This document shows positions 1 through 64,000 of a stretch of DNA of 64,000 bases, one piece after another; within the stretch, counting starts at the first letter, position 1; every line of letters starts with the position of its first letter. The DNA lies in contig NW_025765691.1 of the NCBI RefSeq assembly GCF_003918875.1, positions 1 through 64,000 on the forward strand, given 5' to 3'. A program made the translations under genes and the position numbers. This DNA comes from Haliotis rubra. Its lineage: Eukaryota. The notes beneath the pieces are model-generated. The model was given only the letters and a program-made list of their open reading frames with translations, ran no database searches and was not told where the DNA came from.

Positions 1-124
1 GAAAGCAAAATTCTGGATGTTTTCTGTGGAAATAACATTCATTTCATTCTATACAATATTTTAAATGCATATCACATTCTAAAGCTGATTTCTTCAAAAC
101 TTATGTATTATAAGAACAATAAAA

Positions 125-700
125 ATAGAACAAGAACAAGAAATTTATTCAGGATCAGAAGTCACATGGTCAAGAGTACAAAGCATTGGATCACCCATGT
201 GCAAAGGACACAGGTGGGGACAAATATTACATTTATCTTAATGCAGTGATGAAAATGTACAGCTTTTTAGGAATATGGCATGTTTTCATTATATAATGCA
301 CATAATAATTAATGAAACATTAGTAGACCAGCATTTGTGTGTTTTTGCTTACTATATTTAAGATTCTTTTTGTGGATCTCTACGAAATTTAAAATATATT
401 TGGGTATGACATGGAAGCAGCATGAGCATATTTACTGATATTAAATATCTTGATATTGATAAAAGTGTAGGTCCCTGGATGTGATTTTAAATCTATAAAT
501 TGTGAAAGAATAGTGATAATGAGTAGTTTGGACTGCTTGGTATTCTTCAATAAAATATTTGTTATGCAGTCAGGAGCAGCTATGTGAAATATGATATCCA
601 ACTTATATCCAGTGCAAATCATCAACCCATCGGAATGTTCCAGTAATGAATGGTGAAAATGCCTATAAATGGTTTTAGGTCTTAGAAATACCAGCACCTA
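125..700 (-). mobile_element. Possible highly degraded 3' end of a CR1/L2-type LINE
   Basis: Minus strand ends in AATAAA plus a (TTCTTG)n tail near 125-150; upstream is decayed coding-like sequence. Weak. Confidence 0.25.
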
Positions 701-774
701 TATAATATACAAAGTGAAATGGTGTGTGAGCATGCGCTTATGATTAAGGCACTTAAGAGAAAGAGCGAGTAGGT

Positions 775-885
775 AGTGAGTATGGTTTTATGTTACTTTT
801 TAGCAATATTCAGCAATAGCATCTAGAACCCGGGGTCTTGGGTCTTGAAGACCTTAACCACTAGAGATACCCCACCTGCGCCAGA
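775..885 (-). mobile_element. SINE family A fragment, degraded and internally deleted
   Basis: gagtatggttttatg...ttagcaatatt...aacccggggtctt...taaccactag matches the reverse complement of family A. Confidence 0.6.
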
Positions 886-1484
886 AGAAGAAGAAATTAT
901 TTTCTCAAAAGTAATGCATGCTGTGATTACAAATTGTATAGACATAGTGATATGATACATTAAAAGGGCCACCCACAGCCAGTTGGCCTACGAGACCACT
1001 CATTACTTGATGAGAACAAATAAAAGATATAAAGAAGTGAAGAAGATAGTTATAACCACACACACGCACGCACACACACACACACACGGGTGGTTGGTTG
1101 TGTGTCCAAGCACTTGATAAATGTTACAAGGTTTTAAGCAGCTAGCTGAAGATATATGTGACTTGCATTTTGCATGTATGTCACAGCATATCAATACAAC
1201 AAAGAAACCATTTTTCTTCCCGCCCCCACCCATCCACTTTTAATTTTCAGGTCATTTTGTAAAGCCTTCACTCTCTCCGACTTGTTAAGTTATGATAAGC
1301 CCATGCCATTACCGACATTATCTTGACTATAGCGTCTATTTTTGCAATGTTTTTGCTCACTTTCTACATTCAAATTTCGGAATAGTAGAATTCTTTTGTG
1401 GGCTAGATGGCACCAGGAGGCATAGGTAGCCACGGCTGGGTAACAAAGATTTGGAAACCAGTTCGCACACTGACTTATGATATC

Positions 1485-1617
1485 CCCTCATTGCCAATAA
1501 TGGATTTGTCCACCCCCTTCGATTACCCACCCAATTGGAGAGGTTTGGGTGTGTGTGGGGTTGGGGTGATTCGAGGGAGGGGAGGAGGGGGAGTGACCAA
1601 CCATTATTGGCATGGGT
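1485..1617. mobile_element. Small TA-flanked MITE, same family as 21253-21347
   Basis: Imperfect TIRs ctcattgccaataatgg...ccattattggcatggg; several single-base insertions relative to the 21.3 kb copy. Confidence 0.65.
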
Positions 1618-1689
1618 ATATATTAAACATGCTATGCACACCCCTCCCTCACCTTCAGTCTGAATGAATGGGAACAAAGCCGGTGTGCA

Positions 1690-3080
1690 ACCTCTCCCGT
1701 CTTTCATTCTGCTTAAGGGGTCAGTTTATCTCCGATAGACCCTTCCGTCTTTCATTTCTGTGTGGGTGTAAAGTTATATGTCCGATATACCCTTCCGTCT
1801 TTCATTCTGTGAGGTGTAACTTATATATCCGATATACCGTTCCCGTCTTTCATTCTGTGGCGGTGTAAAGTTATATATCCGATATACCCTTCCCGCCTTT
1901 CATTCTGTGTGGCTTAGTTTTTTATCCGATAGACCCTTCCCGTCTTTCATTCTGTGGGGGTTAGTTTTATATCAATATACCCTTCCCGCCTTTTCTTCTG
2001 TGAGGTGTGAAGTTATATATCCGATATACCTTCCCGTCTTTCATTCTGTGAGGTGTAATTTATATATCCGATATACCGTTCCGTCTTTCATTCTGTGTGG
2101 TATAAGTTATATATCCGATATACCCTTCCGCCTTTCATTCTGTGTGGCTTGAGTTTTTTATCCGATAGAATGCTTCCCGTCTTTCATTCTGTAGGGGGGT
2201 TAGTTTTATATCAATATACCTTCCCGCCTTTTCTTCTGTGAGGTGTAAGTTATATATCCGATATACCCTTCCCGCATTTATTCTGTGAGTGTAAAGTTAT
2301 ATGTCACGATATACCCTTCCCGTCTTTCATTCTGTGAGGGTGTAAGTTATATATCCGATATACCGTTCCCGTCTTTCATTTCTAGCATGGTGTAAGTTAT
2401 ATATCCGATATACCCTTCCGTCTTTCATTCTGTGTGGTGTAAGTTATATATCCGATATACCATTTCCGTCTTTTCATTCTGTGAGGTGTAAAGTTATATA
2501 TCCGATATACCATTTCCGTCTTTCATTCTGTGTGGCTTGGATTTTTTATCCGATACTTACCGTTCCCGTCTTTCATTCTGTTGGGGTTAGTTTTATATCT
2601 GATAGACCCTTCCCGCCTTTTACATTCTTTGAGGGTGTAGAAGTTATATATCCGATATACCCTTCCCGTCTTTCATTCTGTGAGGTGTAAAGTTATATAT
2701 CCGATATACCCTTCCCGCCTTTTCTTCTGTGTGTGGTGTAAGTTATGTATATCCGATGAACCCTTCCCATCTTTCATTCTGTGAGGTGTAAAGTTATATA
2801 TCCGATATGCTGCCTTGCCGCCGTTATTCTGTGAGGTAATAAGTTATATGTCCAATTTTTCCTTCCCCGACTTTCGTTCTGTGTGGTGTAAGTTATATAT
2901 CCGATATACCCTTCCCGACTTTTCATTTCTGAGGGTGTAAGTTATATATCGATATACCTTTCCCGCCTTTTATTCTGTGAGGTGTAAATTATATATCCGA
3001 TACACCCTTCCCGACTTTCATTCTGTGTAGTGTAAAGTTATATATCCGATATACCCTTCCCGACTTTCACATTCTGTGAG
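1690..3080. repeat. Minisatellite, ~48-50 bp unit, roughly 28 copies
   Basis: Unit approx. gtgaggtgtaaagttatatatccgatatacccttcccgtctttcattct, with many single-base indels. Confidence 0.95.
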
Positions 3081-3302
3081 ATGTCGTATGATGACAATCA
3101 ATGACTGTTTACCAACAACATCGCACACCTGTAATACTGCTAAAACAAATACATGCTCATGATATAGTCAGAATTGTACATTCGACTCTGCTTTTAGTAG
3201 AGATTACTTATCGACGTGGAAAAGGTTTGGCCTCTTCTATTAATATATCCAATATACGCCCTTCCCTCCTTTCATTCGCTGTGAAGGAAGTTATATATGT
3301 GT

Positions 3303-3303
<1 letters not shown>

Positions 3304-3352
<49 letters not shown>
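3304..3352. repeat. (CA)n microsatellite
   Basis: Direct observation. Confidence 0.95.
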
Positions 3353-3354
<2 letters not shown>

Positions 3355-5967
3355 TGCCTTTCAGCTTGAATGATAATTACAATATTTTGTTTTCAACACT
3401 TTTATCTAAGGGATAGTTCATAATTGATGGGGTGTGATGCTGATCTTTATGGAGTAGCATGAGCAAAGTGAATAACCCACTCCCCTTACAATTTATTTAC
3501 AAAGTAAGTGACACCCCCATGCAGCATGTAAAGTACTCTCTCTCTCTCTCTCACACACACACACCCACCCCACCCCTAGTATTTGTGTACAAAATTGATG
3601 TCCCTTCTACCTCCCCAGAACAAAGTGGGTGACCCCCTAAAATCATCACCGCCAGCCATAAATTATAAACAGTCCCAAATGTGATTTGTTTGGCTTCAGC
3701 TTTGAGCCATTACCCAAAACAGCTGAACTAAGCAACCAATTTAAAGGAGTTAAGGATCATGTATAAATGCAGCAAATTCTGTCCACAAACACCTGTATAC
3801 GGACATGTTTTCACAGTTACATAACTAATTACGACAAAAAATCAGAATTATTTCCAGAACACAATGGGGTGTTTGAGGCTATTTCCATTAACGTTGCCGA
3901 TTATATGATATTTATTACGTGATGTAAATTACATGATGCTTGCATTATAAAACAACACAGTTAATGAAAATGAACGCATCATTACACCATGAGGAGGTTT
4001 ATGAAATGTGGACGCCGGCCAGGTTTGGAGCACGTTTGTGCCCAAGGTATAAAAATAAGGCCTCCCCAAGCAATAGCAGCCATTGTATCCTGAGAGCAGC
4101 ATGAACCCCAAGATGAAGAAGATTGTGTGTTAGTGTGTTTGCTGGGGAGAGGGAATGACAGAGAATGCAACGTGCCTTATCTCGCCAGCCCTGTAAACCG
4201 TCACATGCCTGGATGCGTCGTGATAAAACGGGACGAATCCGCTACCATACAAACTAGCTTTAGATATATGGCCACGCCAAACAAACGTGGCCGAACGTGA
4301 CAAAACTTGAAAGGACCGTGAGATGCCGGGGAATACACATGCCCCCGGTCCCACTACGTACCCACTACTGACCGCCTACAAGTACACAAGTTTTGTTACG
4401 GCCTGTTACGTGCTGTCAAGTTTCTTTGCGTTCCCCCCGTTTTACTACGGCCAAGCACTTTCTCATTAGATTATGAACCGTGACTGCCGGGGCAAATGTT
4501 TGAACAGTTTAAAAATCTGGCATAGCATCCACGGCAACCACGGACTGACATGTTCGCTCATTCAGTCCCCTACGTTGTCTCACGTCCATCCCGTTTGGTC
4601 CCCGTTTCAACACGGGGCTGCCGTGGCCACCGGGAACAGTGTAACCCTAGCATTAGTTGGTTGGTTGTTTAACGCCGCAGTCAACCCCCAAAAGTACTAG
4701 AATCTGTACTTTACTAAGAAAGTGTAATCCCAAATATAACATATGTTATAAATGTGTATTTGTTGGCTTTCACCCTGAAGAACCAATTTCCTCGAGGCTG
4801 GCAGATCTAACCTATCCCATTTGGGTAGACCGATGCACATGCTGTCAGTTACTGGATTGTCTGGCCCAGACTCGACTTTGAACAGACCATCGTCATATAT
4901 AATGAATGCTGAGGGCAACAAACGAACCAACCAACCAAACATGCGAACCAACTAGATGCATGGTCATGAAGGGATAATTGAGGAACGGATGAAGAACAGG
5001 TGGAGGGATAAATGCAGAAAGAATGGTGGTACAAATGAACAGATTAAGAAATACTGTATTTATTACATAGTATGAGAGTTTTGTTTCTTAACGCCTTGTA
5101 AGAAGCAATGTGACCGCTGACCTAGACCAGAATCTGCTTCACAGTCTGACGTACCCCACTCAAAATGTGGTTGGACCGTTATTTTCAGTTTGCCCTGGCA
5201 GCGTAGACATCCTATGACCTAGGGGCTGACAGATACACCACATGTAAAGGCAACATTTCTATGTCTTTCACATAGCCCCGTGAACTAAAGTTGAGTCGGT
5301 CGGTCGGATTCCAATAAAAAAGAATAATATAAAATCTGAATTTGTTCATATCTGCATCAGAAAAGAAGATTAAGAACATCTATAAGTTATTTCTGCTTTA
5401 TGGAAAAACCCAGACGAGCGGTCTTAAAAACCAATTTATTCTGTTTTCATTTGGTATTCAAGAAATATATATGTCAGCAAGATCATTTTGTTAGAACTTC
5501 CTTATGTGTATCACTTGTAAATGCCATTCAAAGACCAAGATCATTTGTTGTCAAATTTGCAGATTTAGAATCTATAACAAAGATTGTACTGCAAAGCAAA
5601 ACCAGCAGAAAATATGGAATAGATTGAATCAGATGTTACTGCCACAACGTTAGACACCTCGACGTTTTATGTTTTAATACCTTAATGTATTAATGTTAAT
5701 AATCAACAAATGTTAATACCAAGCGATTATCTTGTTTGTTTTATTAATTTTCACGACTATCTACAGCCTTCACCATACCACTGACACAGGCAGGAAGCAA
5801 TTGAACGAGCAGTCAGTTGGTCCTGATTTCGAGTGGATTTTTTATCATTGGGTCGGTGGCCAATTTACAGTCGGGCGAAGAGAAACACAGAAATAAAGAA
5901 TTTTCTTTAATCATTGCGAAATGTCTCGCATCACTTGATTGTTAATTGACACAAAGCATAGAAGGAA

Positions 5968-8900
5968 TCAGTCACGACATAGGTATCCCATCATGGTGTT
6001 CGTAATAGTCTGTACAACAGCAGGCGGTGGATGGAAGTCAGGCAGTCCGAGCGCTGAAGTCATATCCCAAAAGTCAAGGAAGATAACTCTGTCTTTCAAG
6101 GGACGGAACTCTTCGTGGAGTATATCGCGGAATACCAGACCCCAGTAGGAGTACATTTCATGGTACGGTTGCCTGAAATAAGCATGCGGTCCTCTGACTG
6201 CCACTACGACATTAGGGGCCCGTTGCATGAGGGTTTTGGTTCTTGAGACCAGTTTTCTGACGTGCAGTCTGTAGACGTCTTGGTGCACCACGATGAAGTG
6301 GGTGTTCATGTACAACACAATGATATCTCGAGAATTGTTTTGGATTTTATCAAAATGGTGAGATTCGGGTTTGGTATACGTTTTCGGGTAGTGTATGAGT
6401 CCAGGAAAGTAGGGGAACTCATGGGGCTCCCAGTGGACGGAGTAGTTGTGATGAGGATGGAAGAGGACTTTAGGCTCGTGGGGTGCGGGGAACGACAGGA
6501 GCAACCCTCAACACGTTGTTCATCTCCATGAAGATCTGTATGCTCGTCGAGTCGCCGGGTATCCACAAATTCCTGTTTTCAGACATGCGCGGTAGGCCGG
6601 CTCTGTGATGGGAATAGTCACTACGCACAGTCAGGGAAATCCACGCGCCCCTGTAGAAGAATCCAGACGGCGCTTCAACCCGCCAGGTGGCGCGAGGTGA
6701 CACGGCGCTGCAGGGGTCGACGTCTTAGAGGAAAGGACGCCCTGGTTTTCAGGACCTGCGGAAGAAAATATTTAATGAGATCCAGGACAAATACTTGCAA
6801 GTACGTTAAAGACTTTTTCATGTTACTATAGCTAATGTGTCATGCCTTTTTCTTTTAAGTTGTATATAATCGGAAAAAATAAAAGCCATACAAATAAATA
6901 GGTATTATAATGAAACTTTATTTGAGATGAATCTGTAATGAATGTTATTATTGTTGCCGTGCATCTGTATATACAAATGTTAATAACTGAGAAATTAATC
7001 GTGATTTCATATTACCTTTGGATATATTCACCGTAATATTTTGTACGAATAATTCCTGTTCTGTATCACGTGACCTGCAAATTTAAAAGTTTGTAGGTAA
7101 AAACATATATCTACATAGTTTACGTTACATGCCAAATAGTATATTTCACAATAACACTAAATTTGAACACGCAAATATCAGCGTTCACGAGATAATATGA
7201 ACATCCTGATGATAAGAAGTAATGTTACATTATTTTAAATTGTTTACAGGAAACGTATATTAATGGGTATCTGTAAAACTTGGATTATGATGTGTGAGTT
7301 TCGTTATTTGTTTCCTTCAGTATAGTTTTGAAAGTAAGTGCAGGCAGAAATGGATAACCTTGAGTACAGAGCAGTCATAAATTTTTGGTCCTCCAGGGCC
7401 ACGCGGCGAAGCACAGTGAAGAGCGATTGACAGCAGTACGAGTACCCCATGTGACAGCAGTACGAGTACCCCATGTGACTCAGTACCCGTACTGCTATAC
7501 TGATGGAGTACATGCGATTAGATGTCACGTGACCAGAAACTAGCGACATGTGCATGTCACATATTACGTTTATGTGAATGATAAAAACCATTCTTCAATA
7601 TCATACAGTTATTTCTATCTTGCGCATATCAGAAGTATTTTAGGCTGAAAACGTTTTGATAGCCCCTCGTACTTAGTCAATGCTCAAACAATTTACTTAC
7701 GTCCCTTCAACTTCAACGGTGAATGTTGATTAAAAGACATATTAATATGAAGGTCGTGAATCGTGTACTCACAAGTCGTAAATAAGCTTCTCTATTGGCG
7801 ACATCGGTATCCGTCGCCGATATGTCCACGTGTTCACCAACATGCTACAGTTGAGGTCTGGATGCAAGGGGCGGACACAGTAGTACGGCAGGTCACCGTT
7901 GTGCGCGGCCAAGTCGCAATATTCCGCTGGGGGCATTGGCCGCGTGAAACAGAGAGTCGACTCCATCGCGACGCCATTGAAGAAGTCTGCGTGCGCAGAC
8001 CACAATGTGTCATATTGATGATATTTCCGATAAATGAGAGCGATTTCTTCTTTACGTTTTTCAATATGACAGAAAATGGTTGGCGTCCCAGCCCAAACTG
8101 CTCTAAAAAATGCCGGTGTAACTTCCGTTATTATGGTCCATGACGTCACCGGTAACGCTGGCTCCCAATCCACGTTCTTCCATCCATAACCGGAAGTAGT
8201 CTCCGCCGCCAGTTCGTCTGTTTCCGTAACTGTCGTATGTTTCTATTCTGACGTTGATGGTGTCGTTTAGGGCAAACGTTGTCTGTCCATGAAGGTACAG
8301 CCTAGACAACCGTGCGTCCGTCACCGTCTTGAGATCAATATCCAAAGGATTTCGCAGAATGTCCTCTTCCGACAAGTAGCGCCTCGGTTTCTCCACCATC
8401 TCCATGTTAGTGTCGATCTTTGACCACTGTTTCATCACGACGTATAATCTATAACATGCAGTGTTGAACAGGTTCAAAGAAAAAGTGAGTTCGTATATAT
8501 GCCGCCTTGATGATACAGTATTTTATTCATAGCGTCAGCTCCATATGTGGGAGAATGCTTTTGTTGCCATGGAAATGATGCAGTTCTTAGACATTACGTT
8601 GGCCCTATAATTAAGGACATACATTTTGGCTATCAGTGTCTTTTCTTAATTAGTCTGAATTAGTGGCCGCGGGATAATGAATGGCAGAAAAACAGAATAA
8701 ATAGACTCGACGTAATGAAGGCAAAGAATCTAACATTTTAGATTTTACTCACCTTTAGGAAACTTGTGATCGGTACATCCGGAAATACATGTACTGCAGT
8801 AATTATTTGTATTATTGGGAATCATTTTAAAAGAATCCAGCCCATCCCACTTTATTCAATGGACTCAGTGGGTATTTTATTCCAGCATTTACGTCCTACA

Positions 8901-9675
8901 CTTCAGGGGTTCAAAAATCCAATCGCCCGACGCCCGGGACAAGTCAGTTTTCATTTCGGGCAAATAATAGTATCTTACTTGTCCGTGGGCTACTAGATAA
9001 TTTCCACTTATGGTTTCAAACTGCAAATAAACTTAGATTTAATTTCGTATATGCTCAAAATGTAGCTATTAAATTTCGCAATGATAATAAAGTAGAGTTA
9101 TCTTTCTTTGCTATTTATCACTTTTCAATAAATAGTCCAGTAAACATTAACATCAAATACCATTTTGATTTCTTCTTTCATAATTACATCATCATAATTA
9201 TGTCATAAAATCAGGGCAAGTGTAAAAATTAGTCAGGACAAGTTACTTTCTTAAAGTGACTTGCCCTGAGGCAAGTAACTTTAAAATTTTTTTGAACCCC
9301 TGCACTTACATATCCCCTCGTGTTCATTCATGGAAAGATGAGGTTTATCTAGACTAACACTTGGTCTCTGAATATATTCAATTTTGATTGAAACAAATAA
9401 TTCCGTTAAAAGTGATAAGGATGCCCAGTGACATGGAAGACTCAGAACCTGAGCAACTCTAGACTTGTTTCGTTAAGTAGTATAGCATTGAAGAAAGGGG
9501 TGGGTGGAAGGGAAATAATGCGGTTATAGAACTGTGAGATTAATGTTTACCTTGTTGCTTGTTGGTTGACTAGCGTCGTCATCTGACTGTGCATGTACAG
9601 AACGCTGAACATCCCCAAAACACACACGCACAGCAACGTCTTGGACGTCCTTGCACGTCTCCCTTGCCACATCAT
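5968..9675 (-). CDS. NXPE: NXPE family member (neurexophilin/PC-esterase, SGNH-type), type II membrane protein. Exons approx. 9675-9551, 8793-8753, 8448-7773 (alternative donor at 7701), 6755-5968; several apparent frameshifts
   Basis: Exon 1 encodes a signal anchor (MMWQGRRARTSKTLLCVCVLGMFSVLY) and ends at gtaaac. The middle exon has the NXPE Ig-like motifs D-SYGNRRTGGGDYFR and VTGDVMDHNNGSYTG. The last exon has PSGFFY..WISL, GDST, and FLDFWDMT...PDFHPPPAVV...GYLC. Splice sites are canonical GT/AG. Confidence 0.85.
7290..7671 (+). mobile_element. Internally deleted mariner (Tc1/mariner) remnant in an NXPE intron
   Basis: ATG at ~7350 reads MDNLEYRAVI-[frameshift]-FLVLQG, typical of mariner transposase N-termini; 3' end aaacgttttgatagcccctcg-TA is a mariner-type TIR. 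Contains a ~24-bp direct duplication at ~7428-7477. Confidence 0.7.
8904..9302. mobile_element. hAT-like MITE with 5-bp TSD
   Basis: TIRs CAGGGGTTCAAAAA / TTTTTGAACCCCTG flanked by the direct repeat CACTT; internal subterminal ttgccc/gggcaa motifs. Confidence 0.85.
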
Positions 9676-10519
9676 GCCTTGTGTGCGCCAGCAGTAGGCT
9701 CCTGTAAGCATCTGTGTATGTGTATATTAGTCGTGGCTGGGCAACATCTGCCACCACCTTAAAGGTCTTAACCTAATCACGCCCACCACACTGTGCCTTG
9801 ATCTACCATAAATATAACACGTTCTGGAATCGCAATTATGGTAACAGGTATGTAACCTCTTAAAAATCACAAATTGTATTGGTGACGCGAACAGTATAGT
9901 TTCCATGTCCAATCGCTTCGTTCATATTCCGAGGAAAATATGTTGCAGTCTGCAATTTTTCAGACGCAGTATGTCTATAACTTTCCATTCTCTAGGGAGC
10001 GAACGAGTATTGTTTTACGCCGCTTTTAGCAATATTCCAGCAATATCACGGCGGGGGACACCAGAAATGGGCTTCACACATTTTACCCATGACGTTTGAC
10101 AAAACAAGCATTTCACAAATAACACGTTATCGGGAATTTTAGCACGAAGCAGGCCAAATATGACACGTTCAAAACATTATTAAAATCCCCATCATATGCA
10201 TGTGCTTTGCATTCTGTTACTCATAAACCCTATAGATCTTTCAGTGCATTACTACAAATGGCCCAGGAAGTTATATTGCAAGTTCAGTTGTAAGTTTTAT
10301 TACATTACAATGGCCAAAAGGGTTATTCAGTATGTTGTAACAACACAGGGACATTTCAGAAGAAAAATGGCGTTATTCACAGCATTCCTTACGTTTACAT
10401 ATCTTCGTAAACATTCGTACACATTTACGTAAACGTTTTTTTTGTTAAATCAGGGTTTCAGACAAAATAATGAATTTTCTATGCAATTACCCTTAAACAT
10501 CTCCTTTTCAGATAGAAAC

Positions 10520-10678
10520 AGGGGCGGCGGGGTATTTAGTGGTTAAAGCGTTGGCTTGTCACGCCGAAGACCCGGGTTCGAATCAGTCAAAGGGTACAAT
10601 GTGTGAAGCCCATTTCTGGTGTTCCCCGCGTGAATTGGAATATTGCTAAAGCGGCGTAACGCAAACTCAGTCAGTCAG
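10520..10678 (+). mobile_element. SINE family A (tRNA-Asp-like head), (CAGT)n tail
   Basis: Head with A box tagtggtt, gtcacgccgaagacccgggttcg and B box; TSD cagatagaa(a)cag. Confidence 0.9.
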
Positions 10679-10906
10679 ATAGAACAGAACTGAATAAAGT
10701 TATTCACAACGTTATGTTAACACAAACATATTTAGAACCCCCAACCCCTAAAAACAAAAATCCCCTTTGTTACTATTCGATCAGTAAATGTCCCCGTATG
10801 AGTCATCGAAATGTGAGATGTTTGATGGATCAGATCCACCTTACTACGACTGAACGTGTAACAGAGCTATGACGTTTTCATGTCAACACATACATTATTA
10901 CATTCG

Positions 10907-11176
10907 ACCCGTGAAGATCAGGGGTAGAATAGGTCTTCAGCAGCCCATGCTTGCCACAAAAGGCGAATATGCTTGTCGTAAGAGGCGACTAACGGGATCG
11001 GGTGGTCAGGCTCGCTGACTTGGTTGACACATGTCATCGGTTCCCAATTGCGCAGATCGATGCTCATGCTGTTGATCACTGGCTTGTCTGGTCCAGACTC
11101 GATTATTTACAGCCCGCCGTCATATAGCTGGAATATTGCTGAGTGCGGCGTTAAACTAAACTCACTCACTCACTCA
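10907..11176 (+). mobile_element. SINE family B (non-tRNA head), full length
   Basis: acccgtgaagatc...cttgtcgtaagaggcgacta...gctggaatattgctgagtgcggcgttaaac(actc)n; TSD cattattacattc. Confidence 0.92.
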
Positions 11177-11457
11177 TTATTACATTCATGGCAGATTATT
11201 GACATCGTGATATTGATATGTCCACAGGTGTGTTGTGGTTTGCAGACTGAACTATCAATATATTATTAAATGTAATGGATGACTTGCACCAAACTCCAGG
11301 TACATTGCGGCAGTCTGAAATAATTAGGTCTGGACCGGAAACTCCAGTCATTGATTGTAAGCAACAACACCCAGTACCCGCTGCACTCAGTGTAACAGGA
11401 GTATCCAAGCAGTTGGCGTTAAGGGCTCCTTAAGCCAGCATAGCTTCCTATTATTAA

Positions 11458-11934
11458 CCTCTGCCACAGGCCAGAAAAATGTGACGATTCGTCACACCTT
11501 GCAATGTCAAATTCATCCATAAAACTAAAATGTACAAATTTCTTTTACTCATATATTTTTGACGAGTTTACACATCAAACTAAACATCTTTAATAGAATG
11601 GTTTTAGTTTCACTGAGAAAATATCCAAAACATGTGACACTATTTCGATTTGCGTAGCGATCCTTTGTTTACATAGGTTGTACGGCTCCACGTGCAGTCA
11701 TCGAAGCCGACGGAGAGACAAACGATGCAGCCAGTTTGATATCTAAATATGTTATGTCATAGACCTAACTGTCGCAGTTGTGGAAGAATATATGTGTAAC
11801 AATGTAAAACATTATGAAGAGAGCGCCGAAAAGCTTTCGTGAGTCCAATCTCTTCTTATTATGAATATGCACGTTTGATTACAAACAAGAGAAAAGTCCG
11901 GTCACGTGATATGCAAATTAGCCTGTGGCAGTGA
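11458..11934. mobile_element. piggyBac-like non-autonomous element
   Basis: TTAA followed by cctctgccacaggc; inverted copy gcctgtggcagtga at ~11920-11933; right TTAA not preserved. Confidence 0.5.
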
Positions 11935-12387
11935 TGTCCGGCTAACGTTGACATGAAATCAACTATGGCACCGTGACTGCTGTATCCGCTAAGTCGGTTC
12001 TTAGATCGGCACCGGTTGCTGACGATCCTTTTAAACTCAGCATCTCCTAGAAGTGTGCAGTGCTCTATCCAAGTGACTTCATTGGTACATAATGAGATGA
12101 CGGTCTGTACAGATGACGAACCTGTTTTGATAAAGAGATAAGGGCTACGTTTAAGAGCCCCTTAGGAACTGAAAATGCTGGGGTTCAAGTTGTTTTAAAT
12201 AGTACTTCAGTGTTATCATGGGCGTGACAGCTTTACGTGGTAGGAGTTCCAGAAGTGATGCAGGTTGTGGACGGTTTTCACCATCACGGGCATGTTGCTG
12301 ACACAACAACAGTTATCAAGGCGACTTTGGGATTCGAACCCTCGATCCTTGGAATCTGGCCCTCCCTAGAGACCAAAGTGTGATGGG

Positions 12388-12486
12388 AAATCACCCGAAT
12401 CTGTTAATTCCGGAAGTACAGAATGGTCAGACGCCACGAAGGGGCGAGTTGGTTCCACGTTCGGAATCAACAGATTCGGGTGATTT
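12388..12486. repeat. Short foldback element (~25-bp inverted arms)
   Basis: aaatcacccgaatctgttaattccg ... cggaatcaacagattcgggtgattt. Confidence 0.75.
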
Positions 12487-13346
12487 TTCATTTTTTAAAA
12501 TGATGTTTCCTCCCATGTCATGGCTAAGCTCCAATTTATTTGTAATTTTGCAATACGACCTTAGTGCTAGGTCAGTTGTACGTGTAAATACAAGATGAGG
12601 ATTACAGGTGAATTATCTGCTTCAAAGCAAATTGCATGACGTCGTCATGTTTTGAGTAAAACACAAAGCGGTGACGAATACGTACCTTTGTCAACTGTCA
12701 ACTCTCTCACAACACTGTGTTAATTCTCCCTTCCAAAGAACAGTCATTCCTAATGACTGACTCGCGCCAATCAGTATGTTTTTTAGCAAACATTTACACT
12801 GAAAATTCCTGTTCGCATCTAATTAAACAGTACACAATCGTCTATAAATACGCTTACTGTTTCCATTGCTCCAAAGGTACGACAATTACACAAAACTGAT
12901 GATCGATTCAGTGTCCATCTCTTGCTATAGCAGTGTTTTGTACGGTTTGCCTACACACAATTAAACACCCAACCAAACCTTGCCAATGATTCGATCTCAA
13001 TGCAAACACTTTGTTGTGTGTTAGCGTTTAGCTGATTTCAGGTTCCCAGTGTGGATGTTGACATTCCACCTATAACACATCAATGTCTGTCCGACTTCAT
13101 TAGTGGACAATGATTTCAACGGGGCGTAATGGTGCAGCTATGATAGCCTACAGCAGTCTGGGTTTGGAAGTCAACACATCGTTTTTCGTACTATGATACT
13201 CTTCAGGTGACTCCAACAGAGATAGTCTTTCAGAAAGCCCTATGTACAGCGTAGTACGTTACCAAGGCAACATTTATTTTCTCACAATGGTGATTTAAGC
13301 GTGACTTCAACAACGCAGTGGGTCTTTTAACCTCTCGGAATGCAAG

Positions 13347-14522
13347 ATGGGTGCTTGTAGTTTGTGTTTGACGTTCCTGCTGGGTACGTATGTAGTCACG
13401 GCTAAAGGACAAATCAACAGCACAGTGAAGACAGAAATTATAGGTCTACGATCAGAACTTTTAAGGAACCTGGGGCCCAATGTACCACCAATCATGTCCG
13501 AAGGAAGTGCTATCAAACTTGAGTTATCCTTGAAGTCGCTATATATCAATAATCTCAACTCAGCGACGGAGACTCTCCATACCACAGCTTGTGTCCTTAT
13601 GACCTGGTACGACAGGTCTGTCTCCTGGTCACCTGGCAACCATTCCGGTATCCAACAAGTACAGTTCGACATGTCCGAAGTGTGGACGCCCGTGTTGGTG
13701 CTCAGCAACTCCGTCGGGAATTCCGCCCCTCTCTCCACCACCGTGCCTGTCGTCCTAACGGCTGACGGGAGGTTCATGTGGCAGATCCCAGCGACGTGGG
13801 CCACAACTTGTACGATTAGCATAGAAAAGTATCCTTTTGACGAACAGTTCTGTGATCTGAAGTTCACGACAGTTGAAGGGCCCCTGCTTGAAATGACAGC
13901 CGACGCCAACGACGATCCAAAAAACGACGACATCGGTATTCTGCCTGACGGGACTGGTGAATGGGAGATTCGAAACTTGTCTTTGGTTAAAGCTGGAAAG
14001 GAAGGACAATTGCCCGGTCTACAGTATCGACTACACATGAAGCGGAGGTACCTGTTCCACATGCTGAACGTTGTGTTCCCGATGTCTGTGCTGTCGTTCA
14101 CGAGCACTATGGTGTTCCTACTTCCCACACGGTCGGGAGAAAAGATAGGCTTTCTTATGGCTGTGTTTGTGTCTAACGCCCTCTTCCTCACCTACAACCA
14201 GGAGTCGATGCCTCACACCTCCAACTCTGTGTCCAGTCTATCGCTATATCTCACACTCATCCAAGTTCAGGAGTTTCTCACCATATTTGGAACCATCATG
14301 GTGTACATAGTGTATGATCAGCGAATGGTAGACCAAGAGTTGAAGGTGAAGGTCAACAAAGTACAGGTAACTCCGGTTGACAGTGCCACCTCAGATCTCA
14401 GGAAGCGCAGGTCTTTAAGGGATCGTTTCCGAGAGACCCCAGCTGACCGAAAACTGGACTGCATATTCTTTTGTATCTCCTTGTTCTTAGCTATTACGGC
14501 GTACATGACTATTCTTTTATAA
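13347..14522 (+). CDS. Intronless Cys-loop ligand-gated ion channel subunit (divergent nAChR-like, non-alpha), 391 aa, copy 1
   Basis: Signal peptide; WYD...W and VWTP motifs; Cys-loop CTISIEKYPFDEQFC; GEW; LHMKRR pre-M1; M1 proline; M2 GEK; four TM helices; short M3-M4 loop. Confidence 0.95.
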   Translation: MGACSLCLTFLLGTYVVTAKGQINSTVKTEIIGLRSELLRNLGPNVPPIMSEGSAIKLELSLKSLYINNLNSATETLHTTACVLMTWYDRSVSWSPGNHSGIQQVQFDMSEVWTPVLVLSNSVGNSAPLSTTVPVVLTADGRFMWQIPATWATTCTISIEKYPFDEQFCDLKFTTVEGPLLEMTADANDDPKNDDIGILPDGTGEWEIRNLSLVKAGKEGQLPGLQYRLHMKRRYLFHMLNVVFPMSVLSFTSTMVFLLPTRSGEKIGFLMAVFVSNALFLTYNQESMPHTSNSVSSLSLYLTLIQVQEFLTIFGTIMVYIVYDQRMVDQELKVKVNKVQVTPVDSATSDLRKRRSLRDRFRETPADRKLDCIFFCISLFLAITAYMTILL

Positions 14523-14865
14523 CGATGCAAGTGAAAAGAAACACTTCAGTTCATTGTCACATTGGCAATATCATCAGTGATTCACGATATGTAAAGGGAG
14601 ATTATGTTGCCATGTCGTTGCAGTATATAGAGTTATCCCCCTTGATGTAAACGCCACTTCAGAATATCTGGTCATTCGTTTGAGAGGCATATAGGCACAG
14701 AAACATGCATTTGTACCTTTCATATTTAATAGCATCTATATGATATAAGTCTAACAAATTTCGTTTTTGTTGATTTTAAAGGAAATCTGAACGTGGCCGA
14801 AATCTTACTCGTTAAAATCGTCTGCTTCATCTTCGTTCATGAAGCATACATAACACTGATACATA

Positions 14866-15020
14866 GGAATGTTTCCAAGAGGTGACATGTAGAAAGTGTA
14901 AAGGCTGCCTGAGTATACCTAAAGGATCGCGATGTCAGCCAGGGAATGTTTCCAAGAGGTGACATGTAGAAAGTGTAAAGGCTGCCTGAGTATACCTAAA
15001 GGATCGCGATGTCAGCCAGG
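14866..15020. repeat. Perfect 77-bp tandem duplication
   Basis: ggaatgtttccaagagg...gatgtcagccag repeated twice. Confidence 0.9.
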
Positions 15021-15750
15021 GCGACTTAGTTTCTGTAAACGCTGCCCGAAGGAGGCGTGGATCGTGGCTCACAGTGTCGATCTTTGAGTCGATCATCGAT
15101 CATTTACCAATTTTGTTGAGGAAGAAATACAACACAGAGAAACCACCCTCAGTGAACACAAAAAGTGGGTGAGTGAGTCTGGTTTTACGCCAATTTTAGC
15201 AATATTATGGCGGTTGTGGAATCGGGTCTTCGGCGTGACGAGCGGACGCTTTCACCATAATCTACCCCACCGCCCCGAACAAATTGTCACTGGAACATAG
15301 TAATGTTTCAGTACTATGTACAACTCTCGTTACAAACTATCACTGTATATACTTTCAGGATATAAACATGATGTTTTATTGAACAGTGCTGTCTAGACTG
15401 AAATGATTGTGTGGACCGTATTGATTTGTATAATATATTTTAATATCGTTTTTCTGCCCGCTTGTTGTTTGGTTCCATATGCAGTAATTTCCAGCAATGA
15501 GGCAGCTGTCTGTAAGTAATGGAATCTGGACCAAACAATCCAGTGATTGACATTATAAGCGAAGGTCCACACCATCACGTTGGCATTCAATAAACCATGT
15601 CGCCGTGCCTGACCATCCGATCAATTCCGTTGTCACTTACGACCAGCAACCTGGAATTCCCTCGGGCTGTGGAAGGTTCCTTTTGACAAACTCGTGTGGA
15701 ACAGTTCCAGATGATGTGCTTGAGAGATAAGAAAGTTGGTTTGATTAAAT

Positions 15751-15990
15751 ACTCGTGAAGATCGGGTTATAAATTGCCCTTCAGCAGCCCACGCTTGTTG
15801 TAAGAAACGACTTACATTATTCGGGTGAATAGGCTCGCTGACTTGATTGACACGTCATCGTCTCCCAATTGCCTAGATCGATGTTCATGCTGTTGATCAC
15901 TGGATTGTCTGGTCCATACTCACTTATTTACAGACCGTCGCCATATAGCTGGAATACTGCTGAGTGCGGCGTTAAACAACAACCAACAAC
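15751..15990 (+). mobile_element. SINE family B, moderately diverged
   Basis: actcgtgaagatc head, family body and tail ending in (caa)n. Confidence 0.85.
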
Positions 15991-17866
15991 CATGGTTTGA
16001 TAAACAGATAAAGATTGACTGTTCTAGCGGCATTAAATGGCAGCCTAGCAAGCTTAATTGACTTATGTACACTTAAATACGTTTAATATATTTCCTTATT
16101 TTTGGCCTGTGAGTTTCTATTTTTGTTGAAGAGTTTGTATACACATAGTAAAGGATATCCAAACGGGCATACAATTCTCAAGAAATAACGTAAGTATTAC
16201 TAACCGAGCACAAAATAACCTTCACCAACCGCAATAGCTATCAAGCTTGTGCAGTGGAGGATCTCTACGTATCCTGCGATCCGTAATGTCCCAAACATGT
16301 GATTGAAATCTCGACTCATGCCAAGTTAGAATTGCTACCGAGAAATTTCCAATGGCTAGTGCATGGCAAGACCGAAAGCTAGCATGTCGTCCTTGAATAC
16401 TGACCTTGTGCTTCAGAGGATGGTCATATAAATGTGGTACAACAACCCGGTCTAGGATGATGTGAGGTACCATTGTCCATTCAGATTTTGCCTGATCGTC
16501 ACAAGGTCGGTTTTACAGTCATATGAGAGGCATCCGTGCGCCACCAATTGCCCCCAGATTCCGTTGCCCGTATGCAGTGTGTCTGCTTTGCCAAACATGA
16601 ACAGAAGTAGTCGACTTCCCCATGACGTCACATTCCAGTGACGTCGAACTTGACATCAAATAGTTGTGCTACGTTGTGCTCTGGGGATAACACCATACCT
16701 CTGATAGGCCGTCTGACTCTATGCCCGGCCGATTATAGGCGAGTTCAGGCCGTTCTATTGGACAAACAACGATGTTGAAGCTACTGATTCTGAGTGGGGG
16801 TGTATCTTTCTAAGGACTTGTCACTCGTGGTCCACCTGAACGCTGACAACCATTAACATCATCAGGTTGTTTTCTGGCCAGTCGATGGCTGACAACCAAC
16901 ATCTACTGCAACAGCCCTCAGTACCATGCCAGCATTCTGCATACCGATAACCATCGTTGAGATGTTAAGGAGACCCGATATCAACATCGAAATCCATTGG
17001 GTTTCTAAGTTATCGAGCTATTAGAACAATTTATTGAAACTTCTTATTTGCTTAATGACGGGCACACGCATTGCAAATGGCGTCTTTAATCTTAGCATCT
17101 GCACATCTAAAAAGCATAGTGCGGGCATCAGAATCATCATACAAAAAACAGAATTATGATGTGACTACAGCGCAGATTAAAAGTCATAGATTTTGCAAAA
17201 CATTTTTTCCATGTCCACATTTCAAGCACATGTAATTGCGGCGAGATAGACGACCGTGCCCATTTTTCTAAATACATGTAACGTCAATAATTCATCCGCA
17301 GCAGCATTGTACGTGGTATTATTCAAGGCAACACGTCCGTTCTAATGAACGATCAGGTATTTCTATTGAGGAGGCCATGCTAAACAGTCTGTCCATTATC
17401 AGACAATTACTCTATTCCTGTTTTCCAACTCAATATATTAAGATTTAATCCGGCCTTGTGCTTCCTCTATTCCAGTGTCACCTCTGGTGCACACACCTGC
17501 TTATCAATTCAGCACCCATTAGCAGCTACGAAGCTGATAAACTAAATGTTTAAACACGTTTTGCGTGTTCTCACAAAGCTGTAGTTCACGTGACTTTCCA
17601 CGTATCAGTGTCTGTACGATCCATTAGCGGACAATGATTCCAACGGAACGTAATGGTTCAGCTTTGATAGCCTACAGCATTCTGGGATTGGAAGTCAACG
17701 TATTGTTTTCCCCACAATGATACACCTCATATGACTCCAACAGAGATAGTCTTTCAGAATGCTCTACAACGTGGTATTTTGCCAAGGCAACATTTATTTT
17801 CTCACAATGGTGATTTTCCCGTGACTTCAACAACGCAGTGGGTCTCTTCGCCTCTCGGAATGCAAG

Positions 17867-19039
17867 ATGGGTGCTTGTCGGCTATGTTTGACGTTCCTGC
17901 TGGGTACGTGGGTAGTCAAGGCCGAAGGGCAGATCAACAGCACAGTGAAGAGAGAAATTATAGGTCTACGATCAGAACTTTTAAGGAACCTGGGGCCCAA
18001 TGTACCACCAATCATGTCCGAAGAAAGTGCTATCAAACTTGAGTTATCCTTGAAGTCGCTATATATCAATGATCTCAATTCAGCGACGGAGACTCTCCAT
18101 ACCACAGTTTGTGTTATTATGACCTGGTACGACAGGTCTGTCTCCTGGTCACCTGGCAACCATTCCGGTATCCAACAAGTACAGTTCGACATGTCCGAAG
18201 TGTGGACGCCCGTGTTTGTGCTCAGCAACTCCGTCGGGAATTCCGGCCCTGTCTCCACCACCGTGCCCGTCGTCCTAACGGCTGACGGGAGGTTCATGTG
18301 GCAGATTCCAGCGACGTGGGCCACAACTTGTACGATTAACATAGAAAGGTATCCTTATGACGAGCAGCACTGTGCTCTGAAGTTCACAACAGTTGAAGGG
18401 GTCCTGCTTGACATAACAGCCGACGCCAACGACGACCCAAACAACGACATCGGCTTTCAGATTGACGGGACTGGTGAATGGGAGATTCTCAACTTGTCTT
18501 TGGTTAAAGCTGGAAAGGAAAGACAATCGCCCGGTCTACAGTATCGACTACACATGAAGCGGAGGTACCTGTTCCACATGCTGAACGTTGTGTTTCCGAT
18601 GTCTGTCCTGTTGTTCACGAGCACTATGGTGTTCCTACTTCCCACACGGTCGGGAGAAAAGATTGGCTTTCTTATGGCTGTGTTTGTGTCTAACGCCCTC
18701 TTCCTCACCTACAACCAGGAGTCGATGCCTCACACCTCCAGCTCTGTGTCCAGTCTATCGCTATATCTCACAATCATCCAAGTTCAGGAGTTTTTAATCG
18801 TGCTGGCAACCATCGTGGTGCACATAGTGTATGATCAGCGAATAGTGGACCAAGAGTTGAAGGTGAAGGTCAACAAAGTACAGGTAACTCCGGTTGACAG
18901 GGCCACCTCAGATCTCAGGAAGCGCAGGTCTTTACGGGATCGTTTCCGAGAGACCCCAGCTGACCGAAAACTGGACTGCATATTCTTTTGTATCTCCTTG
19001 TTCTTAGCTATTACGGCGTACATGACTATTCTTTTATAA
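17867..19039 (+). CDS. Intronless Cys-loop ligand-gated ion channel subunit (divergent nAChR-like, non-alpha), 390 aa, copy 2
   Basis: Close paralogue of 13347-14522; Cys-loop CTINIERYPYDEQHC; identical M2 and M4. Confidence 0.95.
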   Translation: MGACRLCLTFLLGTWVVKAEGQINSTVKREIIGLRSELLRNLGPNVPPIMSEESAIKLELSLKSLYINDLNSATETLHTTVCVIMTWYDRSVSWSPGNHSGIQQVQFDMSEVWTPVFVLSNSVGNSGPVSTTVPVVLTADGRFMWQIPATWATTCTINIERYPYDEQHCALKFTTVEGVLLDITADANDDPNNDIGFQIDGTGEWEILNLSLVKAGKERQSPGLQYRLHMKRRYLFHMLNVVFPMSVLLFTSTMVFLLPTRSGEKIGFLMAVFVSNALFLTYNQESMPHTSSSVSSLSLYLTIIQVQEFLIVLATIVVHIVYDQRIVDQELKVKVNKVQVTPVDRATSDLRKRRSLRDRFRETPADRKLDCIFFCISLFLAITAYMTILL

Positions 19040-19057
19040 CGATGCAATATTATGGTT

Positions 19058-19280
19058 GCTGTTGGTGGAAGTTTGTTGTTTAACGCCGCACTCAGCAATA
19101 TTCCAGCTATATGGCGGTAGTCTGTAAATGATCGAGTCTGGACCAGACAATTCAGTGATCAACAGCATGAGCATCGATCTAGGCAATTGGCATGAGCTTG
19201 ACCACCCGATCCCGTTAGTTGCCTCTTACGACAAGCAATGGGTTGCTGTTGACCAGTTCCAACCCGGATCTTCACGCGTA
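19058..19280 (-). mobile_element. SINE family B inserted just downstream of the receptor copy 2 stop
   Basis: Reverse-complement family B; TSD aatattatgg at ~19048 and ~19282. Confidence 0.9.
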
Positions 19281-19390
19281 AAATATTATGGCTAGATGAC
19301 TGTTGTCCATTTTAAAGAGTTCAGACATAAAGATGAAAACGTCTTCTGACCAGCTTTATACTTATAAATACCGATGTGCTACACACACAT

Positions 19391-19425
<35 letters not shown>

Positions 19426-19743
19426 CTCAAACACACATCGAGGCGGGAAGATCTTGGTTCTAATTGGCCTTCAGCAACCAAAGCTTTTCAAAATGGCGAC
19501 TCACCGTATCAGGCTTGCTGACTTGGTTTAAGCATGTTATCTGATCATATCTGCTTATATCGTTCAAGTGTCAATGCCTGGAATGTCTGGTCCCGACTCG
19601 AGTTTTAACAGATCGCCACCGTGCAACTGGAATTTTGGCTGAAAGGGTGAGTTCTGACGGGGTAGTCATTAAATATCGACTTATGCCTTTAACGTCTCTA
19701 TGTGTATGTTACTGATAATCACTGTCTGCTTTGAGTACGACCA

Positions 19744-19903
19744 GGGACCGGTGGGGTAGTCTACTGGTTAAAGCGTTCGCTCGTCACACCGATGACCCAA
19801 GTTCGATTCCCCACAGGGGTACAATGTGAAGCCCGTTTCTGGGGTCCCCGACGTGATATTACTGGATTGTTGCAAAAAGCGGCGTAAAACTAAACTCACT
19901 CAC
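19744..19903 (+). mobile_element. SINE family A, (CACT)n tail
   Basis: Full head, body and tail; imperfect TSD gta(c/t)gacc. Confidence 0.88.
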
Positions 19904-20937
19904 ACTGTATGACCCACGGTTGTGACAGACGTGACCTCAGTGCGATCTTATGGGAAAGAGGTTGCATTGTGAAGCACCAAATGTGCTTAAGGGATCTCAA
20001 TAGTTTTCAGGTTTCAGAGGTGATTACCTGTTAAATCATGATGAATACTATGTCATCAGTTTTAATGAAAACTCTTCAAGGGGTAGATTTCCATGTCATA
20101 CAAATTGAATTATTTTTCAAGCTCTCTCAGGCTGTTATGGAAGCGTTTGAATGGTTTCCCGCTTGTGTTTACATGCTATATTGTGCTACCTTTCCTCTAA
20201 AGGAATAACACTTCTTCGGCTGGGTTTTCCCTCGTTTTTTAGGAGATCCTTCGACCCATGTTGCTTTAAATTTGGTAAAATTTATCGGCGTCATTTGTGA
20301 ATTTCCCGATTCAGAAGATAAAACAGTAATTTACTTTTATTATATTGATAACATGATTAATAAAGAGCTAAATGTTTTCAGACTTCGCCGTTTTGTTTTA
20401 AATGAAATATTAAACCATGTCTGTATTTAAGGCAATAAATTCTTTCTAAAACACTTGCATATTGATACTGGGTATAGAGTGAGTGAGTAAAACGTACATT
20501 CAGAATATCTCAACTTTCGTCCAATTACTAAAGTAATTATATATCTTTCAAATTGAATTGTGTGATATGAATGTTAAGCACACTGACAGGAAATTTGCAA
20601 ATAACATATCTTATACAGTGTAGATTAGAATATGTATACATAGATGGCGGTATTTCTACCTTGTACAATTAAGTGTCTTTCGACGACAACCAAAGGCAGT
20701 GCATTATTATGGCAATTTTTCACTGCTTCTGCTTGATAATTAGATATCTTGTGCATCCTTCGTTTCCATAAGATTTTATCCGCACTTGCTAAAGGACATC
20801 AAACCAATTGTTTTCCATACTATATATCAGAACTTTTCTTCCACATAGAAATACAAATGAAATAGTGCTCATGGTCCTAGATCGAAATGATTGTTGACAC
20901 GAAAACATGACTTTCGTCCATGATGCACGAAAACCGA

Positions 20938-21041
20938 TGACGTCATCGCAATTGTTTGACGTCACGTTTCTCAGGGAGATCCAGTCAGTCAGTGTGACGT
21001 CGGGAAACAGACAAAAGTACACGTCGGCCAATCTGCTTCAG
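20938..21041 (+). promoter_or_regulatory. Putative promoter/first non-coding exon with clustered CRE sites
   Basis: TGACGTCA at 20938 and 20957, TGACGTCG at 20995; CpG-rich; donor CAG|gtgggt after 21041. Confidence 0.5.
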
Positions 21042-21252
21042 GTGGGTATCTTAACTTTCCGTGTTTTTCGGGTAATAGTGAATTTTTAACAGAGGATTAA
21101 TTTCCCTTGTGAATTCTTCTCGTGGAATGTTATGCTTAGGGGTACCTACTTAGGTTATTTCTTTGTTCCGGAAAATGTAATATAGATAGAGGATCTATTC
21201 CACATCTACATGTTGGTAAACTGGCAGGGGAATCCTACACCTAGAATATATA

Positions 21253-21347
21253 CTCATGCCAATAATGGTTGTCACCCCCTTCATTTTTTTTAATTGGAGA
21301 GGGTGTGTGGGGTTGGGGTGGGGAGTGACAACCATTATTGGCATGAG
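21253..21347. mobile_element. TA-flanked MITE with 23-bp perfect TIRs (Tc1/mariner-type)
   Basis: CTCATGCCAATAATGGTTGTCAC ... GTGACAACCATTATTGGCATGAG, flanked by TATA. Confidence 0.85.
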
Positions 21348-22146
21348 TATATTTGTCCAACCCGTAAACAATGTAGAGGGGGAATGAATTATTCTCTTGC
21401 TGACACTGTCGAGAACCACAGTGTGCAATATTCGAAAACTAGTTTTAATTAGATCTGGAAGATAATTTAAATAACATATATGTTTTAAATTACATCTATG
21501 ATGTTTTCAGTTGAATCTGTGAAATTGCCAGTTATTCAAATGTGTTTTATATTGAAGTATGTTACAATTTGAGCATCAGTGGTATCTCAGTTACGTCAAT
21601 CGTCTAGCGTGGAAATAACCAAGCTATCATTGTGAACATTATGGAATATATTCAGTATGACATACAGGAAACAAAGGACACCGTACACCTGTTTAATGGT
21701 GAATGAATAAAACAAACAAGAAAAGGATATTTGAGAGTAATGAATGTGGTGATGATACGGGTATCCTTGTAGTTGTTGACCTAAGATTTGCATTGTTCCG
21801 TTTCCGCGTCTGTTCTAATCCTAGTAACGTGTATATTTTTTTTATTGATATTAAGTTTTGTCAGATCAAACTTTCAGGTGCAAATGTCCTTTTGCTCTTG
21901 TGCGTGTGCGTGCGTGCGCGCGCGTGCGTGTGTGTGTAAACAAAGATTAATGGTTTGAAAGTAAAAAATTCCACACGCAACCCCAGGCAGTTACAATTTG
22001 ACATACAACACCCAACTAGGCCCGCCAAAATTTACAGATTCATGCACAAATCCGGTTTTATGCTTGACTCAAAGCCTAGGCTTACTTATAGGGCCTACAT
22101 AATCTGAGAATGTCTCCGAGATTAAGGTAACCTCGGACACCTGTGT

Positions 22147-22316
22147 GGGGGCGGTGGGGTAGCCTAATGGTTAAAGCGTTGGCTCGTCACGCCGAAGACC
22201 CGGGTTCGAATCCCCACATGGGCATAATGTGTGAAGCCCATTTCCGGTGTCCCCCGCCGTGATGTTGCTGGAATATTGCTAAAAGCGGCGTAAAACCAAA
22301 ACTCAGTCAGTCAGTC
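22147..22316 (+). mobile_element. SINE family A, young (CAGT)n subfamily
   Basis: Near-consensus; TSD tcggacacctgtg. Confidence 0.95.
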
Positions 22317-22373
22317 GGACACCTGTGATCTGTGGATCATCACCGCATCACCATCGTCCCCGTCATGTTGCAG

Positions 22374-22580
22374 ATGTCGGAGACTGCGGTGGCAACGTTC
22401 AACTACATGGCAGAGTACCTAGCCGCCATGTACAGACACCTCCCAGCTGTTGTCACCAGAGTCTGCAACGTGGTCTACGACACCCTGGGGTCAGGCTCAA
22501 CGTTAGTCGTCCAGGGGACCCAGAGTGCCAGGCGACGGATCAGCGCCATGATGGGCTGGACGACAACCAAAGACAAATGA
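22374..22580 (+). CDS. Putative 68-aa uncharacterised small protein (or terminal coding exon)
   Basis: Acceptor ttgcag directly before ATG; strong GC3 bias in the frame MSETAVATFNYMAEYLAAMYRHLPAVV...WTTTKDK*; no family recognised. Confidence 0.55.
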   Translation: MSETAVATFNYMAEYLAAMYRHLPAVVTRVCNVVYDTLGSGSTLVVQGTQSARRRISAMMGWTTTKDK

Positions 22581-23341
22581 TCCAGTTCGATCCAGTCTGA
22601 TGCAAATCTCCCTTGTCTGTTGAACGGAACACATTGGGCTAATGGCATGATTAAACTTTGACACAGCCATTACTGTTTTATGTTCTGCTCCGCGCACAAT
22701 AGAAGATGCCTGTTGTGCGACAGCTGCTTGTTGCCATACCAACCAAACCAGTATGTATATATACTTCATTTAGAAGTGTGCCAGGGATATATTTGGATGA
22801 TAATGGACAGAGTATTAAACAATTGATAATGTTTAAAGCGAGGTTGTGAGTGACCTTGCTTGTACGCCTATTACCCATTGATACAGCGACATCACAAATG
22901 TATATGACAATGATCTATTGGGGCTTCTGTTTGTCTACCACACTCAGCAATATTCAAGGTATATGCCAGCGAACTGTAAATAATCGGGTCTGGATCAGAC
23001 ACACCAGTGATTATGATTATTATGATGATCATCATGCCATCTATGTACAGAGCCCAACCACCCCATCCGTTAGATCGCCTCGTACGTCCAGGCGGTCTTT
23101 TCTAACCCACGGTCCGTGCTTGGCTGCAAATATTTAATACGTACATAACAAACAATAACACCAAAATATAACAATCCATTTGGACATTTAATTTCTAAAA
23201 CCGGTCTTCTACAGTCCAGCCAGGAACCTCAAGTCATATCTACCGTATTCCTGTCACTCTGGCGTATTCTCTGCTAAAAAAGATTGAGACCCACCCGATT
23301 TTGTCGTGACTCAAAGTAAGGACTCATGACATATTAATAAC

Positions 23342-23490
23342 GAGTGAGTGAGTTTAGTTCGCCGCTTTCAGCAATATTCCAGCAACATCATGGCGGGGGA
23401 ACACCAGAAATAAGCTTCACACATTGTACCCATGTGGGGAATCGAACCCGGGTCTTCGGCATGGCGAGCGAACGCTTTAACCACTAGGCT
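23342..23490 (-). mobile_element. SINE family A
   Basis: Reverse-complement consensus, slightly 5'-truncated. Confidence 0.88.
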
Positions 23491-24361
23491 CCAATAATAA
23501 TAGGAGTACAATGAAAGAATCAGGTGGCCCTTGCGTTTTTGAGCAGTGAAGGTGAGGATGGAGGAACATTCGTTTTTCAACTTATCTTGCTTCGACTTCA
23601 TTTCAGACAGCCGCCACATTACTGGAGTATTTTTGATTGCGTTAAACGAACAAAACAAACAAAACTCAGATGCATTTTTTCTCATAAACGATGGATCAAA
23701 TTCTAGTTGATGACGAAAACTAACTTTACAACACCCAGAAAGATGAGAATCTTGTGCTTTAATCTTGAATAATTTATTTCATCACAAAAAGAGGCACAAC
23801 ATATTTTGTATGTGCCTTGTCCAGGCGACAAACGGCCAGACCATGACATTGTCACTATGGACAGAAAATGCAAACGAAGAATCTTCCTCTCATAAATTTA
23901 TTTTCTATTTCATACAAAAATATACATGTACTCACACAATATGGAGTAAACAAGGGGTATTTTGCAAAGTAACACATGTCAACTTGCCAGTTCTTTACAC
24001 TGACATGGCACTTCACCAATCTCTAGACAGTGGTAAGTCAGCATACTGAGGGTTTGCATATTGAAACATGCATAGAACACCTGCAGGCGCGCAGCAAGCC
24101 AGTTTTTTTTGTGTAAGCCCGATAGGTTGCAAAGCTTACATTCAGATAGTATTGAGGGCTTGACCATGCTTTCTAGCAACAATCATGTGTAAGCCTGGGC
24201 TTTTTGTTTTAAAGGTAGCTATGCCCCTGAACACAGTGGGCGAAGTCGGCCATACGTACTGTTACATCGCATACCAAGCTATCATCATGAGTTACAAACA
24301 TTGTATTTGGATTGCCAAGGAAACTCTGCTTATAGTTTGAAATATGAGCTAAATCTTTTGG

Positions 24362-24605
24362 TGCAACCAACTCTTCATATTCCTAATCCAGCTCAAGGTA
24401 TGTTGTGACTCAGTTGGAACAATTACCTCTTTTCATCCCAAACAATTATATTATGTGGTGACTTAATAAGGACAACCAACTCTTTATATTCACTATATTT
24501 AGTTCCAGGTATGTGGTGCCTTGATTAGACAACCAACTCTCCATGTTCCTAATACTTAGTTCAATGTAGGTATTAACTTATAAAGAAGAACCAACTCTTC
24601 ATATC
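24362..24605. repeat. Degenerate ~55-60 bp tandem repeat downstream of the BLOC1S4 stop (probable 3' UTR)
   Basis: Recurring caaccaactct...atattc...aggtatgt.gtgact motif, about 4-5 copies. Confidence 0.65.
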
Positions 24606-25166
24606 TACAACATATTTTCCACCCAAAACAGTTCTCTGCCGAAGGTGCCCAGAGCACAGCGAAACTCTGTATTCCTAAACACCTTCAGACGGTACAGTGT
24701 TCTCGCTTCATGAAAATAATCTTAAAATGTGTGTCAACAAGATATTCAAAGTTTAATTCATATTCAAAAAGCATAAAAAAAGTTTAAAATCTGAGACAAC
24801 ATCTTTGCTTGACTCGCCTTTCTTCAGAACAGACATTTTTACACCCTCACGAGAGGACACACACTTTGTTGATATCCTTTTGGTGAGTCATTTCCTTGTT
24901 CTAACCTGCCAGCACTATAAAAATAGGTCTTTGAGCTACAAAAGGATCACATCATTATATGTGTACATATGCACACACTTTCATGTATATACACATGCAT
25001 TCATTGACACACCTGAGCTTGCATACACATGCACACCTTACCATGCACACAATGCTGTAACTGAACATGCACACACACACACACGAGACACACAAGACAC
25101 ACACTAGTTAATCACAGGAATGTAAGGAAGACCTATACAGCTCCGTCTCACAATGATCAGGACTGA

Positions 25167-28100
25167 TCACGTCTCCCCAGCCTCTGCTGTTGATGCTGCT
25201 GCCTCTGCTGAAGGAGTGACATGTTTCTCTGGGACCACACCCAGGTAGTCGCTGGTGTGGAATATCTGGGGCTGAACAAAGCCTGGCTGTTTGGACCGCC
25301 GCTCAGGATCCTGACTTCGTTTCTGTAAACCAGAGATGTTTGCTGTTAATGGATGTCCACATAGCTAATGCCACGGAAACAGTGTACACTGTTTGTTTGT
25401 TTAATACTGTACTCTACAGTACTCAACCTGTATGACAGTGTTTCTTTAAATAATGACCCTTGACCTCACAATCCAGTGATCAACATCATGAGCACTAATC
25501 TATACTGACTGACTGACCGACTGAGTTTGGTTTTACGCTGCTTTTAGCAATATTCCAGCAACATCACAGCGGGGACACCAGAAATGGGCTTCACACATTG
25601 TACCCATGTGGGGATTCGAACCCGGGCCTTCAGCGTGACGAGCCAACGCTTTAACCACTAGGCTACCCCACCGCCCACTAATCTATACAAATTGGGACAT
25701 GGTTTCACTGATGTAATGGACTTGGCAAATCTGACCACCAGATCTTGTCAGTAACCTCTCAAGGTCGGCATGGGTTGCTGAAGACCGATTCTAACCTTCA
25801 TGTGTTAGATGGCCAGGGAATGGTCATGTGATATTGCTCTTATGGTGGTATATGGCTGTTTCACAAACTAGCTAGGTTGGGTTGGTTTGAAGTTGAACAT
25901 AATAAATATAACAACTATAATGATAATGAATATTATTAGTGTGGGCAGCACTGCAAAATATACCCCCTAACATCTAGTGTCTGAGAATTTAAGAAATAAC
26001 AGTTTCACAAAAATTCCAAACATCTACCTGCACCCTAACAGTTTTACTACCAGTACCTTTATATCTGCTCTTAAAATATTGTGTGAAAATCAAGACCAAT
26101 ACACAAAGCATGCTCACAGGAAATGAATGGCCCTCTGATTCTATCAATATGCAATCATCATGCAACCACCCGATCCCCTTTTTCTGACCAGTCAGAGATC
26201 CCTGAGATTAGTCCAATTACCCATCCTTCATCTACAACAGTAGATAACCAGGTACGAAAGTGCGCCACTCACTGGACTGACGATGGAAGAGATTTTCTTC
26301 ATGAAACCACCAAGAGATCCAAAGTCGTCTTCCGCCTTGCTGACCAATTCGTCCATCTTGCCAACACTCTGCTTCACCACGCCCACAAATGCCTGTCATC
26401 AAGTAACATTGAAATAAGACACCACTGTCAAATCTACATCTGATGTCCATACACAAATTGAAAATGGATTCAAAAGAGATACAGCAGAGTGCATACACTG
26501 AGATACCGAAATTTTGTGTGCACCTGAAACACAGGCAATTAAAGGCTTGGAGGCCCCAAGACATATAACAAAGAAAAATGCTCGAGTCTACACTTATACT
26601 CAAGTGATGTAACAATTTCTGCAGCTGTAATATCGTCCGATATCAAATCTCAACCTCCTCCTACAAACCAAAGCAAGCCATTTAGCACCACTCTGCATGA
26701 ATATTGGATTTAACTCACAGCCAGCTGTACAAGAGGATATATCCTTAAATGTATTACAACCAGGTACACAACACTCTGAGGCAAGTAAGTGTATCTATAC
26801 CTCCAGTTTGTCAATCTTCTCAAATATGATTTCCATCTCTGCACACTTGCTCTGGATGTCAGGGACTGTCTTGTTGAGACACAGTGTGGTATCGCTCCGA
26901 ATCTGAAACACACTACTAACTGAGACACAGAGCTACAGATAACTGTTTGGGTCATTGAGTTATGTACTCGCTTGTGTTCATCTCAATTGGGTATCCTATT
27001 TTTTCTTTGAGTAACATAATAAATTGTACCCACCTCACTCAAACTCAATTGTGAATTTTGCCATTTTCCATTAATTGTAAAAATATAATAAAGTTTAAAT
27101 GTTGGCTTACGTGTTTGTTATATATATTCGATCTGTAATATGAGAAACGATAAGAAAGACTGCAAGTTCCATGTGTTGAAATAGAGCCTCTCAATATACC
27201 TCAGTTATTTTATCCATCCACCGGTACTCAAGCTAAGATTTGACATTTGTGTGTGTATGAATGTGAGACCAAATTTATTGAATATTTACAAAAATTCAAG
27301 CGTACTTGTAAGCAATAGACTTAATAGGAATTGAGTTGTTATATAAATATTTGCGTAATTTATACAGGTATGCAGCTTATCTGTACCTCTGGAGACATAT
27401 GTATGGGTGAGTGTATACTTCGTGGCCTTAATGAACTGACAGTGTTAGCATGTGCTCACTGACCTGCATCACAGACAGGTTTGTGTCAGCTGAGACCATG
27501 TATTATATGTCTCTGCTGTTAGTATGTGAAGTACTCTATTCACTTGAGTTTGTCCAGTTTTCACTTTATCATCCCCAGTATATGGCAGCATTATGCCACA
27601 CAGTAACAATTATACTATAACAATTCAGGTTACACAGGAACCATGTAGGACTCTAATTATACACTTTGTCATAATCTCAAAAGTTATGTCATGATGCAAT
27701 ATGTTATTAAGTACATGAGAACAGTTACACCTAAGTCAGTGAAACACACACTGACTTAAGTACTCATGTACTAGTAAAAGAAACACAATTTCACAGTTCA
27801 GTTTCAAACCATTTGTGATCTTCCGGATACTAACTACATGACCTCATAATAATTTGATTAACATACAATGGCGCTAAAATGTCATCAGTCAGCCAGCTGG
27901 TGTTTATAGACTTATATTTATAAAAATATCATCAACCAATTTGCACAAGCCATGCCTCCCCTACCGCGGATGGACTTACGCTCCACAAAACCAAACAGAA
28001 ACAAAGACAAACTCATCCATGTTGAATTTCTCACCATGTCCACAAGACCACAGAACTCGTCCAGTTTAGTCAGCATGTCCTCGATACTTTCACTGAACTT

Positions 28101-28587
28101 GCCTTGCTGAAACATATATCCACCATAATAAATAATTATTGCATATAGTATTACAAGTCTCTGCTGTGAGTATATTAAGCCCATAATATTTCATATTTAA
28201 TGCTTAACAAATCACATGCAGCTGATCACATGCAAATGTTCCAGATCAATTAGGGAAATTCTCAGTGCAGTAATTCACGGTACGACAATTACATGTCGTA
28301 AACAAACAACCGGTTGGTCTGCGCTATATGGCAACCTACAACAGAATGTGTCATACTGCCAAAACCCAAGCTTCCCCTCATCTCTATCCATAACAGAAGG
28401 GGTGGTAACCACGCCCCTCTATCAGTCTGTCAGTCCGTACCTCCCGGGTGAGATCAAAGCTCATGTATTTGCTGTAGTCGCTAGCGAGGTCCTCGACGAG
28501 CTGATTGTCGTCCATGATGACGGAGTCTGGTGTGTTGGATCGCTCATCGATCTCTGATTTCACCGATGTTTCTCTCTGGAGTTCCAT
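25167..28587 (-). CDS. BLOC1S4: BLOC-1 subunit 4 (cappuccino), 198 aa; exons 28587-28441, 28106-28035, 26902-26801, 26392-26273, 25322-25167
   Basis: All phase-0 GT/AG introns give MELQRE...LASDYSKYM...SIEDMLTKLDEFCGLVDMIRSDTTLCL...IFEKIDKLEAFVGVVK...VSKAE...FVQPQIFHTSDYL, matching cappuccino-family motifs. Confidence 0.93.
25506..25676 (-). mobile_element. SINE family A (CAGT subfamily) inserted into an older family B copy (~25390-25800)
   Basis: TSD cactaatctatac; flanks continue as diverged family B. Confidence 0.9.
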
Positions 28588-30512
28588 GGTCGAGCACCTG
28601 ACATAAACTTCCGGGGAGACATTCAAAGGGACATAACTCTAGTTGTCTTACGTTCACGCAGACCGGGACACTACTGTCAAACCTGAAACTTTGGTCGTAT
28701 CGGGCACTTGGGAAAATAACAGAATGCAGCAAATCAACAAAACAAATTTCGTTTGTTTGTGTGTGTGTGTAAAGGTAGGATATATATCCCACATATTCTA
28801 GAAGTTTTACTGTACATTGCTCGAATTAATATATTTGAGAATATTATAATTTAGCAACTACCTGAATGTTAAAAAACCCCACATAAGCTGTCATGATCTT
28901 GAAATTGAGCTTTGGCGTCACTGTGATGGAACTAAATTCCACATCCACCCAGCCTGCACATGTACGCAGTTAAGACAATTATACATCGACGCCAAGGTTT
29001 TTTCCACATCTCAACAACCATGAATATGACACCTTAATTGTTGTCACCGCCGAACTCTAACCTTTGACTAAGTTAACGAAATCTGTGTACTCAAACACAT
29101 GGAAAGAAATGCAACTTCCGCTGTAATTCCTCCTATACATTTGTACAAATAAGCCTGAGGTCTGAAACTGCTGAAACATACACTTGACCTGACATAGATG
29201 GGTACCAGGAAGGATGGTATGGTGATATGACGTAAATCTTCCCCCTTTTCATAAAGAGGACGCAATGTAATGTAATGCTTTGATGTAGTTTTACTTTGTG
29301 GATTATTATCATTAATATTAATTGGCGATTGAATGAATAATAATATGACCTACACCTTGCAACATATGAGGTATATCAAGAGAGCCTGAAATAGATCGTG
29401 TCTGGATCAAACACACACGTTATGAGCAACGTTATATGCAGTTCGAACAATCACTAACAACAACAACAACAACAACAATGACAACAATAAAGGTATTAAA
29501 GGTCGCAATATTAATCATGTGTATTATCATAATGCGCCAAGTCCACGATTGAAAAGAGAGCATATTTGTCGTGCGCCAGGTTCGTGAAGTGGAAGTAAAT
29601 TCACTGCCAAGTTGAGTGAGTAGTAAAATGTCTGAGAGTCTTTGTCCCCACTCACCAGGTAATGTATATCCCCACCCCAGCAGGTGTACCCCCGGACCGT
29701 ACATTCATGACATACCAGCAACACACCCCTACAGCCCCTCAGCACTTTTCGCGTGACAGATACGTAGATACCATCACACTAGATGGCTGGTTGGGAATAT
29801 AAACGGTCGGTGATTAATTTAGTCTTTGTCAAGAAATTAGCGAAGTGGAATTAGCTGAGTGTATCTTTCCTAAAATGAGGGTCAGTATCGTCAGAGTTGA
29901 AAGAATCAGCGAGGTAGAATATACCCGTCGACACCGCTCGTGTGATTACAGATGTTCTTGTGGGTGCAGTGTTAAAGGGTCGATCTAGAAGGCTGCTTCA
30001 CGGTGGGTTAGTAATCCACCCACTGGCGAGATGTAGGGCTGTCACACAAAAGATCTTAGCGATAAGACATAACTTCCATAGTTTGTTTCGCACCTGTGAG
30101 TGAGACACCTATTTGAGATAGCTGGTATCTAACGTACGAGATCGAATTCAATGGTGATGATCTGTGTTCATATCATTACTGTCTAATCTCCTGATTGTAA
30201 TATATTGAAAAGTTTGCCTTGTTTCACACGAGTGAGTGAGTTTAGTTTTACGCCGCACTCGGCAATATTCCAGCTATATGGCGACGGTCTCTAAGAAACC
30301 CTGTGATATCAGAAATATATAGCGGTGTTTTTTCATCTCATGTTGTTTTCATTATCATCTTCCCCTTGGAAATCAACAGGTATGGTGGAACCTTTTGTGT
30401 GGAGGGTCACGCTTGGTATGAGCAGTATGCAGTAGGCCGGAAGTCGTCACAAATGACGTCACTTTGATCACTTTGATCACTTTGACAAAATATACATCGA
30501 CTAAATGCTATT

Positions 30513-30679
30513 GACTGACTGACTGAGTTTGGTTTTACGCCGCTTTTAGCAATATTCCAGCAACATCACGGCGGGGGACACCAGAAATGGGCTTCACACA
30601 TTGTGCCCATGTGGGGATTCTAACCCGGGTCTTCGGCGTGACGAGCCAACGCTTTAACCATTAGGCTACCCCACCGCCC
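30513..30679 (-). mobile_element. SINE family A, young (CAGT)n subfamily
   Basis: Near-consensus; TSD aatgctattg. Confidence 0.93.
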
Positions 30680-31132
30680 TAATGCTATTGTAGTGAGTTT
30701 AGGTGTGTAGGGGGTACTGTTCTCGTGTCTGTCAGATACCATTTGTCTTACAACTCGTTTTGGGACGTATCTTACTCCATTTTTATCGCGAAACACTGAC
30801 AATCGTAGTTCTCAGATTATCGACTTGAACTGCCGGGACTATACATGTATTCGTGTTTAGTGCAGTGGGTAATGCTGTTTTAAACCACTAGCAATATTCT
30901 TGGGGTGGGTTTGCGAATAAAATTAACTGTCAAGTCGAGTCTTTTAAAAGAAAGAACTGGCATCTTATAATTTCTCCAGCTAAATGGGAGTTTACAAAAT
31001 AGGTAAACGTGGCCGAGGGTTCAGATCCTAGATGTGATCCATTTCTCAACTATTTACGTGTTCTTGAATTACGTGAAAATAGTTATTGCCTATGGTACGG
31101 TGCATTATGGAAAGAAAGCTTTATGACTTTAA

Positions 31133-31213
31133 TATTGTACCCATGTGGGGAATCGAACCCGGGTCCTCGGCGTGACGAGCGAACGCTTTATCCATTAGGC
31201 TACCCACCGCCCC
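31133..31213 (-). mobile_element. SINE family A, 5' half only
   Basis: tRNA-like head present, tail missing. Confidence 0.8.
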
Positions 31214-31849
31214 TGGCATGGAAGAACCGGGTGTTCATAACCTTATTTAGAGCTGTACATGAAACACGCACCTGATTTATGAGCGTAAATATGATTAAAA
31301 AACAACAAGAAATATATGTATCTTTTGTCAACATTCACCGAGCATGGCGGTATCTCGTATTGCTGACGCCCCAGTTGGTGGTGACACGCACGTAACTATA
31401 CAGATTACGGTGCCACACAGATAAAGACAAGCCAAGACGTCTTATCACCAATCTTATGTCACATAATAAGTCTGCAACACAAGGTAGAATTCAACGCACG
31501 CATGAACTGTGCAGGTGCGCGCTGGCTCACAGGGAATAACAGTACATGACCTCCGTCTGTTTATCGCGGGACTATTGACTAAACCAGTGAGCTCCGAAGG
31601 CGTAAGGCACGATCTGTATTACGCTGGAAGATTTGAATGTGTCTGTAACAATCAGCAGAACGATGGTGTCTAGTATCTGTGATGGAACCACACGAAGCAG
31701 GTGTATCCAGTCACGACAACGTTGCATGGACGGTGTCAGGGTGTAGAATGTCGTGAAGTACATGGGAGGGAGTTGGTGCCGTGAGTGTTCTGCTAAATCC
31801 CCAAATGCATCGGACATGTTCTGTTATTTTCTAATCTTAGTTCATTTCC

Positions 31850-32326
31850 TTCAAATGAATCGGGAGAGTCATACATGCAACGAATTTCAACGAACGTGAA
31901 GTGTAACTGTGTTGGTAGCAAGAGGTGTTGGACCAAGAATTGCAAATGCTTTAAGAACAATCTTCTGTGTAAGAGCCGGTGTCATTCAAGTCTCAAACAA
32001 GTAATGTACACGATATGCAAAACTCTATGTTGAAACTGGATAAAAAAAGTGGTCACTTTATTTTTTGTGTTTCTTTTTTTAACTTAAATGATTTAGCCAT
32101 TTGGTCAAATGAGAATTTTAGTCTTTTGACTGACTGAGTATGGTTTTACGCCGCTTTTAGCAATATTCCCGCAACATCACGGCGGGGGACACCAGAAATG
32201 GGCTTCACACATTGTACCCATGTGGGGATTCGAACACGGGTCTTCGGCGTGACGAGCCAACGCTTTAACCAATAGGCTACCCCACCGCCCTAGTCATGTG
32301 ACTAAATGACTGGTTTGCCGGTAACA
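31850..32326 (+). mobile_element. Ginger-type DNA transposon 3' remnant (KRBA2/SCAND3-like integrase C-terminus)
   Basis: ~31907-32005 reads VKCNCVGSKRCWTKNCKCFKNNLLCKSRCHSSL; followed by tagtc...gacta subterminal repeats and a terminus ...ccggtaACA followed by tata. Confidence 0.7.
32127..32290 (-). mobile_element. SINE family A (CAGT subfamily) inside the Ginger terminus
   Basis: Near-consensus; imperfect TSD tagtc...gact. Confidence 0.92.
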
Positions 32327-32880
32327 TATATACGGGATGTGTTCCGTGTTCCACACAATAATAGCTTTCCAAATCATTTCCAGAGAAGGAAAGAAGAAGG
32401 AAGTGTATCAAACGCGAATACACCGTAAAGCACCCTGGCAGAAACATTGCCACCCAAGGGACAACTGTCCTCTAGACATTCACTGAACCGGCGCATAAAC
32501 AGCAACCAGCTGTTCTAGTGCTGCCGGCTGATATAGCAATCGGGATGGCCCTTTCATCTTTCGACAAAAAACATTTTCCTTGCTAAAAAAACTATCACTT
32601 TAGATCAGTATGAATCAACAATATATAATTCAAAATTCATATTCATTCTTAAATACCTCGTGAAGCTCAGCATTACAACTGCTAATATTTAGAAATCCTT
32701 GCTTGTCAGAGGCCAGCTATAACGGGATCGGATGGTCAGGCTCGCTTGGTTCATGCATGTCATCGTATCCCAATGGCGTAGGTTGGTGCCCACAGTATAC
32801 CAATCACTGGGTAGCCAGGGCCATACGCGATTAATCGATGATCGCCAGCATACAGTTGAAATATTGATTGGTGCGGCAGA

Positions 32881-33044
32881 AGTGAGTGAATGTGGTTTTA
32901 CGCCGCTTTTAGCAATATTCCAGCAATATCGCGGCGGGGGGACACTAGAAATAAGCTTCACACATTGTACCCATGTCTGGAATCGAACCCGGGTCTTCGC
33001 CGTGAAGAGCCAACGCTTTAATCACTAGGCTACCTCACCGCCCC
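32881..33044 (-). mobile_element. SINE family A inserted in the tail of a diverged family B copy (~32616-32880)
   Basis: TSD gcggcag. Confidence 0.88.
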
Positions 33045-34739
33045 GCGGCAGTAAAGAACACACACGCGCTCACGCACGGACACACACACACGCACGGACG
33101 GACGGACGGACACACAAACACATACGTATACCGTGATATCGGGGAGGTGTCTGGCTGGGGAATATGGTTACATGGTGTCTATTTTTCTCTTCCTTTCTGT
33201 TATTGATTCCGTCTATGACGACGACACTGATGCTTGTCAACCTCCCCGACTACATCCCCCGCTCTGACAGCGTGGGTGGATGCCACGTTCATCATCTCGT
33301 GTTGAATATCTTCAAAACAAAGTCAACTATCATAACTAACACCTGCGTGATTCCTTTCTCCAACATCAGATACGTGTCTGTCAAGTCCCCGCGGCAAGCA
33401 GCACGAGTTAATGGGCTCCATTGTTTCCGGTTAATGATGACGATCTTTGATATGCGAATTTTCTAAAGGTCTTAATGTAGAAAATTTCCATTTGATGGAT
33501 GCTTCAGCGTTATAAAGCTGTTTTAACATATTTGACATTTGCTTCTAGGGTCTTTGGTCTCCCATGTCTTAGAAATGGTAATTTAATGTATACATACGTA
33601 TTTTCCGCATTTAATGATGGCATATGTTATTGATCATCTGACATCTCGTGCTGTAAAATCAGTGGTTACTTTTAGCTTGTACTGTCTCTATTTACATTGT
33701 ATTAAGTGCATTTACAGCTTTTGAAAGGTAGCAACTCCGATACAAGTAATTAACACCAATACCAAACTATGTGTACAGTGGTCAGCTCACTGTTATACCC
33801 TGAACAAGTTGTGTCTTCCTCCATGAACAAAATTGAACTTCCTCCACGAACAACGTTGGTCTTCCTCCATGTACCGCCTTGCAATCCTGCTACCTCCAGC
33901 AGGAAGAGTTAGTGAGTGAGAGTTAAGGCAAACGCCACAAAGAGTACTATCTCAGTTGGGCCGACTAGTCAAATTTGGTTTGTAAATCCTAAAGTGAAAT
34001 AAAATATTTGCAGTTTAGTGTGAGAACAAACTAAATATATTCCCAGAATTTCAAATGGTCAGTGTGAAACCAAGTGGGTATTTGGGGGGGTCGAGGTGGC
34101 TCCATGTTTGTATTGGGACTGAACTTTGGATCCGATGTGGATTGGGTGGTCACAATGTATGATCTAGTTCAGCTGAGTGTGTCAAATTGTACCTCGACAG
34201 TGTGCAACTTATAACCCAAAATCCAGATAATGGAATTATAGGAATGTTGCACCAGACACCATCCACTCACTCACTCACCACCCTGTTGTATGTGGAGGGA
34301 CCTCATGCTGGGCCACGTGTCTGTAAGCATACAACGTTGAACGCCTAATGTATATGTCATTACAACGCCCAGGTCACAAATCAGTTGAAGGTAATCAACG
34401 TTGGTCACGGAGAGTCTTTGGATGGGTGAACGTGTTTGGCAACTTTGCTTCTGAGAGTTTTTAGTCCTTCCCAACAACAATGCACACAAGACACATGTGG
34501 TCTCAACCTAAGCAAGTTTGTTAAAACATTCCCTCTGTTCACCCAGCAGTGACTGGGTACCCGGTTGGATAAGATGACTCTGAACCTTCTGGAGCCTCAC
34601 AGGATCTTTGGATCGCAAAGATCAAGCAACAATCGGAGCCTCACGGGAGGTCAGCCATCATCATCATTGACCAGTATTTGACAAATAGATCATATTACCG
34701 TCTGTGTAAAAGCTCACAATTCAAGAGAGAGGAATGGGT

Positions 34740-34898
34740 CAGTGAGTATGGTGTAACGCCGCTTCTAGCAATATTCCAGCAACATCACGGCGGGGACACC
34801 AGAAATGGGCTTCACACATTGTACCCATGTGGGGAATCGAGCCTGGGTCTTTAGCGTGGCGAGCAACCGCTTTAACCATTAAGCTACTCCATCGCCCC
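34740..34898 (-). mobile_element. SINE family A
   Basis: Reverse-complement consensus. Confidence 0.88.
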
Positions 34899-35009
34899 TC
34901 AACAGATAGGAACAAAGGTGAACAAAATCATTTATGTACATGATTTATGAAAATAACTACAGCATTGATTTAACCCCACTCCAGGAAATGATCATGGAGA
35001 TGTTTCCGG

Positions 35010-36451
35010 TCAAGAGGTGGTAGGCATGGTCAAGCTCTCGAGACTGTCCATCGCAGCGTCCACATCGGGAGGAGGTGGAGCGTCCACAGTCATCTGAAAC
35101 AGTGAAGTATATTTCTGGATGCTTGCACAACAAATTTCACACGGGGTGATGCTTGGACTAGGTAAACCTGTCTGATATGCGATCGCAATTCGCCATACAG
35201 AGTTGCGTCCCTTTAACACACCAGAAACCTATAATTGGGATACGAATCCCGGTTCGACCATGTTATTATTTTTTCTATGTCTGTCGGCGCAATACGAGTG
35301 TTCGTTAAGTCCAACCAAAGAGGTAAATGTCTGTGACCTGCATCACTTCGGAATTTCTTCCCCCATTAAGCAGACACGCCGTGGTGTAACTGGAATACAC
35401 TGCTACATAGTAGTAATATATTGTATCTGCATGAGTGAGTGTAGTTTTACACCGCTTTTAGCAATATTCCAGCAATATCACGACGGGGACACCAGAAGTG
35501 GGCTTCACACATTGTGCCCATGTGGGGATTCGAACTCGGTATTCGGCGTGACGAGCTAACGCTTTAACCACTAGCCTACCCCACCGCCCCAGTATCAGCA
35601 TGAGAGACTATCACATACAATAATGATGAACACCCACCGGTTTCGCCCCTGTCTGCCTGACAGACTTCTGTTTCTTCTCCTTCCCCGATAACACCACTTT
35701 ATGCAGCTCGCTAAACTCTTTGTCGGCGCTGGCCGTTTTCGTCTTGTTGTGGAAATTCATCTGAAAACATGAAAATGACATTTGTATACTTTTGCTACTT
35801 GACTTACTAACTTAGCATGTGTGGTAATGGTAGGTAGCATAGCAACTGTGTGTTACTTCCATAAGCACCGTCATCCATGAAGGCCAACTTCCAATACAGG
35901 CCAGTGAGGCAACTTGAGGATCCAGTCTTAGAATAACCAAGTCACCATGAACTCTAACCATCACAAACCAGAACCATCTAGTAATGTTTAATCATCTAGC
36001 ATATCAGCTGATGAAACAAACACAACAAGTTTCAAATGAACGTTCCTTTACGTCCTTGAATCGCATTTGGAAGAAGTACACACAAAGGGGGAAATTTGTG
36101 GATGCCATCTTCTGTAACAACTTCTCTTGTGATGAACTCGACGTATTCTTACTCCTTCGCCATATGAATGAAAGCTAGGAAGCAGAGGATATCCTCCGAC
36201 ACGTCGTCTCCATACAGATGTTGACATCCATAAATGTCCCCTTCACATTCCTATATAACAATGACCCAACAACTCCTACCCCGACTCTATCAGACCCTAC
36301 CGTTTGTCCCTGCAACCTCTAGACTACTTCATCATCTCACCTTTTTCAAATTGGTCGAGATTGTTTTTGTCTTTGCTTTCTTGACACCGGCCATTTTGTG
36401 TGAAATTGACTCCTTCCGTACACCATGGCTGATCTTGTTCTTCTTCCCCAT
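35010..36451 (-). CDS. RBIS: Ribosomal biogenesis factor (C8orf59 homologue), 105 aa; coding exons 36451-36341, 35760-35638, 35093-35010
   Basis: Spliced product MGKKNKISHG...KKAKTKTISTNLKK|MNFHNKTK...DKEFSELHK...|MTVDAPPPPDVDAAMDSLESL resembles the RBIS motifs KAKPVTTNLKKIN and NVDEAT. Phase-0 GT/AG introns; upstream acceptor at 36486; Kozak-like CAACATGG. Confidence 0.88.
35432..35590 (-). mobile_element. SINE family A in an RBIS intron
   Basis: TSD gtatc(t/a)gcatgag. Confidence 0.9.
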
Positions 36452-37013
36452 GTTGAATCAGGTACCCGACAGCAGCTCCCGGCCCCTGACAGACGGAGAG
36501 ACAGTTGACACTATTATTCATACAGAAACATATCATACTTAGTTAAATGCGATTTATGTGCAAAATGTAAATGTTGCCCACATCTACACTGATGTTAGTG
36601 ATATAGTTTTCATTAATTCCCATAGACAACATAATGTTTGCTAACTGACATGATCGCTGCATATGTTTCAGTGGCCTCCTATGAACTCATTGCTGTAAAG
36701 AATTGAAAAATACGTCACAAACGATGTCAGCTTACGTTGTTCAAGCAGAGACAACAGAGCTGATGTCTCCACAGGGGATCACGAAATACATTTGTTTACT
36801 GATTTGTAGAAAAAAGACCGGTAATGCAAACACATCGAAATACATACAATGAACCTTCCTGAATCGGCATAACGGATTTTCTTTAACTAATGAACATTGG
36901 TCAAAATTGCGAAATGAACTGTCTCTGAACACATACTGCCTTAATTTCTCGCATCTTGTAAAATATTCCTTAAGAATTGTACTCTCAAGTTCTTTAAGGG
37001 CTAGATCTGCCAC

Positions 37014-37218
37014 GGACCACAAGCACAGAGATATCAACGTGATTCGGGTCTGAGTAAACCTACAAGTACGGGTATGGACCACAAGCACAGAGATATCAAC
37101 GTGATTCGGGTCCGAGTAAACCTACAAGTACGGGTATGGACCACAAGCACACAGATATCAACGTAGGTATCAACGTAGGTTTACTCGGGTCTGAGTAAAC
37201 CTACGACTACGGGTATGG
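37014..37218. repeat. ~62-bp tandem repeat (2-3 copies)
   Basis: ggaccacaagcacagagatatcaacgtgattcgggtc.gagtaaacctacaagtacgggtat. Confidence 0.85.
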
Positions 37219-37319
37219 TGCTGACATACGCAGTAACATAATTATGGAGAACTCGAGTTCCAACATAAGGCATACGAATATACCAAGTTTGCCAATGAAG
37301 TCTCCCGCCATAGACTGCA

Positions 37320-37540
37320 GACCCTTGAAGTGCCGGGTGAGATTTGCTCTTCAACAACCCCTGCTTGTCGTAAGAGGCGACAAACGGGATTGACTGATAC
37401 ACGTCGTCGTACACCAGTTGCGTCGATCGATGCTCATGATGTCTATCACTGAATTGTCTGGTCCAGACGCCATAATTTACAGACAGCCCTGACTTAGCTG
37501 GAACATTGCTGGGGGAGGCGTGAAACAACAAACAAACAAT
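37320..37540 (+). mobile_element. SINE family B, diverged
   Basis: cttgtcgtaagaggcgac core and family tail. Confidence 0.8.
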
Positions 37541-37766
37541 CCATAGACGCTACTAAACTTTCCTTTATGACGGACAGGAGTATGAACAAAATATTTATGA
37601 ACATATTTCCCCATCTTAACAAGGAGACTAATATCTGGTTTTACACGTTTAGTGGGTTCACTGCGTAGAGCCGTGGTGTGTGGTCAACGACGCAGTTGGG
37701 GTCAAAGGAGATTTTAATGACAGAGCTACAACGGTATAGTGATTACGCCGTGGACAGGAGGCTGGC

Positions 37767-37957
37767 TAGACTAACGTTTAGTCCCTGAATACATATAATT
37801 GTGACAGTAGCAAATAAACCCATTTAAATTGAAAAGAAGCCCAAGTGAGACCAGAGATCTGAGGAAATCTAGACTTGCTTCATTTAGGGCTTTAGCATTG
37901 CAGGGAGGGCTAAGCATTGGGGAAAATAATATGGTTCAGGGACTGTGAGACAGACTA
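37767..37957. mobile_element. Non-autonomous DNA element with TAG...CTA ends and 9-bp TSD (AcademH-like), copy 1
   Basis: TSD gaggctggc on both sides; subterminal inverted agtccctgaa/ttcagggact; homologous to 46184-46389. Confidence 0.85.
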
Positions 37958-39687
37958 GAGGCTGGCGGATGCAGGCTGATGTGAGGATGTGTGGGTGGGG
38001 AAAGAGAGAATGGCAAAGGTAATAATTGCCTGTTGCTTCTGCAAACAGAACAAAACACCTACATGGAGAAATTGGAGTACACCTCTACAACATTAAAAAC
38101 TCCATCAAAACAGTACTGATAAGTGATCGTTCACCCCCCACACATTAAACGTTATTAAAGGTTATAAGAAGTTTGCCGTTATGATAAATATGAGATTGAT
38201 ACAATGCAGGAACATCCCTACTGATGTGTCAAAAACGCAGTCATGTGAAACGTACTTGAAATTATGGATATTAATGTTTGGGTTTATGTATGTTTGTTTG
38301 ATTTGTCCGTGCACCGTACAAAACAGGAACTTGCACCCAGGTCCCTTTCTGCTGACTAGCTCAAATAACGTAAGTAAAGAAGTAAAATAGAGTAATATGT
38401 TCCTGATCAGAAAATTATTACAAAAATGTCCTTTCTCGAAAACATGGCGAAACCAACGAATAAATTCTTATAAGTCGCCTTTGTAGAGAGGTGCCAATGA
38501 GATCGGGTGATAAGGCTTGGTGACTTGATTAATATAAGTCGCTGTATAACAAATGCGAAGACTGATGATGCAGTTAATCACTTGATTGACTGGTCCAGGC
38601 TCGCTTATTTACAGAATGCCTTTAAAAGCTGGGATTTTGAGAAGAGCGGCGTTTAGCAATAAAAATACCCCCGAAGCCCCAAAAGTAGAATATGTCGCGC
38701 CTGACGGGCAGTTGATTTTTACTAGTTCTTGATGTGTGCGCATGCGCGAGTGTCTGAGATGGAAACCAACGACTTTCGCAGTTTTGACACTAAAACAAAC
38801 TTTGTTTTCCACATTACTTTATAAAACCCAAACGTCCGTCTGTAAATCCACATATTTCTGGATAGCCTTTGGCAAGTGTAGTTAAACAACCCGCATTACA
38901 TGAACGAGAGGAAATGATAGGATAATGCCGGACACGCTCCAGGAGCACAAACCAAAGGTACACAAAAAATACTTTAAAAATCTCAGTCAGCCTTTCCTAG
39001 CCTCGCATGAAGAATATTTACGACAGTTTTCTGTTACGAACAGCTTAAAGCATTAAAAATAGGATCACAACAACAACAACAATGAATATATATATTGCAG
39101 CACACACACTCACATACGCAGGCACGCACGCACGCTCGCACCCATACATACACACAGATAAATGTATACAAAAATTAAATATCCAAATATAACAGTTCTG
39201 TATCACTTGACCCTTCTCCCCATTCCCCAAAGCTTCAGGACCTTTCCCCAAAGGAGTCATGGACCAGAAAATGGCTCAGGGAATAATGTGACAACGATGT
39301 TACCTACATAATATTACCCTTCAGCTGTCAGAGCTGGGACAAAACGTGTTCAGTGTGCCGGGAGAGGCCTGACAAGCAATGATGTGGTTTGGGTACACTC
39401 CCGACACACAGGGAATATACCTGTCCCTGTCACAAGGGACGGGGGGTCACTGAATCCAGGCGGGATGTCGCCATTGTTGGGGGTAAGGGCTAAAGACGTG
39501 GATTATTATCCCAGCAGGGTGATCTGTGATGAGGACCGTCAAACGGCGAGAGGGACAGGTGTCACGATATCATCACGAGTTCATCACTGCATGCATTGAC
39601 CGACATTATTGAAGGGAATTCAAGCTGGCGTGATTAAGTTTGCTTTTAATAGCATTGCTTTGAACAGAATGCCAGTAATATCATGGC

Positions 39688-40189
39688 GTGTCGACTTCAC
39701 GTGGGAGGAAGCCTGAAGTGACGACTTCACGTGGGAGGGAAGCCTGAAGTGACGACTTCGGGTGGGAGGGATGCCTGAAGTGACGACTTCACGTGGGAGG
39801 GATGCCTGAAGTGACGACTTCACGTGGGAGGGAAGCCTGAAGTGACGACTTCACGTGGTAGGGAAGCCTGAAGTGACGACTTCACGTGGGAGGGATGCCT
39901 GAAGTGACGACTTCATGTGGGAGGATGCCTTAAGTGACGACTTCACGTGGGAGGGAAGCCTTAAGGGACGACTTCACGAGGGAGGGAAGCCTGAAGTGTC
40001 GACTTCACGTGGGAGGGAAGCCTGAAGTGACGACTTCACGTGGGAGGGATGCCTGAAGTGACCACTTCACGTGGGAGGGAAGCCTGAAGTGACGACTTCA
40101 CGTGGGAGGGAAGCCTGAAGTGACGACTTCACGTGGGTGGGAAGCCTGAAGTGACGACTTCACCTGGGAGGGATGCCTGAAGTGACGAC
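39688..40189. repeat. 31-bp minisatellite, ~16 copies
   Basis: Unit cacgtgggagggaagcctgaagtgacgactt. Confidence 0.95.
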
Positions 40190-40287
40190 GGTCTGAGATG
40201 TTTACCACTTTGGTGAAACCCACGATCTAGGGTATGGTGCAGAGAAACCTGAGAACATAATGGGGGCGAACTGGGATTCGAACCGAC

Positions 40288-40491
40288 AATCATAGGTTTC
40301 TGGTGTACCCAAGGGATGCAACTCTGAGAATTACAGCTCCTCTGACGGCTGGGCCAATCATAGGTTTCTGGTGTACCCAAGGGACGCAACTCTGAGAATT
40401 ACAGCTCCTCTGACGGCTGGGCCAATCATAGGTTTCTGGTGTACCCAAGGGACGCAACTCTGAGAATTACAGCTCCTCAAACGGCTGGGCC
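40288..40491. repeat. 68-bp tandem triplication
   Basis: aatcataggtttctggtgtacccaaggga...gacggctgggcc starting at 40288, 40356 and 40424. Confidence 0.92.
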
Positions 40492-40789
40492 ATCTATGCC
40501 CCTTTTGAGGCGAAGTGTAACGTGAATGTGTAACCGTTTCGAATAGCAGGAAATTTATATCAGCCAATCTCTGCCAGTAGAGACGCATGTAACATTGCGT
40601 GCGTGAGTATAGTTTTACGTCGCTTAGAGTAATATTCCTGCAATAGGCTTGGGATTCAATGAATTGGCTTCGCACATCCTGACACCTGCACCAGGAACCA
40701 ATGAAGGCCAGAAGAAAGAGGGCCACTGTGATGAATACTATAATGTACTCAGAACCTCAAAAAGGATTCGTGCACCTCCGATATCTTAT

Positions 40790-40958
40790 GGGGTCGGTGG
40801 GGTACCCCAGTTGTTAAAGCATTCGCTCGTCAACGCCGAACGTCCGGGTTCGATTCCCCGCATAGGTACAATGTGTGAAGCCTATTTCTGGTGTCTCCCG
40901 CCGTGATGTTGCTGGAACATTGGTAAAAGTGGCGTAAAACTAGACTCACTCACTCACT
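40790..40958 (+). mobile_element. SINE family A
   Basis: Diverged consensus with (ACTC)n tail. Confidence 0.85.
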
Positions 40959-41092
40959 CTGTGGCGTGGTGGATGTGGTGACTCGATCAGCTGGCCGCAT
41001 CATAAAACATCGTTAAATGATGTTACTTGTTGTTGCCCTGGAGAGTGCTCGACAGTTTGGGGATAAAACAGGTTCGACTAGGACTCAATATA

Positions 41093-41265
41093 CAGTAACT
41101 ACGCTTGTAACGAACACGCTTGTACCGAACTGACGGACACAACAAACTGTCTCTTTTGATACAGGCCACGAGCTACATGTCAGTCGTCTCTGCGTAGACG
41201 GATCTACGATTACCACCAACAAATATTTATGGTCACTTTGAGTTCGTTATAACCGAAGTTTACTG
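41093..41265. mobile_element. Pogo/Tigger-like MITE
   Basis: TA-CAGTAACT...GTTCGTTATAACCGAAGTTTACTG-TA. Confidence 0.7.
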
Positions 41266-41285
41266 TAGTGTGTCTGAAATGGGTA

Positions 41286-41603
41286 CCCGACCGCGTCATA
41301 CCAAAAGACGTTAAAATATGGTACTTGTTGGTCCCTGCCTGGCGCTCGGCATTAATGGGTACAACAAGGACTGGTCGGCTCGGAGTCAGTATAATGTGTC
41401 TGAGTGGGGTATTCATGCTTCACTGTGGTATGGTATCTCAGTGGGCTAGCACTATAAAACCAGCTTCAGTCTGGGCTAGTACAAGCAGCCGCACATACAC
41501 ATACACACGCATGCACGTCGTCATATGAGCGAAATATTCTCAAGCACGACGTAAAACTCAATTTCACCTCACCTCACCTCACCTCACCTCACCTCACCTC
41601 ACC
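41286..41603 (+). mobile_element. SINE family C (Meta-domain-like), 5'-truncated
   Basis: Near-identical to 50730-51091; (CACCT)n tail; TSD ctgaa(a/c)tgggta. Confidence 0.88.
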
Positions 41604-41677
41604 TGAACTGGGTAACTGCAGCAATATACAGTTGTTTTTAATCACTATACAGATAATGACCTCATCTGATATCACTT

Positions 41678-42022
41678 TGGGAGGTGGGGTAGCCTAATGG
41701 TTAAAGCGTCCGCTCGTCAAGGTGAAGACCCGGGTTCGATTCCCCACGTGGGTACAATGTGTGAAGCCCATTTCTGGTGTCCCCCACTAACGGGATCGGG
41801 TGGTCTGGCTCGCTGGCTTGGTTGACACATGTCATCGGTTCCCAATAGCGCAGATCGATGCTCATGCTGTTGATCACTGGATTGTCTGGTCCAGACTCGA
41901 TTATTTACAGACCGCCGCCATATAGCTGGAATATTGCTAAACTCACTCAGTCACTCTGGCGTCCCCCGTTGTGATATTGCTGAAATATTGCTAAAAGCGG
42001 CTTAAACCTAAACTCACTCACT
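41678..42022 (+). mobile_element. SINE family A interrupted by a 5'-truncated family B copy (~41786-41954)
   Basis: TSD tctgg(t/c)gtccccc flanks the B insert. Confidence 0.9.
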
Positions 42023-43240
42023 GATAGCACTTTGCATACTTATTGTCACAACCAATTCCTCTCATGTCTTATTATCAACAAATTCTTACAACGAAACAAC
42101 ACATATGAACACCAATTTTGTGTGGGCGATTTCATAACAGTGCCATGACAATTGCCCATACAACCCGGGTCTCATGTTCTCAGTAATGGTGAAGCTATAC
42201 TGTCCGTGTATACGAAGTGGGCGTGTGTGTAAAGCCTACGGCTAGCTTCCCCCGCAATAATATTGCTGAAAACTCGAAATAATTCGTAACGCTCAACCGT
42301 TTTGGGAATAAGTGCGTAGCAACATCTCCACAGGTACATGTTTCGCATTCCCCTCATTTTATTGTTAATGTCGTTACCTGTGAAGATTCAGGTTAGAATT
42401 GGTCTTCAGCAACCATGCTCTTCGTAAGAGTAGACCAGCGGTATCGGGTGGTCAGGCTCGCGGACTTGGATGGCACAAGTCCCAATTGCGCAGATCAATA
42501 CTCATGCTGTTGATCACTGGGTTGTCTGGTCCAGATTCGATTATTTACAAACCCGCGCCATACAACATACATACAAAACGTTTTCATTAGAAAATACGCT
42601 CTCAGTACCAATACTACCCCAGTAAGAATTCAGTGTCATTCAATGCGTAGAGTCAAGTGCATGACGTATTTTGTACTTGTATGTCTTCAAAAGCAATCAT
42701 GTCTAATGTGGAACACAGTTCAATGAGAAACACGAGACCCAGGTATCTGTAACCATATTCCACCTCCCACGTCTACACGGAAACAGAATACACTCACGCG
42801 GTTAACACTCACGTCAAAGAAAAACCCTACCATTACACGGGTGACTGAGTTAGTTTGCTTGGCTGCCGTTTAACATTGCACTTAATGTTCCAACAACATG
42901 ACGGCGATGACTCAATCCGGTGATTGATATCATGAGCATCCAATCACGCCATCGGGGTACGATCGAGGTACCGATGTATATACTACTCAAAACGTATTGT
43001 CGCATGAGGGCAGTGGGTAGCCTAGTGTTTAAAGAGTTCACTAGTCACGCCGAAGACCCGGTTCGATTCACCACATGGTTACGATGTGTGAAGCCCATTT
43101 CTGGTGTCTCGATGGAATTTTGCTTACTCACTCACTCACTCGCATGACAGAGTAAGGGTAGTAATATGCCTTTTGTTGTTTACCGCAGCACTCGGTGATA
43201 TTACAGCTATAAGACTGGTGCCTGCAAATGATCGAATCTG

Positions 43241-43748
43241 GGCTCCATTTCACAAAGCGATCGCAGCGCTAAGGTGACCGTAACTCCCACACTTTAACAT
43301 AGACTTACGACTAGAACTGCGCAATATAACCGGTTTAGCGGTATTTACCGGTTCAGACATGAAAACGATACGTATTGCGATATGCTGATAGAAAACCGGT
43401 ATTTTGACATGCATTCGGAAAACGTCGTAACACTCGGAAATCTTCATATATTTCCTTGTTTCATTTGTGCCAAAAATTATTCACATTTTTATTTTATCAT
43501 GATAACAAATTGTTAATAAAGCTTAATCAAGCATAGTGATTTCGTTGTGTTTTTGCTCTATAAATCAAGCAGTAACTCGATTATGAGTAGTTTTTTGTTT
43601 AAAAAAAAATACTTAATGCAGTATATTGCAATGCATATCGCAATACATGCTTTCGCATCGCAATATATCGCAATATGAATATTCTCTGCAATACCCACCC
43701 CTACTTACGACAGTCGTAGCGCTACGATCGCTTTGTGAAACACGTACC
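43241..43748. mobile_element. Harbinger-like MITE inserted in a diverged SINE B (~43170-43850)
   Basis: TIRs tttcacaaagcgatcg.agcgct / agcgctacgatcgctttgtgaaa; probable CTG TSD. Confidence 0.75.
43312..43703. mobile_element. hAT-type MITE with 8-bp TSD, nested in the Harbinger-like MITE
   Basis: TAG...CTA ends; TSD cttacgac; subterminal accgg/atcgcaat repeats. Confidence 0.85.
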
Positions 43749-43921
43749 TGGTCAATCCATTGATTGATATTACGACCAACGATCCAACATCCGGGTACGA
43801 TGTCACGCAACCAACCAAGTCACGCAGCCGGACCACCCGATCCTTTTGTCTTATCTCAAGGCTACGGCCATTTCATATCGTAATGTCTGTCTGACCGTTG
43901 TAGTGAGTCGCTTACCACTGT

Positions 43922-44038
43922 TCAGTTGTGTCGGAAGAACTTGATTCCCATCCAGTTGAGGAAGATACAGAAGACGGCGACGATGATGGTGCTCGGTATC
44001 AGCAGGATGTAGTACACGACGTCCCCGTCCATACACGC
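43922..44038 (-). CDS. PIGY: PIG-Y (GPI-GlcNAc transferase subunit Y), C-terminal coding exon; N-terminal exon not located
   Basis: Acceptor ttgcag then ACMDGDVVYYILLIPSTIIVAVFCIFLNWMGIKFFRHN*; the WMGIKxFRHN terminus is diagnostic of PIG-Y. Confidence 0.88.
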   Translation of the reverse strand, partial: ACMDGDVVYYILLIPSTIIVAVFCIFLNWMGIKFFRHN

Positions 44039-44139
44039 CTGCAACAACACATAGCTTTTTCTGAACAAGAACGAGTGAGTGAGTGGGTGAATGGAATAGG
44101 TCTATCCTCGCTCTGACGTCTATAGGTTTTATCATGGTG

Positions 44140-44790
44140 TCTATCAGATGGGCAACGTCGTACACCACCTACAAGATAACAACATGAACTGTTGATCAGA
44201 TGGACAACATCGTACACCACCCACATGAACTGTTTATCTGATGGTCAATATCTTTCACCACCCACATGATAACAACATGAACTGTTTATCAGATGGACAA
44301 TATCGTACACCACCCAAATGATAACAACATGAACTGTTTATCAGATGGACAACATCGTACACCACCCACATGAACTGTTTATCTGATGGTCAATATCGTA
44401 CACTACCCACTCGATAACATCATGGGTTTATCAGATGGTCAATATCGTACACTACCCATATGTTAACAACATGAACGGTTTATCAGAAGGGGCGGCGGGG
44501 TATCCTAATGGTTAAAGCGTTGGCTCGTCACGCCGAAGTCCCGGGTTCGAATCCCCACATGGGTACAATGTGTGAAGCCCATTTCTGGTGTCCCCCGCCG
44601 TGATGTTGCTGGAATATTGCTAAAAGCGGCGTAAAACCAAACTCAGTCAGTCAGTCAGTTTATCAGATGGTCAGTATCGTACACCCAAATCTCGATAACA
44701 ACATGAACGGTTTATCAGATGGTCAGTATCGCACACCAAAATCTCGATAACAACATGAACGGTTTATCAGATGGTCAATATCGCACACTA
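44140..44790. repeat. ~50-bp minisatellite interrupted by a young SINE A (44488-44657)
   Basis: Unit gtttatcagatggtcaatatcgtacaccacccacatgataacaacatgaact; SINE TSD gtttatcaga. Confidence 0.9.
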
Positions 44791-45459
44791 CTCACATTAC
44801 AAAAATCCTAACTGACTACAGTGAGTGATTATCAAAGGAGTGAGTGAGTTTTGTTTTACGCCGCTTTAAGGAATATTCCAGCAATATCACGGCGGGGGAC
44901 ATCAGAAGAGGGCTGTGTGAATCGAACCCGAGTCTTCGGTGTGACGAGGGAACGCTTTAGCAACTTGGCTACCCTACATCCCAAACTGGCTACAAGATGA
45001 GCTACATCGGACACCGTCCTTACAACACAAATACAATCACCTGTAAAAACACTGTCACAAAATACAGTTTCTGCATGGTTTCTCTAAAACCAGACTTAAA
45101 TACAACTCGGCAAACCCTGTCCCGAAACAAGAGCAGATTTGTGGCGGGTCCAGATCTTAATTTGTTTTCCCTCTAAGCCAGCAGATTAACACTTTGACGA
45201 GATGTTGTTAGAATAAACATTGAACGTGTCACCGACGTTACAATCAATAACACCTCAATTACCACGTGTAATCCATGTGCAGTTGTCTGCAAGCCAAAGC
45301 CAGGTAAAAAAGACAGAAGCTGCCTATCTATCTTTATAGCATCGTGTTCCACGCCAACACCAACAGCTCACTGTCTCAAAACAGAAGAAGGGTCATATTA
45401 TCCCAACACAATAAACCACCCTTAAAACTAACAACAGACGTACAGCAGGTAAACAAAAC

Positions 45460-45625
45460 CGATCCTCACTGCACCGGAAGATTAGCACCGATTATCTCCC
45501 CTGACACGGAGCGCACAACATCAGTCGGGAGACGCCATTGAGGATCATGTGACACTACCCAAGGTGTTCGTTCATCCCTAGGTGGGTGACTAGAGGTGGA
45601 GGAGCGGGATGTAGTTTCCGTTCTG
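45460..45625 (-). promoter_or_regulatory. Putative housekeeping promoter/first exon for the PIGY transcript
   Basis: CpG-rich; minus-strand AACTACATCCC (ZNF143-associated ACTACA-type motif) at ~45606-45616 and YY1-like AATGGCG at ~45533-45539. Confidence 0.45.
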
Positions 45626-46183
45626 CAGGCGAACATGTAGCCGTCCTGCTAGAACACACCAAAGCGACTCGCGTGACTTGAACAAATACATTTGAACTTT
45701 AAGGTCGAGCTTAGACCCTTACTGAGAGAGCTACACACGTGACTAAACATGGATGCCGGTGTGTTTGTGAAGGGTCAGCAAGTCGGGGTTATTTGGTTGT
45801 CCCGCCAGGTCCTCGTAAAGGCTGTACAGGTCCGTACAGCGACACCATGGTGTACGGTGAAAGGCACACCGTTTCTGGGATTCCAGGCTAAGTCGCAACA
45901 ATTGGTCCTTAGCATTCCGTGTTGGTCGATTTATTGCATCGGGTGGTCAGGCCCGGCTATCTAATCCAAGTTGTGTCAAGGTAACCCGACGGTATGGATC
46001 GTTGTTCATAATATCGATCACTGGATTGACTGGTCCAGACTCGAAATGACTTGAATATTGCTGAGGCGGTGATACACATCAAACACATATCAACATATCA
46101 CATATACAACGGGGTAGCCTAGTGGTCAAAGCTTTCGCTCGTGACGCCCAAACCCCGGGTTCGATTCCCCACATGGAAACAAT

Positions 46184-46389
46184 TAGACTAATGCTTAGTC
46201 TCTGAATATATATATAATTTTGATAGTAACAAACAAGCCCATTTAAATTGAAAAGGAGCCCCAAGGAGACCAGAGCTTCAGAACCTGAATCTGAGGAAAT
46301 CTAGCCTTGCTTTATTTAGGGCTTGAGCACTGCAGAGAGAGCTTGGCAGTGGGGAAAATAATGTGGTTCAGGGACTGTGAGACAGACTA
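46184..46389. mobile_element. AcademH-like MITE copy 2, inserted inside a SINE A (46110-46477)
   Basis: 9-bp TSD ggaaacaat; TAG...CTA ends. Confidence 0.87.
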
Positions 46390-47254
46390 GGAAACAATGT
46401 GTGAAGCCCATTTCTGGTATCCCCGTCGAGATATTGCTGGCATATTGCTAAAAGCGGTATAAAACCTCACTTACTCAAATAAACAAAATCCGATCCTTCA
46501 CGAAGTACGTTTGAATACACAGCAAGGTGCTAAAAGAGATCGACATAACCTCGAATAGGTCCCTGTGACAAGCATAAACTTGTCTTTCGATAACACTGGA
46601 CAACTGAAGTCAGATAAATAATCCCGTGAATCGAGGACCTGAGAACCTCTTGTATAGTTCAATTCATATCATGTACGCTTGAAAACCGCAACACAACAAA
46701 AGCAATTCTACAACTGTCAGTGGAGGCATTCTTCCTTGTATACAGAGTGGGACGCATTTGCAATTCCGTTTCAGATCGACCTACTACCAATATGTATTCA
46801 ATGAATTTCGTTCAGGAAACGCGCTGTATGTTGGCCATTGATAGTTTGAAACTCACGAGGCCGACCGACTTACTACACTGTCTTCGTGTGTACAAACCCC
46901 ACACCATTTTCTGTCTGAATGAAACACGGCGGGAAGCTGATAATGTTCCGCCATTAGTGCTGAACGTCGGCCAAAAAAAATGACATTACTCTTAATAGCC
47001 CTGGTGTGTTTTCAGATAATATATTTCAGATGAAATAAATGTGATACAAACGTATTAAGCATACGGTGCACACATTACACATATTCCCAAATGAATAGAT
47101 ATCTGTACCATGGTTATGTCCTGTCTGTACTTCGGGGCAAAAAAAATCCCCAGTGCCAACGAAAGTCTCCCCGACAGACGCTACCCATATTTGTCTCCTC
47201 AGGGTTTTCCGGGCCAGAATAGATACCCGGGGCTCCTGTTATTCTCAACATGGT

Positions 47255-47497
47255 ACCCGTGAAGGTCCGGGTTAGAATGAACCTTCAGTAACCCATGCTT
47301 GTTGTAAGAGGCTACTAACGGGATCGGTCAGGCTCGCTGACTTGGTTGACACATGTCATCGGTTCCCAATTGCGCAGATCGATGCTCATGCTGTTGATCC
47401 CTGGATTGTCTGGTCCAGACTCGATTATTTACAGACCGCCGCCATATAGCTGGAATATTGCTGAGTGCGGCGTAAAACTAAACTCACTCACTCACTC
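47255..47497 (+). mobile_element. SINE family B, full length
   Basis: acccgtgaaggtcc head through (actc)n tail; imperfect TSD tctca(a/g)catg. Confidence 0.92.
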
Positions 47498-48714
47498 TCA
47501 GCATGATTATTCCGGGCCTGCAAAGAAAGTTTAATCCGGATACATTCCACGGAGTCGCTCCGGAAACGACAAACAAGGACAGATGGGCGGACGGACAAAC
47601 TGATCGTTACATTTTCCCGTATTTCAAATCGGGGAGTACTGAATCGTCTAAAGTCACTTCTTCGAGTGAAGATACACCTTATACACAGACTCACACAATG
47701 TTATTTGTATTCAGATGCATACACGTGCAAAGTAACAGTCGGTTAATGATCTCTATTGATAATCATTGAGATATACAGTAGATAATCATTGTGATACAGA
47801 TATAAGATCACCGTAATTTTATACTTTAATAGCCTAACGATAGACTAAGTCGCATCACCAACACCGCTCCGTTGAACGAACGTTAAATTGTATAATTACC
47901 ATTCCAGGTACACAGTTGATAAATCGACTCCGTGTTCCCCCAACACCAAGAAAGATGAACCGTTTTCTCTTACATGTTTTGTTCGTAACCAGAGGAAATA
48001 TAGCTCACTCACAGTGCAGACAAACAGATCGTTTTGGTCAGGTCAAAGGTTATCCTAGCTGAAGGAGCTAGTGTGTTGTTTGTGAAGGCCTCCGTATGAT
48101 GATAACATGGGACGCGGAACCTCCTTTCACGCTCCCAGATACCTGACAGTGTCAGGGCAGGGGGAGATAACCCATATGGGGTTTGGAATGCAGGGTCTGT
48201 GACCCCTTTGTTCTTTTGAAACGAGAAGGAACACTGCAATATCTAAGCTGGTTATTTATCATGCACACTGGTTCGAACCTTGACATCATGCGTGACAAGC
48301 GAACACGATAACCACTGGACTAACTGCTGGTCTTCACTGTGAGAAAGGCCACACTCTACTATGACTAAGATTTCAGCAGCATCTAACAATATCCTAAACG
48401 GTCTCTGACAACACAATTTGATGTGAGGAATTGTGTCCCTTGTGTTTGCAGGATCCACTGATCTTGAGCTTACAGGTTTGCCTGCTTTAAGCAAATAAAC
48501 ACTTAACTTGCTCATCTCAAATGAATCTAAAAGTAATATTCAAATTTACAAGTTCCAAGCCATGATGCACTGGTAATATCGAAGTTAGTGAGAGACATCC
48601 CGCAAGTAAAATGTGTTGCATGTAAAAAACACCCCAATATAAATAAACCCCACTAAAAAGTCTTGAAACACACTAATCGATCAATGCAACGATAACAAAC
48701 GGAAGCCAAGAGTG

Positions 48715-48945
48715 GTTGGTTTTGCTTTATCGCCGCTTTGAGGTTTCTATAAAATTCCCGTTCTTTTCGCGGTGTGTCTGTTTAACGTAGGAGGAAACCC
48801 CGAAGTGGCACAGGTTTCGTATGTTTACCACTTTGGTTAAACACACAAACACGAACATGGTGCTGACAATATATCCCGGGTGGTCCGGCATTCGAACCCA
48901 CGATCTAAGATTCCTGGTTGGCTCAAGGGACGCAACTCTGTACAG
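48715..48945 (-). mobile_element. SINE family D, diverged copy
   Basis: atgtttaccactttgg body, attcgaaccc B box, aagggacgcaactctg motif. Confidence 0.65.
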
Positions 48946-49905
48946 CGATTTGTTGCGCCTTGTACCCCCTAAAGCCAGGAACTGTAAACATCAGCAGATC
49001 GGTACCGACCGAAATGTTGATGACGCATTCTTGAAATTGTGATCATGACTTTAAACATAAAAGATTCTTAACAAGAGTAAATCAAACTAAAAATCCTGAA
49101 ATATCTTATATATCACGTACACCAAAATCACAAGAATACGCCGCGCAATCAGGCAGAAGTCGGACATTTTGCATGGGCGATGGTGTCGTTCGAGTTACAG
49201 CGCATATCCGCATATTACATTGCCAGAAATAGACGGTTCATCTTGTCATGTATAATGACAAACATCGCACGTGGAGAAAGCATTCCTGGTCTTTCATTCG
49301 TGTGGAGACTTGGCCATATATGGTATTGGAAGCCCCGTCGTAAATGACGCGCTGATTGACATGGTGTCCTATCGCAATATTCTTTCAGCATCTGTTTCAT
49401 CTTTCGCAAGAAGAATTTTTGAACACGCGGTGTGGGTTTTTTTAATTTAAGATGTGGATCTGGATTTGAAGTGGGTGATCGATGGCCCTCCCGTTTGAAC
49501 ATTGCGCCGGGTTTGCCTGGTCCAGAATCCACCATTCACCGGCCTCCATGGTATCGCTGGAATACTGTTTGCTGAGGCGTTTAACAAAATGGACACACTC
49601 TCAAAGAGCTTGGAGATTGTGCCACACATGATCTGCAGTGGACAGTGTGTGGACAGTCAGGTTTGTTTTCAAAAATATTCCAACAATATCACAGATGGGG
49701 ACACCAGAAATTGGCGCCACACATTGCACCCATGTAGGGAATCGAACCCGGGTCTTTGGCGTGACGGGTAAACGCTTTAACCACTAGGCTACCCCACCGC
49801 CCCTAACACTGTGGGCAGGCGAAATCATGCATAGACTTCCACCTCTCGGAGTATGAACTGTAGAGAGATGCATAGGGGTGGTGGTGGTGGGGGGTGGGTT
49901 TGGTG

Positions 49906-49936
<31 letters not shown>

Positions 49937-49965
49937 GTGTTTGGGGTGTGGGTGGGGTGTGTGTG

Positions 49966-50213
49966 TGTTTAGTTTCACGCCACACTCAGCAATATTCCAG
50001 CTATATAGTCTGAATATAATCGAGTCTGGACCAGACAATCCTGTGATCAACAGCATGAGCATCGATCTGCGCAAATGGGAACCGATGACTTGTGTCAACC
50101 AATTTAGAGAGCCTGACCACCCGATCCCGTTAGTCGCCCCTTACGACACATAGTCGCCTTTTTGTGGCAAGCAGGCCTGCTGAAGACCTATTCTACCCCG
50201 GATCTTCACGGGT
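49966..50213 (-). mobile_element. SINE family B, full length, next to a (GT)n/G-rich tract (~49876-49968)
   Basis: Reverse-complement consensus including the internal 22-bp duplication. Confidence 0.9.
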
Positions 50214-50729
50214 CGGACATCGAAAGAGTTCAACCAAGCTCAAAAAATGGGAAAACTGAGAATGTGATCGGGGGATAACAACAAGTAACAGCCCGTAGAT
50301 CACCTCGCCAAAACTAAGACTCTAAAATACCAAAGCGTTCGTTCATCTGAGGTGGAATGGGGTAGCCCAACCGTTAAAGCGTTCGCTCGCCACACCAAAA
50401 CCAGTGGTTCGCTTCCCTGTTTGGATGAAGTCAGTGAATAAATTTTTTGACGTCCTCGCCATGATTTTGTTGGGATGTTGACAAAAACAGCGTAAAAAAC
50501 GTATATTCACACTCATTCATTTCTAGCATCGTCGGCACATCCGACTTCATACGCGTCCCCCATATTTAATGTCTAGAAGCTTCCGGGGCACTATTATCCC
50601 CCATTATACGAACCTATCATACTGACTGCACTCCCTGAATACCCACCAACCTGGATTACAAGCATGTAACCGAATGATAATTATTATGTCTATCCTGGCA
50701 TAAAAGCCCCAAAGCATCACAATGATCAA

Positions 50730-51091
50730 GGACCGCCTCCATGGTGTAGTGGTTAGAGCGTCCGCCCGGAGAGCGGAAGGTCGCGGGTTCGATCCCCGAC
50801 CGCGTCATACCAAAAGACGTTAAAATATGGTACTTGTTGGTCCCTGCCTGGCGCTAGGCATTAATGGGTTCAACAAGGACTGGTCGGCTCGGAGTCAGTA
50901 TAATGTGTCTGAATGGGGTATTCATGCTTCACTGCGGCATGGTACCTCAGTGAGCTAGCCCTATAAAACCAGCTTAATTCTGGGCTAGTACAAGCAGCCG
51001 CACATACACATACACACGCATGCAGGTCGTCATATGAGCGAAATATTCTCCAGCGCGACGTTAAACTCAATTTCACCTCACCTCACCTCAC
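50730..51091 (+). mobile_element. SINE family C: tRNA head plus Meta/MESC-like central domain, full length
   Basis: A box tggtgtagtgg, B box ggttcgatcc, then gtcataccaaaagacgttaaaatatggtac...tgcctggcgct..gcatta resembling the MetaSINE domain (from memory, not aligned); (CACCT)n tail; TSD acaatgatcaagg. Confidence 0.88.
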
Positions 51092-52017
51092 AATGATCAA
51101 GGTCTTCCTCATGTCTACTGCGTCACGTTTTAGCAGATTAAACATCAACAATATTCTGGTTTTATTAACGGGCCTTGGTACATCGTATCCTGATTCCAGT
51201 ATTCCTACCCCACCCCCCGTTGTGAGACAGGGTCGCGTCTCTGCCCCGTGCCCCATACCGATGAACGCGCTACCCAGGGTGATTTACATTTAAGAGAGCT
51301 GAAAGCTACGACAGTTGGACAAGAACACTATCGTCCACTGTTGTACAAACGTCCCGCCAGACAGACACGGGGGATCCTCACTGGCGGTGTCACGCTCCAT
51401 GGACGGCGGACAAGGCTCCATTTTGAACTCAATCTATGGGAACAACACAACAAATCCACATACGGCTGGATGGTATTCAGTTATTATATGCTGCATGAAA
51501 AGAAATAAGAGTGGGTCTTAAACATCAACTGTGAAACATCCCCCGTGGCGGGAGGGCACACCTCAATGCACTGCGATGTCAGCATTGAGAGTGTCACGTG
51601 ACCCGCCGTTCACAAACTTGCACAATGGCGAGGAATTATCGGTTGCGTTTTGGGCTGTGTGCCAAACGACATGCACCGGCGTGCGATAAGGCAACACTGG
51701 TTTGTGATTTTCGGCTCACTCTAGATGAAGTATTTTGATGTTTTTAACAGTGTTGTGGATGCAAACATATAAATAGTATCTGTGCCGACCCTCCGCAAAG
51801 TGAAGTATATCAGCGTAGAATGAACAAGTGACGTCAAGCGCCCCACGTGGAAGTATTTCATATTCTCAGCAATGGCGAAACGTAAGCGTATTTATCAGGC
51901 TATGTAGCGACCCAGGGTGTCAGGACACGCCACCAACCAGCGATACCAGTCACACAGTGTCACATCGCATGACCCGAAGACGTGACCAACCGACAGCCCA
52001 CACAGGCACTGTAACCA

Positions 52018-52155
52018 GGGGCGGTGGGGTAGCCTTGTGGTTAAAGCGTGCGCCCGTCACGCCGAAGACACCGGTTCGATTCCCAACATGGGTACAATGT
52101 GTGAAGCGTTTTTCTGGTGATATTGCTGGAATATTGCTAAAAGCGGCGTAAAACC
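52018..52155 (+). mobile_element. SINE family A with a short internal deletion
   Basis: Consensus head and tail. Confidence 0.85.
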
Positions 52156-52806
52156 TCCACATACCCATGGACATCTGCCTGGACAGACAGAACTCTCTCT
52201 CTCTTTCTCTCTCTCTCACACACACACACGATAGTTTCAAAATTTTGCTGTGCCTGAAAGTTACTAGCCCACAAATGAATTTAATAGCCCGAAATTTGAA
52301 TGTAGACACGGGTTTCATCATTAAGCTGCTAATATGATGAACATTTTTGATAATGCTAATTCCATCATCCACCGTAATGTAATGTCAGAGAACTTGATAC
52401 CACTACATCTCAGATCTCATCATACAACATTTCTCCCTCATCTAAGACACTAACTGAATATAATAGCTAAATAATGCCCACACATTTACCACAACGCCAT
52501 AGGTTGATGGTGTCAAACGTGGGTGGTTAGAAAACATCCCCTGGCGAAAATAGTTCTGAAAGAACTACACACTACACACATGAAAATGTCCATATTTAAA
52601 CGAAATTAGAAGCTTGGATAATTTCATGTTCGAATTTCGTGTTCTGTCAGCCAGGTACATGTAGCGTATCGCCAAAACGCTGCGCGGGACCAGGCTGTCT
52701 ACCGTGGGCTAGTTCACCTGTGTCGGCCCGCTTACTTGACTTGACGGTAGCAATGAGGGCAGAGCAAGGGTTGTACTGGTGAAACACGGATTATACACAC
52801 ACACAC

Positions 52807-52882
52807 ATGCCGGGATATACCATGACCACGCCGTGGTGCCGCCTCGCCTGGGTGGGGATACTAGCAACGATTTCTCTTACAG
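52807..52882 (+). CDS. Probable first coding exon (signal peptide) of an unidentified secreted/membrane protein; no downstream exon recognised
   Basis: MPGYTMTTPWCRLAWVGILATISLT followed by a perfect phase-1 donor CAG|gtgagt; CpG-rich upstream region. Confidence 0.55.
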
Positions 52883-54261
52883 GTGAGTTTATGTATTGCA
52901 GGTGTGAACCTCAGGTGGGTTACCTGCCTGTTTACCTGTGTTCGGTAATGGACCTCCGACGACTGTTACTCTCGTACCTCTGTCACATTCCCACCATTAA
53001 TTTACAACAAATGTACTATTTACACAAATATTTAAGAATATGTTGTACAACCTTATCAGAATCACTTAAAAACACGAACAAAAGAAATTATTTCGAAAAT
53101 AATTACGACTACAATAGCGCAGTTACTCACCATAAATCATCATTTATTGTTGTTACACTACAAGGGGCTCTCGCTATTCGTCATTACTAATAAAATGATC
53201 GCGGATAGAAAAAACACACACGTTTAAATGAAAACTATCAAGTGCCTACATAATTCTCAAACAAACATTAACCAGTTAATTATTTCTGCGATGTATAACT
53301 TCTGTAATATTAATAATTATGTTATGAAATAACAGAATGATTAAATTCTGCAATGGTGTTATGTATTCAGTTCCCGGTATTTACATTCTGCCCACAACAC
53401 AGTGAGCTGTTTGTTGGTTGACAGACCCTCGACTACACAAGGTGTTCTCAGACTCGGGTCCCACTATCAACACAACAGCTGTAGCCCGACGCGTCCCACG
53501 TGTTGGGTCACAAGGAAATAGACACATCTGGCTACATATTGCCAGTTTAATGATGATAATGAAGATGATAAAGTGATAAAGTTGCTATCTAGGACATGGA
53601 TATTTTACTCTCAAAAATATTATGACTAGCACAAGAGTGACGGGCTGCATCTGATGTACGTGGTCATAGCTGATGATTTAACACTCTGCATACATGAACC
53701 ATAACATAAGGAACAAGACAACGTGTTGGTCAGCTACTTACACTTAGCAATGAATTATTCATATTTAACGCTGAATCATTGAATCCTATTATTATTACTA
53801 TTACTAGGCAATAAGAACATAACAATAATAATCTTGATCAGACACAACATAAAAATGGACATTTCAGAACGTTGACATAAGGTTAATAATCTACCTCGTC
53901 TTATCCAGTATACCGACTCGTCAGATTTGATGTAACGTTGCTTTAAATGATTAAACAAGTAGTTTGTAACGAGTATGAATCAACGTTGCTGTAAAGTTGA
54001 AACTAAGGAATGATATCATACATTTTCAAAATACATAGGCCGCCTTGTGTGGTGATTAATCCAGTTCGATATTCGAGTTGACGTTAGATATATTTGCAAC
54101 TTTCTTCACTCGCTCGACGTCACTGTACCTCGATGGAGTGCATAGTTGCTCACATCACAGGATTGTCTGGTTTAGACTCGATGATACACCTGATTCAGCT
54201 GGAATATGTAGATATTCTGAAACAACTCGCACAGCACACTACCTCAGCCTCTAGCGCCATC

Positions 54262-54488
54262 TGGGAGGGTGGGGTAGTCTAGTCGGTAAAGCGTTCGCTC
54301 ATCACGCCGAAGACCCGGGTTTGATTCCCCACATAGGTGTAATGTGTGATGCCCATTTCTGGTGTCCCCCGCCGTGATATTGCTGGAATATTGCTAAAAG
54401 CGGCGTAAAACACAACTCACTCACTCTGGTGTCCCCCGCCGTGATAATGCTTGAATATTGCTAAAAGCGGCGTCAAACTAAACTCACT
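54262..54488 (+). mobile_element. SINE family A with duplicated 3' half
   Basis: tctggtgtcccccgccgtgat...tail occurs twice in tandem. Confidence 0.88.
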
Positions 54489-54959
54489 AACTCTCTAGTG
54501 CCACCCCCCATCCCCAAGGCATGTTTAAAATACAGACACATATATGTGACAAATGAAATCACTGAGCCCGTGATGTTTGTGTTCTCTGATGTGATGATGT
54601 ATATGTTGTGACACACGTCGCTGCAGAACCTAGTTGTCCCCGACCCCCACGTCATGTTGACTATAGGTAGGTCTACATCGCAGCCTAATTGTAATGGATG
54701 GCCACATTCAAATGACACACAAGAATTACTCTTAGGTTCAGGGAATCGTACATTGCCGAAAATGCCAAATTTTGGAGTCCCCACTGTGCAATATTGCTAA
54801 ACTGAGTGTGACATTATAAATGTACGCACCCATTCATCAAGTGAAAAACTAAGACATTTAAAAATATGTATATCTTATTGGATTGGGCTGCCCTCTCTTA
54901 CTGACGATTAACTGATTAAAGATTCGCTATCCATTCCACTATCATCACCTTCAGTCCAT

Positions 54960-55715
54960 ACCCATCCCCTTCCCAGCTCTTGCAGCCTATGCCCATCCCC
55001 TTCTCAGCTCTTGCAGCCTATACTCATCACCTTCTCAGCTCTTGCAGCCTATACTCATCACCTTCTCAGCCCTTGCAGCCTATACTCATCACCTTCTCAA
55101 CCCTTGCAGCCTATACTCATCACCTTCTCAACCCTTGCAGCCTATACTCATCACCTTCTCAACCCTTGCAGCCCTCATCACTCATCACTCATCTTCTCAG
55201 CTCTTGCAGCCTATACTCATCACCTTCCTCACCCTCTGCAGCCTATACTCATCACCTTCTCAGCTCTTGCAGCCTATACTCATCACCTTCTCAACACTTG
55301 CAGCCTATACTCATCACCTTCTCAACTCTTGCAGCCTATACTCATCACCTTCTCAACCCTTGCAGCCTATACTCATCACCTTCTCAACCCTTGCAGCCTT
55401 CATCACCTTCTCAACCCTTGCAGCCTATACTCATCACCTTCTCAACCCTTGCAGCCTATACTCATCACCTTCTCAACTCTTGCAGCCTATACTCATCACC
55501 TTCTCAACCCTTGCAGCCTATACTCATCACCTTCTCAACCCTTGCAGCCTATACTCATCACCTTCTCAGCTCTTGCAGCCTATACTCATCACCTTCTCTC
55601 AACCCTAGCAGCCTATACTCATCACCTTCTCAGCTCTTGCAGCCTATACTCATCATCTTCTCTACCCTAGCAGCCTATACTCATCACCTTTTCAGCTCTT
55701 GCAGCCTATACTTAC
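54960..55715. repeat. 31-bp minisatellite, ~24 copies
   Basis: Unit cttgcagcctatactcatcaccttctca(a/g)(c/t)c. Confidence 0.96.
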
Positions 55716-56709
55716 CCTATTCTTACATAACAGCCAACACACATCCCTTTTGATCTCTTCCGTGTATTGAATGTTCTGCAATAACATTGTTTAATCTTGA
55801 CATAAATTTAATGCTGTCACTTTATTTTGGCCAAAATCTGGTGAAAGGGCGTGCGTTAACATGCCCAATGATGTGCTTAAATAACATCTCCCGAACAAAT
55901 GGTCACATCAAATATAAAGGCTGGTAAAAACTGCATTCCAGTTAACACACAACTACTACATACACCTACTGCCTACACTTAGGGAGACGACACGGTACAA
56001 CAAAGACCCTGTTGTAATTATATATATAGTTTAACCTGATTCCTTGCATCGCGCGCCAGTTAAGCGAGCAGCTAAAATCAGACGCTGAACCTGAGACTAA
56101 TTCTATTTATTCAACACCCCGTACAGATCTGGCCGTGATGTAAAATTAAATGTCCTTTTCATGTGCACATGAATCAAACAATGACGCTCGCCCGGCGTAG
56201 CGAGTCTTAAAGTATCTCCCAGCTGTCACTTACAATGAAAAGTAGTTCTGCTTGCTCTTCCGTCAACGTGACAATAGCGTGACAGTTGAGCATGTCCATA
56301 GCTCGTGCACACGGCAATGGGCGGGACAAGATGGGCTGACAGGCAACCCGTGATGCTAATCCTATATATCAACTTGGACCAATATTTGTATTACTAATAA
56401 CATTGTCAATGTGTCGTGAGCCCTGTCACTGTTCCTATACGTATGTAACATATGCACATAGTCGGAAATAGCAACAATTACCACTTAGACAGCATAGGTT
56501 GGCCATGTCGTTAGTGCGCTCGCTCGCTCGTGTACGACCCTAGTTCTAATCCCAACATGGAAACCGATATGATTGTAATATTCATCGCTTGTTCCATGCC
56601 GTATAATTTATGAAATTATGGAAATGAACATAAGAAAATAGCTTTGGGTATCGCTAATATGTCGTCCTAGATGTACAACTTTTGTGTCAAGCCGCGTTTT
56701 TGTGGTATG

Positions 56710-56768
56710 ATATCAGTCTATCGATCAGTCTATCGATCAGTCTAACGATCAGTCTATCGATCAGTCTA
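56710..56768. repeat. 12-bp tandem repeat (gatcagtctatc)x5
   Basis: Direct observation. Confidence 0.9.
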
Positions 56769-56784
56769 GCAACATATGATAAAC

Positions 56785-57245
56785 ATGCGGATAAAGTAAA
56801 TAGACACATTTCTAACAACCCTGGATGCGCTTGTGGATACCACAATGAAGATACTGTTCATCTTTTTACATGTAAGTTATACACTGCTATTAGAAATAAT
56901 ACCTACGTCTATGTAAATGGCCACAATCTCCAAACTGTGTTATACGGAATACCTCCGGCAAACAACAACGTCAATAAGAACATAATAGAGTCCCTGCATC
57001 AATATATCTTTAAGTCTAAACGATTTGACAAATTATACTAACAATTATATGCAATCAATTAATGAAGTGTAGCTGCAGGCTCAATGTTTATAAGCACCTA
57101 CAACGCACATATATGATTTAATTTGTCGGTTTTTGTATCTTGTGTATTTTGTTTTAATGATATATGTACTGGTGAGGTATTGATATAAGCAGAGTTCTGC
57201 TTGTTTACCAAACCAGATTCTCTAGGAATAAAAATATGTTTAAAC
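56785..57245 (+). mobile_element. 5'-truncated CR1/L2-group LINE 3' end
   Basis: ORF2 C-terminal-like PGCACGYHNEDTVH..TCKLY..IR...LYG...YI.KSKRF; 3' UTR ending aataaaaatatgtttaaac; TSD catatgataaac. Confidence 0.82.
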
Positions 57246-57877
57246 CATATGATAAACCAACCAGAAACTAAATAGTCTCATTTTTACACAGAAACTGTTA
57301 CATATATTACTTATGACAGATTGACGCGGTGTGTTAGAATCGGTGTTCTATAACCTTAGTCTCAGTACAGATAAGGTGAAGACCCAGATGTAATATTGGC
57401 AACAGAAGGCGTGCCTTGTCCCGCTATCTTAACTCTGATACTCGTTAAAGTAGGTTTTAGAAAGTCTTTGAAAATATCTACTTGAAATTTCCATAACCCG
57501 TTAACTAAAATTTCTGCGAGGCCGTATGTACCACCAGCCCATTAAACTGTTTACCACAACACAGCAAACGTGGTATACAAATATCAATATTGACACATAC
57601 TCTCCTCACGTCTGTAATCCCTCTTGACCGGCGCTGCCCACGTTGAGAGTGGTTTCATTAAACCTCATTAGAGCGATCTGTGGCTTGACCACTGGGTAGT
57701 ACCGGGTGGGCGGAGGGGTCACCGCTTATCTTTGATCCTGGTCACAGACAAGACACCTTCTTTGTTCTGGACAAACATACCCGTCTTTGTTGGTACGGCG
57801 AGGCGTCATTGAAGTTGAGAGACACTTGACGTTAGGATCAGCGTGCCCCTCCCCCTTCCTGTAATTGTAACACCCCA

Positions 57878-58010
57878 GTCCGTCTCCTGGTACCGCATGT
57901 CCGTCTCCTGGTACCGCATGTCCGTCTCCTGGTACCGCATGTCCGTCTCCTGGTACCGCATGTCCGTCTCCCGGTACCGCATGTCCGTCTCCTGGTACCG
58001 CATGTCCGTC
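57878..58010. repeat. 21-bp minisatellite x6
   Basis: Unit gtccgtctcctggtaccgcat. Confidence 0.95.
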
Positions 58011-58504
58011 AGCCAGTTGGAATCCAAGGTCACCCTATACTGTGTGATTGACCACAGCATAATCACTCCGAACAGACCATTCCTTGTTTTCCCCCAAAAT
58101 GGTGGACGCCAGGCAAGGCAACAACAAGTGCCATTTTGTTTACTCCGGTTAGACTGATTCCACTTGACCATGGAACTGGTCAGGTCATCTCAGATTAATA
58201 TTTTATAGACGAACATGATCACTGGCTTGCGTCTGCATGGTAATTCTTTTAAGATCGCCAACAAGCTTAGTCAAACAGTTGCTTTTATATGAACCTGACT
58301 GTGTTACATGCAAGAGGTGACGTCATGAACGGTATATTATCTCTATTTGATGAACTTATTCGAACCTGACTGAAATAAAAGCGAAATCCAAAAGAATAAC
58401 TAATTTCGAAATTCACTCAATTCCACTTCACTAATTTCAATATCCACTCATTTCCAACCCATAACTAACTCTGAAAATCGCAAGCAAACCCAGCTCTCGT
58501 CTAC

Positions 58505-58730
58505 TTACTTCAGACCCATGCTTGTCGTAAGAGGCGACTAATGGGATCGGGTGGTCAGACTCGCTGACTTGGTTGACGCATTTCGTCGTAGGTCGATGAT
58601 CATGATGTTGATCACTGGATTATCTGGTCCAGGATCGATTATTTACAGACAGCCTCCAAATAGCTCGAATATTGCTGAGTGCGGCGTTAAACAACACAAC
58701 CAACCAACCAACCAACCAACCAACCAGCCA
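58505..58730 (+). mobile_element. SINE family B, 5'-truncated, (CAAC)n tail
   Basis: Core cttgtcgtaagaggcgacta and family tail. Confidence 0.85.
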
Positions 58731-59149
58731 CCAACTTGCTTCAGCATCAAAGCACATTAATGGTGCTCGAGTCAAGCGTTTTATTTCTCTAAACGCTAAT
58801 TCGGGACTACCCATGTAATCTTATAATTTATTGATAAATATTGTATTAGCCCATAAACTTGATTATACCTATGAAACAATTTCTGGTTGTAATAAATGCC
58901 TCGGTGCGTATGTTCAAGTGCTGCACGGGCAGCTTATGTTGTACGTCAACACCTCAACACATAAACACGATATAAGCAGCCAGTGATGTTGCCTATCAAC
59001 ACAGTCCTGAACATTGGTGTAAAATACCTTAGTAATCCATATGATCTCAGCTGAACCTGTCGGGCACTCTGTTGACCTCGTAACAGTTTAACACCTCTGG
59101 GATAAAAGCGAGCATCGGCCACAGAATCTCCAGAAGACAGGAAATTCCC

Positions 59150-59895
59150 GTACACGTCTGTAACCCATCAGACCACTGTAGCAATACTATTTGATTAGTA
59201 TTAAGGTAGATAGTATATAAACTCCGGTCAGGAAATCCCCTTACCCGTTACATTAGATCTGTATGACAATACAATTCGATTAGTATCAAGGTGAGTAGTA
59301 TATAAACTCCAGACAGGAAATCCCATAGCCCGTTACATTTTGTCAGTGTGACAATACTACTCGATTAGTATCAAGGTGAGTAGTATATAATCAACAGACG
59401 GGAAATACTGTAACCCATATCATTTTGACAACATGTTACACTTACACTTAATTAGCACGATTAGTATCAAGGTGGACAGTATATTAACTCCAGACAGGAA
59501 ATCCCATAGCCCGTAAATTCCATTAGATCAGTGTGACAATACTACTCAATTAGTATCAAGGTGGATGGTATATGAACTCCAGACAGGAAATCCCATAGCC
59601 CGTTACATTAGATCAGGGTGACAATACTACTCAATTAGTATCAAGGTGGATAGTCTAAACTCCAGACGGGAAATACTGTAACCCATGTCATCTTGACAAC
59701 ATGTGATACTACCACTTAATTAGCATGATTAGTGTCAAGGTAGATAGTATATAAACTCCAGACAGGAAATCCCATAGCCCGTTCCATTAGATCTGTGTGA
59801 CAATACTACTTGATTAGTATCAAGGTGAGTAGTATATAAACTCCAGACGGGAAATACTGAATCTATTTCATTCGACTCGTGTGACAATACTACTT
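59150..59895. repeat. ~85-bp tandem repeat, ~9 units, with higher-order structure
   Basis: caatactac...attagtatcaaggt...agtatataaactccagac.ggaaat recurs at 59182, 59267, 59352, ~59450, 59537, 59622, ~59715 and 59801. Confidence 0.9.
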
Positions 59896-60582
59896 GACAA
59901 GTGGTATTATGAATGAAGGATATTGGTAGCTAATGACCCGCGGGTCAAATTACATACACACCTGTGTGATGCAGGTTCCTGTGTTGTGGATCGACATAGC
60001 CTTGCTCCAAGGCTGTACTGAATGCTAAGCCCGTGTATAGTAATTCTATCCTTTAAAGAGGCAAGTCTAGATAAGCGGACAGTAAGGACGCTATTCTGTC
60101 ATCTGTATTTGTTTTACAACTTTTCATTGAATCTATAAATGATTACCTTAAAGATTTGTGCAAGTCTAGGGTCGGTATTATGTGCCGGTTACTAAGGAGC
60201 AGGGAGTGGGATGTACCTGGCTGTGTGTGGCGGGGACACCGTGTTCTGTGAGCTCACAAAGGCCCAGCCTCGGTAACTATATATCGGACATGTCCATAAA
60301 CTGCTTGTAATTGTTGTCGGTCTTGGATTTCCGCTAAACCTTGCCAAGGGTTTATCTGTCCCTGGACAAACGATGTAGGAAATTGAGAACACCTCTGAAC
60401 CTTAGACATAAAACAAATGTCGGGAGGTCTGCATTAATTATATATTGTTAGTCATGATATTATCGGAAACATTTCCATCGTAATCCCCTCCACGGAACGG
60501 TGAACTGGTAAACCGATAACTCCAGGGTAAACGTTCTACCTCAAAATATACTGAGCGAACTCGACAAAGAGGCTGTTCGGCA

Positions 60583-60816
60583 TTGGTTTGGTTGTTGTTT
60601 AACGCCACTCAGCAATATTCCAGCTATATGTCGGCGGTCAATAATCGAGTCTGGACAAGACAATCCAGTGATCAACATCATGAACATCGATCTACACAAT
60701 ATGGATACGATGACGTGTCAACCAAGTCAGTGAGCCTGACCCCTGATCCCGTTAGTCGCTTCTTACGACAAGCATGGGTTGCTGAAGACAATTTCTAACC
60801 CGGATCTTCACGGGTT
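60583..60816 (-). mobile_element. SINE family B, full length
   Basis: TSD ctgttcg(g/a)cattg. Confidence 0.9.
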
Positions 60817-63391
60817 CTGTTCGACATTGATTACTTAATGTTTTATTCTCGTGTGAGAGTAACACACTAAAACTTTGATACGTGTTTTATTACTTGGTTT
60901 GGTTCAGTGTGGCTGCAATATCACTCTGAAGTGAGTACAATTATCAACCAGCCCTTCTGGTAGAACCTAAGTCACGTTACAGGCAACAACGTCCATCTTA
61001 TGCTGATCACTCCCAAATTACGTTGAATCGATATTTAAGATGTCGATGGTTTATATTACCGCTGCGGAGACGTAGCACCGCGAACGGCTACACAACTACT
61101 ACGAACTGAGAAACGTCGTTATCCAGCTCATTACAATAGGGTAAAAACAACCCCCGCTTTACACAGCCTACTCAGTTAATGAGAAACTCTGAGAAAATAC
61201 AACCAGGCACGCAAAACATCCCAACTACTTTACCGTAAAGTCGATTACGCTTTCATTTCTTTTGTCGGATCCTCACAAACGTATTTTAATGAACAGGTGA
61301 AGTGAACATCTCGCCAATCTAGATATCACCTGTCTGTTGAGCGCTGTAACTTACAAGCAACGTATACCGTGACTCCTCGTAACAACATGGCGTAATGCCG
61401 CCGACCGCCTTGGGCGTTGTACATTCTGCTCCGCTTTATTCGAGCATATTTAAGTGACGTTAATTGTTCTGGAATAGGAATTTTACAGCACTCGCGATCC
61501 GGAAAAGTTTCATGTCTTCCATGACTTAAAAGAGAAAACGCTGATACGTCATTGTGGAAAGGGGCGGTTCATTGTGATTTTACAATTTACATTAAACTGT
61601 AATTTTGTTGAATATATATCATCAAATTTGGAACTAATACTGTTTATTTTTAGATTAATTTAACGAACGTATAAGTATAATAATAATAATACACTTCCAA
61701 AAGAGGATTGGGGTTAAGAGTACCACACACTGAGACAGACACACATAGACACTGTCAGTTAGGTTTTAACTCTTGTCTACATGGAAAATATTTCAAGTAG
61801 GCATATTTCGTTTATCACTTCACAAACGATTTATTCAACGTGCTTTCATTTCATTTTATTCTCAGCGTTATTATTGTTCTTACTTAAAGAATCAAATACA
61901 TTACGGTTGTTGAACCTTTCCAGTAGGTTTCAATACCTCCTCACCCATCAACAACACGAATAGCAGTACCTAACAATAACATATATCTCGCTTGAAGATA
62001 AGGCATTTATTTACGACCATAATGGTACTTCCTTCAGATGATATAATTGAATTGAACAAAAGTTTTCGATTCTATTAAATGGTAATAAAAATTGACCGCG
62101 TTCCCACAAGTCCCCAGCACACGGCATCAGTTGCATCAGTACATGGTCCCTCATCTGGACGATTAAGTGCGTCTCGGAACGACAAACAGCTAAAGTGGTT
62201 GTACGTTTGTAAAGACATAAAAGTGTAGTGAGAGTACCTGCATGTAGCCTTGCGGTGTCCCAGTGACCTCGGTTACATCCTCTATTGTCAGGTGCCTGCC
62301 AGGGCAAGACTTAGCCAATACTGCAATTCCCGGAACACACTGCACCTGCCAATCAAGGAATTCCTGTTCAGCTAAGCCCATTTGAAACCAGCCGTGCAAG
62401 AAAGTGAATGATTTTGAGGAATTTCAGGCGCATAGTTATGTTGGTTATCTTTACGAATGACAAACAACGCAAAATGTGCATTGTCGACATACCTGTTTGA
62501 ACACGCGAAGTTTGATTCGCCCCAGACTTTATGAAACACGTGATTTGAATTAAATCCTTGAGACAATGTCGCGTTATATAGATGTCCGTATATAGACACT
62601 TAACTTGTAACCTCCATCCCCCCTACATAGATTCCAAGTTAAATGGGTCCCCTACAACTTATGCTGGACGTAAGAGGCGACTTTACTGAGCAAATAGTGC
62701 CGCTTACCTCGAACAGTAATAGATCTACAAGAATGACCTCTACGAGCCCTCTCGGGGACAGTTTGGCCATCATCCTGTTTCAGCTTTTCAAATATGACTG
62801 GTTATGTTAATTTATAGCAAATGGCGTGGTAAGAATCTAGACCCTTCTTCTCTTTGGGCTTCCTTCCACATAAGGTGCTCCGCCATTATCCTTGATATTT
62901 CTTTCAAAAGGTGTTAATTCCATGTCATTCACTCAATAATTAAAAAGAAATATTTCGTTTTCGTGTTAGTTTTTCTTACTAATCAAAAACTTTTCAATTG
63001 ATATTTTCATTAAAAAACAAACATAGCGCTCTGAGGTTCGCGCTCTGTTCATAATCCATCAGGGTTGTAGGTATATTTGGTGACGCCATTCTTCCATCAC
63101 AGTAGGTCAAATGTCAGATATTAAGATGCTGCAGTTGTCTGTGAAGCACGTATGTAAATACCTGGTCGCCACCCTGATACCCGTCAGTGGCTCTGTGTCG
63201 GACAGGAAGGGGGATTGTCGCATGCCTGTTAATACCCCCAGATACACAACACGTGACCGGTAGAGGCAGGTGAAATACCATGGCTTAATCGTGTAATTAC
63301 TTACCAGGGACCACTCCGCGCATATCCCAACAACCGGGGTTTATGCTGACTGTTTCACTCTTCAAACCGATGGCACCTTACCATAAGAGAA

Positions 63392-63552
63392 GGGGCGGTA
63401 GGGAAGCCTAGTGGTTAAAGCGTTCGCTCGTCACGCTGAAGACCCTGGTTCGATTCACCACATGGGTACAATGTGTGAAGCCCTTTTCTGGTGTCCCCCG
63501 CCACGATATTGCTGGAATATTGCTACAAGCGGCGCAAAACTAAATTCACTTC
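63392..63552 (+). mobile_element. SINE family A
   Basis: TSD ataagagaagg. Confidence 0.9.
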
Positions 63553-63719
63553 AATAAGAGAAGGCCGACCCCTTAAAGCCCATCACTGTCGGTCAGGTCG
63601 GGACGATCACAGGGATGGTCTGGCTAATCTGTGTTTGAAATTTGAAACAAAAACAATACCCCAGGCTGAACCCACTGACTTTAGAACTGAACACTCCAGG
63701 CCTCGTTTAAAGACCCTAG

Positions 63720-63920
63720 ACCCGCGAAGTTCCAAGTCAGACTTGGTCATCAGCAACCCATGCTTGTCGTAAGAGGCGACTAACAGGATCCGGTGATCAG
63801 GCTCGCCGACTCGGTTGACACAAGCTATCGTATCCCAAAATCGTAGATCGATGCTCATGATGTTGATCACAAGAAGGTCTGTTTCAGACATATTGCTGTG
63901 TGCGGCGTTAAACAAACCAT
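63720..63920 (+). mobile_element. SINE family B, diverged and internally deleted
   Basis: acccgcgaag head, cttgtcgtaagaggcgacta core and family tail. Confidence 0.82.
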
Positions 63921-64000
63921 CATTATTCAGACTGTCAGTCGTGTAGGTAATTGCAACATTGGGGGACCGAACCCAGTACAGGTCTAACATCCGGGGAGTG

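What the first reader, a model, noticed from the sequence alone, without database searches (positions are those of the whole stretch)
13347..19039. Tandem intronless Cys-loop receptors lacking the acetylcholine aromatic box: candidate gastropod chemosensory channels
Seen: both ORFs are intact and single-exon, and keep the Cys-loop and the cation-selective GEK. Loop A reads VWTPV(L/F)VLSN (no Tyr). Loop B reads KFTTVEG (no Trp of KFGSW). Loop C reads LVKAGKE..(L/S)PGLQY (no vicinal Cys or YxCC). Loop D has Cys where Trp is usual (TT(A/V)CV). Known: molluscs have large expansions of intronless nAChR-like genes, and octopus chemotactile receptors are nAChR-derived channels that lost ACh binding. 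Inference: these may be non-cholinergic sensory receptors, for example for food or settlement cues.
Basis: partly seen in the sequence, partly recalled or inferred. Interest (0 to 1): 0.72.

Follow-up and report, generated by a model that had tools for sequence, protein, structure and literature searches.

The report
Abalone orphan nicotinic-like channel gene pair
Two neighbouring intron-free genes in blacklip abalone encode nicotinic-receptor-like cation channel subunits that have lost the usual acetylcholine-binding residues. They are two of at least 84 such genes in this genome, a kind of expansion already described in molluscs, and a taste or smell role is untested.

Summary
Two intact uninterrupted ORFs (13347-14522, 391 aa; 17867-19039, 390 aa; 90% identical) encode complete Cys-loop subunits. 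Each has a signal peptide, a C-x13-C loop, M1-M4 and the GEK motif. Each lacks the loop A Tyr, loop B Trp, loop C Cys-Cys and loop D Trp.

The genome is Haliotis rubra. The pair is not special: none of 84 intact single-ORF paralogues examined has YxCC, and only 13 keep the loop B Trp. This scan has already filed similar arrays from other DNA of this genome as a known kind.

Orthologues exist in H. asinina, H. rufescens and H. cracherodii. Between species dN/dS is about 0.3. The M2 pore lining is invariant, with an unusual 9' Val. The Trp55-equivalent site is the most variable residue in the protein.

Copy 1 is the positional orthologue. Copy 2 is a young 1.45-kb DNA duplicate evolving near neutrality (36.5 nonsynonymous to 11.5 synonymous changes), possibly with a frameshift allele.

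Structure-based identity to octopus and squid chemotactile receptors (18-20%) is lower than to vertebrate nAChRs (23-24%).

No RNA data could be found, so a sensory role is neither supported nor refuted. Verdict: a new member of a known kind, of modest interest.

The parts
13347..14522 (+). Copy 1 (win1): complete 391-aa nAChR-like Cys-loop subunit ORF. It is the positional orthologue of the single H. asinina gene.
   Evidence: ORF. Pfam LBD and TM domains. Collinear flanks with H. asinina L032. 3' flank homologous to asinina. Its own branch has 7 nonsynonymous and 11 synonymous changes (7 and 10). AlphaFold model has mean pLDDT 82.5 with a typical beta-sandwich and 4 helices.
17867..19039 (+). 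Copy 2 (win2): complete 390-aa paralogue, a lineage-specific extra copy evolving at a near-neutral rate.
   Evidence: ORF. 90% identical to copy 1. Absent at the collinear place in H. asinina. Its branch has 35-36.5 nonsynonymous and 11.5-13 synonymous changes; Fisher p=0.037 against copy 1. A 2-bp deletion variant at 18397 appears in DNA contigs.
13079..14530 (+). Duplicated segment, copy 1 side: 268 bp of 5' flank, the CDS, and 8 bp after the stop.
   Evidence: blastn gives 92.5% identity over 1452 bp to 17604-19047. Homology stops just after the stop codon.
17604..19047 (+). Duplicated segment, copy 2 side. The new 3' flank is unrelated to that of copy 1 and there is no poly(A) trace.
13085..13296 (+). 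Conserved upstream block about 50-260 bp before the ATG, a candidate promoter or 5'UTR. It is shared by both copies and by the asinina and rufescens genes. A solo copy lies downstream of the asinina gene.
   Evidence: The alignment shows runs of invariant columns across five sequences. Both window copies match L032 13460-13696. Function is inferred only.
14364..14372 (+). In-frame CAG|GTAACT donor-like site in the M3-M4 loop of copy 1. The same site in copy 2 is at 18881-18889.
   Evidence: Conserved in all seven genes. NCBI models P0004 (asinina) and P0040 (cracherodii) use it to join the 68-aa exon at 22374-22580.

Best explanation
These are two tandem paralogues in Haliotis rubra of a small, abalone-specific subfamily with 1-2 genes per species. 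The subfamily sits inside the large molluscan expansion of intron-free, Cys-Cys-less nicotinic-receptor-like genes.

Each gene encodes a full pentameric ligand-gated channel subunit. The pore determinants are cation-type and strictly conserved: Glu at -1', Glu at 20', no Pro-Ala-Arg motif, and an unusual Val at 9'. The orthosteric pocket has lost the cation-pi box, so acetylcholine cannot bind in the canonical way.

Most likely they assemble, alone or with related expanded subunits, into cation channels opened by a ligand other than acetylcholine, still unknown. That last step is inferred.

Copy 1 is the conserved orthologue under purifying selection. Copy 2 arose by a 1.45-kb DNA-level duplication after the split from H. 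asinina. It is evolving at about the neutral rate, so it is either diverging in function or beginning to decay.
For: - Domain and fold: Pfam E about 1e-31. Best sequence matches in the PDB are nAChR beta1 and alpha7 at 1e-33. Structural Z is 27 to muscle and alpha7 nAChRs.
- Species: own-genome ORFs are identical to NCBI H. rubra proteins P0009 and P0010.
- Family size: 106 scored hits from 560 candidates. I extracted 84 intact single ORFs. None has YxCC, 13 have the loop B Trp, 5 the loop D Trp, 3 the loop A Tyr, and 83 keep the -1' Glu.
- Tree: the pair with its orthologues forms a 100%-supported clade on a long stem, sister to 9 other genes.
- Selection: between species dN/dS is 0.26-0.32, with the membrane-domain half (M1 to C-terminus) at 0.15-0.21 and the extracellular domain at 0.31-0.38. 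All M2 positions are invariant across 7 genes while pocket positions vary.
- Duplication: breakpoints, synteny and third-position distances of 0.069 within the pair against 0.15 to asinina.
- Asymmetry between copies.
- Literature: intronless tandem nAChR expansions in molluscs (PMC6896357); orphan Alpo4 and chemotactile receptors lacking ACh motifs (PMC10338036).
Against: - There are no functional or expression data. The genes could be silent or rarely expressed.
- Loss of the canonical box does not strictly exclude gating by acetylcholine or choline through another geometry. This rests on my own knowledge: nematode ACC channels use a different Trp.
- An accessory-subunit role fits the same sequence features.
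- Copy 2's near-neutral rate, its F164Y change in the Cys-loop motif, and the possible frameshift allele argue that at least that copy may not be needed.
Confidence: 0.72

Rival explanations
1. One reading: peripheral chemosensory channels, analogous to octopus chemotactile receptors. They would be expressed in tentacles, epipodium, osphradium or larvae and gated by environmental cues such as food or settlement chemicals.
For: - The ACh box is lost but the pore is conserved.
- The genes are tandem and intron-free, like CRs (PMC13174522).
- The fastest-changing residues lie in pocket loops. Site 82 (Trp55-equivalent) has 5 replacements among 7 genes, the highest in the protein. Loop C has a nonsynonymous-to-synonymous count ratio of 3.75, against 0.81 in M1-M3. 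CRs show a similar pattern of pocket diversification (PMC11526382).
- In bivalves the expanded nAChR genes are most highly expressed in gill, the water interface (PMC6896357).
Against: - There are no expression data at all.
- There are only 1-2 genes per species in this subfamily, not a diversified repertoire.
- Enrichment of replacements in pocket loops over the rest of the extracellular domain is not significant (p=0.27). It is equally expected from relaxed constraint on a disused site.
- The pair is no closer to CRT1 or CRB1 than to vertebrate nAChRs.
- Loop C is charged (Lys and Glu), unlike the hydrophobic CR pocket described in the literature.
Confidence: 0.18
2. Non-binding accessory or structural subunits, like vertebrate beta1, alpha5 or beta3. 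They would join ACh-gated heteromers built around canonical alpha subunits and tune conductance, gating or trafficking.
For: - The best sequence match in the PDB is muscle beta1, a subunit that forms no agonist site.
- All agonist-contact positions are degenerate on both the principal and complementary faces.
- The pore and the M2-M3 region are strongly conserved.
- Pocket variability fits a disused site.
Against: - At least 84 such genes would be a very large pool of accessory subunits for a modest set of canonical alpha subunits (inference).
- CRs and other expanded orphan relatives form channels without alpha subunits (PMC11526382).
- The pore differs from canonical partners: 9' Val and -4' Arg.
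Confidence: 0.17
3. Copy 2 (17867-19039) is a redundant young duplicate drifting towards a pseudogene. Only copy 1 matters.
For: - Its branch has a nonsynonymous-to-synonymous count ratio of 3.2, about the neutral expectation of 3.3. Copy 1's ratio is 0.64.
- It changes otherwise near-invariant Cys-loop residues: F164Y, F168H and D170A.
- It lost the ancestral 3' flank at the duplication breakpoint.
- A 2-bp deletion at 18397 appears in about a quarter of DNA depth in two runs of one animal.
Against: - The reference ORF is still intact over 390 codons.
- M2 and all structural hallmarks are unchanged.
- The same rate pattern is expected under neofunctionalisation.
- The deletion-bearing contig could come from cross-mapping or from an unassembled copy.
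Confidence: 0.4

Closest known systems
Expanded intronless nAChR-like genes of molluscs (Jiao et al. 2019, PMC6896357; divergent clades in the MolluscaGenes preprint, PMC13174522)
   Same: [quoted passage not shown]
   Different: This is a small abalone-specific subfamily on a long branch with only 1-2 genes per species. The published surveys searched here do not mention Haliotis.
Cephalopod chemotactile receptors CRT1 and CRB1 (PDB 9e6b, 8eiz)
   Same: nAChR-derived fold, no ACh motifs, intron-free tandem genes, cation channel architecture.
   Different: Only 20% and 18% structure-based identity with Z about 20, below the match to vertebrate nAChRs (Z 27, 23-24%). No sensory expression or hydrophobic ligand is shown. 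Loop C is shorter and charged. CRs form a mainly cephalopod clade.
Alpo4, orphan nAChR-like receptor of Alvinella pompejana (PDB 8bx5)
   Same: Lophotrochozoan nAChR-like subunit lacking the loop C Cys-Cys, with ligand unknown despite screening. Structural Z is 24.2.
   Different: 19% identity. Alpo4 comes from an annelid expansion. Nothing is known here about sterol-like binding.
Vertebrate muscle beta1 and neuronal beta3/alpha5 accessory subunits
   Same: Best sequence hits. They also lack agonist-contact residues.
   Different: About 23% identity. Those genes have introns and long M3-M4 loops. The loop here is only about 45 residues, and 9' is Val rather than Leu.

Membership tests
Cys-loop pentameric ligand-gated ion channel, nAChR-like branch | Neur_chan_LBD plus Neur_chan_memb domains above Pfam gathering scores | tested here: met
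   LBD scores 108-112 bits against a cut-off of 26. TM scores 33.5-34.6 bits against a cut-off of 28.1.
Cys-loop pentameric ligand-gated ion channel, nAChR-like branch | Cys-loop disulfide pair spaced by 13 residues with the (F/Y)PFD core | tested here: met
   C155 and C169 are invariant in 84 of 84 paralogues. The core is YPFD in copy 1 and YPYD in copy 2.
Cys-loop pentameric ligand-gated ion channel, nAChR-like branch | Beta-sandwich ectodomain plus four transmembrane helices, closest to solved nAChRs | tested here: met
   AlphaFold pLDDT 82.5 with helices at 235-258, 265-287, 297-339 and 366-390. Foldseek E about 1e-28 and VIA Z 27 to nAChR chains.
Cys-loop pentameric ligand-gated ion channel, nAChR-like branch | Cation-selectivity determinants: -1' Glu, no -2' Pro, 20' acidic | tested here: met
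   SGEK with E265 and E286, invariant in 7 orthologues and paralogues. Selectivity itself was not measured.
Agonist-binding (alpha-type) acetylcholine receptor subunit | Loop C vicinal Cys-Cys (YxCC) | tested here: not met
   No Cys-Cys in loop C of either copy, nor in any of 84 paralogues.
Agonist-binding (alpha-type) acetylcholine receptor subunit | Aromatic box on the principal face: loop A Tyr93, loop B Trp149 | tested here: not met
   S120 and V176 in all seven genes of the subfamily.
Complementary-face acetylcholine receptor subunit (gamma/delta/beta2-like) | Loop D Trp55 | tested here: not met
   Cys in both window copies; Ile, His or Tyr in orthologues.
Agonist-binding (alpha-type) acetylcholine receptor subunit | Gating by acetylcholine | not testable with these tools
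   Needs electrophysiology.
Cephalopod chemotactile receptors (CR) | Membership of the CR clade | tested here: inconclusive
   No CR sequence could be brought into a tree. Structure-based identity to CRT1 and CRB1 is 20% and 18%, lower than to alpha7 and muscle subunits at 23-24%. This argues against close kinship. The literature places CRs as a mainly cephalopod clade.
Cephalopod chemotactile receptors (CR) | Expression in peripheral sensory epithelium | tested here: inconclusive
   No RNA run holds the genes. Only DNA contigs of one sample do.
Cephalopod chemotactile receptors (CR) | Activation by poorly soluble or hydrophobic ligands, not ACh | not testable with these tools
   Needs heterologous expression.
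Cephalopod chemotactile receptors (CR) | Diversifying selection focused on the ligand pocket | tested here: inconclusive
   Site 82 is the most variable residue, and loop C has a nonsynonymous-to-synonymous count ratio of 3.75. Loops against the rest of the ectodomain give p=0.27; loops against TM give p=0.03. Only 7 sequences were available.
Molluscan intronless tandem nAChR expansion (Jiao et al. 2019) | Uninterrupted coding sequence, tandem copies, lineage-specific expansion | tested here: met
   definition from PMC6896357.

The most novel reading that the evidence does not exclude
This abalone-specific subfamily is a working non-cholinergic receptor. Its pocket is being retuned between species, with the Trp55-equivalent site reading Cys, Ile, His or Tyr. 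The young copy 2 is a neofunctionalising duplicate. If the genes are expressed on larval or tentacle epithelia, this would be a second, independent recruitment of nicotinic-type channels for external chemical sensing outside cephalopods. It might bear on settlement or food cues in abalone.
Probability: 0.12. Interest if true: 0.7.

Novelty: new member of a known kind. Interest (0 to 1): 0.3.

Why it matters
If the channels proved to be gated by environmental chemicals, abalone would give a second example, after cephalopods, of neurotransmitter-type channels turned into chemosensors. That would be in an aquaculture species whose larval settlement depends on chemical cues.

As it stands the pair adds two already-annotated genes to a known class. 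The useful new details are:
- the strictly conserved but unusual pore (9' Val, -4' Arg)
- the hypervariable Trp55-equivalent site
- the clear asymmetry between an old constrained copy and a young, fast-evolving one, which makes them a tidy pair for functional comparison

Tried and rejected
- **Expression.** The look-up of sequencing runs (kind rna) returned no RNA holder. Read laying showed only short DNA contigs of one animal. A search with the ectodomain alone, to catch partial transcript-derived proteins, found nothing. That is uninformative, because fragments under 117 aa are not candidates.
- **A 'third, broken copy' on contig C766.** Rejected. It is a 99.6% identical 3.7-kb duplicate contig of window 11845-15511 with 12 indels, so a haplotig or an unpolished piece.
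- **Retroposition as the origin of copy 2.** Rejected. The copied segment includes 268 bp of 5' flank, ends 8 bp after the stop, and has no poly(A).
- **Protein tree placing copy 2 outside (copy 1, asinina).** Judged an artefact of copy 2's fast protein evolution, because third-position distances group the two window copies.
- **Antisense ORF 13307-14191 (294 aa).** It is cut to 171 aa in copy 2, so it is not conserved. Taken as chance.
- **Key octopus papers PMC10228259 and PMC7605239.** Not held. CR features are taken from secondary sources.
- **Tree with cephalopod CRs.** Not possible, because no tool returned their sequences by reference.
- **Genome census.** It covers 84 ORFs.
- **Complex prediction.** Not used. 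Any Cys-loop ectodomain would probably pass, so a pass would not separate homomer from accessory subunit.


Full report
**What is there**

The window holds two intact ORFs on the + strand, 13347-14522 (391 aa) and 17867-19039 (390 aa). An in-frame stop lies 13 codons upstream of each ATG. Both ORFs match Pfam Neur_chan_LBD (E 4.6e-31 and 4.2e-32) and Neur_chan_memb above the curated cut-offs. They are 90% identical to each other.

Their best sequence matches among solved structures are muscle nAChR beta1 and neuronal alpha7, at E about 1e-33. An AlphaFold model of copy 1 has mean pLDDT 82.5. It shows the expected beta-sandwich and four long helices. It aligns best to nAChR chains, with Foldseek E about 1e-28 and VIA Z 27.3-27.5 at 23-24% identity. 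The window contains no N.

All quoted strings are present. I set the register with the ungapped HMMER alignment to beta1 and the standard alpha1/alpha7 landmarks, which are established knowledge. This gives:
- loop A: WxPD...Y reads WTPV...S (D89->V116, Y93->S120)
- loop B: W149->V176 and Y151->G178
- loop D: W55->C82
- loop C: no Cys-Cys and 4-5 residues shorter than in alpha7

The Cys-loop is C155-x13-C169. M2 reads SGEK-IGFLMAVFVSNALFLTYNQE. That gives Glu at -1' and at 20', but Val rather than Leu at 9', and Arg at -4'.

**Whose genome, and how special is the pair**

Two own-genome ORFs are identical to NCBI Haliotis rubra proteins P0009 and P0010, so the genome is blacklip abalone. The two window proteins are already records in NCBI and UniRef.

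A six-frame search of the genome gave 106 scored matches from 560 first-look candidates, nearly all without stops and lying in tandem clusters. I fetched 90 of these places and extracted 84 intact single ORFs. Among them:
- none has YxCC
- 13 keep the loop B Trp
- 5 keep the loop D Trp
- 3 keep the loop A Tyr
- all keep the Cys-loop cysteines
- 83 keep the -1' Glu
- 49 have Val at 9'

Loss of the acetylcholine box is therefore the norm in this family. Earlier follow-ups of this scan on other pieces of the same genome reached the same view of a 117-kb array.

In a tree of 87 proteins, the pair and its orthologues form a 100%-supported clade on a long stem of 0.8. That clade is sister to nine other abalone genes at about 36% identity.

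**History of the pair**

Orthologues are present in three other species:
- H. asinina has one intact ORF.
- H. rufescens has a tandem pair.
- H. cracherodii has a tandem pair.

The window is collinear with the asinina locus from about 5.9 kb to 30 kb. Copy 1 sits at the orthologous place and copy 2 is extra.

Only 1452 bp are shared between the two copies: 268 bp of 5' flank, the CDS and 8 bp after the stop. Copy 1's 3' flank matches asinina, while copy 2's is unrelated and has no poly(A). This is a small DNA-level duplication, not a retrocopy. Third-position distances are 0.069 within the pair and 0.15 to asinina, which dates the duplication after that split, or implies gene conversion.

**Selection**

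Between species dN/dS is 0.26-0.32. It is lower in the membrane-domain half, M1 to the C-terminus (0.15-0.21), than in the ectodomain (0.31-0.38). These have been working genes over synonymous distances of 0.24-0.54. All 18 pore and pocket landmark positions I tabulated in M2 are invariant across the seven genes, whereas pocket positions vary.

Parsimony counts on the seven-gene tree show that site 82, the Trp55 equivalent, has five replacements (Cys, Cys, Ile, His, Tyr, His, His). That is the highest count in the protein. Other hot sites lie in loops B, C and F and in the Cys-loop.

The ratio of nonsynonymous to synonymous changes is 3.75 in loop C. That is about the neutral expectation of 3.3. 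The ratio is 0.81 in M1-M3 and 0.17 in beta10. Pocket loops against the rest of the ectodomain are not significantly different (p=0.27). Against the TM segments p=0.03. This pattern fits either retuning of a ligand site or plain relaxation of a disused one. Seven sequences cannot separate the two.

**Asymmetry between the copies**

With asinina and rufescens as outgroups, copy 1's branch has 7 nonsynonymous and 10-11 synonymous changes. Copy 2's branch has 35-36.5 nonsynonymous and 11.5-13 synonymous changes (Fisher p=0.037). So omega is about 1 for copy 2.

Copy 2 also alters otherwise near-invariant Cys-loop residues, for example F164Y. Short-read contigs from the sequenced animal show a 2-bp deletion at 18397, at codon 177. 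It appears in about a quarter of the local depth in two runs of one sample. This may be a frameshift allele, but cross-mapping cannot be excluded. Copy 2 is therefore either neofunctionalising or starting to decay.

**Relation to octopus receptors**

In an all-against-representatives structural search, CRT1 (9e6b, Z 20.4, 20% identity) and squid CRB1 (8eiz, Z 20.1, 18%) rank below vertebrate nAChRs (Z 27, 23-24%) and the annelid orphan Alpo4 (Z 24.2, 19%). There is no sign of special kinship with chemotactile receptors.

The resemblance is one of kind: an nAChR-derived, intron-free, tandem gene without an ACh site. The literature describes such molluscan expansions (PMC6896357). A 2026 preprint already proposes that divergent gastropod clades may be ionotropic chemosensors and calls for the same experiments (PMC13174522).

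**Expression**

No RNA run holding the genes was found, and no relevant abalone paper surfaced. The sensory hypothesis is therefore untested here.

There is one indirect hint of transcription. NCBI models in H. asinina and H. cracherodii splice from a conserved in-frame donor in the M3-M4 loop (CAG|GTAACT; 14367 in copy 1, 18884 in copy 2) onto a conserved 68-aa exon. In the window that exon lies at 22374-22580, directly behind a strong acceptor.

In H. rubra the same exon is annotated as exon 2 of a separate small gene, LOC124272681, whose exon 1 is at 20907-21041. The exon is single-copy, is under purifying selection (dN/dS 0.17-0.37), and has no known family. Whether an M4-less receptor isoform really exists needs RNA data.

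**Verdict**

The 'non-cholinergic' inference is reasonable. The 'chemosensory' inference is an open idea that has already been published. The pair is an ordinary member of a known molluscan gene expansion with some neat evolutionary detail. I rate it a new member of a known kind, with interest 0.3.

Noticed in passing
window 22374-22580 (+), with a possible first exon at 20907-21041: A conserved 68-aa ORF sits directly behind a strong splice acceptor (ttgcag|ATG). It is single-copy in the genome, conserved in four Haliotis species (dN/dS 0.17-0.37), and has no Pfam or Atlas match. In H. rubra it is annotated as a 113-aa uncharacterized protein. In H. asinina and H. cracherodii it is fused in frame to the receptor gene, replacing M4.
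   Followed up: partly
window 18397 (inside copy 2, codon 177): A 2-bp deletion appears in one DNA contig at about a quarter of local depth, in two runs of the same animal. It may be a heterozygous frameshift allele of copy 2.
   Followed up: partly
G000 contig C766 (L003, 3657 bp) vs window 11845-15511: A short extra contig is 99.6% identical to the copy 1 region with 12 indels. It shows up as a 'broken third copy' in genome searches but is a haplotig or an unpolished duplicate.
   Followed up: yes
window 13085-13296 and 17566-17818; L032 13460-13696: An upstream block of about 200 bp is conserved across both copies and three species. H. asinina carries a solo copy of it downstream of its single gene, where copy 2 sits in H. 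rubra. This hints at an older duplication followed by loss, or at a repeat that mediated the duplication.
   Followed up: partly
window 15069-15267 and 15865-16063: Very high-copy repeats lie in the spacer between the two genes, with summed contig depth of 1e5-1e6 against about 20-70 for unique DNA. Related SINE-like pieces recur at 10.0-11.2 kb, 19.1-19.9 kb and 22.1-23.5 kb.
   Followed up: no
window about 5967-8473 (- strand): The upstream neighbour is homologous to exons of an NXPE4_C-domain gene called in H. rufescens and H. cracherodii. The gene order NXPE-like then receptor is conserved in four species.
   Followed up: no
window 39614-40295: A minisatellite with a 31-bp period and at least 16 overlapping register copies.
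   Followed up: no
window 41286-41582 and 50795-51091: A 297-bp direct repeat at 95% identity, with copies 9.5 kb apart.
   Followed up: no
window 54980-55753: Three overlapping ORFs in different + frames lie in a stretch with strong negative GC skew (-0.35). It looks like low-complexity repeat rather than a gene.
   Followed up: no
L031 7858-9030 (H. rufescens, upstream of its receptor pair): A 390-codon ORF made of a (F/C)HEHDALD(G/C)-type repeat. It is a coding-looking minisatellite, not a third receptor.
   Followed up: no
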